DNA of 64,000 bases from a virus. The notes under the pieces are model-generated. The model was not told where the DNA came from. It made no database searches and worked only from the letters and a program-made list of their open reading frames with translations. The stretch lies in IMG/VR virus record IMGVR_UViG_3300032322_001315, positions 1 to 64,000 of that record; one strand, 5' to 3'. The translations under genes and the position numbers were made by a program. Positions within the stretch are counted from its first letter, which is position 1; the number at the start of each line of letters is the position of its first letter. Below are positions 1-64,000 of the stretch, piece by piece.

Positions 1-47
1 AGGAATCTGCTATAGTGTCACCATACACTAACGAAAGGAGACGCACC

Positions 48-224
48 ATGGAAGACCAATTCGAATCCCCGATGGACGCTTTCGATGATGAAGGCTACGC
101 TTTCCACCACTTCATGGACCTCCTGCGCCAACAGGAAGTGGAAGTCCTGACGCTGCCCGAGGTCATTGTGCCTCCCGAGGTGTTCAACCTGCTGGGCGTA
201 GAGTACGGCGTGGAAAATGCCTGA
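48..224 (+). CDS. Small acidic early protein, hypothetical
   Basis: AAGGAGA RBS before ATG 48; downstream of extended -10 TGCTATAGT at 8-16. Confidence 0.7.
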   Translation: MEDQFESPMDAFDDEGYAFHHFMDLLRQQEVEVLTLPEVIVPPEVFNLLGVEYGVENA

Positions 225-396
225 TTCTACCATGAAGAGCGCCAACTACCACACCAGAGGTCTCCAAGACGGACTTACCAACAAGCCCAGAGAGAAGGGA
301 ATCAAGCCTTACAACAAGCCAGTATATGAAGCTGGCTATCAGGAAGGACAAAAGCTTCGAAGCCTACGTGGTCGACAGGATAAGGAAAGCGCTTGA
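217..396 (+). CDS. 59-aa hypothetical early protein (not in ORF track)
   Basis: Manual translation MPDSTMKSANYHTRGLQDGLTNKPREKGIKPYNKPVYEAGYQEGQKLRSLRGRQDKESA; overlaps previous stop and fills the gap to the next promoter. Confidence 0.6.
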   Translation: MPDSTMKSANYHTRGLQDGLTNKPREKGIKPYNKPVYEAGYQEGQKLRSLRGRQDKESA

Positions 397-447
397 CATT
401 CCTACCAACCTGTGATACTATAGCACCTACACTAACAGAACGGAGAT
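393..447 (+). promoter_or_regulatory. Early sigma70 promoter plus conserved leader
   Basis: TTGACA(393)-17 bp-TACTAT with TG extension, then CCTACACTAAC leader and GGAGA RBS. Confidence 0.85.
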
Positions 448-453
448 AGAACC

Positions 454-810
454 ATGACCAAAACCAAGACCTTCACCGATGACCAAGTCCGCACCGCCAT
501 CGACATTGCCTTCCATAACGCTCGCTGCGCTTTCGAAAAAGGTTTCGCTAAGCATGGTGACGAATGGGGTGCCTGTGGCTTCGCCTGGGTTGTCGTGAAA
601 CCCGGCAATTCCAAACTCGCCAAGATCCTTGTCAAGGAGTACGGTGCCCGCAAGCATTACGCTGGTGGCGTCTCCGTCTGGGCTCCTGGCGCTTCTTACA
701 CCCAGAACATGGACCTGAAAGAAGCCGCTGCCTGGTCGTTCGCTGAGACCCTGCGCTCGAAACTGGGTCTGGACTACGAAAAGTGCCACGCTGAGTCCCG
801 CATGGACTAA
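454..810 (+). CDS. Phage early hypothetical protein (CGFAWV motif)
   Basis: Good RBS, host-like codon usage, WGACGFAWV motif seen in phage early proteins. Confidence 0.8.
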   Translation: MTKTKTFTDDQVRTAIDIAFHNARCAFEKGFAKHGDEWGACGFAWVVVKPGNSKLAKILVKEYGARKHYAGGVSVWAPGASYTQNMDLKEAAAWSFAETLRSKLGLDYEKCHAESRMD

Positions 811-816
811 CCCAAC

Positions 817-880
817 CGGACTGGTGCTTGACAAAAGTACCAGTCCGTGCTATGATACACCTACACTAACGAAAAGGAAA
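817..880 (+). promoter_or_regulatory. Early sigma70 promoter embedded in a stem-loop (PeSL-like)
   Basis: TTGACA(828)-17 bp-TATGAT(851); inverted repeat CGGACTGGT(817-825)/ACCAGTCCG(839-847) around the -35; CCTACACTAAC leader. Confidence 0.85.
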
Positions 881-886
881 CAAAAT

Positions 887-1123
887 ATGACCATCACCAC
901 TTTCACCAACGCTACCACTTCCGACCTGGCTCTCGCTGTCGCTAACGCTGTGACCAGCAACCAGAACCCTGACCGTGCATATGCCTACGCTTCCACGCTG
1001 GGTGCCCTGCAAGGTCTCTGCGAATTCCACCTGACCGAAAAGCAAAAGGTCATTTTCACCGAAGCTCTGAACCGTCTCGCTGATGCCGAGACCGCTAAGG
1101 CTGCTCAACTGGAGGCTGTATAA
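887..1123 (+). CDS. Early hypothetical protein
   Basis: AAGGAAA RBS before ATG 887, downstream of promoter 828-856. Confidence 0.75.
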   Translation: MTITTFTNATTSDLALAVANAVTSNQNPDRAYAYASTLGALQGLCEFHLTEKQKVIFTEALNRLADAETAKAAQLEAV

Positions 1124-1386
1124 TGTCTAGAATGGATGATTTTCTCGCTGAAGTAGAATACCTGTACGACCAGGGCAATACCGAAACGGAGATTTCCTCT
1201 CTGACCGGCATGTCGCTGAAGTCTGTCCGTGATGCTATCCTCTACATTGAGGAAGAGCGTGCGGAAGTCGGTATGGATAACGATATGGTCGCTCTTACCG
1301 ATGTGGACTCCTACTATGATGGACAGGCACTCGCTAGTGCTGGGTTCGGTACCGATGAGGACTATGGCTATTATGGTGAGGAGTAA
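1123..1386 (+). CDS. Highly acidic early hypothetical protein
   Basis: TAATG coupling with upstream gene; GGAGG RBS; C-terminal ALASAGFGTDEDYG motif common in phage early proteins. Confidence 0.8.
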   Translation: MSRMDDFLAEVEYLYDQGNTETEISSLTGMSLKSVRDAILYIEEERAEVGMDNDMVALTDVDSYYDGQALASAGFGTDEDYGYYGEE

Positions 1387-1562
1387 TCGTGCGCCATCAT
1401 CATCATCACGGCGGAGGCTTTGGTTTCTTTTGGGGACTGCTGCTAGGAATAGGGATAATGTGGGTGGCACCAGAAGCGGTTAAGAGCGTGGTAGGTAGTG
1501 CAGCGGCAGCAGGCATAGAGGTATTGCACAAGGTTATAGATTAAGGCGTGGTGGCCTCTCCG

Positions 1563-1612
1563 GGTGCCTTAGACGGCACCATTTTTGGACTCCTTAGGGA
1601 GTCTTTTTTTTT
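1563..1612 (+). terminator. Two tandem intrinsic terminators
   Basis: GGTGCC-N6-GGCACC then T run; GACTCC-TTAG-GGAGTC then a long T run. Confidence 0.75.
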
Positions 1613-1769
1613 AGCGAGAGGCAGCGAGCGATTTGGCTTAGTGAAATTATTTTAGGGGTTTATAGGTGAGACCCCTAGACCCGTAACTAAAAATCTTCCA
1701 GCCAAACCCGTGGATTCGAAAAATTTTTCTGGTGGCGGATTGGGGAGTTTTCGGGTTTTACTTCGAGGG

Positions 1770-1928
1770 TTAGTTTAACGTCTGTATGTAATAGTAGATA
1801 GCAACAGCGATAAAGTAAAAGGCAACATAGTACATTGCTGTTGCTCTCCACATTGTTGCTGCAAAGAACATACCTAACACAAACGAAAAGAGATTCAAAG
1901 TCTCTGCACTAATATTAAAGATATTCAC
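1770..1928 (-). CDS. 52-aa small membrane protein (not in ORF track)
   Basis: GAGGA RBS, GTG start; MNIFNISAETLNLFSFVLGMFFAATMWRATAMYYVAFYFIAVAIYYYIQTLN. Confidence 0.6.
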   Translation of the reverse strand: MNIFNISAETLNLFSFVLGMFFAATMWRATAMYYVAFYFIAVAIYYYIQTLN

Positions 1929-1938
1929 AATTTCCTCA

Positions 1939-2445
1939 CTAATTACATACTCTACTCAAACCGATTGGGACACTTACTGAATTGACTGAGTTATTATTAA
2001 ACAACCATCTGCCTTGTAAGTAATATGCTTCATACTCTCTCTTTAACCATAACTGACAATCTTTCAGTTCATTCTCATACAGATGATTGCTATACTGTAT
2101 CCAATGAATGGATTCGTGTAAGAGAATAGATTCATAGTATTTGTCGCCAGAGAAATCAAAATCACTTCTTACCCATATCTCATTATACTTTGAGTGATAG
2201 AGTGCTACGATATTACACTTGCCACTATTGCAGAACTCTTGGCGTAACTCTTCTACAGTTTTCTTCTTAATAAGAGGTTTAGGACCAACACCTTTCAGTT
2301 TCATTAACGATTCAGCATCGGTAACTAAACTGTTTGTTTCATCTGTTGTTGATTCGACATCCGCATTAGAATTCTGAAAGAATAATAAAAAACCAATTAT
2401 TGTGCATGATATACTCAGAGAGATGAGTATTGGCCTTTTGGACAT
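1939..2445 (-). CDS. Exported/membrane-anchored HExxH metallopeptidase-like protein
   Basis: N-terminal hydrophobic segment; LLHESIHWIQ followed by REYEAY. Confidence 0.55.
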   Translation of the reverse strand: MSKRPILISLSISCTIIGFLLFFQNSNADVESTTDETNSLVTDAESLMKLKGVGPKPLIKKKTVEELRQEFCNSGKCNIVALYHSKYNEIWVRSDFDFSGDKYYESILLHESIHWIQYSNHLYENELKDCQLWLKREYEAYYLQGRWLFNNNSVNSVSVPIGLSRVCN

Positions 2446-2508
2446 TGTAGTTCCATATAGTTATTATCTGTGTCTCTCTGAAACTGACAGAGAGTATATT
2501 GGTATATA

Positions 2509-3477
2509 TTAGGTCGAGTTCTTGGAAGGGCGGTCAAAGACTGAAGAATTACTGAGGTACCAGTTTATAGTATGTTCTAGTCCGTCATCTAGATTGTAGT
2601 GTGGAGTATAACCTAGTTCGTTAGTTATCTTTGAGCAATCGATAGAGTATCGTCTATCGTGACCAGGACGGTCTGTGACGAATTCGATAAGTGATTCTGG
2701 TTTGTTTAGTTTTGCTAGAATACGTTTGGTGAGTTCTAGGTTTGATACTTCTGTACCACCACCGATATTGTACTTCTCACCGATGATACCATTCTTTAGA
2801 GCAAGTTCAATACCACGGCAATGGTCTTCTACATACAACCAATCACGAACATTTTGTCCATCACCATAGATAGGAATCTTTTGATTGTTTGTTGCTTGCT
2901 TTATGATTTTAGGAATAAGTTTTTCTGAATTCTGATTGGGACCATAGTTGTTTGAACAGTTTGTAATAACGGTAGGAATACCATATGTATTGTGAAACGA
3001 TTGCACAAAGTGGTCTGATGATGCCTTTGATGCAGAATATGGATTCTTTGGTGAGTACGGAGTAGTTTCTTTAAATGAATCTGTAGAGTCTAGTTCAAGA
3101 CTTCCGTATACTTCGTCTGTAGAAACGTGGAGAAACTTCTCGATTGTCTTGCTTCTATTAGCACATTTAAGAAGATTGATTGTGCCTATGATATTGGTGT
3201 GTACAAATGGAGAACAATCATCGATAGAGTTATCAACGTGCGACTCAGCAGCAAAGTTGACAATATACTTAGGTTTGTACTTACCAAGAAGGAATGAGAC
3301 AATACGTTCATCTGCAATGTCTCCTTCATAGAACTTCACTTTGTTTGAATCGACAAGAGGTTTGATAAATTCATAGTTAGATGCATATGTGAGATTGTCT
3401 AGACAAACAACTTCATCATCGATATACTTTAGAAAATTACCACCAATAAAACCTGCTCCACCTGTGACTAAAATCAT
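2509..3477 (-). CDS. rmlB: dTDP-glucose 4,6-dehydratase
   Basis: GGAGFIG, AAESHVD, STDEVYG, YSASK, DRPGHDRRY motifs. Confidence 0.95.
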   Translation of the reverse strand: MILVTGGAGFIGGNFLKYIDDEVVCLDNLTYASNYEFIKPLVDSNKVKFYEGDIADERIVSFLLGKYKPKYIVNFAAESHVDNSIDDCSPFVHTNIIGTINLLKCANRSKTIEKFLHVSTDEVYGSLELDSTDSFKETTPYSPKNPYSASKASSDHFVQSFHNTYGIPTVITNCSNNYGPNQNSEKLIPKIIKQATNNQKIPIYGDGQNVRDWLYVEDHCRGIELALKNGIIGEKYNIGGGTEVSNLELTKRILAKLNKPESLIEFVTDRPGHDRRYSIDCSKITNELGYTPHYNLDDGLEHTINWYLSNSSVFDRPSKNST

Positions 3478-3830
3478 TTCTGACTATCTCCTGGCATAAC
3501 TCTATAATTATCTTCTACACTATCTGGAGTCGATACTTCAATGATAGTTCCTGCTTCAATACAAACAAGGCGATGTGGTACAAGAGGTGGGTTGTGCCAA
3601 GTGTCACCAACATTAAGTTCTGTTACCATGATTGAAGCATCATCGGTATCAATATGTTCAACATTAAACTTTCCTGATAGCACATACCATGTTTCGTCTT
3701 TTTCTCTATGGAAGTGCATACTGAATTTCGCACCTTCATTGAAGTTCATGAACTTACCACAATACCTGTCGTTTGTCGCCCAAATTAATTCATGACCCCA
3801 ACCTTTTTGTACTGTACCATTAAGACGCAT
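3474..3830 (-). CDS. Cupin (sugar isomerase-like)
   Basis: KGWGHE, SMHFHREKDETWYV, PHRL, EVST cupin motifs; start re-set to MRLNG. Confidence 0.8.
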   Translation of the reverse strand: MRLNGTVQKGWGHELIWATNDRYCGKFMNFNEGAKFSMHFHREKDETWYVLSGKFNVEHIDTDDASIMVTELNVGDTWHNPPLVPHRLVCIEAGTIIEVSTPDSVEDNYRVMPGDSQK

Positions 3831-4581
3831 TTTCAATTTCCTCCAATGATGGTGCATAGACACCCATATGCTGTACTGTGATTGATGCTGCTGTAATTGC
3901 TTTACGAATCGCCATATCGATATTCTTTGTTGCAAGATAGAAATATGCTAACGATGCAATAAAGGTATCACCTGCACCACACACATCAACAACTCCCACT
4001 TTGGGTGCGGGGAACAATTCACCTTCATACAACGCACCTTTTCCGCCTAGTGTTACAATCATATTTTCAGCAACACTTTTTCTGGCATTGAACTCTGCTT
4101 CGTTTATCTTGACCCAACAATTCTTTCTTGAAAATCTTGCTAGGTCCGACTTCTTTGTATCGATGAAAACTGGACCATTGTAATTGTACAGTATGTCTTC
4201 AATAGTCTCATATGAGATAGTTCCTTTGTCATAATCAGAAATAAGAATACAATCTATATTCTCATATACTCTATTTGCTAATGTTATAGTAGAACTGACA
4301 CGGTCATGGTCGACACGAACAATATGTTGACCTGACCTCTCATCAATCAGTCTGACTTTACGAGAAGGGTTACCATAGAAACCTAAAACTTCCACATCAA
4401 ACTTTTTTAGATTTTCAAGAACATTATGTGCCATACCAGGTTTGACTTCATTCCTAGTATATTTAAAGACGGGCACTGGTGCTTCAGGACTTATACGTTC
4501 AACGATACCATATTGATATTCGTCAATACAAACGTCACCGATTAATAATATTTTGAATTGTTTTTGTTGTTGAGTATCCAT
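3820..4581 (-). CDS. hldA: D-glycero-D-manno-heptose-7-phosphate kinase (HldE domain I/HldA-like, PfkB family)
   Basis: RISPEAPVPV, SDYDKG, DVCGAGDTF motifs. Confidence 0.85.
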   Translation of the reverse strand: MDTQQQKQFKILLIGDVCIDEYQYGIVERISPEAPVPVFKYTRNEVKPGMAHNVLENLKKFDVEVLGFYGNPSRKVRLIDERSGQHIVRVDHDRVSSTITLANRVYENIDCILISDYDKGTISYETIEDILYNYNGPVFIDTKKSDLARFSRKNCWVKINEAEFNARKSVAENMIVTLGGKGALYEGELFPAPKVGVVDVCGAGDTFIASLAYFYLATKNIDMAIRKAITAASITVQHMGVYAPSLEEIENAS

Positions 4582-4924
4582 CTACTAGATTATAAAAAAT
4601 AATATTGATATAGTTATCACCGATAATTGGTTTGTCTTTATAATCACTTCCTTTTACCATTAAGGTATGATTCTTGATTAAATCAACCAATTCTAAATCA
4701 CTATCAAAGATAACAACTTGGTCTACTGCTTTGAGACTAGAAAGCAGAAAAGACCTATCTCTTTCATTATTGATAGGTCTGCTTTCTCCTTTTAATTCTT
4801 TTACTCTGCGGTCACTATCAATTGCAACTGTCAACCAATCTCCTTTTGACCTTGCATAATTCAATAGTTCAATATGACCTCTATGTACAATATCAAATGT
4901 ACCATTGACAAACACTTTTATCAT
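4535..4924 (-). CDS. hldC: Heptose-1-phosphate adenylyltransferase (HldE domain II/HldC-like)
   Basis: NGTFDIVHRGH, KGESRPIN, KGSDY, GYSTT motifs. Confidence 0.85.
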   Translation of the reverse strand: MIKVFVNGTFDIVHRGHIELLNYARSKGDWLTVAIDSDRRVKELKGESRPINNERDRSFLLSSLKAVDQVVIFDSDLELVDLIKNHTLMVKGSDYKDKPIIGDNYINIIFYNLVDGYSTTKTIQNIINR

Positions 4925-5193
4925 AAATTAATAGTTGTCCACTTTTTGATTTTTTCTCTCTTGAGTTCTGCATACTCAAGAACGTTCTGCTCTCTTATAT
5001 ATCCTTTTTCCATTAGGATATTAATCATGCAGTAAATGTCACCTATCTCAAGTTCTAACTGTTCCAAGTTTGTGATATTATCTGCTGGCCAACGGGTATC
5101 AGCACCAAATCTAAAAATCTTTGAAACTGCTTGTATTACTTCCGCACATTCTTCTTGTAGAATACGCAATGCTTCTTTTTCATCATTATTCAC
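4921..5193 (-). CDS. MazG-like NTP pyrophosphohydrolase
   Basis: EECAEVIQAVSKIFRFG and EIGD motifs. Confidence 0.75.
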   Translation of the reverse strand: MNNDEKEALRILQEECAEVIQAVSKIFRFGADTRWPADNITNLEQLELEIGDIYCMINILMEKGYIREQNVLEYAELKREKIKKWTTINL

Positions 5194-6113
5194 TTTGGTT
5201 TCCTTTTTTGAATCACTTCCCATTGATATGCTGTCTTAATGATATCATGCAGGTTATATTTTGGTTCAAACTTCAACAACTCTTTTGCTTTTTGTGTATC
5301 ACATTTAAGAACTGCTGGGTCTCCTTGCCTTCTAGGACCGACCGTTACATTTACTTTTGTTCCAGTTACGGATTCTATTGTGTCTATGACTTCTCCGATT
5401 GAATAACCTGTTCCTGAACCGATATCAAATGAGGTCGATTCTCCATCGTTGAATAACCATTCGGCTGCTCTAATATGGGCAATTGCAAGGTCTGATACAT
5501 GGATGTAATCTCGTATGCATGTACCATCTGGAGTATCATAATTATCACCGTTGAGAACAAAAGTATCTTTTGTAAGAGCGTTAGGAATGAGGTGAGTTTC
5601 GGGAGTATGAGACTCACCAAACTCAAAATCAGGATCAGCGCCAGCGACATTAAAATAGCGGAGAGCAACACAATTCATTCCTTCTCTTACACAGTCAAAT
5701 AGAATTGTTTCGGATAGAAGTTTTGTTTTTCCATAAATCGACTTAGGATTTTCTTTTCCTTGTTCATCGTAAATACCAGCACTAGACGAGAATACAAAGT
5801 TCTTACAATGTAGAACGCCAATAAGATTAATGGTAGAAATGATATTGTTTCTGTAGTATTCAAATGGATAGATTTCACTCTGACCCACCTCTATAAGTCC
5901 TGCTAGGTGAAAACAAATATCATATTGCTCAAATCTAATTGGGTCAACATTTCTGGATAAATCACATTTGATGAATTTGTCACAATACTTCTGTGTTACA
6001 AGTTTATTAATGTCTCTATCCAGAACATGAACTGTATATCCATTTTTCTTTAGTTCTTTCTGGAGGTGATGACCAATGTAGCCAGCACCTCCAGTAATCA
6101 ATGCTTTTGTCAT
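5190..6113 (-). CDS. galE: UDP-glucose 4-epimerase
   Basis: GGAGYIG, YGKTK, LRYFNVAGA, DGTCIRDYIHV. Confidence 0.9.
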   Translation of the reverse strand: MTKALITGGAGYIGHHLQKELKKNGYTVHVLDRDINKLVTQKYCDKFIKCDLSRNVDPIRFEQYDICFHLAGLIEVGQSEIYPFEYYRNNIISTINLIGVLHCKNFVFSSSAGIYDEQGKENPKSIYGKTKLLSETILFDCVREGMNCVALRYFNVAGADPDFEFGESHTPETHLIPNALTKDTFVLNGDNYDTPDGTCIRDYIHVSDLAIAHIRAAEWLFNDGESTSFDIGSGTGYSIGEVIDTIESVTGTKVNVTVGPRRQGDPAVLKCDTQKAKELLKFEPKYNLHDIIKTAYQWEVIQKRKPK

Positions 6114-8284
6114 GAAATCATTCCAATGAATTTACTAAGGACAACACGATTAGTAAAACGTGTATTACTATACTTAGTGAATGCACTCACAAGACCTCGT
6201 GTGGTGTTAGACTTAGCAACAATCTCATCGGTCTCATCAACCTTTGTGTCTGCCTTCATTAGGTAATATTCATCATAACCTTCTGACTTGATAACGACAC
6301 TCTTTTCCTTGCGGAAATCAGAATACATGCTATCGGAGACTGCTTGATTCTTAATATTCGAATTTAGGAAATTCTTTGCATCACGATTGTTGAGTAGATA
6401 GAATCCAATGACATTACAATCAGCAACCTTCTTCAGCAGATTCAAATATGCAGCAGTATGCTTACGGGGTGCAATAGCGCATTCTTTCTTATCAAAGACA
6501 ACCTTCTCAACGAGACCAGTCTGCCTATGACGAATGACTGGAACTACATCAGAACGCCAAGAAGAAAAAATACTAGAACCAGTATTGTAAGTGTTACCAT
6601 TAACAATTTCATTTCTAACCATATCATCAATCACAGTAGCATCACCATCAGTAAGGAAGACAGTATTGACGATTTGCAACTTATTGGTATTACGGAACTC
6701 AGGAATCAACTTCATTGCGGCAATGATTGCTTCGTTCAACGGAGTACCATGAAGTTGCATGAACTCAGGATAATTGAGATGAGCATAATAATTGCCTCTA
6801 TTTCTTGTCATTTTAAGAAGACAATTTGCAATATAACTCAATTCATTAATCGACATTTTGTTTGAGAACAGATTGAGCAAGTGAAACCTGTTAGGACGCA
6901 AGTCACCATTTTCACAAGTAAATGATGGAAGAGTTTCATTACCATTCTTGTTTGAGAACGCATAGACTTCAAACGGAATATTAATCTTGCGGCAGAACAG
7001 AACAAGATTCAGCAATTGCTTGACAGTATCTTCCATGTAATCGGCCATAGATCCAGACCAGTCAATGAACATAACAAGACCGTGTGACTTACCATTGGGA
7101 ACATTAGTGACACGTTTGAAAATGTCTTCGTTGTACATATAGGTATGAATACGCTTCATGTCGAGGTCTCCAGTCTTTGCAGTAGATGCCTTCTTCATTT
7201 GTTGTGCATTCTTACGGAGTTCAAACTCTTTGACGAGATACGATACAATCTTGTTTGACTTGTTACGGAACTCAGCGAAAAGATGATTCTCTAGATTGCC
7301 GTCCCAGTCAGTAAGAAAGTCCATACTCTTAGTCGCACTATGCAAAGGATTCTTGCAAGTCTTCAACTTTTGAATAATTTGCTTGTATGGGATAATGATG
7401 TTTTGCAAGTGAACTGTAGGAATGTTAGCGTAGATATGCTCACGCTTTTCATCAGAAATTAGTTCTTTCTCATGTTCACGAAATGCTTCATCAGTATGGG
7501 CCTTCAGTTCATCATCAAATGATTCTCCGCCTTGCTTACCACCATCGTCTTCTTGTTCTTCATCTTCTTCATCTTTTTCGGCAGCACTAATGTCACCATT
7601 TTCATCTTCAGAAAGTTCAGGTTCTTCATCTCCAAAAACATCGAAATTATCACGCTCTTCATATGATTCATCATCGTCATCATCAACAGAAGACATTTTT
7701 GCCATAGACTCTTCTTGCTTCTTACGTTCTGCTTCTTCTTTCATGTGAGCAAGAATTTTTTGTGCGGCCGCAATGGTATCTTCCCAAGTTTCAAGATTCT
7801 CTAGTTCAGTAACAAATTCACGTTCGTTTGCAGAGAATCGAATACCAAGAGAAACGCCGACCTTGAAGTGTAGATTGATTCGGTCAATAAGATTCAACTT
7901 GTTAACATCGATGCCTTTGATTTCAAAGAAGTCTCGTTCCATGAGTTCACGATATGCCTTAACAAAAGACGTACGGATACCAGGGTACTTACGCTTAACG
8001 AGTTTTTCAATTCGTGCGTCTTCTACGACATTGATAATAGACCTAGGAATCTTTAGGTCGACAATAGAATCGTGCCATCCTTCAAGAGGGGTATGCATAG
8101 CATGGCCAACTTCATGACCAATAAACAAATCATAGAGAAATGTAGAAAGGTCACTAGATAGGATAGGAATGACAAGACGGCGGTCTTTGACATGAAAGAA
8201 TGCAGTAGGAACGTTTTGTTGTTCGACAATCAGATTTTCAGTAGCAAGTAGTTTAGCAAGTTGGGACTTAGAATCAATCAACAT
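6110..8284 (-). CDS. HExxH peptidase-vWA (CobT-like) protein of T4-like phages
   Basis: HEVGH, NVVEDARIE, acidic linker, MIDAS DWSGSM, TPLNE, LTDG. Confidence 0.8.
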   Translation of the reverse strand: MLIDSKSQLAKLLATENLIVEQQNVPTAFFHVKDRRLVIPILSSDLSTFLYDLFIGHEVGHAMHTPLEGWHDSIVDLKIPRSIINVVEDARIEKLVKRKYPGIRTSFVKAYRELMERDFFEIKGIDVNKLNLIDRINLHFKVGVSLGIRFSANEREFVTELENLETWEDTIAAAQKILAHMKEEAERKKQEESMAKMSSVDDDDDESYEERDNFDVFGDEEPELSEDENGDISAAEKDEEDEEQEDDGGKQGGESFDDELKAHTDEAFREHEKELISDEKREHIYANIPTVHLQNIIIPYKQIIQKLKTCKNPLHSATKSMDFLTDWDGNLENHLFAEFRNKSNKIVSYLVKEFELRKNAQQMKKASTAKTGDLDMKRIHTYMYNEDIFKRVTNVPNGKSHGLVMFIDWSGSMADYMEDTVKQLLNLVLFCRKINIPFEVYAFSNKNGNETLPSFTCENGDLRPNRFHLLNLFSNKMSINELSYIANCLLKMTRNRGNYYAHLNYPEFMQLHGTPLNEAIIAAMKLIPEFRNTNKLQIVNTVFLTDGDATVIDDMVRNEIVNGNTYNTGSSIFSSWRSDVVPVIRHRQTGLVEKVVFDKKECAIAPRKHTAAYLNLLKKVADCNVIGFYLLNNRDAKNFLNSNIKNQAVSDSMYSDFRKEKSVVIKSEGYDEYYLMKADTKVDETDEIVAKSNTTRGLVSAFTKYSNTRFTNRVVLSKFIGMIS

Positions 8285-8312
8285 TTGAGTTACCTTTATT
8301 TATGGTGAATGC

Positions 8313-8341
8313 ATTGTATCACAGGTAACTCATTCTGTCAA
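8313..8341 (-). promoter_or_regulatory. sigma70 promoter
   Basis: TTGACA-17 bp-TACAAT with TG extension. Confidence 0.85.
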
Positions 8342-8348
8342 GCGATAT

Positions 8349-9014
8349 TTAGAATAAAAGTCCCCAACTACCAACTGTTCGTTCTGCAATCTCATGCACA
8401 GACTTTACAATCTCCGAACCAACACATTTTCTATTCTTATCAAGACATGCTAATGCTGTACTACCAACACCAATGAAAGGATCAAAAACAATCTGGTCTT
8501 TATTTGTATATGCTTCTATAAAAGAGTATAACAGCCATCTAGGATAGTTATCCACATATCCTTCAATGGGTTGCACATCAATTTTGAATGCATCGGGAAT
8601 CTTATGCTCTGTTGGTTCACCTTTTTCTCTTTTAAACTGTTCTCCGGGTTTCTTAAACGTAAGAATGAAAGAATAGTTGAACCGATAAAGGTTTACATTG
8701 TATGAACGAACCCAAATCTTTTGAGATTTTAGAATCCAACCTGATTTTTCCATGATTTCTGTAATCATTTGATGTTTTCTGATTACAGTTCCTCCAGATT
8801 TTCTATCTCGGAGGATAATTGTGACAACTCCATTCTTTGGATTGAGTTTTCCAAGAGAATTTTCCATTAAATCCGTCCATGTACTTGTGGATTTGTCTGG
8901 ATTTTCACCAATTTCATCAAAATCGGGAGGTGAAGTGATGACATAATCATATTCAATGCCTCGTTTTAGTGTGTCGAGACAATTTTCATTGTAAATTTCC
9001 CAATTGTGCTGCAT
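8349..9014 (-). CDS. Amino (N4-C/N6-A) DNA methyltransferase-like, beta class
   Basis: TSPPDF near N-terminus, FDPFIGVGST motif I near C-terminus. Confidence 0.7.
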   Translation of the reverse strand: MQHNWEIYNENCLDTLKRGIEYDYVITSPPDFDEIGENPDKSTSTWTDLMENSLGKLNPKNGVVTIILRDRKSGGTVIRKHQMITEIMEKSGWILKSQKIWVRSYNVNLYRFNYSFILTFKKPGEQFKREKGEPTEHKIPDAFKIDVQPIEGYVDNYPRWLLYSFIEAYTNKDQIVFDPFIGVGSTALACLDKNRKCVGSEIVKSVHEIAERTVGSWGLLF

Positions 9015-9018
9015 TTTA

Positions 9019-9366
9019 TTATCCTCTACGCATTTTTGCCATGTCTTGTGCGTCTTCTTGTGAGAAAACGGGGACAGCATTAGACTTATGTAGGGTACCA
9101 ATACCTAGCATTTTGTCTCCAGTATAGACATTCGACTCTTTTTTTGCAGTTCCATGACCAGACCATGTGTCAACACTACGAATTTCGGGTGTTTGACGAT
9201 AAGATGGGATTTCTAGAGTTGGTCTCTTGTTAGTTGTGACTTGAAATCTTGCAACTTTGGTATTTTGGGTGACACCAACACGTTTGCAAAATGCGTCATT
9301 CTCACGTTGCTGTTGCTTTGTGAGTTTCTTAGGTTTACTTTTACGAATGTGACAATGAATAATCAT
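9019..9366 (-). CDS. Conserved T4-like basic hypothetical protein
   Basis: YTG...HKSNAVPV motif; AAGGAGA RBS. Confidence 0.75.
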   Translation of the reverse strand: MIIHCHIRKSKPKKLTKQQQRENDAFCKRVGVTQNTKVARFQVTTNKRPTLEIPSYRQTPEIRSVDTWSGHGTAKKESNVYTGDKMLGIGTLHKSNAVPVFSQEDAQDMAKMRRG

Positions 9367-9387
9367 AGGTATCTCCTTAATAGAGAT

Positions 9388-9416
9388 ATCATAACATAGA
9401 AGCGAGTAAATGTCAA
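9388..9416 (-). promoter_or_regulatory. sigma70 promoter
   Basis: TTGACA-17 bp-TATGAT. Confidence 0.8.
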
Positions 9417-9419
9417 GCG

Positions 9420-9593
9420 TTAGAGTTCATAGTCTTGATGATTTTCAAGTTCCCATTGCTTCATTTTCTTTTTTACTTCGGCATGTTCTTTGATTTTATG
9501 CTTTGACTTTTTCTTTTTATTTGCATTGTATGAATATTCACAATCATCACGATATTCACGATTTTTTCTAAACTTACCGACAAATTTGCTCAT
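9420..9593 (-). CDS. 57-aa basic hypothetical protein (not in ORF track)
   Basis: AAGGAGAG upstream; MSKFVGKFRKNREYRDD...QDYEL fills the gap between genes. Confidence 0.6.
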   Translation of the reverse strand: MSKFVGKFRKNREYRDDCEYSYNANKKKKSKHKIKEHAEVKKKMKQWELENHQDYEL

Positions 9594-9611
9594 GTTAGTT
9601 TTTAACTCTCC

Positions 9612-10034
9612 TTAAGGTAACATTTGAGGAAAACACCTTTTAACAAAACCATAAGTAAGACCTGTAACTCCTTGGTCTTTTCTTAAAATACCCATAATAA
9701 CTTCTGCTTCTCTTGCTTCAAGATTTTCCAGCATTTGAATCAAGATTTCAAGTCTGCGCCTATCAGACAGAGATTCTGCTGTAGAATTTCCTTGTTGAAG
9801 TAAGTAAATTCTTCGCATTTCAATTCCTAAATTAGAATTGGACATGCCAGGAGGAGCATCTGACTTTTTGTATGTGTGAGGTAGTTCTTTGATTTTCCAA
9901 CGATATCCTGGATGAAAAGTATATTCTAATACTTTAACTAATACTTGAGAAAGATTTTTACGAATTACTTCTTCTCTTTCTATATCATTGGTAGCGAGTT
10001 CAAATTCATCAAAGACTTCATAAATGTTTTTCAT
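9612..10034 (-). CDS. Conserved T4-like hypothetical protein
   Basis: Typical rnh-adjacent family (RR.E..IQ.LE.L...EA). Confidence 0.7.
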   Translation of the reverse strand: MKNIYEVFDEFELATNDIEREEVIRKNLSQVLVKVLEYTFHPGYRWKIKELPHTYKKSDAPPGMSNSNLGIEMRRIYLLQQGNSTAESLSDRRRLEILIQMLENLEAREAEVIMGILRKDQGVTGLTYGFVKRCFPQMLP

Positions 10035-10891
10035 TAAAATTCCTCAATAACATCCATAAGATTTTTTAGTTTCTTTTCGATGAAATAATTTAGTAGTTTG
10101 CTTTTTGGAGCAGGTTTGGTTTCTTCATAATTATTTATGATTTTTTCTTTTATATCGGAAGGAATAAAAGACAGGTCAATCAGAATTTGATTACGAACAA
10201 ATCCAACGTGTGCATTTTCATCATACTTAGTATGCTCTTGCATCAAGTAATGGTCTACTTTATCTTTAGAAAGTACCTTTTGACGAATCTCACGAACAAA
10301 GGTATCTGCTGAAGATAGGATGTTGGGAATCCCGTCACCTTTGTCTCCACGGATAATCTTTTCTTTTAATTCTTGTGAAGGATTGTTTGAGATGATAAAC
10401 TTCTTTTGTGCAGGATTGTATTGCTTGATTTTATACTTACCCGTATTATACTTTTGAAGTTGTAGAAAATCACCATCACTAGAAATGATTAGTACATTTT
10501 CATGTGCAACTTGACGAGGCGCAAGTGTACCAATGATATCATCCGCTTCTGCTCCATCAACATCGACAACACGATATGGAAAGTTATCTTTTAGTTCTTG
10601 TTTGAATTTAGCAAGCATATCAAAGATAAGAGTCCAATTCAAATCAGACTTTTCACGGGCCTTCTTACGGCCTGCCTTGTAGAAAGGAAAAATAGTCCTG
10701 CGCCAGTAGTTACGATTATCACAGCACAGAACAACTTCACCATATTCATTCTTGAAATTCTTGATATGAGTACGAATCACATTAAGAATCATGTGACGAA
10801 CTAGGTCTTCTTCCATCTGCACATTTTTCTGTGAAGAAATTTGTGCCATCAGACCCGACAGCAAAACTTGATTCAAATCAACGAGTATCAT
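10034..10891 (-). CDS. rnh: T4-type RNase H (5'-3' exonuclease)
   Basis: WRR...YKA.RK, EADDII, SSDGDFLQL, GDKGDGIPN. Confidence 0.92.
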   Translation of the reverse strand: MILVDLNQVLLSGLMAQISSQKNVQMEEDLVRHMILNVIRTHIKNFKNEYGEVVLCCDNRNYWRRTIFPFYKAGRKKAREKSDLNWTLIFDMLAKFKQELKDNFPYRVVDVDGAEADDIIGTLAPRQVAHENVLIISSDGDFLQLQKYNTGKYKIKQYNPAQKKFIISNNPSQELKEKIIRGDKGDGIPNILSSADTFVREIRQKVLSKDKVDHYLMQEHTKYDENAHVGFVRNQILIDLSFIPSDIKEKIINNYEETKPAPKSKLLNYFIEKKLKNLMDVIEEF

Positions 10892-10915
10892 AATGACTCC
10901 AATTTAAGAACAATC

Positions 10916-10944
10916 AGTATATCACACTTTCTTTTTCTTGTCAA
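10916..10944 (-). promoter_or_regulatory. sigma70 promoter for rnh
   Basis: TTGACA-17 bp-TATACT. Confidence 0.75.
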
Positions 10945-11341
10945 GCATTCCTGCTTCTCGGAGTCTTTTATTTTTTACTGTATTGTATTTGCGAGTAACT
11001 TTTGCTTCTTCCACAATAGTACCACACGCTTCCACAATATCTTGCCACCACTTGATTACTTTTCGTACTTGAGGTTTAGAGAAGTTACTATAACCTTCTT
11101 TAATCTGTTCGTCCGTAGAATCTAATACTTCTTGATATTCTGCAATTCTAAACTTTGAATGTTCGATAATATCTTTTGTGTGAGCTCTTTTCACTCCTAA
11201 AGAGTAAAGAACTTTATACATTTTAGTCTCTCTCCAAGTCAGAATAAACTCATCAAAATGACCTTCTATTTCTCCAAGTATTTCATTGGTCTTGTTTTTG
11301 GTTCTATCTTGAATTGAAACTACATTTTCACTATCACTCAT
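10922..11341 (-). CDS. Conserved hypothetical protein
   Basis: SIQDR and D.Q..EGYS motifs typical of T4-like phages. Confidence 0.65.
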   Translation of the reverse strand: MSDSENVVSIQDRTKNKTNEILGEIEGHFDEFILTWRETKMYKVLYSLGVKRAHTKDIIEHSKFRIAEYQEVLDSTDEQIKEGYSNFSKPQVRKVIKWWQDIVEACGTIVEEAKVTRKYNTVKNKRLREAGMLDKKKKV

Positions 11342-11756
11342 TTTTCAAAAATGCCTTTAGATGTTTTTTGTGTACTCTTACCATTATCCATGTGTTGTAA
11401 TATTCTTCGCCTTCTAATACCATTCTGCTGAACTGTTCTTTTGCTTCTAGATATCCGCATTGTCCTTTTGTTTTGCATAGGTATAGAATCTCTCTCTTGA
11501 AGTTATCTTCACCCAACAGTTTAACATCATTTTGCAGTTCTGTGTTGGATCCATAGTAAGTTTGCCAATCGCTGGACACTTTAAATCTTTTCTTTTTGCC
11601 TTTTACTTGTTTACTCTTGATACTATAGAAGAACTTCTTACCTATGTACTTTTTTCGGTTTGTTAGATTGGTGATGCAGTAGACAAATCCATATGCATCA
11701 CCAATCTGTTCTTCAGTAAACTCAACGTCTTTGTATACCCAATTTAGTCGTCCCAT
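11334..11756 (-). CDS. GIY-YIG family endonuclease-like protein
   Basis: GFVYCITN...KYIGKK, YYGS, FKREIL. Confidence 0.75.
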   Translation of the reverse strand: MGRLNWVYKDVEFTEEQIGDAYGFVYCITNLTNRKKYIGKKFFYSIKSKQVKGKKKRFKVSSDWQTYYGSNTELQNDVKLLGEDNFKREILYLCKTKGQCGYLEAKEQFSRMVLEGEEYYNTWIMVRVHKKHLKAFLKNE

Positions 11757-11938
11757 CCTTCGTCATCATCCTCGGAGTCATCTTCGTCTTCTATATATTC
11801 CTCCGAAATATCTTCAATAGTTTCACCACAGAACGGACAAAATTCTGGATATTCTGATGAGACTAATTCTTCAATATATTGCATTGAGTATGATGATTCA
11901 CAACTTGCACATTCTCCTGTAATTAGTTTTTCTGTCAT
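11744..11938 (-). CDS. Zinc-ribbon protein with acidic tail
   Basis: CASC...CPFCG and D/E-rich C-terminus. Confidence 0.7.
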   Translation of the reverse strand: MTEKLITGECASCESSYSMQYIEELVSSEYPEFCPFCGETIEDISEEYIEDEDDSEDDDEGWDD

Positions 11939-11955
11939 TTTGCTTTTCCTTGTTA

Positions 11956-12939
11956 TTATGCCCAAACCTCAGACCAATCTCCAGTCAAAGCACCTTTCGC
12001 ATAATCTGTTGCACGATTCTCAAAGAAGTTCGTGTGTGTTGGAGCATTAATCATTTCTTCAACCCAAGGTAGAGGATTGCGCTTTACTTTAAAAATACCT
12101 TTTAGACCCAAAGAAATTAATCTTCTGTCTGCGATATAACGAATATACTTCTTAACATCTTCTTGGTTGAGATTTTCCATCGCACCCATACCAAATGCCA
12201 AGTCAATAAACTTATCCTCAAGTTCTACCATTCTTTCTGCAATACTATAAATCTTAGACTTGAGTTCATCATTCCAAATTTCTTTGTTCTCTTCGACAAA
12301 GGTTCTGAATAACTTAATCATAGATTCACAATGTTGCGTCTCATCAACAATAGACCAAGTTACTATTTGACCCATACCTTTCATTTTTCCATGACGAGGA
12401 AAATTCAACAGCATGATGAAGGAAGAGAAAAGTTGCATACCTTCTGTGAAGGCGGAGAATACAGCAATATGAGTTGCTGTGTTTTCTTTGGTTGTATTCT
12501 TGCTTGATACATCGATAATGTAATCGTGCTTTTCTTTCATTTCCGCATACTCAAGAAACTCATTATATGTAGTCTCTGGGAGACCTAGAGTTTCGATAAG
12601 ATGACTGTATGCTGCAATATGCAATGCTTCTCTTGCTGCGAACCCAGCAAGCATCATACGAATTTCTGGCTGTGGAAAATAAGGAAGATAATTCTTTACA
12701 TAACCACCCGCAACGTCAATATCACCTTGAGTGAAGAATCTGAAGATATTTGTAAGAAAGTGTTTTTCTTCATTTGTTAATTTCTTTTTCCAATCTTTGA
12801 CATCTTCATGCATAGGCACTTCTGTATGCATCCAATGTGATTGTTCATGTTTTAGCCACGCCTCATATGCCCAAGGATAATTAAATGGTTTGAAATAATC
12901 TCTTTCTTCTGTTAGTTTTTGTTGTGACTTTTTAATCAT
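11956..12939 (-). CDS. nrdB: Ribonucleotide reductase class I beta subunit
   Basis: EALHIAAYS, TEGMQLFSSF, DETQH, NFFENRATDY. Confidence 0.95.
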   Translation of the reverse strand: MIKKSQQKLTEERDYFKPFNYPWAYEAWLKHEQSHWMHTEVPMHEDVKDWKKKLTNEEKHFLTNIFRFFTQGDIDVAGGYVKNYLPYFPQPEIRMMLAGFAAREALHIAAYSHLIETLGLPETTYNEFLEYAEMKEKHDYIIDVSSKNTTKENTATHIAVFSAFTEGMQLFSSFIMLLNFPRHGKMKGMGQIVTWSIVDETQHCESMIKLFRTFVEENKEIWNDELKSKIYSIAERMVELEDKFIDLAFGMGAMENLNQEDVKKYIRYIADRRLISLGLKGIFKVKRNPLPWVEEMINAPTHTNFFENRATDYAKGALTGDWSEVWA

Positions 12940-13177
12940 TGAGCCAAGTCTCCAGTTGAGATTTTGTTAGATTTCCTACGCTGCGTTTAATTTCTACGTT
13001 TTCATCGACCATGACTAAAGTCGGAACACCACGGATTCCATATTGTACTGCAAGTTCAGACTGTTCATCAATATCAATATCTTCAATAGGAACTTCTGTT
13101 TTCAAATCTTCTATTGTCTTCGACAACATCTTACATGGTCCGCACCAAGATGCGGAAAACTTCAATACTTTTCTCAT
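12932..13177 (-). CDS. trxA: Thioredoxin
   Basis: WCGPCK, GVPT. Confidence 0.92.
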   Translation of the reverse strand: MRKVLKFSASWCGPCKMLSKTIEDLKTEVPIEDIDIDEQSELAVQYGIRGVPTLVMVDENVEIKRSVGNLTKSQLETWLND

Positions 13178-13179
13178 TT

Positions 13180-13410
13180 TTATCCTTTAAACCAAATGTA
13201 TGTTGCAATTAAATTTATAAAGAAAAAGTATACATTTTGCAATAACAAAGGCATATTCTTGTGAGTCTTCCAAAAATCATATATCAATATTGCATGACCT
13301 ATTATGAATAAAGGAAATGCAAATTTCATGATAGAAAGTTTAAGGGAGACTATTGTTCCACCAAAAACAAAAATTGCAAACGCAATCCATTTTATATCAA
13401 AATTTTTCAT
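13180..13410 (-). CDS. Small membrane protein
   Basis: Three hydrophobic segments; coupled to nrdA. Confidence 0.65.
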   Translation of the reverse strand: MKNFDIKWIAFAIFVFGGTIVSLKLSIMKFAFPLFIIGHAILIYDFWKTHKNMPLLLQNVYFFFINLIATYIWFKG

Positions 13411-15191
13411 CCTTCACATGCAATACAGTCGTTGCCCTTTGCAATTTCTGTCATGTCTAGTTCTTTAATGACTTGACGTTCAATTCGTTTCGATACCTTA
13501 TCTGCTTTACCAATTTTCTCTGAACGGCAATAGTATAGAGTTTTCAAACCTTTTTTCCATGCCATAAAGTGAATAGCATGAACATATTTGATATTTGAAT
13601 CTGGTCTAAAGAACAGATTGATTGATTGTGCTTGGTCAATATACTGTTGACGGTCAGCAGCAAGTTCAACGACCCAACGTTGGTCAATTTCCATTGAAGT
13701 CTTGAAAACTTCTTTTTCGTTATCATCTAGAATATCAAGATGCTGTACAGAACCGTCATTTGCAATGATTGAAGACCACACATCATTATATTCTTCGTCT
13801 GTAACCTTTTGCTTTATAATTTCATCAAGCCACCGGTTCTTGTTGAGATGTGAACCGGACAAAGTGTCTTGACGGTATGCGTTAGCCCGATAAGGTTCAA
13901 CACTAGGGCTAGTATTACCCATGATAATGGAAGAACTTGCATTAGGAGCAACGGCCATGAGATGGCTAAACCTATTCCCAGTACCTTGTGCATCAGGCGC
14001 CTCACCTCTTTCTGCTCCGAGTTCTTTGTTTGCATTATCCAGTCCTTCTCTAATATGTTTGAAGATTCTATTGTTTGCAACCTTTGCCATCACTCCTTCA
14101 AAGGCGATTTTATTACGTTGCAGATAAGCATGAAATCCAAGAGCACCGACACCAATACTTCGCTCACGCTCGGCTGAGTAACTAGCCCTAGATATAGAAT
14201 CGGGAGCATTATTAATGAAAAAAGTAAGCACATTATCAAGCATTTCAGCAACGTCTCTAAGAAAGAGCGGATTGTCTTTCCATTCATCATATGTTTCTAG
14301 ATTTAGAGATGATAGACAACATACGGCAGTCCTCTTTTCGTCTGTCGGAAGAGTGATTTCAGAACAAAGATTAGATTGATGAATCTTGAGTCCTTTGTCT
14401 TTCAACCATTGAGGCATCAATCTGTTACTGGTGTCAATATAATGTATATATGGTTCTCCAGTATGCATACGCAATTCTAGAATTTGTTGCCACAAATGTT
14501 TTGCTGAAACAACTTCTCTTACATCTCCACTATAAGGATCTTTTAGTTCCCAATCATCTTTTGCATCAGGATCAATCATACACTTTTCAATGATTCGCAT
14601 AAAATCATCTGTAATGTTGATGCCATGATGTAGATTCAAGCAACGCAAATTAGGGTCTCCAGTGGGCTTACGCATTTCAAGGAATGAAATGATATCTGGA
14701 TGTGAAATATCTAGATACGCCGCATATGACCCTCTACGAGTGCGTCCTTGACGATATGCTAATGAACTCGCATCATAGATTTTAAGGTGAGGCATGACTC
14801 CTGTGCTTTTATCACCAGCAGAGCGTATACCAAAGCCGATGCCAACGCCGCCTCCAAGCATAGATAACCAATTTGTTTCTGATAAGTTGTCAACTAGACC
14901 CTCCGCAGTATCTTCGATATAATTAAGGAAACACGATATTGGCATGCCTCTACTAGAGCGTCCGAAAGATAGAATAGGAGTAGAATAAGATAGCCAATGC
15001 TTACTAGAATAGTCGTATAGACGTTGAGCGTGGTCTGGATTAGAACCAAATGCTTTAGACACATATGCAAACCTTTGTTGTGGTGAGGTTTCATCCTCTC
15101 TCATGTATGATTCTTTAAGTCTCTTGATTCCCAATTCATCAAATAACTTATCACGTTCCAAATCAATGTTAATACCTAGATACTCTTCCAT
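13407..15191 (-). CDS. nrdA: Ribonucleotide reductase class I alpha subunit (no ATP cone)
   Basis: SCF, SNLCSEI, APNASSS, KTLYYCRS, C-terminal CIACEG. Confidence 0.95.
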   Translation of the reverse strand: MEEYLGINIDLERDKLFDELGIKRLKESYMREDETSPQQRFAYVSKAFGSNPDHAQRLYDYSSKHWLSYSTPILSFGRSSRGMPISCFLNYIEDTAEGLVDNLSETNWLSMLGGGVGIGFGIRSAGDKSTGVMPHLKIYDASSLAYRQGRTRRGSYAAYLDISHPDIISFLEMRKPTGDPNLRCLNLHHGINITDDFMRIIEKCMIDPDAKDDWELKDPYSGDVREVVSAKHLWQQILELRMHTGEPYIHYIDTSNRLMPQWLKDKGLKIHQSNLCSEITLPTDEKRTAVCCLSSLNLETYDEWKDNPLFLRDVAEMLDNVLTFFINNAPDSISRASYSAERERSIGVGALGFHAYLQRNKIAFEGVMAKVANNRIFKHIREGLDNANKELGAERGEAPDAQGTGNRFSHLMAVAPNASSSIIMGNTSPSVEPYRANAYRQDTLSGSHLNKNRWLDEIIKQKVTDEEYNDVWSSIIANDGSVQHLDILDDNEKEVFKTSMEIDQRWVVELAADRQQYIDQAQSINLFFRPDSNIKYVHAIHFMAWKKGLKTLYYCRSEKIGKADKVSKRIERQVIKELDMTEIAKGNDCIACEG

Positions 15192-15206
15192 TTATTTTCC
15201 TTATTA

Positions 15207-15569
15207 TTATAGACTATCAAAAAACTGTTTGATGTTTGGAGGAGAATATGTATCTGGTTTTAAAATCTTACCATCTTCTCTTCGTTCAACTTTACCAGAA
15301 GGACCAATCTTACTAAAATTACTTCTCTTGACTTCATCCCATACTCTTTGGTTTGGAATATCAAGTGTCACTTCAAGGCCTTCAAGAACCCAACGTAAAT
15401 CCGCACATGCATCAGCAATCTCGACAATATCTTTATTCTTGTATGCTTCTTTCAATTCGTTAAACTCTTCTTCAATCAACTTAAAATATAAGTCAGATTG
15501 GTCACCAAAACCTCTTTCGTTTTGGCCACAATTCATCATAAACGTTTTAACATGAGCATATGTATCCAT
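15207..15569 (-). CDS. All-alpha NTP pyrophosphohydrolase (MazG/PRA-PH-like)
   Basis: LIEEEFNEL, DACAD, SNFSK, REDGKILKP. Confidence 0.8.
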   Translation of the reverse strand: MDTYAHVKTFMMNCGQNERGFGDQSDLYFKLIEEEFNELKEAYKNKDIVEIADACADLRWVLEGLEVTLDIPNQRVWDEVKRSNFSKIGPSGKVERREDGKILKPDTYSPPNIKQFFDSL

Positions 15570-15571
15570 AA

Positions 15572-16243
15572 TTATCCTTCACAAACAAATTGATTAATCA
15601 TCGGAAAAATTTCTTCAATCACTTTAGCACAAGCATTTGCAACTTCACGATGTTCTTTTTGTGTACCTTTTTCTGTTCTGAGTTGTATATAGTGAACCCA
15701 AGAACGTAGACTTCCATTCATATACAATCTAGATGGAGTCATACCTTCAGGTAATACTGCTCTTGCTTGTTCCTTTGCTATTCCATTTTCTATTGCCCAC
15801 TCATATGCAATCTTAACTTCCTTTGCTACTCTATCTTGCATAACCGACCATGCATAGTTTAGACTGTAGTCATCTGAAGGTAAACTATTTTGCCTATTCT
15901 TATTATCCTGAAGTCTTGATTCTTTTTGAATAAAGTTTAAATCTGCTTCAGCATATCTTTGGCTAAACTCTTGAAATGAAAAAGAACGATGCCGCAAAAT
16001 TTGTCTAGCAATATCTCTTGTTGTTTCAATCTCAAGGCAAACATTCACCATTTCAAGTGGAGACCAATGCTGATGACCGATTAGATAGTTAATCAATCTA
16101 TCGTTTGTTTGATTATTATTTTGATTTGCCGGATTAGACACTCTAGCACAATATGCAACTAGGTCTTGTAGATTTTCGACTCCAGAATCTACAAATGCTT
16201 CTTTATTTACTTGGGTATAACTAATCAGTCTTACTTGCATCAC
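15572..16243 (-). CDS. thyX: FAD-dependent thymidylate synthase
   Basis: HWSPLE, RHRSFSFQEFSQRY, TQKEHR. Confidence 0.95.
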   Translation of the reverse strand: MMQVRLISYTQVNKEAFVDSGVENLQDLVAYCARVSNPANQNNNQTNDRLINYLIGHQHWSPLEMVNVCLEIETTRDIARQILRHRSFSFQEFSQRYAEADLNFIQKESRLQDNKNRQNSLPSDDYSLNYAWSVMQDRVAKEVKIAYEWAIENGIAKEQARAVLPEGMTPSRLYMNGSLRSWVHYIQLRTEKGTQKEHREVANACAKVIEEIFPMINQFVCEG

Positions 16244-16709
16244 CGTAACTCCAAATTTCTTTTAAATATTCTTCATCCCAAATGTCATAATAAGGGGTCT
16301 TCTTTAACGTTTCTCTAAATTGTAACAACTTTTCCTTGGGTTGTGCAAGAATAATAGGATATTCACCATTACCTGTATTTACTCCATTAATAAAACCTGG
16401 ATTGTTAGGATGGTCCTTAAGAAATGCTACACTAGGAAATAGTTTATTGAGTTCGCTTATTGCATTAATACATTGTTCATCACTTAACGTATTATCAACA
16501 TCACAGAACAAAATAACTTCATATTTCATAGTCAAACTAAACCCATTCATATAGGTAGTTATTTGTTGTATTGGTTCACCATCAATACGATATGCAAATA
16601 TGGTACCATCATCATATGCTTTCTTTGCAAAAGGACATATGGCGAAACCATTAAGTTCATTTCTCTTTAATGAAACTCTATGTATCCAATCAACTAAATT
16701 TTTTTCCAT
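16221..16709 (-). CDS. Hypothetical protein (CPFA motif)
   Basis: CPFAKKA, DHP, YY..W motifs. Confidence 0.65.
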   Translation of the reverse strand: MEKNLVDWIHRVSLKRNELNGFAICPFAKKAYDDGTIFAYRIDGEPIQQITTYMNGFSLTMKYEVILFCDVDNTLSDEQCINAISELNKLFPSVAFLKDHPNNPGFINGVNTGNGEYPIILAQPKEKLLQFRETLKKTPYYDIWDEEYLKEIWSYGDASKTD

Positions 16710-17704
16710 TTTGAAAACTCAAGTTCCGCTCTAAGTTTACTGAAAGTAAAATTATCTATCAAAGCCAACAATTCATGGATTGAGCAACCAGACAAAATAA
16801 TCTCGTTTATGTCCTTTTCTTTGACCTTTTCTGGTAAAAGACAAACACTATTACCATCTTTGATTGCTTTCTCTATCGTCTTCACAATTTCTTTGTTTCT
16901 GGGTTCATTGTCAAATACAAGAGTTACATCATTAAATCTCAGTTCATTTACTCTTGTGAGATTTGAGTCTGCTGTTGCAATTGCATTAGGAATGAACATA
17001 GAATCGATAGGACCTTCAACAACATAAACTTTTTTGTTAGGATCCACTCTATCTAGACCAAAGAACTTAGTTACATCTTTTTGTAGAGTTATTGTGACAT
17101 ATCTCATCTTTGATTCGCCCAATGCTCTACCTTGAATAGCAATCAAAGATTTATCTTTATCATAAAAAGGAATAACTAATCTTTTATCTCCTTCAATCAG
17201 ATTAGTTTCTTCATTTTGAATTGATTCTACAAAAGATTTAAAATCGTCTGCATAATATAATTGCGAATAGAATTCTTTTGGGATTTTTCTGTTTGTGACG
17301 TAATCTTTACAGAAATGACCATCAGGCAAATCTTCAACAGAAGGTAACTTTATCGAATCTTTAAATACAGGTTTTGTTTTGAATTCATCAAAAGTTGGTT
17401 TCTTATAATTGTGATTGCCAGTCTCACCGTTCTTGAAACGTTCTAGTGCATACTCTTTTACGAGAGAAGGATCCGTGAGACTAAGAAAATTATAAAATGT
17501 GTGGCTAGCACCGCAATTGTGGCACATAAAAAAATAGTCGTTATTCTTTCTGAAAATATATCCACGTGCTTTACTCTTTTTGGTTTGGGAATCACCACAA
17601 ATGGGACACCTGAAGTTATATAGGTCTTGCTTCTTTTGAGCAAACCTTTCTAACTTAGGAGACAATAGGTGAAGGAATTTACGGTCAATGTGTATACTCA
17701 TCAC
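16694..17704 (-). CDS. 61: DNA primase (T4 gp61)
   Basis: RCPICGDS zinc finger, CHNCG, EGPIDSMF, DNEPRN, KDIN. Confidence 0.95.
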   Translation of the reverse strand: MMSIHIDRKFLHLLSPKLERFAQKKQDLYNFRCPICGDSQTKKSKARGYIFRKNNDYFFMCHNCGASHTFYNFLSLTDPSLVKEYALERFKNGETGNHNYKKPTFDEFKTKPVFKDSIKLPSVEDLPDGHFCKDYVTNRKIPKEFYSQLYYADDFKSFVESIQNEETNLIEGDKRLVIPFYDKDKSLIAIQGRALGESKMRYVTITLQKDVTKFFGLDRVDPNKKVYVVEGPIDSMFIPNAIATADSNLTRVNELRFNDVTLVFDNEPRNKEIVKTIEKAIKDGNSVCLLPEKVKEKDINEIILSGCSIHELLALIDNFTFSKLRAELEFSKWKKI

Positions 17705-17737
17705 TATAGCATAACACAGTCCGAGAGACTTGTAAAG

Positions 17738-18160
17738 TTATTTCCCGGCAAAGAGTGAAACTATATCGACATGAGATATTACCCAAGATATCACAACAAT
17801 ACCACCTGCGACCATCCACTTCCATTGCAGAAGTTTATCTAATGATTCTTTTTCATGAACATTGTGATTGGTCATTTCAATACGCAATTCTTTAATTTCA
17901 TTGAGCAATCTAAGTTCAGATGTTTGTACTTTATCAATAACAGTATCGATTCTGTTATGTATTTCTTTGACACTTGCCTCAGTTTCTAATCTTCTTTTTT
18001 CCATGACTTTATATAAAGTTGAAGTATCTTTATCTTGTTGTTCTACTAGTTTTTCTATTACCGTGTCCATTTTTCCACACAATATGGTTAGAGTGTTGAC
18101 TTGCTCTTTAAGAACACCCACATCAACCTTTAATTGTGTATCATTTGGTATCGATGCCAT
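17738..18160 (-). CDS. Coiled-coil protein with C-terminal TM helix
   Basis: Heptad-rich; W.WMV.GG hydrophobic C-terminus; last gene of the lysis block. Confidence 0.65.
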   Translation of the reverse strand: MASIPNDTQLKVDVGVLKEQVNTLTILCGKMDTVIEKLVEQQDKDTSTLYKVMEKRRLETEASVKEIHNRIDTVIDKVQTSELRLLNEIKELRIEMTNHNVHEKESLDKLLQWKWMVAGGIVVISWVISHVDIVSLFAGK

Positions 18161-18161
18161 T

Positions 18162-18494
18162 TTACTGTCTTATGTCCAATTCTGTTTCTCTTACATTACC
18201 ATCAGTATCGGTAAATGTTGTTTTTTCTTTACTGCGGCCCCATGCTGCAATACCGAGAATAGCACCAAAAGCAAGATGAACTAAACCAGCACCTTGTAGT
18301 GTTATTGGATTCCATTGCATCAAAGTTGATTCTTTAAAAAACATTGTCTGAGCTAATGCGTGTAATACTGGAAACAAAACAAAATCGCAAGCACATATTA
18401 CCATGTATAACCATCCCATCGCCGGACGCCAATATGATTTTGCCCAATGCTCATCGACTACAGAATGATGTGCTGCTATCTTTGACGGTTTCAT
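18162..18494 (-). CDS. Holin (3TM/GTA-type)
   Basis: WRPAMGWLYMVICACDF, W.P.TLQG.GL.H, GAILG..AWGR..EK. Confidence 0.8.
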   Translation of the reverse strand: MKPSKIAAHHSVVDEHWAKSYWRPAMGWLYMVICACDFVLFPVLHALAQTMFFKESTLMQWNPITLQGAGLVHLAFGAILGIAAWGRSKEKTTFTDTDGNVRETELDIRQ

Positions 18495-19057
18495 TTATTC
18501 AATTCTCTCTGTTGCCTAATCCATTCTTGTAAATCTTTTAATTGTTCTGCTACTTGATTGTATTTATTATAATTCTCTATTATTACTTTTTTTGCTTCAG
18601 AGAGTTCAATTCCGGAGGGGGTTTCATCAACTGCTCCGGTGGGATCGGGAATGGAGTTTTTTGCGGCGCTGTCGTGCAACTCGACAAAAGAATTGTGAAG
18701 AGAACAGTCAGCATCGTTGTTTGTATTGACATATTTGATAATTTCATCGCCTCTTTCCTTTATCACTTTTTGTTTTAGTACATATTGAGTTACGATTTTT
18801 TCTGTAACATTTTTGCTTTCATCATTGATTCTTTTTATTTCTGCGTTTGCTTTTTCAACTTCTGCACTAAGAACATCTGCTCCCCAATTTAATCCTTGAA
18901 GAAAAACACCAACCAATAACAACACTAACCCTAAAGTTTTTGTCGGTAAAGACCTAACAAAAGGAACAAATGTTGATATAAGATATGCAACTGTTCCTGC
19001 TGCAAGTATAAGATAGATTATAAATGAAGGTATGTGCTGTAGCAACCATAACATCAT
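18491..19057 (-). CDS. Rz-like inner-membrane spanin
   Basis: N-terminal TM, coiled coil, follows the endolysin, carries an embedded lipoprotein gene. Confidence 0.8.
   Translation of the reverse strand: MMLWLLQHIPSFIIYLILAAGTVAYLISTFVPFVRSLPTKTLGLVLLLVGVFLQGLNWGADVLSAEVEKANAEIKRINDESKNVTEKIVTQYVLKQKVIKERGDEIIKYVNTNNDADCSLHNSFVELHDSAAKNSIPDPTGAVDETPSGIELSEAKKVIIENYNKYNQVAEQLKDLQEWIRQQRELNK
18583..18747 (-). CDS. Rz1-like outer-membrane lipoprotein spanin embedded in +1 frame (not in ORF track)
   Basis: MKLSNMSIQTTMLTVLFTILLSSC|TTAPQKTPFPIPPEQLMKPPPELNSLKQKK: lipobox LSSC, Pro-rich mature part, AAGGAAAGAGG upstream. Confidence 0.8.
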   Translation of the reverse strand: MKLSNMSIQTTMLTVLFTILLSSCTTAPQKTPFPIPPEQLMKPPPELNSLKQKK

Positions 19058-19665
19058 GTTAGTATTCCTTTTGCTTTTTCGTAATGCGATTTTCTTTCAT
19101 CGAGACCAATTGTACCACCATTGATTTTCTTTGTCATTGATACAATATCATTTGCATCACATGTTGCATTTAGATTATTTTTCTTCCAATACCAGCAAGC
19201 AGATTCTATTGCACCATCTAGAGTCTCGCAATAACCAACAGTATCATCTAATGTTTTACCAATAGATTTAGCAAACAGAGAGTAGTTATCTTTTCCTGTT
19301 AGTTGAATTGCTCCACGACCTCTGTATCGATATCCTTCACCTGATGCTTCTGCGCCATTTCCCATGCGACTTGCATAAACTCTATTTGCAATCTTTTCTG
19401 GTTGTCTTTCATATAGTGTTGCAATAGCATCAGTTGTGAAGTATTTTGGAAATGTTGCTCTCAGTCCTTTTGCACCATAGTTTAAGTTTTCTTTTAAAAC
19501 GGTAAAGTCAGCAGATTCATGTCCACATTGTGCAAGAAATCCTGCGATTCTATTTACTGTATTAATTTCATATTTCGGTAATAGTTTTGATAAAGTCTCA
19601 AAAAGAGGTCCTACATTTTTGTTTCTTGTAAGTATCTTCGCTAGTTTTTCTTGTGTTAAAATCAT
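19054..19665 (-). CDS. GH19 (chitinase-like) endolysin
   Basis: FLAQCGHES, ENLNY, YRGRGAIQLTG..NY, TKKINGG. Confidence 0.92.
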   Translation of the reverse strand: MILTQEKLAKILTRNKNVGPLFETLSKLLPKYEINTVNRIAGFLAQCGHESADFTVLKENLNYGAKGLRATFPKYFTTDAIATLYERQPEKIANRVYASRMGNGAEASGEGYRYRGRGAIQLTGKDNYSLFAKSIGKTLDDTVGYCETLDGAIESACWYWKKNNLNATCDANDIVSMTKKINGGTIGLDERKSHYEKAKGILT

Positions 19666-19929
19666 TTATGACTCCACTATTTCGAAATGATTATCTTGTT
19701 TTTTTATTACTTGTATCCAGACCGGATCATCACCAATAATAGAATATCCTCTATGTACTATTTTAACTTCAGAATCTTCTATTGAATCGTAAATGTATTT
19801 TGCTAAACTCTTATGATTCGATCCATTTACTTTGATGAATAATACATTAGCAGTACAAATAGATTCGACTTCACTACCAAATTTATCTCTGACTATTTCT
19901 TCAACATCTTTAATGTCATCGACTTTCAT
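19666..19929 (-). CDS. Hypothetical protein
   Basis: Tightly coupled ORF in gene run. Confidence 0.55.
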   Translation of the reverse strand: MKVDDIKDVEEIVRDKFGSEVESICTANVLFIKVNGSNHKSLAKYIYDSIEDSEVKIVHRGYSIIGDDPVWIQVIKKQDNHFEIVES

Positions 19930-20120
19930 TTTAACGCTTTTCTCTTTCCTAATGGCATTAGTATAGGATCACGTTTTCTTTTCTTTAAATAGACACCAGG
20001 TTCACCTGATTTGCTTCCTGGTGGTTGTCCTGCTCCTGCTATTGCTCCAGAGCCGACTACATTTGTTGGTCCAGCAGATCCTCCTGCTGCAAACTCTCTA
20101 ATATTCTTAAACGATTTCAT
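19926..20120 (-). CDS. Small Gly/Pro-rich putative internal head protein
   Basis: MKSFKNIRE N-terminus; PTN.VG.GAIAG...EPGV motif. Confidence 0.6.
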   Translation of the reverse strand: MKSFKNIREFAAGGSAGPTNVVGSGAIAGAGQPPGSKSGEPGVYLKKRKRDPILMPLGKRKALK

Positions 20121-20500
20121 ATTTCTCGTAGCACCTTTGCTATGTGTAAATCTATAGGAATATCATCTGTTATTATATTTTTTCCATTTATAGAAAAAAC
20201 TACTTTTGGTAAAATATTCAAATATAACAAGAAGGTTTTCAGAGTAATATAATCTTCTTCTCCAATTTTATAGAATAATATTCTAGGAGTTGCTTCAGCA
20301 CCGAAAACATTATTAAGTAATATAATATGATTTAAAATAAGTCTCTCTTTTAGAATATTAGAACTTTTATACCTACGAAATAATCTTTTAAGATATTTTA
20401 TTCTTTTTAAATCATCTTCTAGTTCAGATATGATGCAAGTCGGAGAATTATATACTTTTGCAACATAAACGAGAAATGTATCTTCAGTCAAATCAATCAT
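20117..20500 (-). CDS. Conserved T4-like hypothetical protein
   Basis: Y..P.C, DL.R.KY.KRL, ERLILNH motifs. Confidence 0.75.
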   Translation of the reverse strand: MIDLTEDTFLVYVAKVYNSPTCIISELEDDLKRIKYLKRLFRRYKSSNILKERLILNHIILLNNVFGAEATPRILFYKIGEEDYITLKTFLLYLNILPKVVFSINGKNIITDDIPIDLHIAKVLREI

Positions 20501-20504
20501 TACT

Positions 20505-21002
20505 TTATTGTTTCTTTTGTCTTGGATCTAAATCGCCTTGAGGTGAAATTCTATCTACTCTATCAACTAGATTGTTTAATTCTTCCTCATCTGTTACTGC
20601 TGCAAATGCTTTATAAAATCCAGATGAGTCTATACCATAAACAAAATACAGATAATGATTTGGTGCTTCAGGCATGTGAGGTGGAGTATTTGTTCCATCA
20701 ACTTTCATACCCCACCTATCGCCAAATTGCTGTAGTGCAACGATTTTTTCTCCAAATCTCTTATCATCATAATCAAGTTTTGGTAAATAAATATTATACA
20801 TCGATAAAACTTTTGATATTTTCATCCAAGCACCGGAAGGTTCGGAGAAATCTCTAGAAAGTTCGGCTGCGATATTTCTATTAATTTCATCTCTGGTTCC
20901 TGGTGTTTCTAAATTCACCATAACTTTTGAGAGTGAAATTACGGGCATATGTCCACAGCCACATTCGACAAATAATTCTCTAAATTTTTTCATATTAGAC
21001 AC
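20505..21002 (-). CDS. Hypothetical, possible virion protein
   Basis: MKKFRELFVE N-terminus; late-gene block. Confidence 0.55.
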   Translation of the reverse strand: MSNMKKFRELFVECGCGHMPVISLSKVMVNLETPGTRDEINRNIAAELSRDFSEPSGAWMKISKVLSMYNIYLPKLDYDDKRFGEKIVALQQFGDRWGMKVDGTNTPPHMPEAPNHYLYFVYGIDSSGFYKAFAAVTDEEELNNLVDRVDRISPQGDLDPRQKKQ

Positions 21003-21588
21003 CCGAGAAGATTCTTCCTGCTGATGTATTTCCTGATGCAGTATTTGATGCTACCGTATTGGCAAGAGCAACAAGAACTTCAGCACGATAACGAATTGTA
21101 CCGTCATTGTTTGTTGTCTTCAACACATGTACCCAACCTGCACTTGTATTCGCCACGTTTACTACGCTGTTTGCAAGTCTTGTTGGTGTAACAAGAATTG
21201 TGTCTTGATTATATGTAATTGCTGTTTGTGCTGACCAAGGAATTGTGTTGTCAAACTCTAGAAGAGTTCCTGATGCAATGTTGCCTGTTACGGCTGCCGA
21301 CAATCTAACAACGTTACCTGTCACGGAAGTTACTGATACGTTAGATACAAAGAATCCTGGTGTACCACTAAAACCCGTATTTGATGATGTAGTACCTGGT
21401 GATGTGATATACATTCCTGGAACAACACCTAGATTTGCTGCGGTCAAAGCACCTGTGCCTTGAAATACAATAGTGTTTCCACTTGTTGTATTGTTTGCTG
21501 TAGTTAAGTAGATAAACCGACGGACCTGTCTTTCAACCGGCCAATGTGGTTTGTCGTAAATTGAGTCTGTATTTCCCCATGCTGGCAT
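20995..21588 (-). CDS. Putative virion structural protein
   Basis: MPAWGNTD start, T/N/G-rich, AGWV...R.RAEVLVA; AATAAATA late-type promoter about 45 bp upstream. Confidence 0.55.
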   Translation of the reverse strand: MPAWGNTDSIYDKPHWPVERQVRRFIYLTTANNTTSGNTIVFQGTGALTAANLGVVPGMYITSPGTTSSNTGFSGTPGFFVSNVSVTSVTGNVVRLSAAVTGNIASGTLLEFDNTIPWSAQTAITYNQDTILVTPTRLANSVVNVANTSAGWVHVLKTTNNDGTIRYRAEVLVALANTVASNTASGNTSAGRIFSGV

Positions 21589-21632
21589 GTTTATTCTCCT
21601 AGATTAATCTTTTGAGATAATACTCTTTCTAT

Positions 21633-22616
21633 TTATTTCTTATTGGATTTATCATCCTTCTTTTTGTTATCGCCTTTACTAACATCTGGATGTCCTGGGC
21701 GAGTTCTCATCATAGGATCAATCTCAATAGTATCTCTTTCTTGACCCGTCATAGTTTTACCACCTTTTAATACTGCTGCTGCTTGTGGTTTGCTTTCGCC
21801 TGTACTATTGTCTTTATCTGCTTTTTCGAATTTAGGTTGTTTACCATAAACTCTTGCTGGGTCTTTTTTATCTTTTTCGTGGTCGTATAATTCTTCGGAT
21901 ACTCTATGTTTTTTATAGATTGCCTTAATCATACGAGCAGCCTTTGACATTTGACGGCGGCGTTCTGTAACTTTTGTTATCGTACCTTCTGGTTCGTCAT
22001 GTAACACACTCTCACTCGGTTCCACTTGAAGTTGTTCCGTCTTTACTGGTTTTTGTGGTTTGTAAATATGAACACGTTTTGCTAAATCAGAAACATGCTT
22101 ATGTACATTTGTTCTATGCAGTTCACCTGTAGTTTGTTCTTCAGATTTAGTTCCCCAATTTTTAGCACCTTTCTTGCGACACTTAACTAAAGCACCGGAT
22201 GCGTATGCACTAGGCCAAACTTTATATCTGGACTTTACTTTATGGTAGCAAGCATCTTTCTTTTCATCTAACATTTCAACACTCTCTGTTTTTACGTTAA
22301 TTGCTTTACCCGAACGAGACGGATTAGGATCCTCTCTACGTTTACGTCTTGCAGCTGCTGCTCTTTTTTCTTTACCCAAAGCATGTGCTTTTGCTTGAGG
22401 AAGACATTTTGGTTTGCCTTCGCCTGGGTCTCTTGCACATTTACCTTTGATGTTTCCTTTGGTATCCATGCGAACCCATTTTTCTTTTCCAAACCAATCA
22501 TGCAAAGAACCTTCATCCAATTCTTCATCGTCTTCATCAATACCATATTTGGTAGACCATGGATCCCATGGGTTTACACCAAAGACTTCTTTGAATGGTT
22601 TTTTCTTACTCTTCAT
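21633..22616 (-). CDS. Modular putative internal head protein
   Basis: Basic modules (LHDWF..KPKC; KKDACYHKVK...SAYASGAL) separated by EELDE/EMLDE linkers. Confidence 0.65.
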   Translation of the reverse strand: MKSKKKPFKEVFGVNPWDPWSTKYGIDEDDEELDEGSLHDWFGKEKWVRMDTKGNIKGKCARDPGEGKPKCLPQAKAHALGKEKRAAAARRKRREDPNPSRSGKAINVKTESVEMLDEKKDACYHKVKSRYKVWPSAYASGALVKCRKKGAKNWGTKSEEQTTGELHRTNVHKHVSDLAKRVHIYKPQKPVKTEQLQVEPSESVLHDEPEGTITKVTERRRQMSKAARMIKAIYKKHRVSEELYDHEKDKKDPARVYGKQPKFEKADKDNSTGESKPQAAAVLKGGKTMTGQERDTIEIDPMMRTRPGHPDVSKGDNKKKDDKSNKK

Positions 22617-24603
22617 CGGTTTCCTCAGAAGTCATGCCTGCTTTACCAATCATTTCTTTTTTCATTTTCTTTTGCTTTTCTAATGCTTGTCTGGCAAGGT
22701 GTCTAACTCTTGACATGGCTGAATGCTTTGCACCGGACTTATCAGTTACATCAACATTTGACTTTTTAACATCAGGTTCAAATGGTGGTTCTAATGCTTC
22801 TCTTGCCATGACTTTCTTTGCAATTTCATGACCTTTCTTGATTACTGACTTTGGAAGGTCATGTGTTCTTGTGATTCCTGCTTGCTTTTTTGCAGCAGCC
22901 ATACCGATTGCATATGGTTCTCTTACCTTTTCGTCAATTTCAGTTTCTTCTGATGCAGTCTTATATTGATATGTTGAAGAAGAAACTGGTCTATTTTGTG
23001 CCCATGTCTTAAATGCATCCGAACGAGCCCACGCAGATTTCTTTTCTCTGTTCATTGTTTTTGGATTCATACCACGAGATTTCAGAAATGAATCTAGTCC
23101 TTCTGCTTCATCAAGTTCAACCTCTTCTTTGACTGGAATATGACGTTCAACACGGGATAGACGGCATCCTTTTTTGCACTTTTCGTGTGCTTGACGAATA
23201 GCATCTTCATCGTCCTTAGCAACAAGAAGATTCATGCCTACCCATTCGCCTTTGTCGTTTTCATAATGGGCGGCGTGAGTGTGTGACTTGTTCTTTTCGT
23301 CAAGTTCTTCTACTTCTTCACCTCTAAGTTTTCTTGCTGGTCCTAGTCTCTTTAATGCTCTCTTGACGCCTTCTAGACCATGCTTACCTTTAGGATCTTG
23401 TACTCTTGCACCAATTAGTCTTGTTAATGCTTGGCGACCTTTTTCGGTATCACCAACTTCATCAATCTGTTCAATGTCTTCGCCTAATTTAGACGCTTGA
23501 TACTTAATTCTCTTAATTCTTTCTAAAGGCATTACAACTTTTTTACCATCATTCTTGGTGATGTGAACGTCTTGTCCATCAATCTTATCGACGGTATGAC
23601 TGGCAGGAGATTTAGGATTTGTAAGTCTTACCTTTTCTCCAACTTTGACATGCAAAAGATTGGCTTCGTCCATTTGCTCAACGTCTTCCTTCATCTTCTT
23701 TTCTTTTGAACTCTTACCGAAAGTAGAATGAACGAGTGTATCTAATTTCTTATGAAATTTGTCTACCTCTGATTGAGAGACCTCATCTACTTGTTTCTTA
23801 GGAGCAACATATGGCTTGATTGGTTGAGGATTAGATTTAAATCCTTTTAGAAGAGTATTGCCAGTTCGCTTCATATCTGCAAAAGAACCAGGAGGTGGTA
23901 GTGCATTACCAGTATGGCTTTTTCCTTTGTAGTATGAAGGTTCGCCTTCTTGAACTTGTTCAACATGTTCATGGGTGTAAGTTTGCTTTAATGGTTTAAC
24001 TCTATTTACTTTTGTATCAAACCAACTTGGCATACTTGTACCATCGATACTATGGTGATTCCATACCTGATGTATACCATATTTCTTCACATGAGCATTT
24101 ACTGCATTTGCAAATGTTGGAGAAAGTCCGTGTTCACGATATAGAGGAAGAACATGTTTCTTGTAGTGTTCTTTTGCATCCTCAGATTTTTCATCTTCGT
24201 CTTCATCAATCATAGGAGACTTTTTTGCATATGCTGCTTCGATGAGACGGTCCTTAAATGTTTCTTCTTTATGCATCTTCTTAACGTGTTGTGCCACATC
24301 GCCTTTTGAACCATGACGTTCTTTTTCATGTTTCTTTACTTCTTTCTTGGCAATGTCTTTACACATTTTTTTGTCTTCTGCTTCGTCTTCATGACCTTCG
24401 TCTTTGTCTTCTTGAATGGCTTCACCATAAGAGACTTGTTCGCCTTGCACTTTTACTGGATATGTCTTACCTTGAAAGGTGAACATTTTCTTGCCTGATT
24501 TGTGTGCGGCGTGAGCAGCCATGCGTAATCCAGACTCTTCATCTTTCATTACTTTTTTGACTGCTTCTGCGATTGAATCCATTTTTAATTTGTTGGTAAA
24601 CAT
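22606..24603 (-). CDS. Large modular putative internal head polyprotein
   Basis: Repeated E[DE][VI]E[QE]x DE-type linkers separating unrelated basic cassettes. Confidence 0.65.
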   Translation of the reverse strand: MFTNKLKMDSIAEAVKKVMKDEESGLRMAAHAAHKSGKKMFTFQGKTYPVKVQGEQVSYGEAIQEDKDEGHEDEAEDKKMCKDIAKKEVKKHEKERHGSKGDVAQHVKKMHKEETFKDRLIEAAYAKKSPMIDEDEDEKSEDAKEHYKKHVLPLYREHGLSPTFANAVNAHVKKYGIHQVWNHHSIDGTSMPSWFDTKVNRVKPLKQTYTHEHVEQVQEGEPSYYKGKSHTGNALPPPGSFADMKRTGNTLLKGFKSNPQPIKPYVAPKKQVDEVSQSEVDKFHKKLDTLVHSTFGKSSKEKKMKEDVEQMDEANLLHVKVGEKVRLTNPKSPASHTVDKIDGQDVHITKNDGKKVVMPLERIKRIKYQASKLGEDIEQIDEVGDTEKGRQALTRLIGARVQDPKGKHGLEGVKRALKRLGPARKLRGEEVEELDEKNKSHTHAAHYENDKGEWVGMNLLVAKDDEDAIRQAHEKCKKGCRLSRVERHIPVKEEVELDEAEGLDSFLKSRGMNPKTMNREKKSAWARSDAFKTWAQNRPVSSSTYQYKTASEETEIDEKVREPYAIGMAAAKKQAGITRTHDLPKSVIKKGHEIAKKVMAREALEPPFEPDVKKSNVDVTDKSGAKHSAMSRVRHLARQALEKQKKMKKEMIGKAGMTSEETDEE

Positions 24604-24617
24604 GTGTGTCTCCTATA

Positions 24618-25019
24618 TTACCATGCTCTGCAAGACCAATATCTTGCTTTTGTTCTTGGACCTGGGTTGTGGCAACGATGTCTTGCTCTGAAACTTCTTC
24701 TTCTTGCTGGATTATTCTTTTTGATGGTCATGTTCTTATCGCCAAAGTTGACCTTAACAACTCTACCACTTGGTCCTTTGACATATACCTTCGACTTCTT
24801 AACATCACCCGCCATTGGTTTACCGAGAGGAACTTTCTTTCCTTTATATAATGCTTCAGAAATAGGTTCTTCTTCTAGGTCCCAATCAAGAGCATCGATA
24901 AGTTGCTCTTCATCTCCATCGAAATTAATTTCATCTTCAGATACTTCTTCAATTAATGATTGAACTTCCTCTTTAATATATGCTGGTTCTTCTCCAACAA
25001 AAGAATTAAATTTAATCAT
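24618..25019 (-). CDS. Basic virion-associated hypothetical with acidic N-half
   Basis: KV.FGD...RR.SFRARH.C...ARYWSC.W motif after an ISE|A site. Confidence 0.7.
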   Translation of the reverse strand: MIKFNSFVGEEPAYIKEEVQSLIEEVSEDEINFDGDEEQLIDALDWDLEEEPISEALYKGKKVPLGKPMAGDVKKSKVYVKGPSGRVVKVNFGDKNMTIKKNNPARRRSFRARHRCHNPGPRTKARYWSCRAW

Positions 25020-26767
25020 CGGTTAAACCTCTTTTTCTTTTTATTTTCAATTGTAATACCTGAAAGTCCAAATTTACTCAATGGAGTTTCTAATGGTTCT
25101 TTATTAGTTGCACCACCCAGCACACCACCAACACCCATATCTACAGCACCAGGATCGTCAATTGCTTCTTTTCTAAACTTTCTAAAAGATTTTGCGGAAC
25201 TTTCTGCAAGTTCTTTATCATTATATTTATTTTCCGCCTCTTCTCTATATGTAACATCTCCAAGTCCAGACATAGGATAAACAGTTCCTTGTTGTCTTGT
25301 GTCATATTCAGGCCCAATACCCGCAACATTTCTTAGTCTTTGATTTTGAGAATCTACCCACTTATATCTCTTTTTATTTTCTTTATCCTTATCCATATTG
25401 AACTTTGGTTCTTTAGGAGGAGGGTTGACTGTTAGTTTGGGTTGACTATCTTCATATGTTCTAAAGATGTAACTTGAGTTACTTGCAACATCACCATCTT
25501 TAACGCTATCTATTTTATCAGATTTTCTAATCATCTGACATACAGTACAATTGTTATTTTTTAATAGATTCTTAAATCTATTTTTTGGTTTAGTTTCTTC
25601 GTTTCTGCGTTCCCAATCTTCTCTGATAACATTCTTCACATTTCTATCTAAGAAACCTGCAACATGCTGATAGACTTCTGTGATTGCAAATTCAAGAGTT
25701 TCGGGTGCATCATTATTCTCAAATAAACTGAAATCATGAAAATCATCATAAAATTTGTATTTGTTTTCCTGTGACTTATTCCACTTTTCTGTTCTTATCG
25801 ATTCTGTAACCATTCTTGTCAGATTTTGATTTCTTTCTTTGCTGATTTCATTAGTAGTATCAACATAGACCATCATTGTCGCATAACCAAGTTCTTCAAG
25901 TTCTTCTTTGATTGAGTGCATCGTGTCATAACTATCCGCATTACCATTGATGATTAATGGTAAACGACGGCGAATGGCATTAATTCGATGGTCACTTGAA
26001 TGTTCTGATAACTTTTGTTTATCGAGTAAAACGGACAATGCGTATTGTGATGTAATTTCAACTGCTCTTGCTTCCGCAATCGCTTCACGAATGATTATGT
26101 CTTTACCAGAACCAGGACCACCAGTCACAAATACTGCCTTGAACTTTCCTCTGTTCACATCTTCATGTAAACCCATACCTTTGCGAGTATCGTGATACAG
26201 TTCAAGTGCATGATGGTCTTTCATCTCTGAAGGAAGACCTTTTCTGAATTCTGTAAAATTACCATTTCTGGCGTGTTCACGCATTTTTGTTGCTGACATA
26301 CCAGATGTGCCTTCAGCATCAGGATCTCTTTCACCAGCAGATTTTACTTCAATCTTATCGAAATTAAAATGACCTTCTTTACCATTATATTTGTGAAGTA
26401 AATCATGATATTCTTTTACTCGGTCGGACCCAGCAACCATAATGAGATGACGATGACCTGCATTATACAATCTTTTTGCGTGATGGAAGAATGTAGGCAT
26501 CTCTTTTGATGCTGCTTCTATGTTTGTACCAGGAAATGCTCTCTTTGCGTGTTTTACTTTTTGCTCTGCGCCTAATGGATTTTTTGTGCTATCTTGAGAA
26601 TGAGATAGAACAATATGATGTGGAGCATTATTCTTATCTGCTATTTCTTTAACTTTATTAACTAGTTTTTCGTGTCCTGAAGTTGGAGGATTCATGCGAC
26701 CAAACGCAAGCACCACAGGCTTCAAATCGTGGTCTTTTTCTTCAGAAATCTGTAAAAATCTTTTCAT
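25016..26767 (-). CDS. Cytidyltransferase-like nucleotidyltransferase fused to P-loop kinase
   Basis: FGRMNPPTSGH, GSDR, SAG.RDPD, MSAT.MR; then GGPGSGKD Walker A. Confidence 0.8.
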   Translation of the reverse strand: MKRFLQISEEKDHDLKPVVLAFGRMNPPTSGHEKLVNKVKEIADKNNAPHHIVLSHSQDSTKNPLGAEQKVKHAKRAFPGTNIEAASKEMPTFFHHAKRLYNAGHRHLIMVAGSDRVKEYHDLLHKYNGKEGHFNFDKIEVKSAGERDPDAEGTSGMSATKMREHARNGNFTEFRKGLPSEMKDHHALELYHDTRKGMGLHEDVNRGKFKAVFVTGGPGSGKDIIIREAIAEARAVEITSQYALSVLLDKQKLSEHSSDHRINAIRRRLPLIINGNADSYDTMHSIKEELEELGYATMMVYVDTTNEISKERNQNLTRMVTESIRTEKWNKSQENKYKFYDDFHDFSLFENNDAPETLEFAITEVYQHVAGFLDRNVKNVIREDWERRNEETKPKNRFKNLLKNNNCTVCQMIRKSDKIDSVKDGDVASNSSYIFRTYEDSQPKLTVNPPPKEPKFNMDKDKENKKRYKWVDSQNQRLRNVAGIGPEYDTRQQGTVYPMSGLGDVTYREEAENKYNDKELAESSAKSFRKFRKEAIDDPGAVDMGVGGVLGGATNKEPLETPLSKFGLSGITIENKKKKRFNR

Positions 26768-27939
26768 CTAGGTCTACCTAACAAGTTTCTTCTGCTAAAT
26801 TCGTGTCTATGTATTAATTTATCTGATTCACCATTGTGATGAAATACATAACCTTCTGGATTTGCTTCTGTTCCGTTATGATGTTGCTCAAATTCTTGAT
26901 GTTGATTTAATGCTCTAACTAGAACATTTTTTGCTTGTTGTAAATGATGATGTAATTTGAATAGGTTATTATAATGTTCAGAATGTGCATCTATATGATA
27001 AAGATTGTCTTGTAATTCTTGTTTCTTTTTGTTTTTATTTTTATCTGTTTTTAATTTTTCAATATCGTTATTATATTTTTGCTCTATATATTTCGATAAT
27101 CCTTTATGGTCTGGAGTCGCACCAGTTCTTACTGTTTGATTGATATATGTCTCCAAATGACCACCTGCTCCTGCATGTCTTTGCGTAGCATCATACATTG
27201 CATTTCCATCTTTGTCATGTATTTGTTGTGCGGCATCTAAATGTTGTTTGAACTCTTTTTTGTCTTTATTTGATAGAGTTACTTTTGATGCATCAACTCT
27301 TGGGTCTATTTGAAATACATCTTTATGCTGTTTGAAATTTTCATGGTCGACACCATGATGAGCATTTAGATTTGTTGGATCAGTACCATGATAAGTTAGA
27401 TGTGTAACTAATCCAATTTGTGAATTTCTTATTTTACCAGCATTCTCTCCTTTTGCTGTGTAACGTAGACCTGAAGGATTTGGATGAAATGAAACTCCTT
27501 TATCGTGGTCATCTAAATCGTCTTTTGTATACATCAAGTCGCCTTGATATACACCTTTCTTAGGAGCAACTTTAGGTAAATGCTTCAATGCTGATTTTAA
27601 TTTTTCTGCAAGACCAGGAGCATGACCATGATTAACATCAATATCTGCTTCGGTATAATTTATTTTTGGTTTTTTGTTAAATGCAGATTTACTAGCAACA
27701 AAGAATTTACCAGTTACTGGATGATGACCATATACTATCGCAGGAGAACCATCATACTTTGTTGTTAATTGAGATGAATGATTTCCAGATTCAATATGGT
27801 CATGTGCTGCTTGCAATGCAGATATGGCGTGTTCAGCACCTTTATGACCTGACTGTAGAGGTCTATCTTCTAGATGCGTGAGATGAGTTATTTGTTTTGC
27901 TTCCTGTTCTTCACGCAGGAATTTTTTAAATCCAAACAT
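26764..27939 (-). CDS. Conserved T4-like protein with ligase-like K.DG motif
   Basis: HL.HLED, KYDGSPA, FFV.SKS.FNK.PK, QGDL, PEGYV. Confidence 0.7.
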   Translation of the reverse strand: MFGFKKFLREEQEAKQITHLTHLEDRPLQSGHKGAEHAISALQAAHDHIESGNHSSQLTTKYDGSPAIVYGHHPVTGKFFVASKSAFNKKPKINYTEADIDVNHGHAPGLAEKLKSALKHLPKVAPKKGVYQGDLMYTKDDLDDHDKGVSFHPNPSGLRYTAKGENAGKIRNSQIGLVTHLTYHGTDPTNLNAHHGVDHENFKQHKDVFQIDPRVDASKVTLSNKDKKEFKQHLDAAQQIHDKDGNAMYDATQRHAGAGGHLETYINQTVRTGATPDHKGLSKYIEQKYNNDIEKLKTDKNKNKKKQELQDNLYHIDAHSEHYNNLFKLHHHLQQAKNVLVRALNQHQEFEQHHNGTEANPEGYVFHHNGESDKLIHRHEFSRRNLLGRPR

Positions 27940-27978
27940 ATAATATCAACACTCTGTGGTTGGGGAGAAGTTTGCTTA

Positions 27979-27987
27979 TTATTTATG
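27979..27987 (-). promoter_or_regulatory. T4-type late promoter variant
   Basis: CATAAATA about 40 bp upstream of the 27939 start. Confidence 0.55.
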
Positions 27988-28801
27988 TATCTAATAATAT
28001 GTCTATAACATCATAGATATCATATTGTATTCTAAATCCTAATTTTCTCAATTTCTCTATGTCTAATACCATGTTCTTTGTTTGAACAATTTTATGAAAA
28101 TCTGCTGGAGGAATAAATGTGATATTTGAAGATGACTTGCATTCTTGATGTGTGTATCTTATAGCATCTTTTATTTTGGTTGGAATACCAGAACCTACAT
28201 TATATATTTCATTTAGATTACCTTTTTCTAATACCATATTGATTGCTTTTGCAGCATCGTCAACATAAAGATAATCACGATATACTTCGCCACCATCATA
28301 TAATGCAACATCTTCATTGTTTTTGATTTGCTCAATCATATACTGTAAAGCATTTTTCTTCTTAGAAACTTTAGTGTCTTGTTTACCTAAAATATTAGAT
28401 AATCTGATAATTCTATACTTTATATTGAAAGTTTCACAATACGAGATTAGAAGTTGTTCTGCTGCCCGTTTGGTGATGCTATAGAATCCTTTAGGATCAC
28501 AATAATCATCTTCCTTTGCAGGCAGAGGAACGTCTCCATAAACAAACCAAGAACTGATAAAATTAAATGTTACATCTTTTCCTTTACAAGATTCTAATGT
28601 TTTAATAAGGGTTGTGAGATTTGTGTCAATATCAAGATATGGGTTTGTATGTACATTATAATTATCGACAGTTGAGATAAAATATAGAACATTGTTTGTT
28701 TTGACCTCATAATCATTCCTTTCGTTGATAATTACATTAGGATACAATTCACAGTATCTTCCTCCTACAAATCCTTTTCCCAATACATTTACTGTTTCCA
28801 T
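27983..28801 (-). CDS. NAD-dependent sugar epimerase/reductase
   Basis: GKGFVG, SSWFVYG, YSITK, RDYLYVDD. Confidence 0.8.
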   Translation of the reverse strand: METVNVLGKGFVGGRYCELYPNVIINERNDYEVKTNNVLYFISTVDNYNVHTNPYLDIDTNLTTLIKTLESCKGKDVTFNFISSWFVYGDVPLPAKEDDYCDPKGFYSITKRAAEQLLISYCETFNIKYRIIRLSNILGKQDTKVSKKKNALQYMIEQIKNNEDVALYDGGEVYRDYLYVDDAAKAINMVLEKGNLNEIYNVGSGIPTKIKDAIRYTHQECKSSSNITFIPPADFHKIVQTKNMVLDIEKLRKLGFRIQYDIYDVIDILLDT

Positions 28802-30072
28802 TGCTTAAACACCTTTTCAATATACGAAAGAACCTTATCGTTATAAAGAGGAGAACAACCAATAAAAAATACGTTACTCAATGCGAGATTTGAATTTGGA
28901 TATTTTTCATGATTATCCAAATGTTTGAATCCAGGATGCAATAAAATATTTCCTGCAAAATAGTTTCTTGTTTGAATTTTATTATTCTCAAGATACTGAA
29001 CTAGTTTTTCTTTAAGTTCTTGAGTTTCGCAATATACAGGAACACCAAACCAAGAAGGATCCGCACCTTCTGTATTAGGAATAACTCTCGCACCAGGAAC
29101 GTTAGTCTCAATGTATGAATGAATGATGTTCTTATATTCTCTTCGTTTGCTTTCCAGCATATCGAATTTCTTCAATTGTTCAAGACCAATGGCGCCTTGC
29201 AAATCAAGAGGTTTTAGATTGTATCCGATATTTGTAAAGACATACTTGTGGTCAATCGTTCCATTATAATCTGCTAACCATTGGTCAAATCTGTTACCGC
29301 AAGTGCCGCATTGCAGAAGGTTATTTGCTCCAATGCAATAGCAGTCTCTACCCCACCAAGAAATGCTTCTTGCTTCTTTCATGAAGTTTTCATCATTGCT
29401 GCAAACCATACCGCCTTCTCCAGTAGAAATATGGTGTGCTGGATAGAAAGAAGTTGTCCATGCATAATACAAGTCGGTAATCTGTTCTCCTTTCCACAGA
29501 GTTCCTAGAGAATCGCAGTTGTCTCCAAGGAGAACCAAATTATGCTTCTTGCAAATCTCTACAATCTTATCCATATCTGGAGGATTGCCAAGAACGGGAG
29601 AAACGAAAATTGCTTTTGTTCTGAAGTTAATATTCTTTTCAATCAAATCAACATCAAAATTCAAAGAGTTCAACTCGATATCGATGAATACTGGTCTGAG
29701 TCCGTTTTGTACAATAGGTGCAATTGTAGTGGGAAAACCTACTGGAGAAACAATAATTTCATCATCATCTCTCCAACCAAATACCTTCTTCGCAGCAGTT
29801 ACCAATACGAGATTAGCAGAACTACCAGAATTTACCATGTGAGAATGTTTCACATTAAAACGTCTGCTAAACATTTGTTGAAATCTTGCTACCTTATCGC
29901 CTGCTGTAATCCAAGAACCGTTAAGCAATGTATCAAGAGCAGCATACATCTCCTTTTCGTCCCAGAGTTGTCCAGAGTATTGTACAAAATCTCCTTCTTG
30001 ATAGTTGTCATAATTTTTGACATACTTTGGTTGTAGTTTTGAGAGAGATTCAATCATTTCTTTTGTGTTCAT
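28789..30072 (-). CDS. rfbH: NDP-4-keto-6-deoxyglucose 3-dehydratase (RfbH/DdhC-like, PMP and [2Fe-2S])
   Basis: NSGSSANL, SFYPAHHISTGEGG (His in place of Lys), WGRDCYC..CGTC, DHKY, GYNLK. Confidence 0.85.
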   Translation of the reverse strand: MNTKEMIESLSKLQPKYVKNYDNYQEGDFVQYSGQLWDEKEMYAALDTLLNGSWITAGDKVARFQQMFSRRFNVKHSHMVNSGSSANLVLVTAAKKVFGWRDDDEIIVSPVGFPTTIAPIVQNGLRPVFIDIELNSLNFDVDLIEKNINFRTKAIFVSPVLGNPPDMDKIVEICKKHNLVLLGDNCDSLGTLWKGEQITDLYYAWTTSFYPAHHISTGEGGMVCSNDENFMKEARSISWWGRDCYCIGANNLLQCGTCGNRFDQWLADYNGTIDHKYVFTNIGYNLKPLDLQGAIGLEQLKKFDMLESKRREYKNIIHSYIETNVPGARVIPNTEGADPSWFGVPVYCETQELKEKLVQYLENNKIQTRNYFAGNILLHPGFKHLDNHEKYPNSNLALSNVFFIGCSPLYNDKVLSYIEKVFKQWKQ

Positions 30073-30740
30073 ATTTCAACTCCATAATGTGTAGCAATTC
30101 CGTGTTTACCGTGAAAACCTAAACTCTTTCCTAACCAAGGAGAACTCATATTGTGTTCTATGCTGAACTTATCTGCAATTTCTCCTTCGGCGAATCTTAT
30201 TCCATATTTGTTTTGCAACTGTTCTCTATATATTTTGCATATGATATTGTCTTCAGGAATAACTTTATCTCCAAAACTATCATACACATAGTATTCATAA
30301 TTGTTGATTATTTCTTCAGAATAATCTGATGATTTATACTTTACATCCAAATCTAAAAGAGAGTCATATAACTTTCTGCTTCTCAAACAAAAACCACCAT
30401 TACCTACCATTCCGTTATTCCATCTTGCTCCAATATAATCGTAAGACAGAAATTCATCATCCCATGCATTTTTATTTACTGCAAATCCATCGGAGTGAAT
30501 AATTATATTATAATCTTCTGTTGAAATGTGAGGCAATAACTTTAATGTTATGTAATTGTACTCATCAGTATATCTCTTAAAACGATTTATTTTAATCCAC
30601 TTAGTATTTTCTAATGGAATATCACTAAACCAATAAATCGTAGTAACAGGAAAAGGAAGAGTATCTAAAGTTTTTTCTAATGCTTTAATTGTCGGTTTAT
30701 AGTTTAAAGCATCTATACAAGTTATACTAAATGTTTTCAT
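30069..30740 (-). CDS. DUF5672-like glycosyltransferase-associated protein
   Basis: DGF...YDYIGA.W..VGNGGF.LRS..L, PED, F.FHG. Confidence 0.7.
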   Translation of the reverse strand: MKTFSITCIDALNYKPTIKALEKTLDTLPFPVTTIYWFSDIPLENTKWIKINRFKRYTDEYNYITLKLLPHISTEDYNIIIHSDGFAVNKNAWDDEFLSYDYIGARWNNGMVGNGGFCLRSRKLYDSLLDLDVKYKSSDYSEEIINNYEYYVYDSFGDKVIPEDNIICKIYREQLQNKYGIRFAEGEIADKFSIEHNMSSPWLGKSLGFHGKHGIATHYGVEI

Positions 30741-31381
30741 TGAAAATTATAATTATCCACTATTCTGCCACCATGGTGGCAGTATTGATTTATTTTATAT
30801 CCTAAGAAATCTTGATAATCGTTTGTGATATGTACATGTTCAAGTAGTTCTTTATCTCTAACAGATTCATACCAAACATACTCTAAATCTTTTTCGCATC
30901 TGTACAATTCTTCTAGTGAAAGTGTTTCTAAGAAAAAATCTGTTTCACAAAAATACATATGTGTTCCTAAAGTGTATGGAGACCCCCAAGGACCAGTTAC
31001 TGCTTTTTTACCAATTTCTTTACACTTTTCTATTAGACCAAGGTAATCTAAATCTGGCTGATTATCATAAGATACTTTTAGAAAGTCTTTTATTCCCAAT
31101 CTCTTCAATTGCGAAACAGCATTGTTGACTGACGTTAATTCTGCGACTCCGTGATTGTTTTGTCTCGAAGGAACTCCATCAAAAGAGAAACGATTATCTT
31201 TATCGTAAATGAACATATCGCAATAATTTTGCGTTTCAATATCGATAGTAGAATGTGAAGATAGACAGATATAAAAAGGAAAGTTTCTAAGATTTTTGCA
31301 TAGAATCTTAGTCATGTTTCTTTTTGCGTCTGAAGAAGGTTCTCCGCAGTATGAGGTGACTACAACAGCAGTATCAAACAT
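30737..31381 (-). CDS. Hypothetical glycan-cluster protein
   Basis: SHS..., NHG.AE, YD motif; start re-set to MFDTAV. Confidence 0.55.
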   Translation of the reverse strand: MFDTAVVVTSYCGEPSSDAKRNMTKILCKNLRNFPFYICLSSHSTIDIETQNYCDMFIYDKDNRFSFDGVPSRQNNHGVAELTSVNNAVSQLKRLGIKDFLKVSYDNQPDLDYLGLIEKCKEIGKKAVTGPWGSPYTLGTHMYFCETDFFLETLSLEELYRCEKDLEYVWYESVRDKELLEHVHITNDYQDFLGYKINQYCHHGGRIVDNYNFQ

Positions 31382-32084
31382 CGGTTCTATACACAAAAGT
31401 TTGTTCAATGTCGGTTCTATAATTTTCAGGAGGAAGATACCATCTATTATCTTCTCCAGGATGCATATCATACCACTTTGGATTACCACTACCATGCCAA
31501 CATTCTAAGTCAAATCGATGATGCGGCTGACCTTCAAATTGTGGTTTAAAATTGTTTTCTTCTGGGGTCTTTAATCTTTTACATTTTCTCAGATAAGATG
31601 CTTTCGCCCAAAAGAAATTTCCTGCGTAAAAAGGATATGGTGGATTATTTAGGTATGCTGCACCACAAGTATCATACCCCTCATCAAGTTTTTCTACGCA
31701 TTCTTTCCACTTTTCGATATTCCAATATTGCATGTACTTTCGCCAATTTTGATGACCACCAGGACCGTGACTTGCTCCTTTATGTGTCATGAAACACACA
31801 TAGAATTCATCGTTGGTGTTATGACAATATTCTTGGAGAAAATGAACAGAAGTTGCTTCGTACCAAGGTTGATACTTTCGGTCATAGTGAAAGAAATTTA
31901 CATTTTGTTTGTCTTTCCATCTATCTTCTAACCAAATATAATTGTCTGCGTCATAATGAGTAAATAAATTTACTGCATCTGCCGCATCTAGTAGTCCTGT
32001 ATTTTCAAGTAATTCGGTTTGCTCTTTTGTTATGTCTTTACCGCAACCTATGTCCACAAGATGACTAAAAATTTCAATTCTCAT
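31374..32084 (-). CDS. Putative glycosyltransferase-like protein
   Basis: H.KG, WR.YM.Y, GNFFWA..SY, R...E.W motifs. Confidence 0.55.
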   Translation of the reverse strand: MRIEIFSHLVDIGCGKDITKEQTELLENTGLLDAADAVNLFTHYDADNYIWLEDRWKDKQNVNFFHYDRKYQPWYEATSVHFLQEYCHNTNDEFYVCFMTHKGASHGPGGHQNWRKYMQYWNIEKWKECVEKLDEGYDTCGAAYLNNPPYPFYAGNFFWAKASYLRKCKRLKTPEENNFKPQFEGQPHHRFDLECWHGSGNPKWYDMHPGEDNRWYLPPENYRTDIEQTFVYRTDV

Positions 32085-32791
32085 AGCAAATCTGTTCTCC
32101 AATAATTATTCCAAAATAAATTGATACAACCTCTTCCCTGTAACGCATAGAATGGAGTAGTATGTAGAAGTCCTACAGAACCATAATAATAGTTCCTTTT
32201 GAATCTTTGTCTATTGATAACCGATGCAAAGTGAGACATACCAGTATCGCCACCTACATAATGACTGCAATCTGTTATGTGATTTACATTATCAATGAAG
32301 TCTGTAGAATACTTAAAGTTCTTTAATACTAAACCTTCCTTCTCTGCATTAATGCAAATATATTTTTCATAATCATCATATGCAGGGTCACTATAAACTT
32401 CTATAAAGTCATTGGTCATTTCGACAGACCAATTTCTATATGTATTATATGGTCCATCAAACAAAGGAAAGATACAAATTTTATTTTTTGTTTCTTTTTT
32501 GAAATCTAGATTCAGAACATCACCAGTAATCGACCTAAAATCCCACAGATTTATATTTGAAATACTTAAACTTTTCTCTCCTGGTTCTTTTGAGATGTAA
32601 CCCGTATTCTCTGTTAACCAGTCTCTAAATTTGATACAGTATTCTGATGATTGAATTGACTCATTAGGAATATAAAATTTATATTCTTGATTATCTTTCT
32701 TTCTAAGAAACTCGCAAAAATTCAGAGATGCAATAATATCTCCGTTTCTCATCGGACCACCAAAGTGGTGGGGGTCAATATTAATAATCAT
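32081..32791 (-). CDS. Putative GT-B (GT9/heptosyltransferase-like) protein
   Basis: N-terminal GD, R.W, VGGDTG.SHFAS resemble GT9 motifs. Confidence 0.5.
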   Translation of the reverse strand: MIINIDPHHFGGPMRNGDIIASLNFCEFLRKKDNQEYKFYIPNESIQSSEYCIKFRDWLTENTGYISKEPGEKSLSISNINLWDFRSITGDVLNLDFKKETKNKICIFPLFDGPYNTYRNWSVEMTNDFIEVYSDPAYDDYEKYICINAEKEGLVLKNFKYSTDFIDNVNHITDCSHYVGGDTGMSHFASVINRQRFKRNYYYGSVGLLHTTPFYALQGRGCINLFWNNYWRTDLL

Positions 32792-33506
32792 TGATATTTA
32801 CTAACTTTGAATTTCTGTTTTGATAATAGTGAAGTTTAAAATCATGTTCAACTCCCCAACCTTGCCAATTACGCATATCTTCATCCCAAAGAACAACCGT
32901 TTCTTTGTACATCAAATCCGCAACTATTCCTATACCCGTAAATGTTGTTATGAATGGGGCGTGACTGTACCTAATCAAATTACAATTATACATCAAATCC
33001 TTAGTATAGTCAAGATAGTGACTCTTACTTTCATCAATTACACCAGAGTCTTTTATCAAGTTAGACTTTCTTCTGGTATCAACATCGGGGGCATCATTAG
33101 GTGACCATCTATCTCCGATTATTGTTTTATCTGCAACGTCTAAATTTAAATTTTCTATCTTCAAAACAAAATCATTATCTATTTCATAATTTATACGATA
33201 GTTATCTACAATAAAATTATGAAATCTTTTTACGCAGATTGGAGAATTATTATCTCCTTTTTCATTTCCCACATCATCTACAATAATATATCTATCTGAT
33301 GGTTGGGTTATTTCATGCATGAATTTAACTTCTTCAAACATATCTTGATACTGTAATAGTTCTTTTATTCCTTTAAATCTTTCAAGTCTATTACATATAC
33401 CAAATAATAATTTTTCTCCGGTTTTTTTATAAAGTCCTGATAATGTAGGAAGACAATGCATGAAGTCTCCTAGGTTATGAATTCTTGGTGAATATAATGT
33501 AATCAT
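32781..33506 (-). CDS. Putative GT-B-like glycosyltransferase
   Basis: LGDFMH.LP.L N-terminus and FI.T.TG...VAD resemble GT9. Confidence 0.45.
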   Translation of the reverse strand: MITLYSPRIHNLGDFMHCLPTLSGLYKKTGEKLLFGICNRLERFKGIKELLQYQDMFEEVKFMHEITQPSDRYIIVDDVGNEKGDNNSPICVKRFHNFIVDNYRINYEIDNDFVLKIENLNLDVADKTIIGDRWSPNDAPDVDTRRKSNLIKDSGVIDESKSHYLDYTKDLMYNCNLIRYSHAPFITTFTGIGIVADLMYKETVVLWDEDMRNWQGWGVEHDFKLHYYQNRNSKLVNINDY

Positions 33507-34324
33507 ATTTGTTCGTTATATTTTCTAAAAATTAAAAACCAATCATTAGGATTAGCAGGATGCAATTGAAAATCTCCAGGACTTGTCAGTAATGCCATCA
33601 GCAACAATGTTTGGTCATCATCAATAAGTTTGTTTTTAATCAATAGATTAAGATTGTTAATTACCAAATCTTTAAGAGTATTCCATTTTTCTTTCCCAGC
33701 AACAATATGACAACCTTGAATATAAACGTCACCAGTATAGATTATATCATTGATAGGTCTATTGTCAATTGCACGTTGGCAGAAGAAATGAATTTTTTCT
33801 CTGTCAAAATCGTATGTCCATTTGTTCGATGATGGTATAGTATTGTCATCACGAACATAACCAAAATCAATCCATGCAACTTGGTCATTTGTAACCAGAC
33901 CTTTGTCTATTGCATCTGTAACATAAACTGATTTGGAGATATTGACGAGAACATAATCATCATGCCAATATTCAATCAATTGGGGATTAATAACCTTACT
34001 ATAATACTCAGGTGAATCCATAATGTTTCTGATTTTTTGTTTCGTCTCAACAAAATTTTCAGGAAGATACGATTCCCACACAACTACTTTTGTTTTATCT
34101 TCAAGTCCGTTTTGCTTTCTAATTTCAATAACTCTGTCTTTGAAGTTCGGAGTAGTATAGATTATCATTTCATTTTGAATCTTTGCGAGTTTGCTAAAGA
34201 AATCAAAATAAGTATCAACACTTCTATGTTGATAATGTGGCAATACTCTTCCGTGTTTTGTTTGTGGTAGATTACCTCTACCTATATCAAAAAATGCTGT
34301 TACAATTGTAATATCATTCTGCAT
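33503..34324 (-). CDS. HtrL/YibB (WlaTC) family glycosyltransferase-like
   Basis: ITIVTAFFDIGR, AWIDFGY, IDDDQ. Confidence 0.8.
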   Translation of the reverse strand: MQNDITIVTAFFDIGRGNLPQTKHGRVLPHYQHRSVDTYFDFFSKLAKIQNEMIIYTTPNFKDRVIEIRKQNGLEDKTKVVVWESYLPENFVETKQKIRNIMDSPEYYSKVINPQLIEYWHDDYVLVNISKSVYVTDAIDKGLVTNDQVAWIDFGYVRDDNTIPSSNKWTYDFDREKIHFFCQRAIDNRPINDIIYTGDVYIQGCHIVAGKEKWNTLKDLVINNLNLLIKNKLIDDDQTLLLMALLTSPGDFQLHPANPNDWFLIFRKYNEQI

Positions 34325-35165
34325 ACTTTGCCTCAATCTTTGCTTTCCATTCTGGAACTCTATTGTATTGGTGAACTAGAACATACTTTTCACCTTTGCT
34401 ATTATATACATATTCACCATCAAACCTTGGTTCTGGACTTAGTAGATTTGGTCTGAATCTATCAATCTTATTTGGGTCTACTGTTGTTCCACATTGACAT
34501 GCCCAATTGGTGTCGTGGTCATTAAACTTTGTAATAGAGTTGTATGGCTCTAATGCGAGAGTTAAATTGACTCCTGCTTGGTCTGGAGTAGGATTATTAA
34601 TGTGTTGTATCTTCAAAAATACATCTAAAGAATAATCAACAAATGTCTTATGTTCTCCTGCCATGGATCCTGCATTATAAATCGGTCTGTCTTTCATGAA
34701 ATCGTGAATCACAGGACCATAACAATGCATCATATTTTCATTTCCCCAATCTTCATCTTTATATTTCAGACCTTCGCACCCATAATTTAACTTCTTATTT
34801 CCGAGATTCTTTTCTAACCATTCAGAAGGATTACTTTGAAAAATAACGTCAACGTCAGTAGAAATGACATACCGAATATCTTTAAGTCCTTTTAAAAACA
34901 ACCAGTAAAAATAGTGTCTTGTTGCAGGAACTTGAAAAGTAAAATTTTCAGCAAAGAGATATCCGTTATCTTCTTTATTTCTTTGAGTTGAGGTTTGAAA
35001 AATTTCAAAACCTTCGTTCTTTAATTTTTGAATGGTATCATCAAGGACATTATGTACAATAATTCCTTTTCTTCCTTTGTATCCGCATCTGCGTAGGGAA
35101 TTGACCCAAGGTTTGATTTTATCAAAAGTATATTCTGAAATTGCACTAATAACTAAATCTTGCAT
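34314..35165 (-). CDS. Putative GT-A glycosyltransferase
   Basis: TDVDVIFQ.NP, N.G...G, DQ, VHQYNR. Confidence 0.6.
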   Translation of the reverse strand: MQDLVISAISEYTFDKIKPWVNSLRRCGYKGRKGIIVHNVLDDTIQKLKNEGFEIFQTSTQRNKEDNGYLFAENFTFQVPATRHYFYWLFLKGLKDIRYVISTDVDVIFQSNPSEWLEKNLGNKKLNYGCEGLKYKDEDWGNENMMHCYGPVIHDFMKDRPIYNAGSMAGEHKTFVDYSLDVFLKIQHINNPTPDQAGVNLTLALEPYNSITKFNDHDTNWACQCGTTVDPNKIDRFRPNLLSPEPRFDGEYVYNSKGEKYVLVHQYNRVPEWKAKIEAKYAE

Positions 35166-35929
35166 AATTTTTTTCCTAATTCAATAAAAGTTTTTTCATA
35201 ATCTGAGAAGGTATAATCTAAATTCAATACTTTTAATAATTTAGTATTATCCATAACAAATTGTCTATCGACAGGACCGGATGATTTAAACTTACCACCA
35301 TATCTGTATCCTGAGATTAAATTTCTTGCTACCTTTCCTATTTCTAAACCATAATTTGAACTTAAATTATATATTCCGGTGATTCTGTGTTTTCCTGCTT
35401 CTTCTATTAGGTATGCAGAATCTTTTACAAAAATAAAATCTCTTTTTGTTTTTTCTGAAATGGTATATACAATCTTACCTTCATTCACCAATTGAGTCAT
35501 ACAGTACCCAACGAAAGAGTTTCTTCCATATTCAAATCCAAATATATTAGAACCTCTAAGTACCACCACGTTATTGAAATTTTCTAATAGTTTAGTTTCA
35601 CTCTTTAATTTATTTTCACTATAATAATCAAAAGGATTTAGTTGTGAGTTCTCATCGTATGTTTTAAGTTCATTATTGTTACCATAAACTTTACTTGTAG
35701 ACAACATCACATAGTGACATTTACTTTCGTATGCTTTTTTTCCTATCTCAAAATCTATGTCGATGGTTTCATCATATTTAACTATTTTAAATTCTGGATG
35801 CAATGCACAGTTTATTATGATATCGTATTGTGAAAAATTTATGTCTTTAGATTCATTATAAGAAACTTTATCGCAATTTATGTTTTGTCCTATAAAACTA
35901 TTTTTTCCTACTAATAAGATTTTCTCCAC
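35153..35929 (-). CDS. NAD-dependent epimerase/reductase
   Basis: GKNSFIG, STSKVYG, Y...K, RDFI. Confidence 0.75.
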   Translation of the reverse strand: MEKILLVGKNSFIGQNINCDKVSYNESKDINFSQYDIIINCALHPEFKIVKYDETIDIDFEIGKKAYESKCHYVMLSTSKVYGNNNELKTYDENSQLNPFDYYSENKLKSETKLLENFNNVVVLRGSNIFGFEYGRNSFVGYCMTQLVNEGKIVYTISEKTKRDFIFVKDSAYLIEEAGKHRITGIYNLSSNYGLEIGKVARNLISGYRYGGKFKSSGPVDRQFVMDNTKLLKVLNLDYTFSDYEKTFIELGKKLCKI

Positions 35930-36624
35930 GGAAATTCTCCATTATATCTTTCATTCATTATTCTATTTCCATTTTCAAAAAATTCTTTATTGACTGATCC
36001 TGGATTACCATCAACTCTGTAATTTACAGAATATTTACCTGTACAATCAAATTTTGGAAAGTGTTGAGACAATACCGAAGGAAATGCTCTATCTGCACCC
36101 CAGCCCATGTGCCAAATATGAGAGGTTTTAATTGCAACTTCTTTTTTGATACAGTATGTACTAGTATCAATTAAATTGACTCCATGATATGTTTTCCATT
36201 TTCCTAACGATTCGCAATCATCATTGCATAGATAGTTGTCATCTTTATCTATAATCTTCCTCAAAGAATAGCACCAATCTAATTCATTTTTTTCAATTAA
36301 ATCGACACAAGTTTGAACATGGTCCGTATCCAATATATTATCATGGTCTAAAAATAGTATATAATCTTCATTTACCAAATGAGCAAACGATGCATAAACT
36401 CTGTGACCATAGAAACCATTTTCTCCAACATTCACGGGCAAATAACAAACCTTTAGATTTTTGTTTCCCATATAGTCACTAACAATCACTCTAACATTAC
36501 CTTCAAAGTTTGGACCATCACAAACCAAATAGCAAGTAGTAGGATATGTTTGAGATAATACACTTTTAATTGCTTTTCTTACTTCTTTAATTCCAGTTGT
36601 GGCAATGATAACAACAGCAGACAT
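35911..36624 (-). CDS. Glycosyltransferase family 2
   Basis: SVLSQTY, CDG, FLDHDN, DR. Confidence 0.8.
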   Translation of the reverse strand: MSAVVIIATTGIKEVRKAIKSVLSQTYPTTCYLVCDGPNFEGNVRVIVSDYMGNKNLKVCYLPVNVGENGFYGHRVYASFAHLVNEDYILFLDHDNILDTDHVQTCVDLIEKNELDWCYSLRKIIDKDDNYLCNDDCESLGKWKTYHGVNLIDTSTYCIKKEVAIKTSHIWHMGWGADRAFPSVLSQHFPKFDCTGKYSVNYRVDGNPGSVNKEFFENGNRIMNERYNGEFPWRKSY

Positions 36625-36633
36625 AATAATATC

Positions 36634-37902
36634 CTATTCAAAAAAATTACTAAGTGTTCCTCTATCAAAATATTGTTCGAAACTTGACACATTACCAAAA
36701 CACCAGATAGGTTCGATATAAATCTTGGTCATATATTCGTCAAGTTCATCACCTATATCTTTTGGTCTTTGAACTATACGCATACCAATTTGACCAACAA
36801 ACTTATCCTTAAACTTTTCAATTAAATCATCTGATGCATGATATCGTTTGTTCTTTATCTTTGGGTCCATAATGTTTATCATCATACATCCATTTGATGA
36901 TAATTTACTCATAATCTTTTCTGCAACTGGAAGATAAAATTTATCTCTCCACTTCTCATATGTATCATACCTTGACCAAGACTGGTCTTCTTCTTTACCC
37001 GAACCTGTTGCGTATTTTTCTGTAGCAAAGTATGGAGGAGATGTAAATGCACAATCGACTTCAGGAATCAAATTCCAATCCATATCTTCTGCTGGTTTTC
37101 TCTGTATGATGACTGTCTTTCTTGGAGATTCAAATTTGAACAAATCCGTCTTTTCTGTGATGACAAATTTCTCACCACCTTCTAGCAGTTTACTATATTC
37201 AATACATTGCTTCTTATATCGTTCAAATGTCTCTGGATTAGGATCGCAACCATAATACTCTGTTGTATTTGGAGTTGCAAAGAATGCTGCAAGTCTGTCG
37301 CCCCAACCACACGAGGTATCTAGAATTACATTTGCATTTGTCAATAGATATAAACATTTTGCAACATGAGGCTTAAACTGAGTTGCGACATAAGCACCTA
37401 GACGAAATGCTGCATTGTAACTACTAATACTCAATTCATTATTGTTCATTCTCCAAAGAGGAGATAGTAGTTGTTCTAAATCTATTCCTTTTGTCCATCT
37501 GTCATAAGGAGAATTAAAAGACCAACCACCACAACGATATCTCAAATCACGATGAAAATAATTTGAGCAATCGTTATATGAATGTCCGTTTTGAATTACA
37601 CCCATACCATATTTCTCATATGAATATGTGTAATCATCAAACTTTTCAATGACTTTGTGTTTAACTTCTTCGTGTTTAAAAAAGTAAGATTTCAAATCAC
37701 TCTTTAAAAGAGATAGAAAATTATCCTGCATTTCTTTATGCGTTGTAACTTGAAAAGGAAATGCAGGAGTTTTCTCTATAATATATTCTGATAATTCTTT
37801 ACGAATTTGTTCTTTAGAATATTTTTGATTTAACTCTTTCCATTGCTCAACATTCAATAGTGGAGGACCACCATTTTTGGTATATTGTGCAAAATTTATC
37901 AT
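36634..37902 (-). CDS. Amino DNA methyltransferase-like protein
   Basis: QFKPHVAK, DTSCGWGDRL, GCDPN, FTSPPYFATEKY. Confidence 0.75.
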   Translation of the reverse strand: MINFAQYTKNGGPPLLNVEQWKELNQKYSKEQIRKELSEYIIEKTPAFPFQVTTHKEMQDNFLSLLKSDLKSYFFKHEEVKHKVIEKFDDYTYSYEKYGMGVIQNGHSYNDCSNYFHRDLRYRCGGWSFNSPYDRWTKGIDLEQLLSPLWRMNNNELSISSYNAAFRLGAYVATQFKPHVAKCLYLLTNANVILDTSCGWGDRLAAFFATPNTTEYYGCDPNPETFERYKKQCIEYSKLLEGGEKFVITEKTDLFKFESPRKTVIIQRKPAEDMDWNLIPEVDCAFTSPPYFATEKYATGSGKEEDQSWSRYDTYEKWRDKFYLPVAEKIMSKLSSNGCMMINIMDPKIKNKRYHASDDLIEKFKDKFVGQIGMRIVQRPKDIGDELDEYMTKIYIEPIWCFGNVSSFEQYFDRGTLSNFFE

Positions 37903-37909
37903 GTCAAAT

Positions 37910-38641
37910 TTATTTCTTCATTCCCATAAATGGATTTTGTTTATTAGTTTTTGGTGCAACGGAGTAGTTACTTTTAGGCATCTTTTTGATTTTTATTTCT
38001 GCTTGCACTTCATAAAATTCTGAACGAGTAGCAACACGGACTTTAAAATCTCCTGAACCTTTCAGTAAAGGTATTGATGCATCTAAACCTAGAGGATTTT
38101 TATTTGAGATTCTGTAGAAATCGTCTCCTGCTTGCATATAATAAGCAGGTTCGGTCTTTCCTTCTGTATAATGTTCAGTAACCAACTTACCCAAATCACG
38201 ATTTTCATCATTAGCAATATATCGATTAATACCAGGTTGGTCAAAATATGCTTTCATGATTTGAAGTGACACAGCACCAGGTTCTTTTAGTCCACTTTTC
38301 GTTGTCGGTATCTTTATATCTTTTTTGGGTATACCTGAAAATTTAGAAATATTATCAATAAACTTTTTTGCCTCCGGTGATTTGTTTAAAATATCAACAG
38401 CAGCTTCAGCAGTAGGTGTTTTATATGTTGTTTTCCATTGACCGTTTTCATAATAAACTCTTGGGTTTGAAAGATTGTCAGTATGTGACATTTTAACTTC
38501 TACCCAAGTTTTTATATTTTTATATTCAATTTTAACATCAGAAAATCCTGTACCTACAGAAGGTCTAGATGCGTTTATGCCAGGCAGTTTGTTTATTTCT
38601 TTTGCTACATCTTGTTCGAATTTATCTGATGCTGCACTCAT
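37910..38641 (-). CDS. PD-(D/E)xK nuclease-like protein
   Basis: FE...SDV...VEVK catalytic-type pattern. Confidence 0.5.
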   Translation of the reverse strand: MSAASDKFEQDVAKEINKLPGINASRPSVGTGFSDVKIEYKNIKTWVEVKMSHTDNLSNPRVYYENGQWKTTYKTPTAEAAVDILNKSPEAKKFIDNISKFSGIPKKDIKIPTTKSGLKEPGAVSLQIMKAYFDQPGINRYIANDENRDLGKLVTEHYTEGKTEPAYYMQAGDDFYRISNKNPLGLDASIPLLKGSGDFKVRVATRSEFYEVQAEIKIKKMPKSNYSVAPKTNKQNPFMGMKK

Positions 38642-38674
38642 GGCGTTTAGTATTAATTTATGATTAAATATTTA

Positions 38675-40069
38675 TTAGACCTTGAAGCCACCAAACTTAT
38701 TCTTACTATTTGACGCACGTTCTCTATTACCAAACGTGTTTAGAGGTTTATCATCTTGATTAGAATCAACGATTCCTTCTTGTGCAGATTGTTCAACATC
38801 ATATAGTCGCATCTTTGCTCTGTCAACACCAATAACGAATCTCTTGTTTGCTGTTGGGTCAGAATATCGATTCTTCAATTGTTTGACCATTAGTTGTCCA
38901 AGTTCTTCAAGTTCGTCTGATGTAATCAATGCGAACATCAAATCTGCTGTTGCAGGAAGACCGAACGATTCGGATGTGTCTTCAAGTCCAGGATCGCTGT
39001 TTGTAAATCCTGACCGGGTAGTTTGGGTAGCAGAAACAATCGGCACATTAAACTCGACCGCAAGACCTCTAAGTTCTTCTGCAATTGCTTTGACATAGGT
39101 GTATGAGTTAACATTTGCTCCTGCTTTAATACGAGAAGAACAACAGATATTGAGATAATCGATAAAAATAATGTCAGGAGTAAAATTACGTTTGAGATTA
39201 AGTTCATTCAACAATGTCCTGAAGTGAGTTGCGGATGCAGTTGCGGTTGGATATTCTTTGATGATAAGTTTGCCTGTGGTCATCTTACGAACACGATTGA
39301 CTTTCTTATCATACATATCTTTTGGTAGTTCAATCAATTCATCAACAGTAACATTCAAAAGATTTGCATCGATACGTTCCGCAATCTTCTCTTCTGCCAT
39401 CTCAAGAGTGATATACAGAACATTCTTTCCTTGCGTCATACATCCTGCTGCAACGTGACACATGAACAATGACTTACCAACACCAGTACCTGCAAGTGCG
39501 ACATTCAAAGTCTTTGATGGCAAACCACCTTTAGTAATCTTATTGAAATATTCTAGGTCAAATGGAATTCTTGCTTCTTTACGATGATAGAATTCATATC
39601 GTTCATCTGAGTTTTCAAGATAGTCATGCCCAACAGAATTATCAAAACTTACTGCGAGTGCATCGGAAAGAATCTTGGGAATCGCACCTTTTTCTTGTGT
39701 CTTGTCTTTGCCGTCAAGAATTGATATTGAATTAAGGACTGCAAGATAGATTGCCTTCTCTTGGCAGAAAATTTCTGTCTTGTCGATGAGCCAAGAAGAA
39801 TCCGATTGCTCAGTTTTATGTAACTCTTTAAGGCAATCTTCGCATTTCTGTACTTCATCGTCTGTAAGATTTTTCTTTTCTCTGACGGCAAGTGATAGTG
39901 CTTCAATCGGCGCCGGATCATTATAATCGTTCGTGAATTTGGCAATTTCATCAAATATTACCTTTTCCGTCCTATCAGTAAAATATTCAGATTTTAGAAA
40001 TGGAAGAACCTTTCGCAAATAGTCTTCATTGTGAATCAGGTTCCTCAAAATAATCTGTTCTATCTTCAT
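38675..40069 (-). CDS. 41: Replicative DNA helicase (T4 gp41)
   Basis: AGTGVGKS, LEMAEE, KEYPT, DYLNIC, SESFGLP, KNRY. Confidence 0.95.
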   Translation of the reverse strand: MKIEQIILRNLIHNEDYLRKVLPFLKSEYFTDRTEKVIFDEIAKFTNDYNDPAPIEALSLAVREKKNLTDDEVQKCEDCLKELHKTEQSDSSWLIDKTEIFCQEKAIYLAVLNSISILDGKDKTQEKGAIPKILSDALAVSFDNSVGHDYLENSDERYEFYHRKEARIPFDLEYFNKITKGGLPSKTLNVALAGTGVGKSLFMCHVAAGCMTQGKNVLYITLEMAEEKIAERIDANLLNVTVDELIELPKDMYDKKVNRVRKMTTGKLIIKEYPTATASATHFRTLLNELNLKRNFTPDIIFIDYLNICCSSRIKAGANVNSYTYVKAIAEELRGLAVEFNVPIVSATQTTRSGFTNSDPGLEDTSESFGLPATADLMFALITSDELEELGQLMVKQLKNRYSDPTANKRFVIGVDRAKMRLYDVEQSAQEGIVDSNQDDKPLNTFGNRERASNSKNKFGGFKV

Positions 40070-40343
40070 CAACACTTCCTTCGTTATTCAATTGTTTCAT
40101 CATCAAATGAGTCAACAAGTCACCAATAGCATTCTTAAAATTTGTATCTTCTTCAATGCCTTCAATTGGTGATTCTATCACATCATAGTTAAATTGTAAA
40201 TATGCTTTGTCATCTTCTTCCACTACTCCTACCTTACCATATTTGTAGACAACTCCTTCATATTTACCTGATAATAATTTTATATGAACGTTTTGTTTAT
40301 CTTCTTCCGAAAAAATGTAGCAATAATCAACTCCTTCAATCAT
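40026..40343 (-). CDS. Hypothetical at the T4 gene 40 position
   Basis: Between uvsX and 41; G.Y.G..Y.YG.V motif. Confidence 0.55.
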   Translation of the reverse strand: MIEGVDYCYIFSEEDKQNVHIKLLSGKYEGVVYKYGKVGVVEEDDKAYLQFNYDVIESPIEGIEEDTNFKNAIGDLLTHLMMKQLNNEGSVDEDRTDYFEEPDSQ

Positions 40344-41401
40344 GCTTCTGTCTCCTCAAATGTGTTATGAATTTCATCATCAGAAATAATATCACCAGAA
40401 GCAATCAAATATTTCTTTTCGATAAAATCTCTAAATGACTTTTGTTGAATGATAGGTAACCAAAAATCTTTGGTGTCAACTTCTTTAATACGATATTTCT
40501 TTTCTTCGATAACTCCATCACTATCGACTTTAGAATACCAACCGTTGCTGGGTTTAACGACATGACCGGATTCTAGTGCAAGTTCAAGTAGACCAGACCA
40601 CTTACTGATACCACCTTCAAACGACACAGTAACAGGAATCTTTGACTTTTCTTTTACATAACGAGACTTTTCAACATTGATGATGAAGTTATATCCAACA
40701 ACGTCAGTTCCTTCTTTTTCTTGCTGCCGGCCAATGATGTAAATGTTGTCTGCCGAATAATAGGATCCAGTACCACCACCAACAATGTCTTTCGGGAACA
40801 TACCAATTTCTTTGTATGTGTGATTGACAACTACCATAGGAATATCTTTGAGAGTCAAATGTGGAGTTACCATACGGAATAAAGACTTGAGTTGCTTTGC
40901 TCTTGACATATCAGCAACAGACTTGCCTTCTAGTGCATCATCGACTTCTTTCTTCGATGCTAGATTACCGATAGAATCGATAATGATAATGACTCTTTCT
41001 CCACGTTCAATTTGTTGCATCTGACTCATGATATCAAACTTCAATTGTTCAATGTCGGTAATCGGAGTATGAAGAACTCGGTCAGTATCAATACCAAAAG
41101 ATTCAAAATACTTTTGTGGAGTTCCAAACTCAGAGTCATAGAATAGCAATGCTGCATCTTGATACTTGTCAAGATATGACTTTGCCATCAAGAGCGAAAA
41201 TGAGGTTTTGAAATGCTTTGATGGTCCTGCCCACATAGTAAGACCAGGAGTTAGACCACCATCGATACGACCAGATAGTGCAACATTGATGATAGGAACA
41301 GAGGTAGGAATCATATCCTTATTGCTGAACAACTTGGATTTAGATAGAATCTCAGTCTCTTTAATGCTGCTATTTTTCTTCAGTTTATCAAGAATACTCA
41401 T
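40340..41401 (-). CDS. uvsX: RecA-like recombinase
   Basis: GPSKHFKT, YDSEFG, DSIGNLASKKE, NHTY, GGTG. Confidence 0.95.
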   Translation of the reverse strand: MSILDKLKKNSSIKETEILSKSKLFSNKDMIPTSVPIINVALSGRIDGGLTPGLTMWAGPSKHFKTSFSLLMAKSYLDKYQDAALLFYDSEFGTPQKYFESFGIDTDRVLHTPITDIEQLKFDIMSQMQQIERGERVIIIIDSIGNLASKKEVDDALEGKSVADMSRAKQLKSLFRMVTPHLTLKDIPMVVVNHTYKEIGMFPKDIVGGGTGSYYSADNIYIIGRQQEKEGTDVVGYNFIINVEKSRYVKEKSKIPVTVSFEGGISKWSGLLELALESGHVVKPSNGWYSKVDSDGVIEEKKYRIKEVDTKDFWLPIIQQKSFRDFIEKKYLIASGDIISDDEIHNTFEETEA

Positions 41402-41409
41402 GTTTTACC

Positions 41410-43950
41410 TCACGCAAAAAAATCTTCAAGGGAACTTTGTTTTTCTAAAGTCCAGCCAATACAGTCTGAAATAACTCTTACTGGTTCTACAAATGCTTTT
41501 TCAAACTGCATATCATAATCGATATATTTTTCTAGGTCAAATTCTTTAGGAAGTCTTACCGGAAAAGATATGACGGTCTCTTTGAAAGGATTAGGCATCT
41601 TCAGATAAGAAAACTTAATCTTCTCGCCTTCGTTGATGAATGGATATTTTTTATTGAGACCTTTGTTTTTGATTGCATTATTATATATGATTGCACCCTT
41701 AACATGAATGGGTGTACCTTTGGTATATAATGTTACTGCATCAGAATACTTACTGATACCACGAATGCCTCTGGGGAAAGAAATTTCTTCTGGTGGAAGT
41801 TTCTTAAATTTAGATTTTGATTCTGCAACATAAGTGTGCAATTCATTTTCTGTACCATTCAACATAATGTCAACAGACTTTTCCATCATCTCACGAATAG
41901 GCATTGGAGTTGAAGACTTTACCATTTCAAGACCCATCACCTTCATCTTGGGTTGAGAATATTGAATGCCTTCATTATTATAGACATTTAGAATGTATCG
42001 TTTCTTTGCTGTCCAGATGCCTTTGTTTGCAAGTGCTTCTCGCTTCATCTGCATCTTTTGGTCGTATGCGTTAGTATAATCAGCAAGCGTCTGATAACTC
42101 TCATCAATAAACGGTTGAATTTTATTTTCACATACCTTGTCCATGAAGGTGATAATTTTTTCAGGGTCACGTTCCGATTTATACACCTTGTCCACCAACT
42201 CACCAAGACGGAGATAAATCGAGTCTGTATCAGAAGCAATGACAAAATCTTCATTCTTTGTTTCCAAAAGTTTGTTCATATACTCATTGAGTTTCTTTTC
42301 AATCCAACGAATAGAGAGTTGACCAGCCAGAGTAATTGCTGATGCTTGTCTCACATCAAAGAATCGAAAAAACTCATTACCCAAAGCACCATAAGCAGAG
42401 TTTAGACAAACTTTCTTTGCTAGTTGAAGATTGTTATATCTTGCGATTCGTTTTTCAATTTCAAATCGTGCTTTTTTGTCTGTTTCTTTTTCAAGTTCTT
42501 GTTTTGCTACTAGTGCTTTCTTCTTATACACCTTTCGGTCTTCATACATTTTCTCCATCATCTTCGGAAGAAAACCTTGAATATCTGTTCTGAAAAATTC
42601 ACCGTTAGGTGTAATTGTCTTTTGAAGATTTTTTAGAATCTCCGTATCAACTTTCATATTCAAAAGATTATTTACTGAAGTAATACTCGACAATTCAATC
42701 ATTTCAGTAGTGTAATCTTCTTTCTCTACAAGAGTCTCTGGAGAGATATTGTATTGCATAATCAGATGAGGATATAGACTGTTCAAGTCAAACGATGCAA
42801 TCCAATCGTGCTTACCAACTTGGGGTTCTTTAACATATGCACCTTCATATGCTTGGTCTTTTCTACTAACGATTCTTGGAGGAATGATAATATTTTCATT
42901 CTTCAAATGATTGTAAATCAGAGTGTCCCACATACGAACTTGTGCAAAAACATCATCGTAATTTGTTTTACTGTCATATGCAAGAGTCAGAGCCAACTCA
43001 ATCAATTTCAACTTGTCTTCTAATTCTTCAACAAGGTCAACGTCACGAATATTATACTCAATAAACTTTTGATAATTTAATTTATACAATTCATGAAGAG
43101 AATCGTATTCGTCATATGCAATCTTGTTCTTGCCGAGCTCTACACTAGCAATGCTATCGAGTTTGTATGATTCTTGTGATGCGCCTCCAGGTGCATACTT
43201 ACGATACAGTTCAATATAGTCAAGCATTGCAATACCAACCATTTCATAGACAGTATGTTCTTTTGCCATTAGAACTGCTTTACGTTCAGAAATATAATTC
43301 CAAGGAGAAAGAGACTTTGCATCTCTCTCGCCTACGATTCTCTTGAAACGGTTGATTAGATATGGGAAGTCAAAGAACTTGATGTTCCAACCTGTGATAA
43401 TATCAGGATAACGAGAAGTCCAAATTTCAAGAAACTTCTTACAAAGAGTCCATTCGTCTTTGCACTTGATGTATGTAATTGCACCACTATCCGTCTTGTA
43501 GTCTCCGCAACCAAAAACAAAAGTCATACCACCCATGAACTTCAAGGTGATTGCTGTGATTGCTTCGGTTGCATTATATGGGTCAGGAAAACCATTTTCA
43601 GAACCCACTTCAATGTCTATCGTTGCAATAGAGATTTTTGATTGGTCCCACTCAACTTCTTTTGGGTGCGTGTCTGCAATGAAGCAATATTCAAATCGTG
43701 TATTGCCATATACTTTTTTGTTTTCTACATCTTCATTTCGTTTTACATAATCTCTTGCCTCACGAATAGAATCAAATTTAAATTCGTGAAGGTATTCACC
43801 AGACAAACCCGTAAACTTTGTTACTTTGTTTACGGGTTCATACAGTTTGGGTTGGTATTCAATTTTCTTGCAAACTTTCTTTCCGTTTACAATTCCTCGA
43901 TAAAGAATGTTGTTACCAATACATTGAACATTAGTGTAAAAATTGGTCAT
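41410..43950 (-). CDS. 43: Family B DNA polymerase (T4 gp43)
   Basis: DIEV, FDLNSLYP, K...NSAYG, SDTDS, KKRY. Confidence 0.97.
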   Translation of the reverse strand: MTNFYTNVQCIGNNILYRGIVNGKKVCKKIEYQPKLYEPVNKVTKFTGLSGEYLHEFKFDSIREARDYVKRNEDVENKKVYGNTRFEYCFIADTHPKEVEWDQSKISIATIDIEVGSENGFPDPYNATEAITAITLKFMGGMTFVFGCGDYKTDSGAITYIKCKDEWTLCKKFLEIWTSRYPDIITGWNIKFFDFPYLINRFKRIVGERDAKSLSPWNYISERKAVLMAKEHTVYEMVGIAMLDYIELYRKYAPGGASQESYKLDSIASVELGKNKIAYDEYDSLHELYKLNYQKFIEYNIRDVDLVEELEDKLKLIELALTLAYDSKTNYDDVFAQVRMWDTLIYNHLKNENIIIPPRIVSRKDQAYEGAYVKEPQVGKHDWIASFDLNSLYPHLIMQYNISPETLVEKEDYTTEMIELSSITSVNNLLNMKVDTEILKNLQKTITPNGEFFRTDIQGFLPKMMEKMYEDRKVYKKKALVAKQELEKETDKKARFEIEKRIARYNNLQLAKKVCLNSAYGALGNEFFRFFDVRQASAITLAGQLSIRWIEKKLNEYMNKLLETKNEDFVIASDTDSIYLRLGELVDKVYKSERDPEKIITFMDKVCENKIQPFIDESYQTLADYTNAYDQKMQMKREALANKGIWTAKKRYILNVYNNEGIQYSQPKMKVMGLEMVKSSTPMPIREMMEKSVDIMLNGTENELHTYVAESKSKFKKLPPEEISFPRGIRGISKYSDAVTLYTKGTPIHVKGAIIYNNAIKNKGLNKKYPFINEGEKIKFSYLKMPNPFKETVISFPVRLPKEFDLEKYIDYDMQFEKAFVEPVRVISDCIGWTLEKQSSLEDFFA

Positions 43951-44255
43951 CCGAGAATGAGATCCTTCTTAGGAAGTACGATACCTGATCCAAAAATACT
44001 ATTATAATTGTCAATGAAATCTTCTGCTGGCACATATTCGTAGACAACATTCATCTTTGCGAGTGTCATCTTACTGCCGGTACGTTGTTCTGCATGGATA
44101 GGAAATGGAGTAAATCCTACATTGGGTCGGCCGTCTTGACCTCGAACAACAGCAATGCCTACCGGATTAACAATATGATAATCGAACTCAGATTCTTGTT
44201 CTACCTCCGCAAGAACCTCTTCTCCTGTGATTAACTTAAATGCTTTGATGTTCAT
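43947..44255 (-). CDS. Conserved small beta-rich (Sm-like) hypothetical
   Basis: KL.TGEE..A, Y..IFGSGI; upstream ORF extension is really tRNA. Confidence 0.7.
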   Translation of the reverse strand: MNIKAFKLITGEEVLAEVEQESEFDYHIVNPVGIAVVRGQDGRPNVGFTPFPIHAEQRTGSKMTLAKMNVVYEYVPAEDFIDNYNSIFGSGIVLPKKDLILG

Positions 44256-44273
44256 AATTGCCTCATAAGAAAG

Positions 44274-44348
44274 TGGAGCGGGTAGTGGGAATTGAACCCA
44301 TCCTCTCTGGCTTGGAAGGCCAGGGCACAACCACTATACCATACCCGC
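44274..44348 (-). tRNA. tRNA-Gly(TCC)
   Basis: GCGGGTA acceptor, CTGGC-CTTCCAA-GCCAG anticodon arm, GGTTCAATTCC, CCA end. Confidence 0.9.
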
Positions 44349-44402
44349 AGTTGATTTTGGATTGAATAAATACTTATAATCAATCACTAAAGAAAGAAAC
44401 AA

Positions 44403-44678
44403 ATGGACTTCTTTAAATTGGTTGCTGATGTAGGATTTCCTATGGCAGCAGCAATTTGTTCGGGGTACCTAGCATTTCTTACTTTAAAGTTCATTCTATC
44501 AAGTGTATTGAGTTCTGTCAAGAGCTTAATAGGTATAATTACTGCTCTTGACAACAGGGTTAAAACAATGAATAACGATGTTATTAGAATCGACACTTTA
44601 GTATCAAATGCTTTAGGTGTTGAGCCTGACATAGAAAGAATCTCAAGAGCAGAAAAAGAAGGTTCTAGAAAGGACTAA
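44403..44678 (+). CDS. Small membrane protein (GFP-TM, YvrJ-like)
   Basis: VGFPM TM helix plus DNR...ND.IR; AATAAATA late-type promoter upstream. Confidence 0.7.
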   Translation: MDFFKLVADVGFPMAAAICSGYLAFLTLKFILSSVLSSVKSLIGIITALDNRVKTMNNDVIRIDTLVSNALGVEPDIERISRAEKEGSRKD

Positions 44679-44679
44679 C

Positions 44680-44916
44680 ATGAACATCGTAGAATTCATC
44701 AATGAGTATGGATTCCCTATTGTAGCCTGTTTCGGAATGGGCTACTTAATTTATTACGTCTGGATTTGGACAACAAAAGAAATAAAACCTGTTGTGACTG
44801 AAGCAAATAATACTCTTATTTCTCTTGTTGACAGAATCAGAATGCTCGATAATGACTTGATACGTTTGAATCAAAAAATTAAAACAATCATTTCTTTGAC
44901 ACACAAAGAAAAATAG
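44680..44916 (+). CDS. Small membrane protein, paralog of previous
   Basis: YGFPI TM helix plus DR.RM.DNDLIR. Confidence 0.7.
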   Translation: MNIVEFINEYGFPIVACFGMGYLIYYVWIWTTKEIKPVVTEANNTLISLVDRIRMLDNDLIRLNQKIKTIISLTHKEK

Positions 44917-44917
44917 T

Positions 44918-45002
44918 TGGTGCGAGAGACGGGACTCGAACCCGTACAGATTTCTCCGGCAGATTTTAAGTCTGCTGCGGCTACCGATTACGCCACTCTC
45001 GC
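44918..45002 (-). tRNA. tRNA-Leu(TAA)
   Basis: GCAGA-CTTAAAA-TCTGC arm, long variable arm, GGTTCGAGTCC, CCA. Confidence 0.9.
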
Positions 45003-45008
45003 ATTAAC

Positions 45009-45102
45009 TGGTCCTCCCGACAGGATTCGAACCTGTAACGTGCCCCCATCTAGAGCCAATGCCGGGTATAAGCCGGGTGTTTTACCATTAAACTACAGGA
45101 GG
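45009..45102 (-). tRNA. Atypical tRNA, anticodon TAT (nominal Ile), long variable arm
   Basis: CCTCCTG/CGGGAGG acceptor, A73-CCA, CCGG-CTTATAC-CCGG, about 24-nt variable region, ACAGG-TTCGAAT-CCTGT. Confidence 0.75.
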
Positions 45103-45109
45103 AAAAACT

Positions 45110-45574
45110 TTAAATAATCTGTTTCAATCTGTCTGCTGCATAACTAGCAGCGAACGCCTTAGGTTTAACAAACGGTACTACATTACAAGTACCTTTGATA
45201 TAACCGATTGCTTGTTGAACAACACAAGAAGAACCATGCATTTGATTGGGATTAATATCCAAATGAACTTCTACATGACGGTCTTCAAGAACATCAGATA
45301 GTTTTTGAAATAGTTCAGATACCTTATAAACTTCATTCATCAATCGCATAGAAGGTTTGTCTTTGCGTTGGTCATAATCTTTTTCTGTCGATACTTCTCC
45401 AAAAATCTTACATCCATGTCGACCTTCTAGATGAACAACAATAGCAACAGTATAATCAGCATACCAAACTTCTTTTGAAATGTATCGTTCTGAGTCAGCA
45501 CCTAGATAAATCTTAGTATCGGGACCTTGTTCAGAAATAAACTGCTTCACTTCTTCAAGATTGAGTTTTTTCAT
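45110..45574 (-). CDS. RNase H-like (DUF458/YkuK-type) protein
   Basis: IYLGADS, RL..EV, VHLDIN, KP.A.AAS.AAD. Confidence 0.75.
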   Translation of the reverse strand: MKKLNLEEVKQFISEQGPDTKIYLGADSERYISKEVWYADYTVAIVVHLEGRHGCKIFGEVSTEKDYDQRKDKPSMRLMNEVYKVSELFQKLSDVLEDRHVEVHLDINPNQMHGSSCVVQQAIGYIKGTCNVVPFVKPKAFAASYAADRLKQII

Positions 45575-45603
45575 TGCTGCTGCTTTCATCAAAGTATGCT
45601 CGT

Positions 45604-45632
45604 AGTATATATCATACTTGGACAAATGTCAA
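45604..45632 (-). promoter_or_regulatory. sigma70 promoter
   Basis: TTGACA-17 bp-TATACT. Confidence 0.75.
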
Positions 45633-45633
45633 G

Positions 45634-45657
45634 AAAAAAACCGCCCGAAGGCGGTTT
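45634..45657 (-). terminator. Intrinsic terminator after rubrerythrin
   Basis: AAACCGCC-TTCG-GGCGGTTTTTTT on minus strand. Confidence 0.85.
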
Positions 45658-45676
45658 CTTACCGACTCAATAAAAA

Positions 45677-46111
45677 TTAAGCATTTTCTGCTGTGTAATT
45701 TTCAAGAGTCTTCTTAAACTTGTTAGCATGACTGCGTTCTGCCTTTGCTAAGGTTTCAAACCAATCAGCAATTTCTTCAAACCCCTCATCTCGGGCGGTC
45801 TTCGCCATACCTGGATACATATCGGTATATTCGTGTGTTTCGCCTTCGATTGCTGAATGGAGTGCATCAGAAACAGAATTGACTTGTTCTCCTGTACCAG
45901 GATCACCAGCACCCAGAGTCAACAGATATTCCATATGACCATGAGCGTGACCAGTTTCGCCTTCTGCTGTATTTCGAAAGACTGCTGCAACTTCAGGAGC
46001 ACCTTCAATATCAGCCATATTTGCAAAATACAAGTAACGGCGATTTGCCATAGATTCACCAGCAAATGCTTCCTTCAAACACTCTTCAGTCTTAGACCCT
46101 TTTAGATTCAT
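45677..46111 (-). CDS. Rubrerythrin (short ferritin-like)
   Basis: AFAGES.AN.RY, ETGHA.GH, GET.EY..MYP, AE.SH. Confidence 0.9.
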
Positions 46112-46129
46112 TCTCTTCTCCTATCGCTC

Positions 46130-46164
46130 AAAAAAACCGAGACGTACTTTCGCAGAGGTCTCGG
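46130..46164 (-). terminator. Intrinsic terminator after pqqA
   Basis: CCGAGAC...GTCTCGG then T7 on minus strand. Confidence 0.7.
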
Positions 46165-46185
46165 GCATATTATATGTATATCTGC

Positions 46186-46257
46186 TTAGCGTGCAGCAAT
46201 ATACATGGTAACTTCAAATCCAAAACGCTTGTCTTGTGCAGTTGGCTTAGTCCACAT
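46186..46257 (-). CDS. pqqA: PQQ precursor peptide (not in ORF track)
   Basis: MWTKPTAQDKRFGFEVTMYIAAR: W..P leader, RFGFE.T.Y with ExxxY core; AAGGAGA RBS. Confidence 0.92.
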   Translation of the reverse strand: MWTKPTAQDKRFGFEVTMYIAAR

Positions 46258-46367
46258 ATCAATCTCCTTAATTAAGAACTCACACAACGTCTGTGTGTAC
46301 TCATATTTAATCACATCTTGAGTTTTTGTGCATCGTACAACTCACTAAACACAAGTAATGAAAATTA

Positions 46368-46778
46368 TTAGTCTACTTCCATCCACTCACCATCCGCCTT
46401 GAACTGAACTTTGTAGATTAATTCTAAGTACGTTATATGTGAGTGATTTAAAATCAATCTTCCTCGATGGTCTCTTTGAAGATGATATACATTGCCAGGA
46501 ACTGGCTTGAATGCATAATTTGCCTGGTCGATTAGAAGAGCCAAGTCCATTGCCCGTCTTATTCTCTCATATTCTTTAACTATAATTTCTGCTTGCTTTT
46601 GTAAATAAGCAACCTTTTCATTATATCGATTTACTGATTGACTGAGATTATATGACTTTACATCTTCTACATTGACCGGAGCAAAATATACACTTCCTAC
46701 TTCTGTTGGATACGGCAAAGAATTTCTATCTAAACCCGCAACATTTAACTCTTTTGGTAAGTTCCACGGGTTTTTCAA
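46368..46778 (-). CDS. DUF2452-like hypothetical
   Basis: LPYPT.VG..F.P, A.Y.F.P..G..YHL, D..W. Confidence 0.65.
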   Translation of the reverse strand: MKNPWNLPKELNVAGLDRNSLPYPTEVGSVYFAPVNVEDVKSYNLSQSVNRYNEKVAYLQKQAEIIVKEYERIRRAMDLALLIDQANYAFKPVPGNVYHLQRDHRGRLILNHSHITYLELIYKVQFKADGEWMEVD

Positions 46779-46781
46779 AAG

Positions 46782-47042
46782 TTATTCCTCAAACACTCCA
46801 ATAATTTCGTCCACACTAAGTTTATACAAATCGTCACCAATCTTGTGTGCTGCTTTCCAATTCACCAAAACAATATCACCTTCTTTTACTTCATCATCTT
46901 TTACTTCTGTACCGACATTAATAACTTGACCTCGTTGTGCCTCGTCTGTTCTTGACAAAATAATACCTGATTCAGTTTGCTTTTTTTGTTCCAAACTTCT
47001 GACGACAACATTACGACCCAATGCTCTGATTTTCATTTCCAT
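46782..47042 (-). CDS. groES: GroES-like co-chaperonin
   Basis: TESGIIL mobile loop, VG, VK.GD.V. Confidence 0.8.
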   Translation of the reverse strand: MEMKIRALGRNVVVRSLEQKKQTESGIILSRTDEAQRGQVINVGTEVKDDEVKEGDIVLVNWKAAHKIGDDLYKLSVDEIIGVFEE

Positions 47043-47475
47043 GTCTGTTCCTATTCATAAAGTTATAATATAAACCATCTTCCTTTTCGTATGCTTCTTT
47101 TTCCCAAGGATACTCAAAATAACTTGACAGTTCTCTATCGAAAAATGTTCCTTTCCAATATTCCAGAGAATCATCAATTTCTTCTAAAATATACTGCTTG
47201 ATGTGAATCATTTCATGTGCTAATATTTTTAGCATTGGTTCTTCATATTCTTTTGCAAGGTAAATTGAAAATTCTCTCGGTTTACCTTTTGTATTATACC
47301 CATCAATATCAACAAATGCAGCTTTGTTCTTTACGTTATATCGATAAAAATTTACTGTTATGATACAATTATTTCTGATTCTTTTAGAATCGATTAAACA
47401 AGAGGAATAATAATCTACAGCAGACTCAACTTCCTTCTTTAGATTCTTTGGACAATTTCTTACAATTATCTTCAT
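47011..47475 (-). CDS. HExxH metallopeptidase-like protein
   Basis: LAHEMIHIKQY, PWE.EA. Confidence 0.7.
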   Translation of the reverse strand: MKIIVRNCPKNLKKEVESAVDYYSSCLIDSKRIRNNCIITVNFYRYNVKNKAAFVDIDGYNTKGKPREFSIYLAKEYEEPMLKILAHEMIHIKQYILEEIDDSLEYWKGTFFDRELSSYFEYPWEKEAYEKEDGLYYNFMNRNRHGNENQSIGS

Positions 47476-47875
47476 TAAAGAGTTCCGTACTGTTACCTTG
47501 TTGCGCATCTCTGTATATATTACTATATGAAATTTTCACAGGTTCAAACCATTCTTTCAACAAGTCTTTGACAACTTTAGCATCAAAGTATTTGCAAGAA
47601 AAAACGTCAAGATATAGGTCACCATTGTCGTCAAGAAAATGCGCCATAATGTTTGACGTTTCAATTAGTTGAATTGCTGTCCATCCTGCTTTATCAGTAC
47701 CATCTGCAAAATGTACAAGTTGAGGTTCACCATAAGGAACCATATCAATTTCTTTTACAATCTCTTTTATAAAAGATACAATATATTCTTTATCTCTTGC
47801 CTTATTATAATCGCAGCACATCGCATTCAAAATAAGATGTTGTCCCCAATATTCTACTGGTGTTTTATTTCTCAT
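47426..47875 (-). CDS. speD: Pyruvoyl-dependent AdoMet decarboxylase-like
   Basis: WGQHL, QLIETSNI.AH, YLDVFSCK. Confidence 0.8.
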   Translation of the reverse strand: MRNKTPVEYWGQHLILNAMCCDYNKARDKEYIVSFIKEIVKEIDMVPYGEPQLVHFADGTDKAGWTAIQLIETSNIMAHFLDDNGDLYLDVFSCKYFDAKVVKDLLKEWFEPVKISYSNIYRDAQQGNSTELFNEDNCKKLSKESKEGS

Positions 47876-48332
47876 GTTTTATCACCTCTATGCCGCATTT
47901 CTTTAAGAAGTCTATACCATCATTGAGTCTATAGTTATCATCATAATAGACTTTTTTGATCCCAGCTGTATATATCTGCTTTGCACAATGAATACAAGGA
48001 GAATGAGTTAGAAACATTGTAGAATCTTGTCCTGACTCTGAACACTTTGCTAACTTTGCAATTGCATTTGCTTCTGCATGAATGACTTCATCTTTTGTTT
48101 TAAGTTCTTCAGGATAATACTCAATTGTTCTGCTTTCCGCATCAACAACTTCTCTTTCAGGAATTAAGACTTCACATTCATTGTCCCATCCTGATGGGGT
48201 ACCATTATAACCAACAGAAATAATGCGGTCATCTTTTACAATAATCGCACCAACTTGTAATTTTTTTGCTGTGGACAATTCTGCAAATCTCTTTGCAACG
48301 TCCATATACGCATCAATAAATTTCTGTTTCAT
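47865..48332 (-). CDS. cd: dCMP deaminase
   Basis: VGA, GYNG.P, HAEANAI, PCIHC. Confidence 0.92.
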   Translation of the reverse strand: MKQKFIDAYMDVAKRFAELSTAKKLQVGAIIVKDDRIISVGYNGTPSGWDNECEVLIPEREVVDAESRTIEYYPEELKTKDEVIHAEANAIAKLAKCSESGQDSTMFLTHSPCIHCAKQIYTAGIKKVYYDDNYRLNDGIDFLKKCGIEVIKHEK

Positions 48333-48340
48333 AGTATCCT

Positions 48341-48417
48341 TGGTGGGCCGTCTGGGGTTCGAACCCAGTACCTATCGATTATGAGTCGATTGCTCATACC
48401 AAATGAGCTTCCAGCCC
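48341..48417 (-). tRNA. tRNA with CAT anticodon (probably Ile2; Met not excluded)
   Basis: GGGCTG acceptor with G1:C72, ATCGA-CTCATAA-TCGAT, A73-CCA. Confidence 0.8.
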
Positions 48418-48425
48418 AATTAAAG

Positions 48426-48501
48426 TGGCCTGCCTGGAGGGATTCGAACCCCCGACCGATAGCTTAGAAGGCTATTGCTCTTCCGGCTGAGCTACAGGCA
48501 G
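48426..48501 (-). tRNA. tRNA-Arg(TCT)
   Basis: ATAGC-CTTCTAA-GCTAT, GGTTCGAATCC, CCA. Confidence 0.9.
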
Positions 48502-48508
48502 AATGTTT

Positions 48509-48724
48509 TTACTTTGCTCCAAACATGTGTTGAACAATCTTTTCGTTAATCATATGAGGAATCGACAGATAGGGTTGTTCAAGTAGAAATGGACAACTTG
48601 TTTTCCATTTTCCATTCCTCACGAAATATCCATACTCATCCATATCTTCTTGCTTTGTAGCATCAAAGAATCTATGTTGTGTTGCACACCTAGTATGATG
48701 AATAAAATTACTTAATGTACTCAA
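48509..48724 (-). CDS. Hypothetical protein
   Basis: W...CPF.LE.P motif; coupled gene. Confidence 0.6.
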   Translation of the reverse strand: MSTLSNFIHHTRCATQHRFFDATKQEDMDEYGYFVRNGKWKTSCPFLLEQPYLSIPHMINEKIVQHMFGAK

Positions 48725-48938
48725 GACTATCCTTCTTCATATAAAAGATTGTAACATTTTGATTTGACTCTGGGTTCACCCGAGAAACAGGAAGAAAAAC
48801 TGTTCCGTCAATTTCTTTGATTTGCCATGTAGAGTTATTGTAGTAAATTTCAGAATCACGCAGACGATTACGCACCTTTCGAACAACTTCGACTGGTCGT
48901 TGCTGCTGCTTAATTTGACGTTTTGCTGTATGTTTCAT
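48708..48938 (-). CDS. Hypothetical protein
   Basis: Start follows promoter 48948-48976; IDG..F..V. Confidence 0.6.
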   Translation of the reverse strand: MKHTAKRQIKQQQRPVEVVRKVRNRLRDSEIYYNNSTWQIKEIDGTVFLPVSRVNPESNQNVTIFYMKKDSLEYIK

Positions 48939-48947
48939 AATGATTAT

Positions 48948-48999
48948 ATAGTACACTAGTTCTGGACAAAAGTCAAGAGGGGAATTTGCTTCCCCTCTT
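48948..48999 (-). promoter_or_regulatory. Hairpin terminator abutting a sigma70 promoter
   Basis: AAGAGGGGA/TCCCCTCTT stem 48975-48999; TTGACT-17 bp-TACTAT. Confidence 0.7.
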
Positions 49000-49009
49000 T
49001 GTTTACCAC

Positions 49010-49072
49010 TTACTTGTTGTATTGTCTGTTCAAATACTCCCATTCCTCATCGGTAACGGGCCACCAGTTCAT
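49010..49072 (-). CDS. 20-aa peptide coupled to hsp20 (not in ORF track)
   Basis: ATGA overlap with hsp20 stop, AAGGA upstream; MNWWPVTDEEWEYLNRQYNK. Confidence 0.45.
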   Translation of the reverse strand: MNWWPVTDEEWEYLNRQYNK

Positions 49073-49509
49073 GACGGATCCTTGATTGCAATCTTCTTTA
49101 GGTTGTTCTGTGTGTTAACAAGATTTTCCAACCAAATCTTCAACATACCATTAACAATCTCTGCGTCTTTGATTTCAATCTTGTCTGCTAGAGTAAATGT
49201 GCGTGTGAAGTTACGATTTGCAATACCTTTGAACAAATAAGATTCTTCTTCATGGCCATCTTGTGCATGACCACGAACTACAAGTTTATTGCCGTCTAGT
49301 GTGACTTCTAGGTCAGACCTAGTGAAACCGGCAACTGCCATTTCGATGATATAGGTATTTTCTTTGACCTTGCGAATGTTGTATGGGGGATACGAAGGAA
49401 GGTTCTTTTGTACATTCTTGATTTCGTCTAGAATAGATTCGAAACCGACTGAGAATGGATCAAAAGACTTACGCAGGTCAAACAGGCTAGGAATAGTTGT
49501 CATATTCAT
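49069..49509 (-). CDS. hsp20: Small heat-shock protein Hsp20 (IbpA-like)
   Basis: YPPYNI, EMAVAGF, GIA.R.F.R.F.L, NGML. Confidence 0.92.
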   Translation of the reverse strand: MNMTTIPSLFDLRKSFDPFSVGFESILDEIKNVQKNLPSYPPYNIRKVKENTYIIEMAVAGFTRSDLEVTLDGNKLVVRGHAQDGHEEESYLFKGIANRNFTRTFTLADKIEIKDAEIVNGMLKIWLENLVNTQNNLKKIAIKDPS

Positions 49510-49562
49510 TTCTCCTTAATTAAGCAAGTTATAATATGTGGCCCCATTTGGCGACCACATAC

Positions 49563-49593
49563 TATTTATATCACACTAAAGAAAAAATGTCAA
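49563..49593 (-). promoter_or_regulatory. Overlapping sigma70 and T4 late promoter for hsp20
   Basis: TTGACA-17 bp-TATAAA overlapping a perfect TATAAATA. Confidence 0.75.
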
Positions 49594-50345
49594 TCTTTAA
49601 TTTCATTCCAATATATTATTTGCCAACTTCCGTCAAGATTTTCTACTAAGGCAGAACATGACTCTACCCAGTCACCATCGTTCATGTAGATGACTTCTTC
49701 GATTTCTTTGATTTCCGGCGTGTGGATGTGACCGCAGATGACTCCATCGAAACCTTTTCGTTTGCAGTATTTTGCGAGGTTTGATTCAAATTTGAAAATG
49801 AAATCGACCGCTTTCTTGACTCTACTCTTGAGATAACGGCTAAGGCTCCAGTAGCCGAAGCCGAGACGATGACGGATAGAGTTAAAAGTAGTATTAAGAT
49901 TAAGAACAATATCATATGCTTTATCTCCTAAAAATGATAACCATGGTGCAAGTCTTGTTATACCATCAAACATATCACCATGTACAACTAGATATTTTTT
50001 TCCATCAATACCTATATGCTCTGCGTGATTTGTTATTTCAACTTGACCAAAAGAAAGACCGTATGGAATTAACGGTCTTAAAAATTCATCGTGATTGCCT
50101 GCAATATAAACAACTCTAGTGCCTCTTTTAGCATGACCTAAAATTCTTCTTATTACATTTGTGTGACTTTGTTTCCATCGCCATTTATTTTGTTGAATCT
50201 TCCATCCATCAATTATATCGCCTATAAGATACAAAGTATCACATGAATTATGCTTTAAAAAGTTATTTAATAGTTCTGCTTTACTATCTTTAGTACCCAA
50301 ATGAACATCAGATATGAATATTGTTCTATAGTGGGTTTGTTCCAT
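49590..50345 (-). CDS. LpxH-like metallophosphoesterase (UDP-2,3-diacylglucosamine diphosphatase family)
   Basis: SDVHLG, GDIIDGW, GNHD, HGD, CGHIH, NDGDWVES. Confidence 0.8.
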   Translation of the reverse strand: MEQTHYRTIFISDVHLGTKDSKAELLNNFLKHNSCDTLYLIGDIIDGWKIQQNKWRWKQSHTNVIRRILGHAKRGTRVVYIAGNHDEFLRPLIPYGLSFGQVEITNHAEHIGIDGKKYLVVHGDMFDGITRLAPWLSFLGDKAYDIVLNLNTTFNSIRHRLGFGYWSLSRYLKSRVKKAVDFIFKFESNLAKYCKRKGFDGVICGHIHTPEIKEIEEVIYMNDGDWVESCSALVENLDGSWQIIYWNEIKD

Positions 50346-50747
50346 TCACTTCACTATCTTTTTGCCAATGTTGTACTTAGGTACTAAATCCCAATCATCT
50401 TTTTCTTTGTGTCCAATGATTTTGATTTGTGAGATATTTACTTTAAGTTCATCGACTTTTTTCTTGTCAACTACTTTGAGAAGACCCCAATCGTCTAACA
50501 GAGCAGCAATCGTGTTTCTTCTTGCTAAATCATTCTCTGTAATGTCTGTGGGCTTACCATCTAAAGCAAATAGTTCTTTGAAGTGAACAATATAATATTT
50601 ACCTTGCTTATGCAAGATGTGACAGGACTGATATAAAATTCTTTCTTTTTTTGATGCAACACCAATGCGAGTCAACGTCTCACGAATCTTTAGAAAATCA
50701 TCCTTTTCATTAAGTATTACTTCTACCATATCTTCTATTCGAATCAT
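50346..50747 (-). CDS. regA: Translational repressor RegA
   Basis: DFLKIRETLTRIG, QSCHILHKQG.YYIVHFKE, PKY.IG. Confidence 0.95.
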   Translation of the reverse strand: MIRIEDMVEVILNEKDDFLKIRETLTRIGVASKKERILYQSCHILHKQGKYYIVHFKELFALDGKPTDITENDLARRNTIAALLDDWGLLKVVDKKKVDELKVNISQIKIIGHKEKDDWDLVPKYNIGKKIVK

Positions 50748-51136
50748 TATTTTGTTACTCCACCTTTGTCTGTTATTTTTCTTATATAGGAGAGTTGCTC
50801 TTTGGTTAGTATGAGTAACGCATCTTTTGCTTTTTCGTCAGAATAACCAAAATATTCTTTCACACACTCCAAGTCCTTGACCGATTCTGCTTTTTGCCAA
50901 GGTTGAAACTTTCGCTTCATCGGTCGTATAATATTTAGAAGATAATCATATTGTAGTTTTTTATCTAAATGGTGATGCATATTGATTTCATTTACATAAA
51001 AAATACAATCAAGGTGATATGATAGTGCCTTATTAACTATGAAAGAATTATACTCTCTTTCATCGTCTTCAGATTCAAGTTGATTCTTCTTTGTCTGTAG
51101 AATAGACGGTACGATTTCTTTGAACAAGTCTGGCAT
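50747..51136 (-). CDS. 62: Clamp loader small subunit (gp62)
   Basis: N.ALS, QYDY, Y.GYS..KA; synteny. Confidence 0.9.
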   Translation of the reverse strand: MPDLFKEIVPSILQTKKNQLESEDDEREYNSFIVNKALSYHLDCIFYVNEINMHHHLDKKLQYDYLLNIIRPMKRKFQPWQKAESVKDLECVKEYFGYSDEKAKDALLILTKEQLSYIRKITDKGGVTK

Positions 51137-52071
51137 TATTCAAACTCACATTCAACCATAATTTCAGTCAAACACGCCACAAGATTGATTTCTTGGTCAG
51201 CACAAAATGCTGCTTGATATTGATACTTTGCAAGAATCAATACTGCTTGAGGTACAGATTGAGGTTTGAGAAATTCACTCAATGAGTCATAAATCTTTCG
51301 ATAGATACGAACGGGGTCATTGTCTAGATTATTCGTGACCCACTTTCGAGCAGAACCAAAGTCTTTTTCTTTGATAGACTTGATTAATTCATTGATTTGA
51401 ATATCTGATACTTGTGCTAGAATACCTTTATCGATATTACCAGATACAGAATATCGTTGAAGTTCATTTAGAATGCGGCGATTGTCAGGGAAATGCTTTT
51501 TGATGACATGAGCAACAACTTCTTTGTCGTATTGCACATTTTCTTGTTCAAGAATCCATTCGACTCTCTTGAAGAAAAGAGATGCCATCTTTGCTTTGCT
51601 GCCATTGAGCTTGAAGTCAACGACAGTACAACGAGAATGAATCGGGTCAATGATTCTATTCTTATAATTACAGGTAAAGATGAATGAACAATTTGACGCA
51701 AACTCTTCAATAGCACCACGCAGAGCAGGTTGAGTTGAGTTTGGGTTTAGATAGTCTGCTTCATCAATAATAACAACTTTGCGACCACCAGTTAGACTTA
51801 CTGAGGACGCATAGTTTTTGATTTTGTTGCGGAGAACATCAATGCCGCTTTCGTCTGAGCCATTGATAACGATGTAATCGCAGCCGACTTCATCGCAGAG
51901 TGCTTTTGCGATTGTTGTCTTTCCAACGCCTGCGGATCCAGCAAGTAACAGATTTGGGATTTCTTTTCGATTGACATATTCTTGAAATGTTCCTTTCAAT
52001 GCCTCAGGAAGAATACAATCTTCAACTTTATGAGGACGATACTTCTCTACCCACAATAGATGGTCTACCAT
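51136..52071 (-). CDS. 44: Clamp loader AAA+ subunit (gp44)
   Basis: WVEKYRP, GVGKTT, DEAD, SRC. Confidence 0.95.
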   Translation of the reverse strand: MVDHLLWVEKYRPHKVEDCILPEALKGTFQEYVNRKEIPNLLLAGSAGVGKTTIAKALCDEVGCDYIVINGSDESGIDVLRNKIKNYASSVSLTGGRKVVIIDEADYLNPNSTQPALRGAIEEFASNCSFIFTCNYKNRIIDPIHSRCTVVDFKLNGSKAKMASLFFKRVEWILEQENVQYDKEVVAHVIKKHFPDNRRILNELQRYSVSGNIDKGILAQVSDIQINELIKSIKEKDFGSARKWVTNNLDNDPVRIYRKIYDSLSEFLKPQSVPQAVLILAKYQYQAAFCADQEINLVACLTEIMVECEFE

Positions 52072-52095
52072 TCATAACTCCCATAATAAAAAATT

Positions 52096-52161
52096 TACCG
52101 TTCAGTAACTATAGCACAATTACTGAACGGTATCAAGAAAAATTTACTGTTCAGTAAATTT
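52096..52161 (-). promoter_or_regulatory. sigma70 promoter within inverted/direct repeats
   Basis: TTGATA-17 bp-TATAGT; 13-bp IR TACCGTTCAGTAA/TTACTGAACGGTA; second palindrome AAATTTACTG-TT-CAGTAAATTT. Confidence 0.7.
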
Positions 52162-52354
52162 AATCAGTTAGTGCACCATTAAGTGTACCAACTACATCAA
52201 GTACGGACTCTTCAACTGCTAGATTGCCACCAATGAAAACGATTGCAGTCTTTCCATCAAAGTCTCCTCCGGAGGCTTCAAAGACACTAATGACCTGCTT
52301 AGGATTTACTGCAATACTCTTCTTTGTGTTTGCTTCGGTAAAATAAATTAACAT
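52160..52354 (-). CDS. Small hypothetical protein
   Basis: AAGGAGA RBS; IAVNP..V, V.ES...VVG. Confidence 0.65.
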   Translation of the reverse strand: MLIYFTEANTKKSIAVNPKQVISVFEASGGDFDGKTAIVFIGGNLAVEESVLDVVGTLNGALTD

Positions 52355-52363
52355 TTTGTCTCC

Positions 52364-53026
52364 TTAGACTTTTTCAGTTGATACCCAATATTCTGATGTG
52401 CCTGACCCATTCTTAAAATGAGAAATGCCTTTAGCAGAAATTTCTACTTCATATGAATCGGACATAATCTTGTTTAGATTTTCTGTCTTGAACACATATC
52501 TAAATCCATTTTCTGTTTCACCGATGTCAATCGAATTAACGTGTGCTGAATCATTGGATGCATCAAAAGAAGACAGACGCAACTTACCATCGACACCTTC
52601 GACTGCAATGTTTGGTGACTGAAGAACTGATGCTGTACGAACAATCCATTCATAATCTTCTTGAGTCAACTTAAATTGAACATCAACAGAAGGTAGAACA
52701 ATTTGCTTGTCTGGTGGAGTATAAAGCATCGACTTGTCAGTAACACGATATTTAATCTTGCTACGACCATTCATAAATTTGACAATAACATGACTATCAT
52801 CAAAATCAAGTTCAGGTGCATCCTTCTGTAGAGAAAGAACTGATAGAAAATTGTTCAAATCGTAGATACCAAATTCTTTTGGAAAGTCTTCTTCAACTGT
52901 AACTTGAGCAAGTACAGTCTTTGACTGTGACACGGTAGAAAGAACATTTCCTTGCTTAAAATACAATCCAGAATTAATCGCAGAAAAATTCTTTAGAATT
53001 GATAGTGTATTAGTAGATAACTTCAT
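52364..53026 (-). CDS. 45: Sliding clamp (gp45)
   Basis: MKLS.NTL.ILKNF..IN, FGIYDL..FL. Confidence 0.92.
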   Translation of the reverse strand: MKLSTNTLSILKNFSAINSGLYFKQGNVLSTVSQSKTVLAQVTVEEDFPKEFGIYDLNNFLSVLSLQKDAPELDFDDSHVIVKFMNGRSKIKYRVTDKSMLYTPPDKQIVLPSVDVQFKLTQEDYEWIVRTASVLQSPNIAVEGVDGKLRLSSFDASNDSAHVNSIDIGETENGFRYVFKTENLNKIMSDSYEVEISAKGISHFKNGSGTSEYWVSTEKV

Positions 53027-53378
53027 GATTCTCCCATTTTGTAATAAGTCTTTCAATATACCACTTTGCTTTCTTTAGGTCTTCTAAACCACCTTTTTGT
53101 TTCCATCTCCACATATACTTGATAGCATTAGCAGTACATACGGCATCAATACCTGTTAGATTAGATGTTGCCGATTCTAGTGCTTCAATACATTCTACAC
53201 TACCTTGGGTATAATGTGAAGGGTGATTTACTTTTTCTTCCAGTTCTATCTTTATATCTTTCCATGATTCTAAATCACCGAGAATCAATAAATCTTCTCC
53301 ACAGTATCCTTCGACACCATCCTCATTCATATGGATGGTGAATACGGGTGCACTCAACTTATCTTTCTTTGCCATCAC
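53010..53378 (-). CDS. DUF3310 (T7 gp1.7-like nucleotide kinase domain)
   Basis: VNHPSHY, ECI, NAIKY.WR...KGG.EDL.KA.WY. Confidence 0.85.
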   Translation of the reverse strand: MMAKKDKLSAPVFTIHMNEDGVEGYCGEDLLILGDLESWKDIKIELEEKVNHPSHYTQGSVECIEALESATSNLTGIDAVCTANAIKYMWRWKQKGGLEDLKKAKWYIERLITKWENHEVIY

Positions 53379-54172
53379 ATTTCTCCAACAAAGTTTGCAA
53401 CAGCAGGCATATCACCTTGGAAATGATATGTTCCAATATGTGCGGTCTTTACCCACGGGCAGAGATAAATCTTACCACCAATGTTTCTCCACCATTGACA
53501 GAACATATAATCTTCTGATAGATAACGTTCAGAATTTTTGTCAATTACAGTATCAAAATAAGCATGAATATAACGAGTACCATCAAAGTGTGCTTGACCT
53601 ACGTGGTCTGGCTTATAACGGAATTCTGGATATGCTGCTTCCCACTTGGGAAAGACTTCACGCTTCACCATCATGAATCCTGTGCCAATTTCAAGAACTT
53701 CAAGAGGTTCTGTAACAGAAAACTGTGCGGTACCTTTAACAGGATTAAAGACGAAATCTCCTGCTACTTTTTCGAGTAGATGGGCTTCAAGTTCTGGATT
53801 CTTCGTGATTGCTTTCTTTATGTTTGTCCATTTGAGTGCTTTCTTTGGATATGGACCACCAATAACATCCTTATCGAGAGCAAGCATCGCAATAACATCA
53901 CGAGGATCAAAACTAATGTCTGAATCTAAAAACAATAGATGAGTGCAGTCAGAACGACTTAGAAACTCATCTACTAGATAATTTCTTGCTCTAGTAATAA
54001 GAGACTCATTAAATAGGAATGAAAACTTTGTTTCAATTCCATATTGGAAACATAGACCTTGAAGGTCTAGACAAGACTTCATATAAAGTCCATGATTCAT
54101 TCCTCCATACATCGGAGTAGCAATGAATAACTTTTTCTTTCTTAGTTCTTCAACTTTAATTTGAATTTCCAT
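53375..54172 (-). CDS. GT-A fold glycosyltransferase-like protein
   Basis: ATPMYGG, ESLITRARN, FLDSDI (DxD), GTGFM, LSEDY.FC, HIG. Confidence 0.7.
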   Translation of the reverse strand: MEIQIKVEELRKKKLFIATPMYGGMNHGLYMKSCLDLQGLCFQYGIETKFSFLFNESLITRARNYLVDEFLSRSDCTHLLFLDSDISFDPRDVIAMLALDKDVIGGPYPKKALKWTNIKKAITKNPELEAHLLEKVAGDFVFNPVKGTAQFSVTEPLEVLEIGTGFMMVKREVFPKWEAAYPEFRYKPDHVGQAHFDGTRYIHAYFDTVIDKNSERYLSEDYMFCQWWRNIGGKIYLCPWVKTAHIGTYHFQGDMPAVANFVGEM

Positions 54173-54205
54173 GGTATCCTCATGTTAAATTTAACTACAA
54201 TCCAC

Positions 54206-54234
54206 ATCATACACTTATGTAGTATATGAGTCAA
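54206..54234 (-). promoter_or_regulatory. sigma70 promoter
   Basis: TTGACT-17 bp-TATGAT. Confidence 0.65.
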
Positions 54235-54252
54235 GACTTTTAGTGGTGAATA

Positions 54253-55842
54253 TTACGGTTTGTAAAAGATGAACACCGGTTCATACTTTAACCACATATC
54301 TGCACCTTTTTCATTTTTGACTTTGCAAAAATTCTTTGCTTTAGGTAGACCAGTTTCACTATCTACTCTATTACCTCCAGGCATTTGTGCTAGAGACATT
54401 TTCAGTTTGCCTTTGTATTCCATACCTAATGATTCAAGAATCTTTCTGCTATCTTCTTCAAGAGGAAGCATGTCGCCTCCGAACACAGCATCAGCAATAT
54501 TCCAAAGAAGATAACGGTCATGGCGTAACCATTCAACAGCAGTTTCAAGGGTTGGGCGTAAAAATCCTTCACGCCATTCTTCATACTGTCCAAACTTTTT
54601 ATATGATTGAGTAGGGTCTTCCGAATATGCTTCTTTTGCGAAGTATGGTGGGGAAGTAAATACGAGGTCGAGTTTGCCTCTAAACTTCTGAAACTCTTCA
54701 TTGTTTCGGATTACCTCCGAACCAAGTTGGAAAATCTTTGTTTCTGTATGTGAATATTCGTCTGCCCACAGACCCCCTTTGTCTACCGTCTGTCTATAAA
54801 AGTCAGCGATTTCATCGTATTTTGTGCGTCCATCAGAAGTGTTGTGGTCAGTATTAGGATCAGTCCCAATATAAAAGATATGACGGTCATCACGAACAGA
54901 CATGGCACCAAGAAGACGACCACTCCACCCCGAAGAAGGATCGTAAATATGAATAGTGGGTTGGTTTTTAATGTGTTCAGTAAATCGTTCATAGAGGTAT
55001 TTAGCAGTTAGTGGAGGAAAATTTACAGCATATTGACAAAACGAAACTCTGAATGCCTTTAGACCAACAGGAAAAAGTTTTTGTCCAAACTTAAAAGGAC
55101 GAATAGCATAATATTCTGACTTATTATAGTCAACATTTGTACGACTCTTTTGTGATACGTTAAGTGCTTCAATGTCACTTTTATGAATCGTTAAATATTT
55201 TGCATTTCTTAGTTCTTCACTATATCCGGTATATTCAGCATCTAGTTCTTTTGGTTGCAACCAATAATCATATTCTCCACGTTGTCTAAACTTTTCTTCA
55301 AACTCTTTTACCCACGTTGCTCCATCTGATACAACGGGAAGTTGGTTGTAGTATGTTTTGTCGTTTGCTTTGGCAACGTGTGAGTAGTGATAAAAAGAAT
55401 CACGCTTAAAATGACGACTAGCGTAAGTGATGAATGTTTCAAGTAATTCTTCCTTTGCAAAATAATCATAGATAGACTTACCATCATCTTTCTTTGTGTA
55501 ATTGATGCGAGTCTTCATCATAGTAGGAAACCATTGATTGACTGCATTACCAATTACACTAGTATTACGAATAACATCTTTTTCTCCTGTGAGTTCATCT
55601 ACACACTCAAACTCATGAACAGGAAAACTTTCCATTTGATTAAATTGGTCAATAATGCCTTGCTTATCAAAACCTACACGAGGAGGAAGATTCTTGTTGT
55701 CCCAAAGGTCAACAATAGTCTTCCTCAAATCAATTACCCATTGACGAAATTCGTCTTTCGTCATCCATAGAATCTCTTCAAATGTCTTATTGACAGAAGA
55801 TTCTAGTAACTCACGATTTCTTTCATAATACCATTGTGTCAT
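54253..55842 (-). CDS. Large amino DNA methyltransferase-like protein
   Basis: NFPPLTAKYLYE, DPSSGWSGRL, GTDPN, FTSPPYFAKEAY. Confidence 0.75.
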   Translation of the reverse strand: MTQWYYERNRELLESSVNKTFEEILWMTKDEFRQWVIDLRKTIVDLWDNKNLPPRVGFDKQGIIDQFNQMESFPVHEFECVDELTGEKDVIRNTSVIGNAVNQWFPTMMKTRINYTKKDDGKSIYDYFAKEELLETFITYASRHFKRDSFYHYSHVAKANDKTYYNQLPVVSDGATWVKEFEEKFRQRGEYDYWLQPKELDAEYTGYSEELRNAKYLTIHKSDIEALNVSQKSRTNVDYNKSEYYAIRPFKFGQKLFPVGLKAFRVSFCQYAVNFPPLTAKYLYERFTEHIKNQPTIHIYDPSSGWSGRLLGAMSVRDDRHIFYIGTDPNTDHNTSDGRTKYDEIADFYRQTVDKGGLWADEYSHTETKIFQLGSEVIRNNEEFQKFRGKLDLVFTSPPYFAKEAYSEDPTQSYKKFGQYEEWREGFLRPTLETAVEWLRHDRYLLWNIADAVFGGDMLPLEEDSRKILESLGMEYKGKLKMSLAQMPGGNRVDSETGLPKAKNFCKVKNEKGADMWLKYEPVFIFYKP

Positions 55843-56981
55843 GATAAAATATACTCTCTCAAGTTTTCATTTGTAATAACATCAATAACGAGATGAATTC
55901 TTTTTTCATCACCATTGTTTACTACCATGTGAGGTTTGCGTGTGTCTAAAAACCAACACTCACCAACTTTCATGTTTACTTCTTTTCTGTTTCCGTTTGG
56001 TTCCCATACCACAAATTCAACTTTGTCGTTGGTAACAATAGGAAAGTGCAGGCGAGCAAGTTTACCGATAGAACCGCCTGAATCAGGGTCGACCTGGTCG
56101 GTGTGTCTACTGAGTTCACCACCACCAGGAGCAAGAGACATAAAGCGGATCCGATGTATGCCTTGTAATTCAAACCGTCTGATGAGTTCATCGACTTCTG
56201 GAAAATCTTTTCGAAGATGCGTATCCTGCAATTCAAAATGTTCATCTTTGTGCTCCTCTTTCCATTTATCATTCATCTCAATTGGTTTTTCAATCCTCAT
56301 TATATCTGGAGTATAACCTCTCAATGAGATTGCTGACCAAGACTTACCTTTGTTGTAATTGCTGTAATGATTTTGAAATTCAATGTTTAGTGATTCCAAT
56401 TTAGTTTTAATAGAGTTTATAAGATTAGAATCTACATCACAGATTTTTGTGATTGCAACATTATGTGTTGCATCAATATTCGTGTGTTCTCGGGGAAACA
56501 ACGCATTCTTTTCATCTTTAAAGTATACACCAAAAATTTCACCAAAAGAGGTAATCTTGCTACCTACTTTGATAAAGTGTTTTTCGATGATACTTTTTGT
56601 TGCAACATCTTCTTCCCAAATAAACAACCATACTGCATTCTTTTGATTGATGTGGATGTTCTCACAAAAATTTTCAATGAACTTATCTGTTCCTCTGAGA
56701 TTTGTGATAACAATATCGCCTTTTTCTTTTGTGCCTATTACCACATCTTGATACATTGTAATAGGTTTTCTGACTTTTGTCAAGCGATATGTGTAAGAAC
56801 CTTCGTTCTCAAAAACAATCTTGCCTTCGTGTAAGTCTTGTGCTATGTTGTTTTTCTTGTATGCAGTAAACGGAGATAGACTGTACTTATTATAATTTTC
56901 GTAAAGTTTTTCTATCGATTTCAGATAATCAAGTTCGTACCCGTGTTGCCATGGCTTTTGTTGCTTTTCTAAATCTTGCAT
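55839..56981 (-). CDS. 2OG-Fe(II) dioxygenase (Asp/Asn beta-hydroxylase-like) with extra N-terminal domain
   Basis: HTD...RLHFPI.TN...KPH..VN...RIHLVID. Confidence 0.75.
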   Translation of the reverse strand: MQDLEKQQKPWQHGYELDYLKSIEKLYENYNKYSLSPFTAYKKNNIAQDLHEGKIVFENEGSYTYRLTKVRKPITMYQDVVIGTKEKGDIVITNLRGTDKFIENFCENIHINQKNAVWLFIWEEDVATKSIIEKHFIKVGSKITSFGEIFGVYFKDEKNALFPREHTNIDATHNVAITKICDVDSNLINSIKTKLESLNIEFQNHYSNYNKGKSWSAISLRGYTPDIMRIEKPIEMNDKWKEEHKDEHFELQDTHLRKDFPEVDELIRRFELQGIHRIRFMSLAPGGGELSRHTDQVDPDSGGSIGKLARLHFPIVTNDKVEFVVWEPNGNRKEVNMKVGECWFLDTRKPHMVVNNGDEKRIHLVIDVITNENLREYILS

Positions 56982-57537
56982 AGAGTTTGTTCCTTTTCTT
57001 CAATCCAGATTGTAGTGCTAGAGGTTTTGCTTTTTTCGTAAACACAATACCATTCATATGGTCGTATTCATGAAGAAATACTCTAGCAGACAGTCCAGAA
57101 AATGTTACGGTCTTCTTCTCGCCGGTGAAATCTTGATATTCAACGACAATACTTTCTGGTCTGGATATATTTAGGAACAATTGTGGAAAAGACAGACACC
57201 CTTCTGACATATGTACCATTGTCATAGATTCATCAATAATCTTGGGATTGAAGAATGCAACATACTCTCCTTCTGGGTCTCCCATGACGAACACTCGATA
57301 TTTAAATCCGCATTGATTTGCAGATAGACCCAATCCTCTATGTTGCTTACAAGTTTCTACTAGAGCAGATGCAAATTCATTTGGATTATAAGGAGGATTT
57401 TCAAAATTAAAATCTTCCAACTTTTGAGTAAGCACAGGATCATTTTCTTGAACTAACTTAAAAGTTGTAATCTTTTGAGTTTCAATTCTTCCTTTTACCG
57501 CATCAGCTGTATCAAAAACAAAAAAATCATTACTCAT
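56929..57537 (-). CDS. def: Peptide deformylase
   Basis: GLGLSANQ, EGCLS, HEYDH..G. Confidence 0.93.
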   Translation of the reverse strand: MSNDFFVFDTADAVKGRIETQKITTFKLVQENDPVLTQKLEDFNFENPPYNPNEFASALVETCKQHRGLGLSANQCGFKYRVFVMGDPEGEYVAFFNPKIIDESMTMVHMSEGCLSFPQLFLNISRPESIVVEYQDFTGEKKTVTFSGLSARVFLHEYDHMNGIVFTKKAKPLALQSGLKKRNKLYARFRKATKAMATRVRT

Positions 57538-59249
57538 TATGCTATCCTACTAAAGTTGTTTTTCTTTTCAAATCGAACGACCGAGCGGAACTTATCGAAC
57601 AACTGGTCTCCTTTATGACTGATAACAAATACGTTTGTATCGTTTCCAATATCATACATCAACTTCAAAAATTCTTCTGTGCCTCCAACATCAAGACTGC
57701 TATCAAACACTTCATCAAGAACCAAAAGATTTGTGTTTGTGCTATTCTTTAATTTTGCAATTTGTCTCCAAGTAAACAGAATAGCAAGGTCAATACGCAT
57801 CTTCTCGCCTTCAGAGAAGTTGTTATAACTGAAATCGTCTCTATGTCTAGATTTGATTGTTTCTTCAAAACTCTCATTCAAGTTAAAGTTAATAAATGAG
57901 TCCATTGAGGTCAAATATTTATTAATCAACTTATTAATAATCGGCAAATATTGCTTGATTATTTTAGTCTTGATACCTGTATCTTTTAATAGATTGGACG
58001 CAAAATCGCAATACTGTTTCTCTGTTGAAAGTTCTTTTTGTTTTTCTTTAAGTGTTTCTAACTGTTGATTCAACTCTTTCAATTGTTCATCTTCATTAAC
58101 TGAACTGATTTTCTTCAGAGATAGAATTCTGATATCTTCATTCAGTTTTGTAATATACTTATTGATTGCAAGAATAGAAGAATTGTGCTTTACGATTTCA
58201 GAATTGTGTGAGTTTATGTCCTGAGTTATTTTTACGATTTCTTTTATGCGGGCATCGACTTTCTGAATTTCACTTTGAATTTGTTCAAGTCCAGTCTTTT
58301 GTTCATTTGCCTTATCTTGTCTTTCTTTAATTTGACTTGCTTTAAATTCTTCTTCAATATTTTGTCTGCAAGTAGGACAGTTATCATTTTCATGATAGAA
58401 CTCAATGTCCTTCTCAATCTTCGAAATATTGTTTTCAATCTTGGATTCTAATTGAATCAGTTTTTTATTCTTCAATTCAGTCGATGTTTTATCATCTATG
58501 CTTTTCATCATAGCATCAATGTGCTTCTGAATCAATTCAATTTCAGATTGAAGTTTTGTTACATGCTCTTCATTTTCTTTGAGTTCTTTTTGTTTTTCTA
58601 CAATTTCTTCTTCTTTGTTCTTTTCACCTTCTTCAAGATGCTGAAGTTTCATCTTGATTTTTGCTTCAGTCAAGTCTAGGTCATATTTTAGTTGTGCTGA
58701 AGAATCTTTTAGTTCTACCATCTTTTGCTTCAGCAGAGTATTCATTGAAGAGAAGATTTGAATATCGAGAAGGTCTTCAATGATTGCTCTGCGGTCAGCA
58801 GCAGAAAGTTGCATGAACGGAGTAAATGACGCAGACCCCAGAATAACAATCTGGGTGAACGACTTATAGTTCAACTTCAAAATACTCTTCTCTAGAACCT
58901 CTTGATAGTCTCTAGATGCTGCATCTTGATTGAGAAGTTTGCCGTCAATATGAATTTCAAAAACGCTAGGTTTGATACCACGAACGACTTTGTAATTCTT
59001 GTTGCCTATCGTGAATTCAATCTCAACAACGCAATCTCTTTCATTGATGGAGTTCAGCAGTTGTGGTTTATTGATTTTACGATAAGGCTTACCAAAAAGA
59101 CCAAACGTTAATGCATCAAGAATGGTCGACTTACCCGAACCATTATTGCCGATGATTAATGTGTTTGGTGAACGAGTTAAATCTATTTCAGTAAAAACAT
59201 TGCCGGTACTGAGCAGATTCTTCCATCTTACTTTTTCAAAAATAATCAT
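57537..59249 (-). CDS. 46: SbcC/Rad50-like recombination ATPase (gp46)
   Basis: GNNGSGKS, CPTC hook, FSEGEK, LDE.FDSSLD, SH. Confidence 0.95.
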   Translation of the reverse strand: MIIFEKVRWKNLLSTGNVFTEIDLTRSPNTLIIGNNGSGKSTILDALTFGLFGKPYRKINKPQLLNSINERDCVVEIEFTIGNKNYKVVRGIKPSVFEIHIDGKLLNQDAASRDYQEVLEKSILKLNYKSFTQIVILGSASFTPFMQLSAADRRAIIEDLLDIQIFSSMNTLLKQKMVELKDSSAQLKYDLDLTEAKIKMKLQHLEEGEKNKEEEIVEKQKELKENEEHVTKLQSEIELIQKHIDAMMKSIDDKTSTELKNKKLIQLESKIENNISKIEKDIEFYHENDNCPTCRQNIEEEFKASQIKERQDKANEQKTGLEQIQSEIQKVDARIKEIVKITQDINSHNSEIVKHNSSILAINKYITKLNEDIRILSLKKISSVNEDEQLKELNQQLETLKEKQKELSTEKQYCDFASNLLKDTGIKTKIIKQYLPIINKLINKYLTSMDSFINFNLNESFEETIKSRHRDDFSYNNFSEGEKMRIDLAILFTWRQIAKLKNSTNTNLLVLDEVFDSSLDVGGTEEFLKLMYDIGNDTNVFVISHKGDQLFDKFRSVVRFEKKNNFSRIA

Positions 59250-60328
59250 GCTTGTTCTAAGTTAAGTGCTTCAATATAAAGTTCTTTGAGAACGGTCTTG
59301 AGTTTGTTTCCGTCGATGTGTTCATGTTCAATCGAATCAACATATGTGTTTAGAATAGTCAAAGTGTCTTCTGCCTGTTCTACTATATCATCATCTACGC
59401 CTTCTGTCAAGGCAGAAAAGTCTTCAACAATGCTAACGTCTGACGGGCCTGCCTGGTAGATATTGTTGATAAACACATCAAACAAATAAGGATTTGTCTT
59501 GTTAACAACCACAACCTTTATGTACTTGTTTGCATAATCATAGAATTCTTGAGTTGCGATTGTAGTAATATCATTCTTTTTATCATCGTACACAAGACGA
59601 ACAAACATTTCGTAAGGATTAATCACAAACTCAAGTTCTCTAGTTTTCAAATCAAGAATATGAAATCCTCTTTGGTCGCCATAGTCTTGCCATGTCAATG
59701 GATATGGATTGCCAAGATAATAGATTCCATTTTGATTTGACTTGTGATGATAGTGACCAGAGAACGTCATGTCGAATTTCTGAAAAATATTCTGAGGTAG
59801 TCCTTCTTCAGAATGAGCACCTCGATACATCGCAAAACCTTCAATCTCAAAGTGACCGCAGCAGATAGTTGCCTTAGTGTGCTTCATTATATCAAGACAT
59901 TGACTGTAGTTATCTGCACACATCCAAGGAATCATGCAAACGTCATCTGATTCATTTTCATAGTTCAAATGTATAACTTGAGGAGAATCAATAACATTGA
60001 CATTATCGTATTCTCTTAGAAGCAAATCGGCAGAGTTTACATCATTTGTGTTTTTATAATATGTGTCATGATTACCTGCAAGCATATGAACTTGAATATT
60101 CTCTTGTGCAAGAACATCAAAAAACATTTGCTTTGCACGTTGCAGCGAATAAAAATTAATATACTTTCTGCGGTCAAATGTATCACCAAGAATCAATAAC
60201 GTGGTGATACCTTCTTCCTTCAACTTTGGAAAAAACACATTACGATAAAACTTTTCATAATAGTCTAGAAAATTTACAGAATCATTTCTAGCACCAAAAT
60301 GTTGGTCGGTAATTAATGCAACTTTCAC
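59246..60328 (-). CDS. 47: Mre11/SbcD-like nuclease (gp47)
   Basis: TDQHFG, GDTFD, GNHD, SGHYH. Confidence 0.95.
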   Translation of the reverse strand: MKVALITDQHFGARNDSVNFLDYYEKFYRNVFFPKLKEEGITTLLILGDTFDRRKYINFYSLQRAKQMFFDVLAQENIQVHMLAGNHDTYYKNTNDVNSADLLLREYDNVNVIDSPQVIHLNYENESDDVCMIPWMCADNYSQCLDIMKHTKATICCGHFEIEGFAMYRGAHSEEGLPQNIFQKFDMTFSGHYHHKSNQNGIYYLGNPYPLTWQDYGDQRGFHILDLKTRELEFVINPYEMFVRLVYDDKKNDITTIATQEFYDYANKYIKVVVVNKTNPYLFDVFINNIYQAGPSDVSIVEDFSALTEGVDDDIVEQAEDTLTILNTYVDSIEHEHIDGNKLKTVLKELYIEALNLEQA

Positions 60329-60765
60329 TTTTTTCCTTTTTCGAGTTTAGAAACTTCTGCATCATAAACTCTTTTTCTTAGATTCGAACTGCTATATGGA
60401 TGTTCTCTTTCGTGATAGAACAATTCTATGCCGTGGTCCAAACACCATTGCTTTGCCGTACAATCTTTGGTCTTGTATTCATCACCAAGAAAACGAATAT
60501 CAATGTGCTGAGTCTTAAAGATATTGAGTAAATCATCTTCTGTAGCATATACAAGAACCTCATCAACATATCTACAAGCAGAAACTTGTGCATACCGTTC
60601 ATAGATAGATTGAACAGGTTTATTTTTTGTTTCTGGTCTATCAATAGTAGGATCGACTTGAATAGCAACAATCAAGTAATCGCATAGTCTTTTTTCTTCT
60701 TTCAACATTGTTACATGACCAGCATGAAACAAATCAAACGTGCTACAATTGAACCCTATCTTCAT
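60325..60765 (-). CDS. tagD: Glycerol-3-phosphate cytidylyltransferase-like
   Basis: FDLFHAGH, KNKPVQS..ER, YSSS.LR. Confidence 0.8.
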   Translation of the reverse strand: MKIGFNCSTFDLFHAGHVTMLKEEKRLCDYLIVAIQVDPTIDRPETKNKPVQSIYERYAQVSACRYVDEVLVYATEDDLLNIFKTQHIDIRFLGDEYKTKDCTAKQWCLDHGIELFYHEREHPYSSSNLRKRVYDAEVSKLEKGKK

Positions 60766-60771
60766 AGTATA

Positions 60772-61305
60772 TCACTCCTCAACAAAATTTTCAATACCTT
60801 TTGGTTTGTTTGCCTTTTTCTTTTTTCGTCTGGATTCTTCGTAGTTGTGAATGAACTCAGATATATTGTCATAAAGTTCAAATTGTCTTGACGTACCATC
60901 ATCAAATTCTAACATTTCAAATTCGTCCATAATACCTATATGTTCGGTAGACTTATATTTGACATATAGTTGTTTCTTTTCTTTATCAATTCTTCTGAGA
61001 AATGCATAGTGAATGATTTGAGTAAAGTATGCGAAAGGATTACTTGATTTTGCTGGATCAAAATTTTCAAAATACATCAGACAGTTTTCTATACCGTCAG
61101 ATACCATTTCTTCACGATAGGTATAATTGATAAAGTTTGGTCGATGGGAGTATCCTTCGGCAATCTTTAGAAAACATTCACCCACATAGTTGGGTATTGG
61201 TGGTTTTGGTTTTCCTTCAGTCTTTGCTTGTTTGCATTTCTCCTTGTAATCTACCAATACTTTGAGAAAATCTTTGTTGTTTACATAGTGTGTGTTCTTT
61301 GCCAT
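60772..61305 (-). CDS. 55: Late-transcription sigma factor (gp55)
   Basis: HYVNN, RPNF.NY.Y, DGIENCL.Y, NPFAYFTQI..AFLRRI.KEK. Confidence 0.95.
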   Translation of the reverse strand: MAKNTHYVNNKDFLKVLVDYKEKCKQAKTEGKPKPPIPNYVGECFLKIAEGYSHRPNFINYTYREEMVSDGIENCLMYFENFDPAKSSNPFAYFTQIIHYAFLRRIDKEKKQLYVKYKSTEHIGIMDEFEMLEFDDGTSRQFELYDNISEFIHNYEESRRKKKKANKPKGIENFVEE

Positions 61306-61324
61306 AATATTTCACGGATTCCTC

Positions 61325-61353
61325 TTGACAAGTGCTTGACAACAACATACAAT
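61325..61353 (+). promoter_or_regulatory. Near-consensus sigma70 promoter antisense to the uvsW operon
   Basis: TTGACA(61325)-17 bp-TACAAT(61348); second TTGACA in spacer. Confidence 0.65.
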
Positions 61354-61394
61354 GAGTATGTCCTGTTTGATGCTGATAAAAGGATTAGCTAATA

Positions 61395-61778
61395 CTAATG
61401 TAGATTCTTTTGTTCAGGATTTAACTGAAAGAGCTTCCACATATTAACTAACTCTTCTTCATTCATTTTACTAATTTGTTCTTTTGTTTCTTCTCTGTCA
61501 GAGAGCAGTTGCAGTTGACTTTCATAAAATTCAAAGAAGTCTTCACTTGGTATCATCTCAAAGAGAATCTCATTTCTATCAATTGTAATTTCATTTACTG
61601 CAAGTATAGGAATAGGTAACCAATGAAACATACTAACATAATCTTTCTTGTCATTTTTTTCTGTTGAGATTTCAACTACCATTGGTTCTTTTATTTTTAG
61701 AGTAAAGCCATCTTCGTCTATAACGTTAGCGATAATGTCTTCTCCGTTTTTTAATCTGAACATTTTGATGTTATGCAT
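61395..61778 (-). CDS. Conserved hypothetical downstream of uvsW
   Basis: RL.NGEDIIA, WLP; synteny. Confidence 0.65.
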   Translation of the reverse strand: MHNIKMFRLKNGEDIIANVIDEDGFTLKIKEPMVVEISTEKNDKKDYVSMFHWLPIPILAVNEITIDRNEILFEMIPSEDFFEFYESQLQLLSDREETKEQISKMNEEELVNMWKLFQLNPEQKNLH

Positions 61779-63273
61779 TTTTTAATCCTATCTTATAGAG
61801 TTTATAAGGAAAATGTTCTTCATTATATATCTTGACACGTTCAACGAAATGTTTTAGAGTATAGTTCATGTGTTTGCCTACTCTTAAATCATCTGCAATG
61901 TCATACAATGTTGCTATTTCTTTTCCTTCTGATTGTCTGAGTCCTCTTCCAATACTTTGAAGGTTTCTAACTCTGCTTTTAGATGGTGAAGCAAATATAA
62001 TGTTATGAAGATTTCTTATATTGATGCCTGTGCTAAATGTACCAAATGAAGCAACAACAATAGCATCTTTTTCTTTCTCCATAATTTTTCTTATATTTTC
62101 TCTATCCGCTGTCTCTGTATTACCATAAACAAAAAATACTTTACGACCATTTAAATTTTTTGAATTTAATAATAAATCATACAGGATTTTGCCATGCTTG
62201 TCAACATATTGGAAAAGAATTAAGGTATTCCTACCGAGAGACAATGCTAGGTTTTTTATAAATTTGTTTCTGGAGTCACTCCCAACAAGGTAATCGATTT
62301 CTTCCTGATATGTTTTCTGTTTCATTTCCTTACAAATTTCTTCGTCATGTTTCAATACTAAACATTTGATGCGAAATTCTGCAAGTTGCTTGTTCTCGAT
62401 TAACTCCTTTGTTGTTATTAGTTTTTCTGCTGGTCCGAATAATCCTTCAAGTACAAGTTTGTGAGTTTTTGTACCATCCAATGTTCCTGTAAGTCCAATA
62501 CGATACTTAGTGTTGGTACACGCAGTCATTATTGTAGTAAGGGATTGTGCTTTGAAGAGGTGTGCTTCATCTCCTATGATGTAATCAAACTGCTGAAAAT
62601 ATTCTTTAGGGAGTTGATAGAGAGACTGCCACGTGGAAATAATTAACTTCTTACTTGAGTATTTATCTTTTCCTTGATATACTTTGTGTATATTGTCTTC
62701 AACGCTGAAGCCATTCGCAGACGAATAATCTGCGAAATCGGAATATAGTTGCTCAACAAGAGAAGTAGTTGGAACAATTATTAGCCCTTTATAGTTCTTG
62801 TAATCTATCATTTGACGTATAATTAGATATATCATCAATGATTTACCGGATGCTGTAGGGGATAATAACAATGCTCTTTTGTGCCTCATAGTATGCACAA
62901 ATGCATTTAACTGATAGTCACGAACTTCTATCGGTTGTCCTCGTCCATGAATATTTAGTTCGTCAGTAAATTTTTTTGCTAGAACTAGAGAATAATCTTC
63001 AGTTAAGTCTGGTCTTGGGTCATCGTATTGTATTGTATAACTTCTTTCTTCTGCAAACGATTCGATGTAAGACAGTAATCCAAGATACAAAGTATTAGTT
63101 CTTAAATCGAATAGACGTATCTTTCCATCCCAGATGCGATTGCGAAATGCTGGTGTGAATTGATATCCGGGTACAAAGAATGTGAAATACTCTGAAAGTT
63201 CTTTTGCTAAGTGTCTTTCACATTCTACTGTAACATATACCTCATTTAGTTTGCGTATTGTTAAATCATGCAT
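61771..63273 (-). CDS. uvsW: DNA helicase UvsW
   Basis: WDGKIRL, PTASGKS, GDEAH, GLTGT, QSIGRGLR. Confidence 0.95.
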   Translation of the reverse strand: MHDLTIRKLNEVYVTVECERHLAKELSEYFTFFVPGYQFTPAFRNRIWDGKIRLFDLRTNTLYLGLLSYIESFAEERSYTIQYDDPRPDLTEDYSLVLAKKFTDELNIHGRGQPIEVRDYQLNAFVHTMRHKRALLLSPTASGKSLMIYLIIRQMIDYKNYKGLIIVPTTSLVEQLYSDFADYSSANGFSVEDNIHKVYQGKDKYSSKKLIISTWQSLYQLPKEYFQQFDYIIGDEAHLFKAQSLTTIMTACTNTKYRIGLTGTLDGTKTHKLVLEGLFGPAEKLITTKELIENKQLAEFRIKCLVLKHDEEICKEMKQKTYQEEIDYLVGSDSRNKFIKNLALSLGRNTLILFQYVDKHGKILYDLLLNSKNLNGRKVFFVYGNTETADRENIRKIMEKEKDAIVVASFGTFSTGINIRNLHNIIFASPSKSRVRNLQSIGRGLRQSEGKEIATLYDIADDLRVGKHMNYTLKHFVERVKIYNEEHFPYKLYKIGLKNA

Positions 63274-63276
63274 TAA

Positions 63277-63714
63277 CTAGTGTGCGCCATGTATAAATTT
63301 TTCCCATGCCATATATTCTTTGAGTTGCCAAGTTCTACTGTTCAACTCTTTTAGAATTGCTTCGCAAATACTTACTACCTCATCGTGATAGACCTTCTTT
63401 TCAAGAAGTCTAATCAAATCATTATCTGCTTCTAGATATGTAGTCACATCAGATTTGAGTGTATAACGAAATGGTTCCCAACCATGTTCCTCAAGTTCTT
63501 CTTGTGACATTTTACCTGTATAATATTCCCACTTAGTCTTACGCAGACGATTATAGTCAAACATTGCTTTCTTAGAGGCAAGTTTGTGACTAGAAAGAAT
63601 GTTCAAGTATTTGCTATGTAGAATAGGAATACGGACGATTGCTCTAGATGCTTCTGTTTCATCAACAACAGAATCCTGTGCCCAATATTCAAGAACCTTG
63701 TCTAACGTTTCCAT
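63277..63714 (-). CDS. uvsY: Recombination mediator UvsY
   Basis: W..DS, LHSKY, YYTGK, Y..AD; synteny. Confidence 0.9.
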   Translation of the reverse strand: METLDKVLEYWAQDSVVDETEASRAIVRIPILHSKYLNILSSHKLASKKAMFDYNRLRKTKWEYYTGKMSQEELEEHGWEPFRYTLKSDVTTYLEADNDLIRLLEKKVYHDEVVSICEAILKELNSRTWQLKEYMAWEKFIHGAH

Positions 63715-63740
63715 AATAAAAATCCTAAACTTAAAATTTC

Positions 63741-63769
63741 AGTATAACACAGATTGTATTAATCGTCAA
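63741..63769 (-). promoter_or_regulatory. sigma70 promoter for uvsY
   Basis: TTGACG-17 bp-TATACT. Confidence 0.75.
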
Positions 63770-64000
63770 CTAATTGTGCTGACTCTCAAATATGAAAATC
63801 TAAAGTTTGCCGTTGCAACTAATGGTGTGGTATTTTCATCTGTGGTAGTGAAATTGATTCCACTTAAATTTTCTGGAAACAAATCATAAAAATCTATAGT
63901 TATCTTTCTGTTATTAAGGGCACTTAAAATTTGCAAAGACCCATCAGAATATTGAGGTTTCTTAGAGTTCACAGTAAAAGGTGATAAATTTTTTAAATTT
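63766..64000 (-). CDS. 3: Tail completion/terminator gp3-like, 3' part (runs off window)
   Basis: SD..L.IL...N....F.DLFP..LS...F....ATA.F.F; open to the window edge; synteny with uvsY. Confidence 0.75.
   Translation of the reverse strand, partial: NLKNLSPFTVNSKKPQYSDGSLQILSALNNRKITIDFYDLFPENLSGINFTTTDENTTPLVATANFRFSYLRVSTIS

Follow-up and report, generated by a model that had tools for sequence, protein, structure and literature searches.

In phages M6, ViI and PaMx11, thymidine is hypermodified post-replicatively, and the appended amino acid is tailored by PLP decarboxylases and acetyltransferases (Lee et al., NAR 2021/22, PMC8989533). One of these phages, ViI, encodes gp226, a proven decarboxylase of O-serinyl-thymidine in DNA (PMC8989533). 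Other phage systems combine a C5-cytosine methyltransferase, a TET/JBP dioxygenase and a glycosyltransferase (PMC8256090; bioRxiv 10.1101/2023.12.21.572611). In the caprazamycin/muraymycin branch, a SAM-derived N-linked 2-aminobutanoate is either β-hydroxylated by Cpz10 or decarboxylated by the PLP enzyme Mur23 (PMC9814697).

The locus compared here with these systems belongs to an uncultured lake T4-like phage. Our window is a stretch of 64,000 nucleotides, positions 1 to 64,000 of IMG/VR record IMGVR_UViG_3300032322_001315. The first-pass annotation had combined four ORFs into one base hypermodification pathway, and all four are present where it placed them, on the minus strand between def and gp45. 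They are flanked upstream by gp47, gp46 and def, and downstream by gp45, gp44 and gp62. The features are:

55839..56981, minus strand: OXY, GNAT-fold N-domain plus 2OG-Fe(II) oxygenase C-domain, 380 aa
56502..56939, minus strand: OXY N-domain, residues 15-160, GNAT-like fold (VIA-align matches, conserved columns)
55866..56474, minus strand: OXY C-domain, residues 170-372, double-stranded beta-helix oxygenase (structure and profile matches)
54253..55842, minus strand: MT, core enzyme of the module, 529 aa
55063..55842, minus strand: MT N-terminal region, residues 1-260 (many invariant columns)
54256..55059, minus strand: MT residues 262-529, class-I SAM-dependent amino-methyltransferase fold (AF2 model, invariant motifs)
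54206..54234, minus strand: sigma-70-like promoter pattern in the MT/GT gap, TTGACT-17-TATGAT, 10/12
53375..54172, minus strand: GT-like gene, 265 aa, phrog_1574, DSD motif
53010..53378, minus strand: DUF3310 protein, 122 aa, PF11753
36634..37902, minus strand: paralogue of the MT catalytic domain, 422 aa, 26% identity, E 6e-15

The genes are tightly packed. The 5' end of OXY overlaps def over 53 nt, the OXY stop and the MT start overlap in ATGA as had been claimed, which couples the two genes in translation, and GT and DUF3310 overlap in GTGA. The sole intergenic gap among these genes, 80 nt between MT and GT, carries TTGACT-17-TATGAT at 54234-54206, where a promoter had been proposed. The pattern is thus real, but promoter-like sites in the region are no commoner than in shuffles (19 found vs 19.4 expected), so that position alone supports this site.

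OXY had been described as an AspH-like 2OG-Fe(II) oxygenase with an extra N-terminal domain, and both parts were recovered. Residues 198-369 match Pfam Asp_Arg_Hydrox (PF05118, E 6.7e-14) over the curated cut-off, and a further domain precedes them in the AF2 model (pLDDT 92.3). The invariant residues of the C-domain include H293-x-D295, H351 and R361, with the catalytic triad conserved throughout. In VIA-align, its best structure matches were Cpz10 (7v4p, Z 15.4; 158 residues aligned, profile E 1e-5, 19% identity), tied for the top with L-Pro cis-4-hydroxylase (4p7x, Z 15.4), and AspH (Z 15.1). Foldseek gave a match at E 1e-11, and the profile search against the PDB found 4p7w at E 2.6e-8. 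AlkB and TET scored lower, at Z 10-11 (NgTET1 Z 10.2), than the amino-acid hydroxylases at Z ~15. Judged by its model, OXY hence groups with the amino-acid β-hydroxylases (Cpz10, proline hydroxylase, AspH) and not with AlkB or TET. The AspH/proline-hydroxylase clade is not known to include a nucleic-acid-acting member, which counts against a DNA substrate. Among characterised proteins, those closest to OXY take free amino acids, peptides or a nucleoside antibiotic intermediate as substrates. The N-domain has no Pfam match; its structural matches 2pc1_A (Z 11.2, 139 aligned) and 2fia_B (Z 10.3) in VIA-align bear out the earlier guess of a GNAT-like fold, a domain that Cpz10 lacks. Conserved here are K85, D89, E124, K142, T144 and E148, but no canonical acetyl-CoA motif is evident among the conserved columns, and the domain may therefore be non-catalytic. 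OXY has more than 1000 full-length homologues. Relative to close relatives, dN/dS was 0.08-0.10 for OXY and 0.06 for MT, similar to gp46, which marks both as real, constrained genes.

In MT, motif I (DPSSGWSGR, 301-309) precedes motif IV (SPPY, 397-400), and both are invariant. The SPPY motif and an amino-methyltransferase fold (catalytic domain pLDDT 86.9) were thus found as annotated, but the Pfam DNA-methylase match stayed sub-threshold (PF01555, 22.3 bits, cut-off 26.7). Among solved structures, the catalytic domain resembles most the tRNA m2G enzymes Trm11, TrmN and Trm14 (Z 15.4-16.1); this ranking and the weak PF01555 match count against DNA as the substrate. Like MT, these enzymes carry motif I ahead of an exocyclic-amine-binding (D/N/S)PP(Y/F) motif. 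In contrast to them, MT shows only 11-17% identity, no recognised THUMP, an N-domain of 260 aa of its own and DNA-linked genomic associations. The best matching viral structural models are annotated as N4-cytosine DNA methyltransferases (E 1e-12). Residues 1-260, specific to the MT family and rich in invariant columns, had no assignment in Pfam, PDB or Atlas, and homologues in cultured phages span only about residues 222-501. MT is abundant, with more than 2000 homologues, 4715 profile hits and at least 578 IMG/VR stretches.

About 30 OXY-selected IMG/VR loci, with OXY identity as low as 44%, keep the order def-OXY-MT, and MT and OXY also occur fused in single proteins (P0394, P0399, P0407). 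MT is likewise fused to PALP, the gene of a PLP-dependent enzyme in relatives (P0283, P0323, P0382). ParB_N and a beta-class N6_N4 methylase are joined to OXY in P0401 and P0413, and P0400 unites ParB_N, methylase, PALP and OXY. Conserved neighbourhood and fusion proteins together show a functional coupling of MT with OXY, and this link of the earlier proposal holds. Its DNA setting is upheld as well, by the ParB_N fusions, by loci L032 and L036, where OXY has an MT-like gene on one side and a canonical DNA methylase on the other, and by bacterial restriction-modification (R-M) islands. In Devosia and Limnohabitans isolates, full-length MT homologues adjoin an Eco57I-like R-M gene, a type III Mod + Res pair and a DUF4130-UDG gene. 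Such an island context could also mean a defence role, which counts against self-modification.

Across 56 MT-selected IMG/VR loci, MT stood alone in 24, with PALP in 10, with OXY and PALP in 15, with a short OXY in 4, and with OXY but not PALP in 3, the last being the window's lineage. On the MT tree, this lineage forms one clade adjoining MT-only rows, and the accessory content must have changed at least 14 times. MT is present and OXY absent in G006 (95% complete) and G007 (100%), and no PALP was found in the window's record or in G003 (86% complete). The module is thus widespread in aquatic T4-like phages and centred on a constant MT, whereas OXY and the PLP enzyme are optional and were repeatedly gained and lost; the window's lineage lost the PLP enzyme or never had it.

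Like the pathways of M6, ViI and PaMx11, this module combines its genes in varying sets and includes fusion proteins in metagenomes. In addition, one PALP type of the relatives (L027) is homologous to ViI gp226 (26% identity, E 3e-26, PLP lysine aligned); the commoner type (phrog_7093) has no significant pairwise similarity to it. As the window has no PLP gene, this connection to an enzyme proven to tailor DNA, the strongest one, is indirect. Unlike in those phages, a 2OG oxygenase is present, no ThyA-family hydroxymethylase occurs in G000-G003, and aGPT-Pplase2 was not detectable, although this is a weak test; nor is another amino-acid installer visible in the PALP+MT loci. The amino-methyltransferase-fold core makes an exocyclic amine, not 5-hmdU, the probable target. 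Compared with the C5-cytosine systems, the analogy drawn in the first-pass annotation, a phage methyltransferase is again paired with an Fe(II)/2OG oxygenase. However, the fold is that of an SPPY amino-methyltransferase and not of a C5 enzyme, the oxygenase is AspH/proline-hydroxylase-like and not of TET/JBP type, and the GT-like gene is inherited independently.

On balance, we think it probable that MT and OXY put an undescribed, larger-than-methyl mark on phage DNA, with a side chain installed by MT and hydroxylated by OXY; we found no publication on such a module. The substrate would most likely be replicated phage DNA, modified at a base's exocyclic amino group, the kind of group bound by (D/N/S)PPY enzymes. 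More speculatively, MT might go beyond methylation and attach an amino-acid-like side chain, as favoured by the grouping of OXY with amino-acid β-hydroxylases and by the PALP+MT loci, where MT is the only visible candidate installer; the simplest candidate for the side chain would be SAM's 3-amino-3-carboxypropyl group. The OXY C-domain would then hydroxylate a side-chain carbon, as Cpz10 does on SAM-derived N-linked 2-aminobutanoate, while its GNAT-fold domain may either bind the substrate or add an acyl group to the free amine. Decarboxylation of this side chain would be the task of the PLP enzyme in the sister lineages. This would mirror the logic of Cpz10 and Mur23, a SAM-derived side chain on a nucleoside amine followed by 2OG hydroxylation or PLP decarboxylation, although theirs is a Streptomyces small-molecule antibiotic pathway in which a PLP enzyme, not a methyltransferase fold, performs the SAM-derived alkyl transfer. 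TYW2, with its methyltransferase fold, moves 3-amino-3-carboxypropyl from SAM, and the 2OG hydroxylase TYW5 then hydroxylates the side chain. Phage Mu Mom, a GNAT-fold enzyme, converts a DNA-base exocyclic amine to N6-carbamoylmethyl-adenine with neither methyltransferase nor oxygenase. Both may be analogous to MT-OXY; in contrast to our proposal, the substrate of the TYW enzymes is tRNA, and TYW5 is of the JmjC type. The likely purpose of the mark is to guard phage DNA from host nucleases.

It is unlikely, though the best of the alternatives, that MT is an ordinary anti-restriction N6-adenine/N4-cytosine DNA methyltransferase, with OXY acting otherwise on the same DNA or, merely co-expressed, elsewhere. 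The SPPY motif is a usual feature of m4C and m6A enzymes, the viral structural matches are annotated as DNA methylases, and the many loci with MT alone, which count against a larger mark, are compatible with plain methylation, as are the two complete or near-complete genomes without OXY. Yet the MT-OXY, MT-PALP and ParB-methylase-PALP-OXY fusions argue for one pathway, and simple methylation would leave a decarboxylase-like PLP partner with nothing to do. The invariant 260-aa N-domain and a conservation of MT above that of gp46 (80% vs 71%) are also out of the ordinary for an orphan enzyme that only methylates.

Slightly less credible is a modification of phage or host tRNA or rRNA, which the tRNA m2G structural matches of MT would suit. 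TYW2/TYW5 in wybutosine synthesis and ALKBH8 do combine a methyltransferase fold with a 2OG hydroxylase acting on a tRNA base side chain. However, neither Pfam nor structure matches revealed a THUMP or other RNA-binding domain in MT, and the fusions with ParB_N and beta-class DNA methylases, the bacterial R-M islands and the PLP partner type homologous to a DNA-acting enzyme all speak for DNA.

We give still less credence to action on a protein, perhaps a ribosomal protein or translation factor, or on a small molecule, for instance to make a modified amino acid or a nucleoside metabolite. The substrates of characterised OXY relatives would fit, as would the match of MT to PrmC, a protein glutamine methyltransferase (Z 13.7), the upstream neighbour def and some OXY fusions with QueC-like and LPG_synthase_C-like domains. 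Against this, def also occurs in relatives without the MT-OXY pair, the site lies inside the replication and recombination block, and fusions and R-M neighbourhoods are DNA-linked.

The two remaining ORFs lie outside the MT module. The GT-like protein had been called a DxD GT-A enzyme; a DSD is found at residues 83-85, but Anp1 matched sub-threshold, and its family, phrog_1574 (E 1.4e-63), is functionally unannotated. DLP_6 and Cr30 carry a GT-like gene in the same def-gp45 slot, whereas tblastn found no MT or OXY match in DLP_6, Cr30 or phiM12. The gene occurs in 30 of 48 MT-bearing loci, independently of OXY (8/11 loci with vs 10/21 without; Fisher p = 0.27) and PALP, and is an independent conserved gene of this phage group. 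The DUF3310 protein (PF11753, E 1.7e-17) is a separate gene; the closest relative, L003, is the only one in which it was found in this slot. The nucleotide kinase label suits it poorly, since it matches T7 gp1.7 at residues 120-185 only (35% identity, E 2e-6) and lacks any equivalent of the first 119 residues of that kinase. The four-gene pathway, in which MT makes m6A/m4C, OXY hydroxylates the N-methyl, GT sugar-caps the unstable N-hydroxymethyl base and DUF3310 supplies nucleotides, is thus very improbable despite the gene order, the ATGA coupling, the SPPY motif and the adjoining DxD-like protein: GT also occurs in phages that gave no MT or OXY match and varies independently of OXY, DUF3310 shares the slot in only one relative, GT follows its own promoter-like site, OXY is closer to amino-acid hydroxylases than to AlkB/TET, and an N-methyl base is no substrate for the sister lineages' PLP enzyme, which in the L027 type resembles a DNA-amino-acid decarboxylase.

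The MT paralogue, listed here as related and not as a partner of the MT-OXY pair, has the same FTSPPYF motif but a different N-terminus and lies directly upstream of a glycan gene block.

The genes considered here belong to a replication/recombination block of a T4-like phage, in which every gene lies on the minus strand:

59246-60328, minus strand: gp47, first in gene order
57537-59249, minus strand: gp46, following gp47
56929-57537, minus strand: peptide deformylase gene (def), between gp46 and OXY
55839-56981, minus strand: OXY, a 380-aa fusion of a GNAT-fold and a 2OG-Fe(II) oxygenase domain, with a PF05118 match
54253-55842, minus strand: MT, a 529-aa methyltransferase-fold protein with SPPY and a SAM-type motif
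53375-54172, minus strand: GT, a glycosyltransferase-like gene with a DSD motif (phrog_1574, function not assigned in PHROG)
53010-53378, minus strand: DUF3310 gene, between GT and gp45
52364-53056, minus strand: gp45, then gp44 and gp62

The source record is a 90.5-kb IMG/VR sequence of an uncultured virus, judged 51% complete, of which the window is the first 64 kb. A DNA similarity search gave no DNA-level match of the region to cultured phages, and for gp46 the nearest of these (Methylophilales phage Melnitz, Stenotrophomonas phage DLP_6 and cyanomyoviruses) are only about 50% identical. Metagenome runs that share small parts of the region are labelled freshwater or lake. As the first-pass annotation had described, the stop codon of OXY overlaps the start codon of MT (ATGA); GT and DUF3310 share a GTGA in the same way. 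The promoter-like pattern TTGACT-17-TATGAT noted before GT is likewise present, in the 80-nt MT-GT gap that is the sole intergenic gap, and promoter-like patterns in the region are not commoner than in shuffled sequence. Against close relatives, dN/dS is 0.06 for MT, 0.08-0.10 for OXY and 0.07 for gp46. From its annotated start, OXY shares 53 nt (56929-56981) with the 3' end of def, and an overlap of about 50 nt is kept in the three closest relatives (L003-L005). Because OXY homologues align only from about residue 6-9, the true start may, judging from these alignments, lie a few codons downstream of the annotated one.

The real unit in this locus is the pair of OXY and MT, and not the pathway of four genes including GT and DUF3310 that had been proposed. 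About 30 loci were retrieved with OXY, and in them MT occupies the same slot between def and gp45 down to an OXY identity of 44%. Conservation of MT exceeds that of both gp46 and OXY, for example with 80% identity for MT, 71% for gp46 and 61% for OXY. In loci at a greater distance, OXY and MT enclose a gene of about 250-295 aa that encodes a PLP-dependent enzyme of fold type II (PALP), which comes in two kinds, PF00291/phrog_3650 (L027, L037) and the commoner phrog_7093 (L018, L020, L021, L029, L031, L033). Among 56 loci found with MT in which the whole slot from gp46 to MT is visible, MT stands alone in 24, is accompanied by OXY and PALP in 15 and by PALP in 10, and occurs with a short oxygenase that has no GNAT domain in four; the remaining three, which are the window's lineage, have full-length OXY and MT without PALP. 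A quick maximum-likelihood MT tree requires at least 14 changes of accessory content and places the window's OXY-only group as a single clade (SH-aLRT 94) beside loci with MT only. MT also occurs without OXY in the genomes G006 (95% complete) and G007 (100%, with terminal repeats). Neither PALP nor a decarboxylase of the type of ViI gp226 and M6 gp52 was found in the window's whole record or in its 86%-complete relative G003, and each of two complete genomes with OXY, PALP and MT (G001, G002) has the PALP gene. Furthermore, Pfam and PHROG scans identified metagenomic proteins in which the partners are fused: MT with OXY in P0394 (913 aa, essentially MT then OXY), P0399 and P0407, and MT with PALP in either order in P0283, P0323 and P0382. 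The window holds a PLP-less variant of an MT-centred modular unit.

GT follows a pattern of its own. Stenotrophomonas phage DLP_6 and Caulobacter phage Cr30 also have it between def and gp45, and it is found in Sinorhizobium phages of the phiM12 type, a pelagiphage and Synechococcus phages, none of which was matched by OXY or MT in tblastn searches. In IMG/VR loci selected with MT, GT is present in 30 of the 48 with the whole MT-to-gp45 slot visible, and its presence is independent of OXY (8 of 11 loci with OXY versus 10 of 21 without, Fisher p = 0.27). This phyletic pattern argues against GT as a pathway member. The GT product scores 22.4 bits against Anp1 (Pfam cut-off 28.8) and resembles GlfT2 around the DxD motif only (E 0.34). 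DUF3310, taken at first for a nucleotide kinase of the pathway, was found elsewhere in the def-to-gp45 slot in L003, the closest relative, and in no other locus. Its assignment as a kinase is unproven, because the protein aligns only with residues 120-185 of T7 gp1.7 (E 2e-6) and the N-terminal 119 residues of gp1.7 have no counterpart. NCBIfam returned no match for OXY, MT, GT or DUF3310.

OXY is a member of the Asp/Asn β-hydroxylase-like 2OG-Fe(II) oxygenases (PF05118, 52.5 bits, cut-off 22.6), with the Asp_Arg_Hydrox domain at residues 198-369 (E 6.7e-14) after about 190 additional N-terminal residues, just as an AspH-like enzyme with an extra domain had been expected. In the predicted model (pLDDT 92.3), the C-domain is a double-stranded β-helix that best matches Cpz10 (7v4p, Z 15.4), L-proline cis-4-hydroxylase (4p7x, Z 15.4) and human AspH (Z 15.1), a ranking with which the profile-to-PDB search agrees. 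The nucleic acid oxygenases AlkB (Z 11.1) and NgTET1 (Z 10.2) score clearly below these amino-acid hydroxylases, and the AlkB/TET/JBP families of Pfam were not matched at E <= 0.01; this fold ranking speaks against OXY as an AlkB- or TET-like base demethylase. Across 45 homologues, H293, D295, H351 and R361 are invariant, i.e., the iron-binding HxD...H triad and a basic residue, R361, that we infer to bind 2OG. The guess of a GNAT-like N-domain held in the model, where residues 15-160 match 2pc1_A (Z 11.2, 139 residues aligned, rmsd 3.3) and 2fia_B (Z 10.3). The pyrophosphate-binding motif for acetyl-CoA (Q/R-x-x-G-x-G/A) is not evident after strand 4, in that loop only G97 is conserved, and no GNAT family of Pfam matched the domain. 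More than 1000 full-length homologues share both domains; in cultured phages, the sole tblastn match is the C-domain of a mycobacteriophage protein.

For MT, the assignment as SPPY-type methyltransferase stands on the motifs, SPPY at 397-400 with a preceding glycine-rich SAM-type motif at 301-309, and does not extend to family membership, as the match to PF01555 (N6_N4_Mtase) stays below the curated Pfam cut-off (22.3 versus 26.7 bits, profile positions 2-61 only); some members of the MT family do pass it. SPPY is invariant across 38 homologues, as are D301, P302, S303, G305, W306, G308 and R309 of the DPSSGWSGR motif, in which position 307 varies. Motif I (residue 301) precedes SPPY (residue 397), an order found in Trm11 and TrmN and not that of the β-class, where motif IV comes first. 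The predicted model (pLDDT 86.9) has a catalytic domain of the class-I SAM-dependent fold. Its nearest solved structures are the tRNA m2G enzymes Trm11, TrmN and Trm14 (Z 15.4-16.1), in alignments that span residues 58-529 yet align only about 180 residues, and among predicted viral structures the closest are those of proteins with an N4-cytosine DNA methyltransferase annotation (E 1e-12). Sequence and profile searches of the PDB gave nothing significant for MT. The 260-residue N-domain is invariant; an ESM Atlas search with residues 1-260 returned unnamed viral clusters only (scores <=0.81), and a THUMP-type RNA-binding domain was not recognised in MT. Cultured phages match only pieces of the catalytic domain, at 25-30% identity (tblastn).

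Five independent lines point to DNA as the substrate: ParB_N fusions, canonical methylase neighbours, position in the replisome, bacterial context and the PLP partner. Further metagenomic proteins found in the Pfam and PHROG scans join ParB_N and a β-class N6_N4 methylase to OXY (P0401, P0413) or ParB_N and a methylase to PALP and OXY (P0400, 1188 aa). At L032 and L036, OXY is flanked by a shorter MT-like gene and a canonical DNA methylase of 216-222 aa, and the MT and OXY genes themselves lie inside the replisome block. Two cultured bacteria carry MT homologues of full length (34-35% identity):

L150:5977-7527: MT homologue of Devosia epidermidihirudinis E84, beside an Eco57I-like restriction-modification gene, with a DUF4130-UDG gene nearby
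L151:5998-7530: MT homologue of Limnohabitans sp. Jir61, beside a type III Mod and Res pair and a T5orf172 nuclease-like gene

From their gene neighbours, these homologues may be part of a defence or modification island. Both are preceded by a coupled gene of 343-350 aa (DUF3102 in Devosia). As to the PLP partner, the PALP of L027 matches Ackermannviridae proteins around ViI gp226, with 26% identity to gp226 itself (E 3e-26) and the PLP lysine aligned; PALP of the phrog_7093 kind, being too distant, gives no pairwise match of significance. ViI gp226 was experimentally shown to decarboxylate O-serinyl-thymidine within DNA (PMC8989533). RNA, protein or a small molecule instead of DNA is a possible target, with the tRNA-methyltransferase structural matches of MT as the main argument for RNA. 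For MT as a putative DNA modifier, it is the genomic context, together with the annotated structural matches, that points to DNA as the acceptor. We consider it moderately probable that the window encodes a coupled, MT-centred and probably DNA-directed module, with GT and DUF3310 separate; such a system would be a case of post-replicative phage DNA hypermodification by tailoring enzymes.

A decarboxylase-type PLP enzyme requires a free α-amino acid on its substrate, and the loci with PALP and MT show no further candidate for attaching an amino acid. The thymidine hypermodification of phages M6 and ViI depends on 5-hmdU from a ThyA-family hydroxymethylase. In contrast, no such enzyme (PF00303) was found in the window's record (51% complete), G003 or the complete genomes G001 and G002, in searches whose positive controls matched. 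A query with ViI gp247 (aGPT-Pplase2), run without a positive control, found nothing in the same four genomes. The M6/ViI route also includes a PLP decarboxylase (gp226 or gp52), whereas the window's record has none and its sister lineages have one. The simplest reading is that MT itself might install a group resembling an amino acid, and in SAM the sole group of this kind is 3-amino-3-carboxypropyl (acp). On this reading, MT would transfer acp, and not methyl, from SAM onto an exocyclic amine of a DNA base; the Cpz10-like oxygenase domain of OXY would then hydroxylate the acp side chain, which the GNAT-fold domain could perhaps N-acylate. For the window, with no PLP gene, the predicted product would be a hydroxylated, possibly N-acylated side chain that bears a carboxyl group on the DNA base.

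In caprazamycin and muraymycin biosynthesis, an amine of glycyluridine receives a four-carbon, SAM-derived 2-aminobutanoate; this group then undergoes either β-hydroxylation, with Cpz10 as the 2OG enzyme, or decarboxylation, with Mur23 as the PLP enzyme (PMC9814697). This is a small-molecule precedent of the same logic, and Cpz10 shares first place among the structural matches of OXY. In tRNA, TYW2 is an acp transferase of methyltransferase fold, and TYW5 hydroxylates the acp side chain. Even so, acp transfer by MT to a DNA base with subsequent hydroxylation by OXY is a tentative proposal that draws on these analogies, and we assign it a low probability. The chemistry originally suggested, in which N-methylation is followed by methyl oxidation and sugar capping, is very improbable as the full pathway with GT and DUF3310; for the OXY-MT pair alone it is a possible but less favoured alternative. 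It leaves the PLP partner of the sister lineages unexplained, its capping step depends on the independently inherited GT gene, and we know of no N-methyl oxidase in the oxygenase clade of OXY. Systems that combine a C5-methyltransferase and TET/JBP with a glycosyltransferase differ in that the glycosyltransferase-like gene is here inherited independently of the methyltransferase-oxygenase pair.

In a limited literature search, we found no description of the MT-OXY gene combination or of an acp-type phage DNA modification. New in this work are the combinatorial census and tree, the PLP-less variant, the restriction-modification island homologues in cultured strains and the Cpz10/Mur23 precedent; in practice, the outcome for the window is a corrected gene grouping, a pair and not a four-gene pathway. 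To our knowledge, known hypermodification routes start from 5-hmdU, 5-hmdC, 5mC or deazaguanine. If MT and its partners decorate DNA, theirs would be a route starting from a methyltransferase fold on normal bases, with no need for hydroxymethyl-pyrimidine nucleotides or kinases. Should the acp reading be true, it would be the first acp-type, purely SAM-derived DNA hypermodification, common in freshwater T4-like phages and also present in bacterial restriction-modification islands. Aquatic T4-like phages carry MT as a large family under strong conservation (>2000 homologous proteins, 4715 by profile search, 578 or more IMG/VR stretches). A new base chemistry in these phages would matter for phage-host arms races in lakes, for the reliability of virome methods based on sequencing or restriction, and for the enzyme toolbox of site-specific DNA functionalisation. 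The question is directly testable, because D. epidermidihirudinis E84 and Limnohabitans sp. Jir61 carry full-length MT homologues.

At 36634-37902 of the window, on the minus strand and just downstream of a gp41-like helicase gene, lies a paralogue from the MT superfamily. Its product of 422 aa has the FTSPPYF motif in common with MT and is 26% identical to the catalytic domain of MT (E 6e-15), with a different N-terminus. Directly downstream of it follows a block with a GT2 gene, an NAD-dependent epimerase-like protein and an HtrL/YibB protein; the regions on its two sides are 32781-36624 and 37910-38641. From this neighbourhood, the paralogue might methylate a glycan or might link glycan genes to DNA modification.

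Other fusion partners of OXY-type proteins are a QueC-like PP-loop domain (P0397) and, in P0395, a domain like LPG_synthase_C (21.6 bits, below the Pfam cut-off of 27.5), the latter an aminoacyl-tRNA-dependent transferase fold. By their domain content, these fusions are hints of alternative routes that might build or activate a side chain. At L035:4069-5172, a glutamine-synthetase-like gene follows MT, with OXY 4 kb away past RNase H. In L037 (848-5131), full-length OXY (44% identity) and then PALP directly follow a portal-MuF fusion gene in surroundings unlike those of T4-like phages; from this arrangement it follows that, within its 8.4-kb contig, OXY with PALP also travels without a recognisable MT. 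Mobile elements target the MT module: at L029:9865-10467, an HNH endonuclease gene has inserted itself between the PALP and MT genes, and the methylase-OXY fusion protein P0410 carries a LAGLIDADG intein-like insert.
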